38,889 nt of DNA from Rotaria socialis (GCA_905331295.1 CAJNYD010000157.1:62001-100889), one strand, 5' to 3'. Positions 1-38,889 are shown, numbered from the stretch's first letter. Notes: generated by a model from the sequence alone, not told the origin. Program-made: numbers and translations.

Positions 1-12824: not shown

Positions 12825-14490
12825 CTAATTGAAGAAATTCAAACCATACCAATTCACTATGCGCTGAAAATCTGTCTATTGAGCAAATTCAAAGCAAACG
12901 ATTATTTTTGTATTATATTATGGTAAAGTTGTCAAAAAACCATTTGACGATTGTGAACCTACTCCTTCTTGTTGCGTATAAGAAAAAGCGAGAATTGCAA
13001 ATTTGCACTCTGATTCAGAAATAAAAGAATGCGCCAAAAATGTTAACGCATACTACAGTTTTAAACAGTTTACGGTCAAATGATGACGCATATCAAACGG
13101 CGAAAAAATTAATTGAGGCGACGATGATTCTTTGGCCTGGGAAGGCATCACGATTACCACTCTTTTGTATTTCATTGTCACCGTTCAATGGCTCGTTTAT
13201 CATTTAGTTTCATGGTGTCCTGTCGATTAAATCAAATCTATCAACAAGCAAATAGTTCATTCAATAGTTTGATTAAAAATACAAATCGTATTGAACCACA
13301 TCTACACGTCTTTTTCATTAATTATTTTTTGTCGGCTTTCTGTATCTTTTTTTTAACAGTGCATGGGGATCATACTGCATTAAAATTTAGTAACAACCAC
13401 AGGTACACACCATTTTATTCCTGCTTGAAAGAGTGTTAGTAGTTTTTGTACAAGACATTTTTCGACATGTTATTAGTTTTTTAAGCCTTCAATTTTTCTC
13501 AGTTAAATGCAACTCGAAAAGCTCTACAAGATACGATAAAATTATTCATGGAGATTTTATAATTGCACTTATAAAATAATTCAATTTAGAAAAAAATTCA
13601 ATTTTTTCATCAGTCTTCTCATGAAATTTTAACTTCAGGCCCATATAACTCTTAATTGCAGCAATTTATGTAAAATTATTTTCGAATGGTTTCAAATCGA
13701 AAAAAATTGGAACTGTAAATAAAAATGAACGCTCTTTCAAACTCAATATGCAAAATCAGAAAAAAGTATTTGGCTCCACTCGACTCCTATGAAAATGTTC
13801 AGTCTTTTCAGCCAATATTCAAACACTCAGATAACTTCGACGAAATATAAATAACAATGTTTTCGGGAACGTTGAGGAATAGTGATTTCTTAACATCCAT
13901 AGTACATATCTAGTTAAAACAGTCCACGACGTGATATATCAATGCGTTTGCTGTTTTTTGTGCTTTTATATGTGGCTCAATTAAGACGCGCGATGTACGT
14001 GATGCTATTTTTAAATTCTATGTTACTAAACACTTTGATAGTAGTAGAATCAGTAGAATGTCGAATGCATCTAATGTCCACAAGAAAGATTGTAGAAATT
14101 TATTGTGTGAAAAGAAACAAAAAGGTATTCTATACCTGAATTTTATATATATACGCTAAACTTTAAATAACTTGTTCTAGGTATGCCACGAGCAGGTAAT
14201 ATTTAAAATTTGTTATTTTGATGTCGAGAGTGGAATAGATAAGTTATACCCATTAAGACTCCTCATGTAGAACCTACAACCTCGAGCAGGAACCGTTATG
14301 AGATCTGAAGTGCACGATTGGTCTTTCCCTAAACTCATTTACATATCTAGACGTGAATAATGTGACTCTATCCCATGCATGCATGAACTTTGCAATCGCT
14401 ATGACGCGCATGAATAGGGTAGAAATGAAATTCATGTAAAGCTATTTATTTGAGAGAATGAAAAAAAGAAACAGCAACGTTCACAAGAGT

Positions 14491-17400
14491 CTATTGGATT
14501 GAAAAACATTGAACGCGATGATTCCCATGATCGACGACATAGAGATTTCCATAACGATCGAAAGACAGTCCTTCGAGATAGTGAAACTGGTTTACTCCTT
14601 CCCCTCTGCCATTTCCACCTACCATCACACTACCCTGTTTTGCTCCTTGAGACCAACGCATCACTCGATTATTTTCCCGATCTGCTACGTAAAGACTATT
14701 CAACGTGTCGACGAACAATCCGTTAGGATACGACAATTGTGTCAGAGCACTTCCTTGACCTTGACCACCAGCGACGGTAATTCCTTCTGCTGCACCTTTA
14801 TTCCATTTCATTACACGATGGTTTACATAGTCTGACACGTAGACCGACTGTTGTCTATCGACAAAGATATATGTAGGAAAGTCGAGTTGATTGAGACCAT
14901 CACCCTTTTCATGACCACCAGCCACGACAGTACCGTTATTGTCTCCCATTTGATATCGTCTGACTTCATCATTTTCGGTGTCAGAAATGTAGAGACATTT
15001 CTGATTGTCCATGGCCAATCCCCAACAGTTGATGTTGTCAACAAGAATTTCTCCGTGAGTAGTACCATGCCGACGAGACCATTGTAAGACTCGTAGATTC
15101 CACATATCGCAAATAATGAGACTATCCGTCTCTTTCTCAATTAATACATCAGTTGGCTGATTCAATTGATGTAGGAGGTTCCCTCTACCATGGCCACCAG
15201 CTACTACTTGTCCATTCGTATCGTTCATTTTCCATTGGACGATACGATGGTTTCTAAAGTCAGCGATGACCATTGTTTGATCATCATCAATAAAGAAACC
15301 GTGAGGGCTGGATATTTGATTGATGGTATTACCCGAACCATTGCCTCCAGCAACAGTCACACCATTATTTGCCCACTGTGCGTTCAATGAAATATCAGGG
15401 ACAACTAGATATGAACAAGCAAATCAAAATGAAATCAAAGTTCTTCTAGAAACAAAGCGGTTTTCATTTCAGTGAAATAGATTTCCAATCAAGCAAAGCC
15501 CGAAAAAAAAGTGAAATTCTATACAACATGTTGTTTTTCTAACTATTAAATTTCTATCTTCGAAATATCAATAGTATTTGTCATTTTCAGTCATTCACGA
15601 CCATGTAAGAAACGTTTCAACATCTCTACACATTTAGACGCTGCGTTCTCAGTATATAATGTCTAGTTAGAAACTTACCTTGTTGAAATTCTCCGTATGC
15701 ATCATAAACAATGAATAGTCTGATGTCATCACACCAGTAACTTGTAGTGCTTTGATTGACTGGTACATTAAATTCAATGAAAATTTCAAGCCCACGCATA
15801 TCTTTGCGTAAGATCATAGTGACATTCTCTTTGTTGAAGCCTGTAAACGGAAGAGGTATCGCAATTAGGACTAATATAAACGGAAACTTACTTAACGCTT
15901 GTCGAGCAACAACTGAGTCATTAACATTGATTCCTCTCAGCTCTATGCTTACATTGGGACTCATTTGAGCACTGAATACAACTTGAGTATATGACCAAGA
16001 AGTCGAATTCCACCTCTTTGATAAATTGAGACGTTGGAACATGCTTGCACTTGTATTCAGTGCTTGTAAAACGAAGCGACAGTTACTCGTATTATTATCT
16101 GATTTCATCGTAATGATATTGCCAGTCAGCAATGTCCAGTGATTGACAAGAGGAATATTGCAATCAGCTTGGCCATTGTTAATCAGATTTGTGTCATGAA
16201 CAAGCGTCCCATTACGTAGTACAGCGTTTTGAATAGAGAGAGCACTTCGAAGCTGTTCATCTGTAATCGTAGTTTCAGAGAAGTTAGCTTTGTACAGATT
16301 GGCATCAAGAAAACTAACGTCGGTCAGGTCAGCGTCTATGAACAAAGCACGCTTTACATTTGACTGCCGAAAGCAGGAAGAAGATAAATCAGTTTTATTG
16401 AAACGAGCTGCAACACAATATACTTGCTGAAAATCTGTATCAGATGCTCTCGTGACAGAAAAGTCGGCTGAAGCTAAAGCGCAACCCAAAAATAGATTTT
16501 GTGTATAAGAAAGATCCTATAATGAGCATTACCTAAAATAGCGAATGAAAAATTGACATGTATGAACTGCACAGCTGAAAAGCTAACGTTGTGGAGTTCG
16601 GCCGATATAAATTTGGTATTACCGAACGCACCGCATAAGAATTCAGTGTCATAGAGCAGAGAAGATGAAAAGTTTGTGTTCTCGAATTGTACTGACGAGA
16701 ACTGCACAGTGTCGATCCGAGCGAATGATAGGTCAGTATTAAAGAGCGATCCCATGAGAAAACAACTGTAATTTAGTGTAGATAATGAAAAATCAACACT
16801 ATCGAGTTCAGCTGATGAGAATTCGATATCGACTAGCGAAGACGATGAAAAGTTACAGTTAGAGAGCGAAGACGATGAAAAGTTGACAGTTTGTAACTTG
16901 CTGGATGAAAACTTAATATTCTTGAGTGTCGCGAATCCAAAATCGATATTCTGGAGTACGGTGGGTGAAATATTGCAATTGAATAGCGACGAGTTCGAAA
17001 AATTGATAGTATTTAGTTGAGTAGATGAAAAGGTGCAATTCGAGAGCGAAGAATTAAAAAAACTGACATTTTTCAGTTGAGACGATGAAAAATCAATATT
17101 TTCAAGTGCCGCGAACCTAAAATCGACATCCTCATGTCGGGTAGATGAAAAATTGATATTTTTCAATTGACTTAATGAAAATGTAGTATTCATTAGAGAA
17201 GTAAATGAAAAGTTCGCATGATCGAATCTAGCATGTGAAAAGTTGACGTGTCGAAGTTTCGCTGATGAAAAGTTAACTGTATCAAACTGAGTGTCGGCAA
17301 AGTTGACGTGCTCCATCTCAATCCCTATGAAGGTGGCATTCGTTAGAAAGATACTAGTCATTGATAATCTTTTCAATATCCTTTTATTGATTGCTGAGTC

Positions 17401-18063
17401 ACGAAAATCCATATCATGAAGCTCGGCTGTAGAAAGATCCAATGAAGGATGCTCGTGTAATTCAGTAAGTTGCTTGGCTTCGTAGAGAAATCGAATAATG
17501 TGAACATTGTACTGTGAATCTAATTTACGAAAGATATTCAGCGTTTTAGCTCGAGCGAGTGTAGCCGCAACTTCATTAGAAATTAGTGATCCATGGTTCT
17601 TCTCTAGCAGTTTCCCGATCTCTTTAATGTAAGTATCGAGAACTTCTTTTTGGTACCGTTCATTAGTCAAGGTTCTTTCTAGTTGACGCAGTTGTTCGGC
17701 TGCAATTCTATCTTCGATGCGTTGTTGTTGCGATGAATTTCGATCTTGTTCACGCAACTGTTCGGCTGCAATTCTATCTTCGATGCGTTGTTGTTGGGAT
17801 AAATTTCGGTCTTGCTCACGCAATCGTTCAGTTGCTTCTCGATCTTCAATTCGTTGTTGTTTGGATGCATTTCGATCTTCTTCACGTTGTTGTTTAGCTA
17901 GTTGCTGTTGCTGAAGAGAGATTATAAGAGTGAAGACGCCTAATGCGAGTGGGAGCAGTAAAGAAGAGAGAAACTTCAGAACATGTTTGAGTTTCAGACC
18001 AGAGAATTCACGAGACGAAACAAGGAACTGATCTGTTTGCGTTTTTTTGTCTTGAAAAACCAT
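14491..18063 (-). CDS. Fusion protein: TM, Q/R/E coiled coil, long pentapeptide beta-helix, beta-rich domain, six-bladed NHL propeller (about 1062 aa)
   Basis: Exons: 18063-16533, 16473-15892, 15840-15679, 15404-14491. All junctions are phase-1 GT-AG and in frame (e.g. CAA G|GTAAGT...CTAG|TT GTC CCT GAT giving QQVVPDISLNAQW). NHL blades read VAGG.G.G....QL..P..(I/L)FVD.....YV.D..NHRV..W. Confidence 0.85.
17686..17893 (-). repeat. About three 66-bp tandem repeats encoding QQQRIEDR(I/E)A(A/T)E(Q/R)LREQDRNxS
   Basis: Unit starts 'acgca' at 17686, 17752 and 17818 (period 66). Confidence 0.9.
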
Positions 18064-19111
18064 TTTCTCTCTTCACCAGACGTATAGCAGCAGGTGAACA
18101 AATGATTACTAACAATAATGGTTGAAGCTGAGTTTCTTCACTCTTGATAGTTTAAGGTAAGCGGAGAATGATTTTTAGAATTATGAAATGTGATATAACT
18201 GTATTTTTACTGGGTGAAAATCATGTTCCAATGTTGTTTGACCTACTGGCTCTATCAACTAAATGTTTAATCAATAGAATTTGGCAAAATAACATACCTT
18301 TGTTTCTCTTAGTTGTGTCACATACATGTGTTAGCTACCATAAACATCGTCAATGTCATTGATCATCCAAAAAAATTACGTTTATGAACATGAAGTAGAA
18401 GTAGATAGAATTTCATAAACATCATTGTGATCTCATTGGAGTTCTCATCAAAGTACCTGTATGACTCAGTTGACTGAGTGGGGATGAAACAACGAACTAC
18501 AAGTCAAATATGTTTTGATGATCAATGATGGTCAGAATCAATGATTAGCCATTGTAGAGTATAATGACTGTTGGCGGTTAGCAATAGTACAACATGTTAT
18601 ACTCAACTTAAAAGAATTAAAAGGAGCATCTCTCATCCATCTGAGCTGCGGACATCATTTTTATTTCCTAAGATACCTGATCACTAGTATATAGAACTAG
18701 CAACTATTATTTGTTCGGTACATGTGACACGTACTCGATTGATCTACAATAACTTGAAAAAATCGAAGAAATTTTCATTCAAAACTAATTCTCTCTGTAA
18801 TTCTTCATGTTTAAGAAAAAGAATATAATAGAAATATCAAAGTTTTCTATTATAGACATGATTCACTTGGGAGCGATTGCAGAAAAAGATCGAAAAAATT
18901 AAAAGAAACGTAGGAAATCGCATGTTCTTTTCTACTTTTTCTGATTTTTGTGTTCCACATAAACAGAGCATATAGCCAGTATTTAATCTATAGTTGTATA
19001 CACTGAAATCGATTAAAATTCAATTAATAGGCCTCAACTAATTCATAGAAGTGATTTAAAAATATGTCTTAAAAGAAAAAATGAATATTATTTTATTTAT
19101 TTATTTATTAG

Positions 19112-19985
19112 AAATGAGTATAAAATAGCACCAAAAGCGGATGATATTATTTCATTAAATACAACTTGTGCTGCAGACATAAAAATTGATAAAAAAATCA
19201 TTTTTATGATGGTAATATTTTTCGTTTATAATAATTTTACATTTATTACGGAGATTTTCATGCGCGCTGGTGTACATGTCACAGAATATGCACCAACTAT
19301 AATAAAGACAACAATGTCAAACTTTATGGTTAGTGTTATTCTTATTTAAAACACTATTGAAAAGATATCAATCAAACGATATCAGCGCCACACTTACTTA
19401 AACATCTATTAGAAGATACCTGGTTGGATATGAGTGCAACTTTATGTCAAAACTTTACTTTACCTATACTTACTGATTTAGAGAGATGAATTTACTTGTT
19501 GGTAGCGGAACAGCTACAAATAATGATGTTATAAGAAAAGCATTTGAATTATTAATCAATCAGCATGAGTTAATTCCAAATATAATGTTGAAATTATTGA
19601 ATAAAGAATGTAATTTATTCAATAATACAAAACTTATCCATCCAATTACATATGAACAAAGTCGTAAAGAATTAACAGAAGCACGTGGTGAGTTAATTAT
19701 TTAAACTAGACTCTTTTTCCTAAAAATAAAAGTATTATTTCGTTTAATTAGAAAATCCAAGCGCAATCTATACCATATCACCAGCTGACCTATGGGTATT
19801 ACATCATTGCGAAAACAACGAATGTTATCTAGACATTAGATCGGATGCAAACAAACATCAAATTGATTTAGCTAGAATGCAGATTAATGTATCACAATAA
19901 CAAGATTTAAATCAACCCCAATGGCAATATCGAAAGAATCAAATTAAAATATATATTCCGCCACCAGTATCAGAACTAATTGAGT
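19112..19985 (+). pseudogene. Possible degenerate multi-exon gene remnant of unknown family
   Basis: Short open blocks bounded by AG/GT (NEYKIAPKADD..., IFMRAGVHVTEY..., MNLLVGSG...EARG|gtgagt, NPSAIYTISPADLWVLHHCENNEC...) with internal stops. No family recognised. Confidence 0.3.
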
Positions 19986-20220
19986 AAGTTATTATTCAGA
20001 TTTTTGAGATAGAAAATTCAAAAAGGATTTCTCTTGAAATGACGAACTGTGTTCTTCCTAAAGGTTTTGCATGCAATCGAGACCGGAGGTTTGCGTGTGC
20101 CATTGTAAATCGTAAAATTTCAATTTTATGAGGCTGCGGATGTGAATATTTTTTTCATAACCGACATCTACACCCACACACCCTCAAGTTTCGACCTCTG
20201 TATTTCTAGTATATTATGAG

Positions 20221-22919
20221 CTAGTAAAACAAAACAAAAAGTTGCATGCGAAGATTTGTTTGTGTCTCTTTTGCTTCATGCTTAAGCGATGCTTGCTGTT
20301 CTTCTAACTCTCGTTGTTTTTCATTGTATTCATCTTGCCTTACTTTTATTTCGCGTCGTGTTGCTTGTAGGTCATCTTCTTCTGTATTTAAATCCTTCAA
20401 GTAGCGCGTCATTAAATCAGATTTTTCAATTTTTTCTAATGATTTAATATTTTGTCTGATGCGCTCTTGATTTTCAAATATTGATTTAATATTTGCTTCG
20501 CGTGATTTAATTTTTGTTTCAAGTTGACGTATATTCATTTGTGTATCAAGAATCGCAACCGATTTATCAAATAATGATGTTGGTATTAAATCACGTTTTG
20601 GTGTCCATGTTCGAATTTGACTGTCAGTTATTGTACTGTCAATCATATGTCGAAGAACTTGCTCAACATATTTATATTTTATAATTTTTCCAAGTAAATC
20701 AATTGTTTTCTCATCGATTAATTTCAATTGGATAAGTTCCGGCACTTGCTTTTCTAGAAATGATTCAAGGTCTGATGCTTGAAAGATTTTTTTGCTATGC
20801 TTTGCTTGTTCGCCAACAATAAATTCAATCTCTTGTTGCGGTTCAAGTTTTAATTCAAAACGACTAAAACCCATAACTGACTTGATACAGTTCGTTTGTG
20901 TTGTTACAAGATAACCACCCAATGATGGGTCGGCAACATGGTCGATGTAGAATTTGTCTACGGGACGATCTAAAGAATTGTTTTTAATTAAATAGCGTGT
21001 TCGTTTTATGTAGATCTGTTGAAGATCAATGCCATTTGGAGCAACATTTAAATTGACCTTATCAACTTCGGAATAAATTATATCAACACTTTCTGTGTGA
21101 ACTTCTTGAAGTGCTAGTGGAGTTGTACGAAGAATAGATACAGTTGAATCTAAACCATAACTATGAAATATTTAAATTAAAAATGGAGGAGAAACGACAA
21201 AAAAGAAAAATTACTTAATCAATTGGTCATCATTAGGTAACATTGGTGTAAAAGCACATTGAGCAACGAAACGTCCATGATCTAAAACAGCAATACTTCC
21301 CGGTGCTAATACAATGCCACTGTTATTTCGCAAATGAACAGCTTTGATTGCATTTAAATCATTGATTTTTGGATCATAATAAAGTACCAATTGTGCATCC
21401 ATTTGCCATTTATTGATCGTTATTAGCACACTTTCATGCGATTTAATGCTGACTGGTGTATTTATTTTATAAACAACATGCTCACTAAGACCACTCATTT
21501 GACTCGAACCAATGGATTCATAGTTTTCATCATCATCATCATCAACAACATTCACATTAGTAGTAATTTTTCTACGTTTGTAAGCGATTGGCTCACTATC
21601 GTCATCTGCACTACCACGTAATCGTAGTACCAAATGTAAAGTAGACTCTATATAGATAAGTAAAATAGATAGAGTTCTCATTTTATACACATATATATGC
21701 ATGTCAATAATTACCTTTTTGAATATTATAAGCAGCTAGTGTTCTATCATTTTCCAATTGTTTTCCAGCAAATATCAAACGTTGCTGACCTGGAGGAATA
21801 CCTTCTTTGTCTTGAATTTTTGCTTTGATAGTTTCAATTCTATCTGACGGATCAGCCTATTATTAACAAGAATAAATAGATGATCATCAAATGAATTCCT
21901 TGTTTTTTCTTTATACATACTTCTATTGTAATTGTTTTACCCGTCAAAGTTTTAATGAAAATTTGCATACCACCGGACGAACTTTCTGATCCTTCACGAT
22001 TACTAGTAGTCGTAAGCGTTGGTTTATTATTATTTAATATTTCAAGTTCATTAGCAACAAGCATAAGTTCAACTTGAGACCAATCTTCTTCCGTTGGATT
22101 ATTCACTGAACCAAACAAAGTTAGACCAACTGTCGAAGCCTTACTGTTTGGCAAAGATGAATCGATTTCACATCGATATAAGCAATGCCATTCTTTTGTT
22201 GCATAACAATAAGATACATTAAGAATATTTGACTTATCAACAGTAGCTGTTGTTGAACATGATAATGAATCATCGCTATTGAACAAGATTCGAATATAAT
22301 TAGAGGCTGTATTTAATTGTGGTATCTTATTTTGCAATGTCTTTTTTAAGACTTTCTCAAGTTGTTCTTGCAAATATAGATCAGTAAGTTTAATACTTTT
22401 AATTGATGCAACTAATCGAAATAAATACGTTAATTAATGACTTTTGTTTTTGTAGAAACTATTTTACTTACAATCAAAGTGACGAATGAATCCATCTTTA
22501 TTCAAAACTTGAAGAACAAAATCTTTCCGTGTTTCTGTTGAATTTGGACTCAGTAATGCTTTGATTTCATCAAGCATAACCAGTTGACCTGATTGTTCTT
22601 TGTTTTCACCTTGACAAGAGAATGCTAGTTCAGCTCCAATACATGTTTTAAGAAAAGCAGCAAACGAAGTTGATGATGCAAAATCATTGAAAGCAAAATA
22701 GTGTTCAGCCGTATTTTCGGCGACATATTTATCATGCTCTTCTGTATCAAATGCTACCGTACTTGCTGTTGTACATAGCGTATCAATCACTAATTTCTTG
22801 TGTTTTTTAGCAACCGAAATAAATGATGCTGATCTTGAACTAGGAACTGTTCGCTCAAAATAACCTAAATCATTTTTATATAAAGTAATGCGCTTCAATG
22901 GAATAGTTTCAGTTGCCAT
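20221..22919 (-). CDS. DUF4139-like protein with an internal ubiquitin domain and a C-terminal coiled coil (about 817 aa)
   Basis: Exons: 22919-22472, 22411-21921, 21856-21715, 21647-21215, 21160-20221. N-terminus [24 protein letters not shown]...[83 protein letters not shown]. Ubiquitin lies at 21968-21610. Confidence 0.85.
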
Positions 22920-23372
22920 TGTTTTGACAGATGTGACAAACTTGGTGATAGAGAAATAGTAACGGCAAACGAATGAGTTTCATCTTATTATATATTTGCA
23001 GCTTAGGATTGTCAAGATATGGTGCAATACGATACATACGTACAAATAAGGAGAAAAGTACAATAACAAGCGATGAATCATTCCCTGGGCGAATAAGAAA
23101 AAGAACAAATCTTGTTAACAAGCAAAAAAAATGCATGAAAAATTAAATACCTGAGTAAAAAGAATCGAAATAACTTTTTAGACTAGAATGTAATCGAACA
23201 TTTATCGTTAGTCATAATGATCAATTCAAACTCCAAGTTGTACCCAGTGAATGCTGGCAAAACATAAACTGTGAATATAGGAAAAACAACATTCCACGTG
23301 TTATTATTCGAGTGGTGAAAAATAAATTTATTTTAGTTACATAATTCTATTCATCAATACAGTTTTACAGGC

Positions 23373-23871
23373 ATTTAAGTCGCGAAAATTATAATACTGT
23401 TGTCAATCGGATACACGTTCATTGGAAAACCCAAATTTTGTGATGATTCCAAGTGGAAACAGAAAAAAAATGTTTTGAAAGATCAACGACAAGTAACAAT
23501 TTTCGAGCTAAGTCAGTTTGCACAAGAAAGCAGTACAGTTTATTTATTCGTTGTCTGTTTCTTGAAACATGCGCAATGACTGGTGAAAATGCACCAGAAC
23601 GTTTTCTTCAATGTGCTCGATGATTTTAAGCAAGATTAATTCAAGCATTTGAATTCATAAATATTTAGATTAACAATAAATGTTGTTCTTATATACTATT
23701 GATCCATATTTTGAAGGTGTGAGTGTAGGCGTCGATAACGAAAATACTCGACCTCACACTGACACTCCAATATTGACTAACAGGCAAATTGGTTGTTAAA
23801 GCAGTCGTCTTGCTATAAAGCACAGTATTGGCCAACATGGTCAAACATATTTGACTACGAGGATCTTTGTT
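23373..23871 (+). pseudogene. Rab4 pseudogene (3' exons with intron remnants)
   Basis: Colinear similarity to 31674-32190, e.g. atttaagtcgcgaaaattataat vs atttaagtcgagaaagttacaat, and cttcaatgtgctcgatgattttaagcaagatt vs cttcaatgtgcacgaatgattttaagcaagatc. Indels break the frame. Similarity after about 23710 is weak. Confidence 0.75.
23716..23768. mobile_element. Short palindromic MITE-like insertion, with a related copy at about 20130-20187
   Basis: Imperfect hairpin ggtgtgagtgtaggcgtcga...tcgacctcacactgacactcc. The reverse complement of 20145-20188 (ttgagggtgtgtgggtgtagatgtcggttatgaaaa) resembles its left arm. Confidence 0.45.
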
Positions 23872-25432
23872 GGTAAAAAAAGGAAAGAAAAGAAAAAGAA
23901 AAAGAAGAATGTTCGCTTTCGTTAATTTATAATCTTGCTGAATCTTGGACAGTAGGTGATTGGTTGAATATATTGTTGAAAATAAAACGATTCACATGCA
24001 AAATCTGTTTTGCATGCAAAAGACATCTAACCTTGCGTCATATTTTTCGTCTCGTGTGCAAGTTTCTCATCGATGTCGACATCTATAAAATTGTGATGTA
24101 TTCATTGGATTTAGTGCAGCACTGAATCAATATCATTAATGTTATTTATAGGGAATGTTGGAAGAAAAGATTACCATTTGATATGATTGGAAAAATAAAG
24201 AAACAGCAGTATAAAACTATGTTTTTATTTCAACAGAATGTAGAAAATTTCACGTGACAATGCCCGCGAGAAAGAAACTGTTATGTAAAAAAACCTGAAT
24301 CTACTTCATTGACAATTGCTGGCTATCATTTAATAAGTTGAAAATTTTGTAAAATTATTTTGAAGAGAACACAGCTGTCAGCTCAATGGATTGACGATTT
24401 ATGTTAAAAAATCAACTCATGGCAAACTTCCATCATCTTGTAAGTTCCTAGAATCGCACTTTTCAATCATATCCATAGCTAGGAGCATCTAGAATAGACC
24501 GCAGCCGAATCGCAATTCATAAAAACCTTGTATTTAGAACTCACAGGGACTTTGAATTAGTAGAGAGTAGAAACAGGAGAATACATCCTATTCCGTGACG
24601 TTGAACATTGTGGAACCTGTTTCATCTAATTCCCGAAATTCTTTTCATCACTTCTAACATAATTCTTGGAATCGCGTCCCACAATCAAATTTCCTATTCT
24701 CATGCGTACTCTCTAATAACTGGAATTCCGGGAAGCAGTTCTTATCAAACGTAGGCATTGCTTGGACGCTGGTGCATAAGAGCAGGAAATGAGTCTACCC
24801 ACACCTATACCATAGTCATATTTCCAATAACCCATTGGTTGATGGGAAAGAAATCGATCAAGATTCCAATCCGAAATATATTTACCGTCTGACTTATAGC
24901 TGAATCACTCATGGGACACATACAGCTATCCGTTATTTACAACCTGCATCAGGTCATTTGAGCGTTCACCGATTCTACTCTCTATAGAATGATTCAAGAT
25001 TATTCGCAAGCATATATCTGTAGGTCCATCACACGTAGGAAGAGTAATTATGGAATGATGAGCATCGTCACCATAAAGACCAATGCAAATAAAAAGCACA
25101 ATGATTATGTATGATGCTTAATATGGATCACATTTAATATCAAATTAATATGTTCTAAATACAATTGAAAAATTAAGAATGAAAAATAATTATGTACGTA
25201 GAGGCGGTAACAATATCACAATCAACAATTGCAAATAATTGATTTCTGTATGTGTAGCTGTGGGTTAATGACTTACGGAGAACATAATGAATCAAATCTG
25301 TAACAAATACAAGATGAACATGTAGAAGATACTATTGTTTGAGTATTGATGATTTCAATGAAACATTATTCGTACCATATTAAAATATCTAAAGTTAATA
25401 TTGAAGTTTTCTTTATCTATAGGCAATGTTAA

Positions 25433-29738
<4,306 letters not shown>

Positions 29739-31169
29739 ACGACACGAAAATATTAGCCAAGAACAAACTCTTTTGCTTATTGTCCAGTTGTTTATTGAAT
29801 ATTTCAGAAATAATATGTTTACATCGTAATTTTGATTTTCAGAGAAAAATAAAAGAATAAAAATCGATTGTATCTCAATTAGTGCTATATGGATACTTTG
29901 CCGACAAGTGCTTGTCTACAGGACGGGGTGTTATACTCGTAGTTAATGTGATTGGTTTCGGATTCAATCGTATCGTTGTTCATACATGTTTGAAAACAAA
30001 CTTTGCTTTTTTATTTTCTGTTTCCGAAACACAGAAAACGCTGTTTCAAATTGATATACATTTCTCTCCACGAAACAATTTATTTTCTTCTATCTTCTGA
30101 TATATCGAATATGTTTCATATGAATTTCTGGATGAAATGTTGAAGAAATATAGAACTTTCGGCATAACTAAATAACGCAGGGAAAGAATAACGGATTACA
30201 ACAGATCAAATTCAAAACGATTAGAGCATTTATACATGAGCGAGGTGTAGTAACCAGCTCTTCTTGACTGATTGAAATTCATGCAGCAGCTCGCACTCTG
30301 TTAGCGGAGTTCATTGGCCAGCTGTTTTTATCTGAGCGGAATTTCTTTTGAAGTATTTCAAAGTACTAAAATACCATGTTTTCGTATTGCAATTCGCTCA
30401 GAGCAAGGAACCCGTCAGATACTTGCTGCCAACCATTTGTATGCAATGATTGACAAGAGATATGTCGCAGGCTTTCCAGAACATACTTTCGCTTACAATG
30501 AAATCCGTTTTATTACATTGCATATTTTTATTCAACAGGAATGCCGTTCAAAGCATTTGTTTTGTTGCTCTATCACTTAGATTGTCCAGTATTGTCAAGC
30601 TTGAAACTGCTGATACTCTGCAAGATGACAACTGGAATATTTTGTCTTAAATAATGTTGACATCGATTCAATTTTGTCAGCGTTTAGCTCTTTTTAAAAA
30701 TATACTACAATTGCTCTAAGAATGCCTTTCGAATAAAAGGAGAAATTTTATGATAGAATTTATCTCAAAATTAGAATATAACTAGTCAGTCGAATTTGAA
30801 GGGCGTGCGTTTATGACTCTTCACACAATCCACGGCCACACACTATTTTTGTCATCTGTGTTAAAATCAAACTACAAAATATTATAATTTTAGTAATACT
30901 TTTGAATTTGATTTCTATCCGAAAATGTATGCGTAGGAAAAGATTGAGACTCGCAACCACCAACGTGCACGTACATTCTCCGTATGGCAATCCTCGATTG
31001 CCAACTCGTGAAGAAAAAATTAACAATATTGTCGCTAGTTGCCCGTAGTCAATTGCTTTTCATTAGTTTCTTTTGCAACCGATAAGAGAAAAATGTCAAT
31101 ATAAAGTGTTTATTATTATATTATTATTTGACGTCATTTTTTGTTTCTACAAAATATAGATTTAAAACT

Positions 31170-32191
<1,022 letters not shown>

Positions 32192-32793
32192 AAATAATTT
32201 TAAGCTTTTGATTATTTTATTGAGATCTGAGAGACTATATATATATATTATTAATGTTTCTTCGTTGATAAGAAAGCATAAAATTCTTTTCCTCATGTAT
32301 ATACGATTCAGTACATTCCTTTTTCATTATTCAAAATCATGATATTTTTTCCGTTTTAATTCGTGCCGCTATTGATAAACATGCTTTTACGCGTTTGTTT
32401 GTTTTTCTGTACGTATGCTTACGAATCTCCTTAGTTTCGGTGACATCTTATTTATACACAAATTTCAAGTACAACTCTTAATATATGTAATATGTATTAA
32501 TAACAGCACGGGAAAAAAAACCCAATTGTGTTTCTTTAGTTCAATGTCCTATCTCTATCGATAGAGATTCATTTAAGATCACTTGCAAACATACTAATCA
32601 CTTACCTAATAATAAAAGAATTTTTTTCTCAAAATCAACGAGAACTATGCTAGCAAACCAAATATTCTGGAAGTCTTGATCGCTTTTGCTCAATCATAAA
32701 GTAGTGCTCTTACCGGTTTACAAGGATGATTCATGCTGTTCTGTGTCTTTCTCACAACTATACGTTCAGTTTATAATGATTTATTTTTGATAG

Positions 32794-32939
32794 GCCGAGC
32801 ACCTGACGATCAAATGGGAGTGGGAATATTTTATAATGATCGGCAAACTCGTCGTTTAACCGGAACACTCAGCTCAGCTGTAGACTTGAATATTAAAAAA
32901 GAAAAGTCAAATTGTTCAAAGTGTAATTATAGTGTATAA
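32794..32939 (+). CDS. Probable alternative terminal exon of Rab4
   Basis: The acceptor tttttgatag is in phase with the exon-6 donor (TCA G|), giving G-RAPDDQMGVGIFYNDRQTRRL...KSNCSKCNYSV*. This resembles the Rab4 tail GELDPERMGSGIQYGD...RQL...C.C. Confidence 0.6.
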
Positions 32940-33642
32940 TATTGTGCTCCTACAATAAAATAAATTCCAAATCCTTATATGCTTTTTCTTCCTGTATTGA
33001 ATATTCAACTTATTGGTAGAGTAACTCATAGAGTTCTGGTAACTTATCATATGGATATAAGATATACGATTCTGACGTTTGTCATACAATAAGAAAACTT
33101 ATGAAATCATCTATTATATCTCACGAAAGTTAATTGAGCTAAATTAATTGGCAAATCTGTTACACAGCGAAAAAATTGCATTTGATTGATTGAAATATCA
33201 AAAGTAATGAAGACAACTTATCACTAGGTCTAAAGATTATTCATAGTGTCATTGCTTACGACATCTAGGTGATGGACTCGCTCAATGGTCGATTGTAGGT
33301 TCCACTCAGTGCTGCTGTTAAGCATATATCTCTTTTATAAGATATTGTTTCAAAAAAGTCAGAAGAAAAGAAAAAACGGTTCGGGTGCATGCACTCTGAC
33401 GCATATAATATAAATGGCCTATCTACATTACAGATCAAAGTCCATATTCGAAAGATCATATTCGAGAGAAAAAATTATATTTACAGCACATATGATTCTG
33501 CACGTATTTGTAGCACTGGGATATGGCAAGACACACTACATATATGTTTTTTAAGATGCTGATCTCATTTAGATGGAAAAAGAACGATTTTTATTCTACT
33601 CTAAACGCAAATAAAATATAATCTACTTTTTAATTTAAGATA

Positions 33643-35378
33643 ATGACGTCGACTGTTAATGAAAACGATCAGCCAATGTGGAATAATTTTAATCTATTTG
33701 CTTCCACAACGGATAGTGTAACGGAAGAAACAATTAAGTTTCAAGGAACAATTCCTGAATGGTTAAAAGGTACTCTTTATCGTAATGGTCCAGGAGCAAA
33801 TGAAGTCAATAATGATTTAACAACATCGGTTTATCATGCATTCGATGGTTTTGCTTATATTCAAAAATATAATATTGATGGACCATCGCAAACAGTTCGT
33901 TTTCGTGGTTCATTTATTAAATCACGTGCATACACTGAAGCATTAAAACATGGCCATTTAACTGTACGACAATTTGGTACAGATCCATGCAAATCAATTT
34001 TTGGTCGATTTCAATCGCTTTTTATGCGACGTGACCCAAGTACATTTTCTGATGATACAGGTGTTACCGTTCAACTCGTGCAGAATGAATTATTAGCACT
34101 TACAGAAACAATAGGAGGCAGCGTCATGGATCCTGACACATTGGAATTTTTAGGTCCACTGAGAGCTCTTCCTTATGATCAAAAAGTCGATTCGGAACTC
34201 TTCACACTGACGACAGCTCATGTAATGCATGATGACAAACGCCAAATGACAGTTGGCTACGGCGGAAGAATTTCACGTAAAGAACATTGGCTGGATGTTA
34301 TCTTCATATCGGATGAGCCATCAAAGACAGATAAAATAGGTTAGTTTATACATTGAAAAAAAACAATCAGTAATATTTTATTGAAATATTCCTGATTAAA
34401 ATAGAAGATGGTGATATAGATGAGCAGTTGTCTCTCAAAGATCATTTTATTCATATTACAAGAAATATGAATGAACGTTGCAAAGATTATAATCAACGTA
34501 TTAAATCAAGTGCAAAAATGTTTCGTTTTCCGTATGAAAATCCATGTTATATGCATTCGGCATCTATTAGTGAAGATTATTTGATTTTTACAGAAATTCC
34601 ATTGCATTTTAATACATTCAATGCCATTTGGAATAGTATTAGCGGTGGAACAATAATCGATATGTTTAAATGGCATGGTCAAACAAAGCCAACTTACTTT
34701 CGTATTATTAGTTTAGATACTGGTGAACAAATAGCACGTATTCCTGGTCCAGCATTTTTTATGTTTCATCATATTAATTCGTACCAAAGCAAAGATAATA
34801 AAAAGAAAATTACTGTTGATATTTGTGGCTTTGATGATCCTCGAATTATTAATGAGCTTTATTTAGACAAACTACGTGAAAATATATTTCCTTCAGGTGC
34901 TGGTTATCTTAGAAGATTTGAATTAGATTTAGACGCCAATACATGTATTGAATCAAACGCGAATGCAAGAGAACCCAAAGGAATTCACCGTGAGAGTTAT
35001 GCCAATAGTCTTGTGCCAGTTCAATTTGAATTACCGCGTATCAATCCAATCTTTATTACTAAACCGTATCGATATATATATGCTGTACGTGCACCACCTG
35101 GTCGATTGTTTGATGGATTAATTAAATTAGATGCTGAATCAAAACAGCAGGTAGCTGTATGGGAAGAACCATGTTCATCGCCAAGTGAACCTATTTTTGT
35201 TCCGCGACCTGATGCAAATTCTGATCAAGAAGATGATGGAGTTGTTTTATCGATCATTTTAGAACAACACGCAAAACGATCATTTATACTTGTGCTTGAT
35301 GGCATCACATTTAAAGAACTTGCTCGTGCTTATCTTCCTATTCATATTCCTTTATCGTTTCATGGTAATTTTTATTAA
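33643..35378 (+). CDS. Carotenoid cleavage oxygenase (BCO/RPE65/NinaB family, about 556 aa)
   Basis: Exons: 33643-34339 and 34405-35378. Motifs GTIPEWLKGTLYRNGPG, HAFDG, PCKSIFGRF; four Fe-ligand His contexts TTAH, YMHS, FHHIN, SFHG; also FELPRIN, PSEPIFVP, EDDGVVLS. Confidence 0.95.
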
Positions 35379-36296
35379 GCGTCAATACTTTTGTTTGTTA
35401 TTTCATATTAAGTTTAAAATGTAAGCCTTGACTAAATTTCGTCATTGTTCAACAGAAAAGAATATTTTTGAATCTTGTGTCATTTTGTGATAAAATGTAG
35501 CATTGAACAGCAAATACGTAGTGTCTCGTTAGATCAACATAAATATGATTATCTTCTCTTTTTTTCAATCATTTTTAGAAGCATGACTTTTTTGTCTCAT
35601 TTGATTCTTAAAAAACTTTCGCTGTTTTCACAAAATTGTTCTTTAGAGTTGCATTTAGTAATGGATTTATTTTCATCTGTGTCATTAGTGCTGCAATGAT
35701 TTGTCTAGTTCGATCGACGGCGATCGAATAAACCTTTAGGTTGAAATATTGATCGAGATTCTTGACCATACTAATTCATTGTTGAAAATTTACTTTCACA
35801 CGGTTTTCAACAGAAAAAATTATTAAACAACGATTTGCATAGAAGATGAACTTTTCTATTGTCATGTTTCCTCTGTGCCAATATTTAATATGAATATATT
35901 TCTTGTGTTATTATTTTCTTGCTGAAAAGTGATTTATAAAACTAAAAGTAGCACGTTTTTTTTGTTAATTCTGTACCCATTGCACGGATAAATTTGTTTC
36001 CTGAAAAGACTCAAATTCTCTATTGACTGTTTATTCTATAATATCATATAGCAACATTAAAACGAATGGAAAACATTCCAATAATCCTTTCCATTCGTTC
36101 ATTTCCATAAAAAGCTCCTATACTCTCTGAATTCAAGAAGGATAGATAATGAAACGCACCATTTATAAGACATACTAAACTAGTAGTAATTCCTTTATTT
36201 TCAAGATAGAGACACTCGAAACATTGCTGAAATAAATATTAACAGTTTCAAATGTAGATAACTGCTAACTCGATGTTTGAGTATTGAATGAATAAT

Positions 36297-36934
36297 TTAG
36301 CATATGCCACATTTTGCTTGGCGGGTGAGGGTATTATCGGTGAATACAATGGCTCCTGTTCGCGCATAGACGGAACCTGTATAGACAACATTGGGTGAAA
36401 GCCCGATGGATGTGTAGGCGAGAATATTTTCAAGGAATTCGCTATTTCCGCCAAGTGTGGTGCTGCTGCCTACCTGCCGAAAGACGCAACTGTCATTGGC
36501 ACCGTTAATTGTTCGGATTTGACTAAAATCTGCGGTCATGAGCGCAGTGCCAATCTCAAATATATATATATGCCTGTACCGTTCAATGTTAAAACACCCG
36601 ATAGTTGACTGATTGCAATGAGTGCCACTGCAGCTAAATAGTCGTAGGCCGTAGTAACGTCATTTTGAGCTGTTCCGGCGATACCAGTACCCAATTATTC
36701 GACACCATTGATCATACCGAACGGATTGAAACCAGTCAAGGCGACACTTGGAATGATGGCCAGATCTCCGTTGATGACGGTCAAGCCTGCGTTTGTAATC
36801 GTGGTGGCAGCAATCACTGCAAAACCTGCAGCAAGTCCCATATCTGGACAGATTTGCATACTAACCGCATTGATAGTCAGACATAACAGAATACCAGAAA
36901 TAGCACTGAGCTGCACGTTTTGTAAAATATATAT
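36297..36934 (-). pseudogene. DUF3494 ice-binding-protein-like pseudogene, originally secreted
   Basis: Signal-like N-terminus; FAVIAATTITNAGLTVINGDLAI.P..ALTGF.P.G.ING; AQNDVTTAYDYL; LTLNG.G.YIF.IG..L; VF(R)QVGSSTTLG.NS.F..NILA.TSI. Lesions: in-frame stop at 36697-36695, frameshift in (AT)n at 36560-36571, an internal deletion, and an apparent ATG>ATA start. Confidence 0.85.
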
Positions 36935-38199
36935 TGTTTTTCCGATGAATGAATGACTACAAGTGATGAAAAGTGCGATGCATCAACTATTTATACGCAT
37001 ATTTTTGATTCTCATTGTGTGTCAGTCTTTTTCTTTGTTCGAGGATAAACGAGAGAAATTGAGAGGGCGTTGCGGAGTAAAAACATAGAGAACGATGATA
37101 GATTGGATGGCGAAATCATCATCAACGAATTTTTAGATAAGCATTTTTTATTTGTGCAAGAGTGCACGCGTTAACGTGTGTCATTTTCTTATCGAAGAAT
37201 TGAGAAAAAAGAGGAAAAGATTAGCAGTTCTAGTCAAATTTATACAAAATATAGCTTTCCAATAGTAATACCATCACTCTCTCAATCTATGGAGAGCAGC
37301 GCTTCAGTACCACGATGGATACAGATCGGCAAGTGTATTTACACAGAAAGGTGAATGGGACATTTATCTTGAGAAAATGCATTGAGGTAAATCGTACTAA
37401 CAATTTTCTGTACGAATTTCATACGAATAGTTCTTTTTTTCAGACAGACCGGTTGATAATTTCTCAGCAGACATTGATGTAAACCGATTTTTGTTGAACA
37501 GAGATCTATAATTCAACAGTGTTCAATGTTTACATTTTTTTTGCGACAAACTCCAAGTTAATTCTTGTGGTTATTCTTGTACTTGTATTTGTGTCGATAC
37601 CATTTGAAGTGCGTCACTTTATGTCGAGATCTTCAATAACGTCATCGACGATGTAGATGTGAGTCTCTTTTTACAAGTATCCACATTCATCTCTTCTCCC
37701 GTTACCTTGAACAATTTTGAACATGAGTATAAGCATAACGTCGAACAAATAATCTTTTACATTCGTATCAATATTTTTAGTATAGCATCTACTATTTAAA
37801 TATTTAACAAAATCTATTGAATGAAAATCGACATTCCATCTATTTATGTAAACTACGATGAAGATAGAAAAAACAAGAGATCGACAATATTTGAATGCCA
37901 TACCATTTCATTTCTTACTTATTTACTGATACATGGAAACGAACCATTCAATTAGTTAATTATGAATATTCGAGAAAATTCATTGATGAAAAGCGCGAAA
38001 TTAAGCAGCCGTACTGAATTTAAATGAGTGACAACCCAAGATTTCACGAACACAAATTACATCATCAAACCATTAGGATCATTTAGAACATTTCTATAAA
38101 AAATCAAAAAAACAATTCATGAGTCATTTTACATAGACGAAATCGGCCATGATAGTTACTATCACACTCCACCATCTACACAAACACTTTCATAAAACT

Positions 38200-38889
<690 letters not shown>

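Follow-up and report, generated by a model that had tools for sequence, protein, structure and literature searches.

A near-standard ubiquitin inside a DUF4139-type protein of bdelloid rotifers and protists, at a junction likely kept resistant to deubiquitinases

In Rad23, Dsk2 and Parkin-type proteins an uncleaved ubiquitin fold can dock on receptors, and the pathway of ubiquitin-fusion degradation (UFD) was defined with artificial substrates. According to excerpts of a review (PMC9703124), a proline directly after ubiquitin leaves the bond uncleaved, an altered G76 prevents removal, and a C-terminal alanine or serine makes ubiquitin partially cleavable. The same excerpts state that breakdown of such uncleavable fusions runs via K29 and K48 of their ubiquitin, with K29 being critical for the pathway in yeast, that a ubiquitin inserted between two domains likewise becomes ubiquitylated and degraded by this route, and that few physiological substrates are known.

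In this study we describe a gene in a stretch of 38,889 nucleotides from Rotaria socialis (GCA_905331295.1, CAJNYD010000157.1:62001-100889; hereafter the window) whose product carries a ubiquitin in the middle of a DUF4139-type scaffold. With the engineered fusions Ub-Pro-X and Ub-G76V-X its family shares the same two blocks, a near-standard ubiquitin, and K29 and K48. Unlike them, the family is natural, its ubiquitin is internal and not N-terminal, and it is spread across eukaryotic supergroups; it also sits on a predicted oligomer and lacks K29 in 16 of 98 domains. The closest counterpart is Ublp94.4 of Acanthamoeba castellanii (a database name; AAQ16627.1, Q6WMU7; 853 aa), the nearest named non-rotifer on our trees, with the same architecture, 41% identity overall and a cysteine as its own residue 76. 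The Rotaria protein likewise has a scaffold N part, an internal ubiquitin, a scaffold C part and no export signal. Bacterial proteins of the DUF4139/TIGR02231 (MuiA-like) class of 660-820 aa have a colinear scaffold and the same insertion slot, but are 15-22% identical, have no ubiquitin (39 of 39) and mostly carry a hydrophobic leader (at least 31 of 39). The algal and fungal ubiquitin fusions in excerpts of PMC6332867 (with NiSOD, actin and bacterial-like membrane proteins) are similar in having a bacterial-type partner, in being sometimes internal and in their patchy occurrence; they differ in their partners and in a variable position and copy number, and the excerpts deal neither with cleavage nor with the present scaffold. 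The Bigelowiella table of that paper includes an 832-aa 'hypothetical' fusion. Domains of the Rad23/Dsk2/Parkin type are linked to our ubiquitin domain by a TIGR00601 match and by fold matches, but are about 17-35% identical to it, whereas the family keeps the lysines and the tail.

The literature that we searched (most subscription papers, and supplements, lay outside it) yielded no link between DUF4139 and ubiquitin and no function for Ublp94.4, whose mention there was a row in a proteomics table. DUF4139 itself appeared as table entries in the excerpts concerned, and excerpts of a review of ubiquitin genes (PMC11354881) mention no DUF domains. The original prediction for this locus was to fall if the architecture proved widespread and characterised: widespread it is, and no characterisation was found in that literature. 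The family is real and conserved, apparently unstudied, not rotifer-specific, and apparently not a fresh bacterial acquisition.

Gene model and architecture of the Rotaria protein

The gene and the parts of its product (amino acid positions as in the spliced protein) are as follows.

20221..22919, minus strand: whole gene, five exons, 817 aa in one open frame (splice model)
22472..22919, minus strand: exon 1, aa 1-149, without a signal peptide (splice model)
22326..22664, minus strand: helix, five strands and helix, aa 86-178, Sm/Hfq-like element order, predicted self-association
21921..22411, minus strand: exon 2, aa 150-313, its last part being ubiquitin residues 1-16
22050..22223, minus strand: DUF4139 match, its first half (aa 213-270), in which W224, N254 and W260 are invariant
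21969..22049, minus strand: flexible linker before ubiquitin, aa 271-297 (pLDDT below 50 at 278-295)
21610..21968, minus strand: ubiquitin domain, aa 298-373, with two introns inside (Pfam, model fit)
21715..21856, minus strand: exon 3, aa 314-360, ubiquitin residues 17-63 (PF00240, 8.4e-18)
21215..21647, minus strand: exon 4, aa 361-504, with the ubiquitin tail, a linker and the second half of the DUF4139 match
21610..21612, minus strand: Ser codon at ubiquitin position 76 (G76S), followed by Ala
21514..21609, minus strand: flexible acidic/basic linker after ubiquitin, aa 374-405 (pLDDT below 50)
20785..21513, minus strand: second part of the scaffold, rich in beta structure (aa 406-630), in which N468 and G477 are invariant
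20221..21160, minus strand: exon 5, aa 505-817, which covers a beta region and the helices at the C-terminus
20227..20778, minus strand: C-terminal helical region with two long helices, 699-745 and 753-816

Four GT-AG introns of 60, 64, 67 and 54 nt (GC 22%, against 33% in the exons) separate these exons, and two of them (21920-21857 and 21714-21648) interrupt the ubiquitin after its nucleotides 48 and 190, as originally predicted. The spliced product shows zero differences from an R. socialis protein in our collection (P0221; CAF3224426.1, UniRef A0A817QZZ9). As this match is letter for letter, the gene is already annotated, publicly as a 'ubiquitin-like domain-containing protein'. The same codon breaks are found in six bdelloid-like genomic loci (L055, L056, L059, L060, L062 and L067); those of exon 2 recur in the bdelloid loci L060 and L062, and the intron at ubiquitin nucleotide 48 is missing from L055 and L056. 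A bdelloid-like contig of 2565 nt (L027), 66% identical, is intron-free across all four junctions with the ubiquitin in frame, and we infer that it is a transcript. Many protist family members derive from transcript assemblies. At 80% likeness, one sequencing run yielded ubiquitin-gene contigs and others with about 85% likeness across exon 5, but no joint. In one Rotaria record that lacks ubiquitin (P0011), the exon before ubiquitin is joined to the last exon of that domain; a full-length counterpart exists (P0012), and P0011 is probably a gene-model artefact. A p97 gene adjoins the gene in the window; at another bdelloid locus, L055, none was present within 5 kb of the homologue.

A Pfam scan of a variant differing at three residues (P0001) found ubiquitin at 300-371 (1.8e-28) and bore out the predicted DUF4139-type scaffold: PF13598 scored 33.4 bits against a cut-off of 31.8 over 213-516, spanning the ubiquitin. 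A further protein (P0014) reached 34.5 bits, and two distant members fell just below the cut-off with 29.7 and 28.9. DUF4140, the N-terminal domain of the TIGR02231/MuiA family, gave no Pfam match up to E 1 in four proteins. TIGR02231 matched at E 1.9e-19 with 69.8 bits, below its NCBIfam cut-off of 112.6; the protein is related to the TIGR02231/MuiA family and not a member of it.

The structure model from 129 sequences (pLDDT 87.5, pTM 0.66; an earlier one from 12 sequences, with pLDDT 57, was set aside) has a beta-rich body formed from both sides of the insert, and the ubiquitin lies between two disordered linkers (278-295 and 370-405). The modelled ubiquitin domain fits solved ubiquitin with an rmsd of about 1 A, and the linker before it has a family median of 28 aa. 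Within the module at aa 86-178, G95 is invariant and L90 and G111 are near-invariant; in the C-terminal helices Q736, R738, R740, N742, R757 and E766 are kept down to bacteria. Uncharacterised giant-virus proteins of 370-490 aa match the structure model (E down to 2e-20). Searches with the ubiquitin included were dominated by it: sequence and fold searches of the PDB filled with ubiquitin matches, and polyubiquitin crowded out other matches when the full protein was compared with representatives. When the scaffold alone was compared with PDB sequences, nothing came up under E 0.1.

The protein is predicted to form an oligomer, probably a ring-shaped one. Four copies of a cut fragment (aa 56-182), predicted without an alignment and at a copy number beyond the calibration range, gave a head-to-tail pairing score of 0.58, while the best of three controls reached 0.00; the runs had at least 68% of contacts in common, with pLDDT of at least 65. 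At the predicted interface strand 153-158 pairs with 142-147 in the neighbouring copy, and helix 161-178 packs on the invariant G95. In calibration, 21 of 30 solved microbial pairs passed the pairing mark, and none of 23 single chains from microbes did; for eukaryotes the figures were 17 of 29 pairs and 0 of 30 single chains, and among eukaryotic pairs without an older solved relative one of seven passed. Sm rings are closed by a contact of this strand-pairing type, so the pairing score may reflect solved rings of that type. In element order the module resembles Sm/Hfq-type ring modules, as it would in the predicted pairing, where the last strand meets strand four of the neighbouring copy; it differs in an extra helix in the predicted interface and in having no Pfam match and no significant sequence match, and RNA binding is not implied. 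Alignment of the aa 86-178 region with 21 Hfq sequences by hhalign was in register and the best among the segments tried, at a probability of 1.2% and E 0.045, which is not significant.

The ubiquitin domain and its junction

The domain of the Rotaria copy keeps lysines 6, 11, 27, 29, 33, 48 and 63 and leaves L8, I44 and V70 unchanged. Against 233 polyubiquitin units out of 69 stored proteins it is identical at 62 of 76 positions to the commonest unit and at 63 of 76 to the second commonest, in agreement with the original hand count of 63. The translation likewise contains the predicted serine at position 76 and the Ser-Ser-Gly-Gly directly before the ubiquitin Met. This upstream Gly-Gly was considered as a cleavage site and rejected: it occurs in 38 of 89 members, and an Arg at -3 or -5 in 8 of 89. 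On this sequence pattern it is to be read as linker, not as a site.

At the C-terminal end, where a cleavable ubiquitin precursor has Gly-Gly followed by a residue other than Pro, the copy under study has Gly-Ser. Residues 76-77 are Ser-Pro in most Rotaria copies, Gly-Pro in Adineta and Didymodactylos, and Ser-Ala here. This copy is the odd one among those of bdelloids. It carries D39G, D52N and D58A at positions that are 93-98% conserved elsewhere, together with G53D and T22R, and an R. socialis paralogue (P0003) is more standard. These substitutions and the Ser-Ala junction suggest that it may be a relaxed paralogue.

We then considered the junction over the whole family. From 179 stored scaffold proteins 25 cluster members were removed, and the tail was visible in 134 of the remaining 154. 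Among these, 69 tails are not Gly-Gly, 61 are Gly-Gly-Pro, and four have Gly-Gly followed by another residue and look cleavable. The 69 altered tails carry at position 76 mostly Ser (22) or Asp (19), then Asn (6), Glu (5) and others. When bdelloids are left out (25 rows, identified by name or by similarity), 53 of 57 Gly-Gly tails are followed by Pro, as against 2 of the 52 other tails; the background of Pro over the next ten linker positions is 7%. When the ubiquitin and linker columns are excluded from the tree, the junction state switches 23 times over its 90 tips. Across 16 independent pairs, taken on supported branches and averaged over 200 pairings, Pro goes with Gly-Gly in 13.6 and against it in 0.0, with a median p of 1.2e-4.

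Conservation of the ubiquitin surface was measured in the 98 non-bdelloid domains among 119 that are free of gaps. K6, K11, K27, K48, I44, R72 and L73 are at 100%, L8, R42, K63, H68, V70, L71, R74 and G75 at 98-99%, K33 at 97% and K29 at 84% (present in 82, missing in 16). Changes cluster at positions 16-28 and at Met1, and the median identity of the family's ubiquitins to ubiquitin is 65 of 76. The median identity to the 78 non-bdelloid members is 78% in the ubiquitin and 30-36% in the scaffold. Synonymous distances in the ubiquitin are similar to those in two scaffold parts (0.66 versus 0.68 and 0.63 in one comparison, 0.54 versus 0.55 and 0.62 in another; a third, with L025, was saturated). 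Equal synonymous distances point to selection and to a domain that travels with its gene; they rule out recent gene conversion from ubiquitin genes.

The junction of the family is thus likely kept resistant to deubiquitinases, as its sequence pattern suggests. Both known blocks have evolved and have been exchanged about two dozen times while the working surface was kept, which we regard as strong comparative evidence that the uncut ubiquitin is the function. The resistance to cleavage predicted originally gains support from this family-wide pattern; for the copy in the window 'uncleavable' was too strong, a Ser at 76 being partially cleavable according to the review excerpts (PMC9703124).

Possible roles of the tethered ubiquitin

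We propose, at about even chances of being right, that the domain serves as a permanent stand-in for conjugated ubiquitin, one that would be unremovable, readable and open to extension by ligases, and that would give p97 and the proteasome a handle on an oligomer. A near-standard ubiquitin would be tethered in an internal loop of a DUF4139-type protein that forms a cytosolic predicted ring. A junction resisting deubiquitinases would leave it in place as a permanent tag, which ordinary ubiquitin receptors and ligases may read as conjugated ubiquitin. Ligases might extend it (K48 is invariant and K29 kept in 84%), and the subunits might be handed to p97 and the proteasome. The family would then comprise natural substrates of ubiquitin-fusion-type degradation, and the cell would gain a handle for dismantling the oligomer. 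Both K29 and K48 are present in the Rotaria copy. By analogy with bacteria the scaffold most likely serves as a display frame, because the bacterial slot holds other small domains. A bolder version remains tentative and is rather improbable in our view: a cytosolic ring made from a bacterial envelope scaffold, with deubiquitinase-proof ubiquitins, might act as a chain mimic that engages p97, the proteasome and receptors without priming by a ligase.

Several observations speak against parts of the proposed role as a stand-in. K29 is missing in the 16 members noted above, and the near-perfect L71-G75 tail exceeds what a degron needs and fits enzyme binding equally well. The Ser-Ala junction of this copy argues against a full block in it, Ser76 being described as only partially blocking, and the four members with a cleavable-looking junction argue against a universal one.

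It might also be possible, although we consider it unlikely, that the protein is a pseudo-substrate which binds the host's own or parasite deubiquitinases via the L71-G75 tail, stays uncut, and recruits or inhibits them. The tail at 71-75 is conserved at 98-100% despite the blocked bond, the flexible tethers of the model would admit it into an active site, and many hosts are phagotrophic amoebae. However, the other ubiquitin surfaces and six lysines are conserved like the tail, which fits general readers, and the family is present in diatoms and dinoflagellates too. A pathogen decoy should show rapid change at its surface, of which the 98 non-bdelloid domains bore no sign, and the original suggestion of a decoy for pathogen deubiquitinases found no support in this analysis.

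Somewhat doubtful as well, and in our estimate clearly improbable, is a tag of a non-degradative kind, where several ubiquitins on one oligomer would together look like a chain and, through avidity, attract receptors of autophagy, ESCRT or signalling while the protein stays stable. The predicted self-association of aa 56-182 would suit it, as would the conservation of K63 (99%) and of the I44 patch (99-100%), and fusions engineered to resist cleavage can bring about trafficking and mitophagy (PMC9703124, excerpts). An excerpt of PMC12724359 on purified cedratvirus particles lists the Acanthamoeba member as one of their host proteins (one unique peptide, coverage 2.6%). It therefore exists as a protein, but a single peptide is uninformative on its stability. 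Against this reading, the oligomer is a predicted one, of putative size and geometry, and in the engineered case an exposed, wild-type-like internal ubiquitin was degraded (PMC9703124, excerpts).

Very unlikely in our judgement is that the ubiquitin aids folding of the scaffold, or is slowly cut while the two chains stay together. Excerpts describe Ser or Ala at 76 as only partially blocking (PMC9703124) and ubiquitin on ribosomal proteins as a cis chaperone (PMC11354881), and four members look cleavable. Yet a block is found on 130 of 134 tails, reached via many separate changes, bacterial homologues manage without ubiquitin, and a folding aid does not need all binding surfaces.

The family reached both laboratory tricks, Ub-Pro and an altered G76, by natural means. 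If the domain is indeed a permanent stand-in, it would offer natural candidates that can be studied in organisms open to experiment (Acanthamoeba, diatoms, Adineta), a set of naturally varied junction residues with which to probe deubiquitinase specificity, and a first handle on the role of DUF4139 scaffolds, in what is likely a case of protist-to-animal gene transfer.

Spread and history of the family

A query with aa 400-800, leaving out the ubiquitin, found 79 proteins among 5220 candidates, and a profile of six C-terminal fragments gave 249 matches, of which 120 were listed. Bdelloids (Rotaria, Adineta and Didymodactylos) are the sole named animals among the 79 and the 120 listed of the 249, most matches carrying no name. 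Amoeboid members are Acanthamoeba (Ublp94.4), Arcella, Dracoamoeba, Flabellula, Soliformovum, Rhizamoeba, Mastigella, Mastigamoeba, Vannella, Nematostelium and Dermamoeba; dinoflagellate members are Pelagodinium, Polarella, Crypthecodinium, Yihiella and Biecheleria. The diatoms Trieres and Odontella belong here too, as do Spironema and Cymbomonas. The ubiquitin stands in the same slot in all 90 full-length eukaryotic members aligned and in none of 39 bacterial ones. No eukaryotic member (0 of 90) has a hydrophobic leader or membrane-like segment, and at least 31 of the 39 bacterial proteins have a hydrophobic leader. Bacterial relatives turned up in 15 out of the 121 genomes from one phylum and in 25 out of 401 from a second; they are colinear and 15-22% identical, and six invariant residues are common to all 129 aligned sequences. 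As originally claimed, bacterial homologues carry variable inserts in this slot: a carboxypeptidase-regulatory-like domain in four of nine scanned, and low-complexity linkers in others.

On a tree from 658 scaffold columns, ubiquitin and linkers excluded, all 12 bdelloid tips fall, among genes of protists, into a single clade within which Didymodactylos branches first. Its sister is a lineage of two loci (L025, 47% identical, and L026), followed by an AT-rich clade and then by Acanthamoeba. SH-aLRT values for this nesting are 100, 97.5, 99.8 and 99.4 (thinned set of 55 eukaryotic and 6 bacterial rows), and the intron at ubiquitin nucleotide 190 is common to bdelloids and the sister lineage. 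Named dinoflagellates group together, and diatoms likewise. The nearest relatives of the bdelloid clade are thus eukaryotic and ubiquitin-bearing, at about 40-47% identity against 15-22% for bacteria.

Since the bdelloid copies are nested as one clade among protist genes, they likely arrived ready-made. We infer, as the simplest account, an old pan-protist fusion that was made once early in eukaryotes and later passed a single time from some eukaryote to bdelloids, at a point preceding the split of Didymodactylos from Adineta and Rotaria; the alternative to such a transfer would be vertical descent accompanied by many losses. Excerpts of PMC4632278 describe many foreign genes in bdelloids and protists as a known source. 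That a bacterial gene instead entered the rotifer lineage and captured a host ubiquitin there, as first proposed for this locus and as the DUF4139-like scaffold colinear with bacterial proteins and the many foreign genes of bdelloids (PMC4632278, excerpts) might suggest, is hardly credible, for the 90 to 0 split in ubiquitin holds between eukaryotes and bacteria, the same architecture occurs in amoebozoans, dinoflagellates, diatoms, Spironema and Cymbomonas, the bdelloids are nested among them (SH-aLRT 97.5-99.8 on the enclosing branches), and the sister lineage has the same intron at nucleotide 190.

Tree supports are FastTree local values or SH-aLRT, on trees with no firm root; the branch uniting all eukaryotic members has a length of 1.26 and weak support (0.85; 54). 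Among 184 pattern matches in viral contigs none was a relative, plasmids searched with the rotifer scaffold gave no match, and the neighbourhoods of two signal-less bacterial homologues had nothing evident in common. As a lead only, the nearest ubiquitin-free look-alikes in the ESM Atlas fall in clusters of Asgard (0.95), Chloroflexota (0.94) and Myxococcota (0.94).

Introns and C-terminal end of the ubiquitin-scaffold gene

Within its ubiquitin domain the gene is interrupted by two introns, one at 21857-21920 (after ubiquitin nt 48) and one at 21648-21714 (after nt 190), and both positions probably coincide with introns of the human ribosomal ubiquitin fusion genes. In R. socialis records the protein ends in one of two alternative ways, at aa 810 or at aa 817, and the copy studied here has seven extra hydrophobic residues at its C-terminal end (window 20221-20244). 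This could reflect either a difference in the stop or a difference between gene models.

A CDC48/p97 paralogue and other genes in the window

The scaffold gene stands head to head with a CDC48/p97 paralogue, whose start is 2.5 kb away and whose pore-loop segments are unlike those usual in p97. Features are listed with window positions and strand.

686-6054 (-), multi-exon gene built of internal repeat units, ~65-70% alike
7127-8077 (+), 15626-18072 (-), 14491-15423 (-), 33634-35378 (+), pentapeptide-repeat genes, NHL-repeat gene, RPE65/carotenoid oxygenase gene (Pfam)
9800-12050 (+), RING, B-box and helical region, then leucine-rich-repeat-like exons (Pfam)
25433-28200 (+), CDC48/p97 paralogue (Pfam)
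36300-36982 (-), ice-binding-like gene (PF11999, 5.6e-18)
38691-38889 (-), second copy of the paralogue's end, inverted, at the window edge (91% identical)

In L055, a bdelloid-like genomic locus with a homologue of the scaffold gene, no p97 gene was seen within 5 kb of that homologue. By its domain order the gene at 9800-12050 appears to be a TRIM-like ligase, and the ice-binding-like gene is likely foreign. A Pfam scan of the gene at 686-6054 gave no family above cut-off. An 85-nt exact direct repeat flanks a single N at 29041 (28928-29126); this arrangement is probably an assembly joint.

Giant-virus fold matches and a tandem-ubiquitin member

Fold searches with the predicted structure (model m2d65a8e020b5) matched uncharacterised proteins from Pandoravirus, Tupanvirus, Pithovirus and Orpheovirus, 370-490 aa long and 8-12% identical. 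Judged from this model, giant viruses would possess a shorter DUF4139-like class. Among the eukaryotic ubiquitin-bearing family, one member (P0278) carries two ubiquitins in tandem: the junction after the first is a normal Gly-Gly-Met, that after the second Gly-Gly-Pro.
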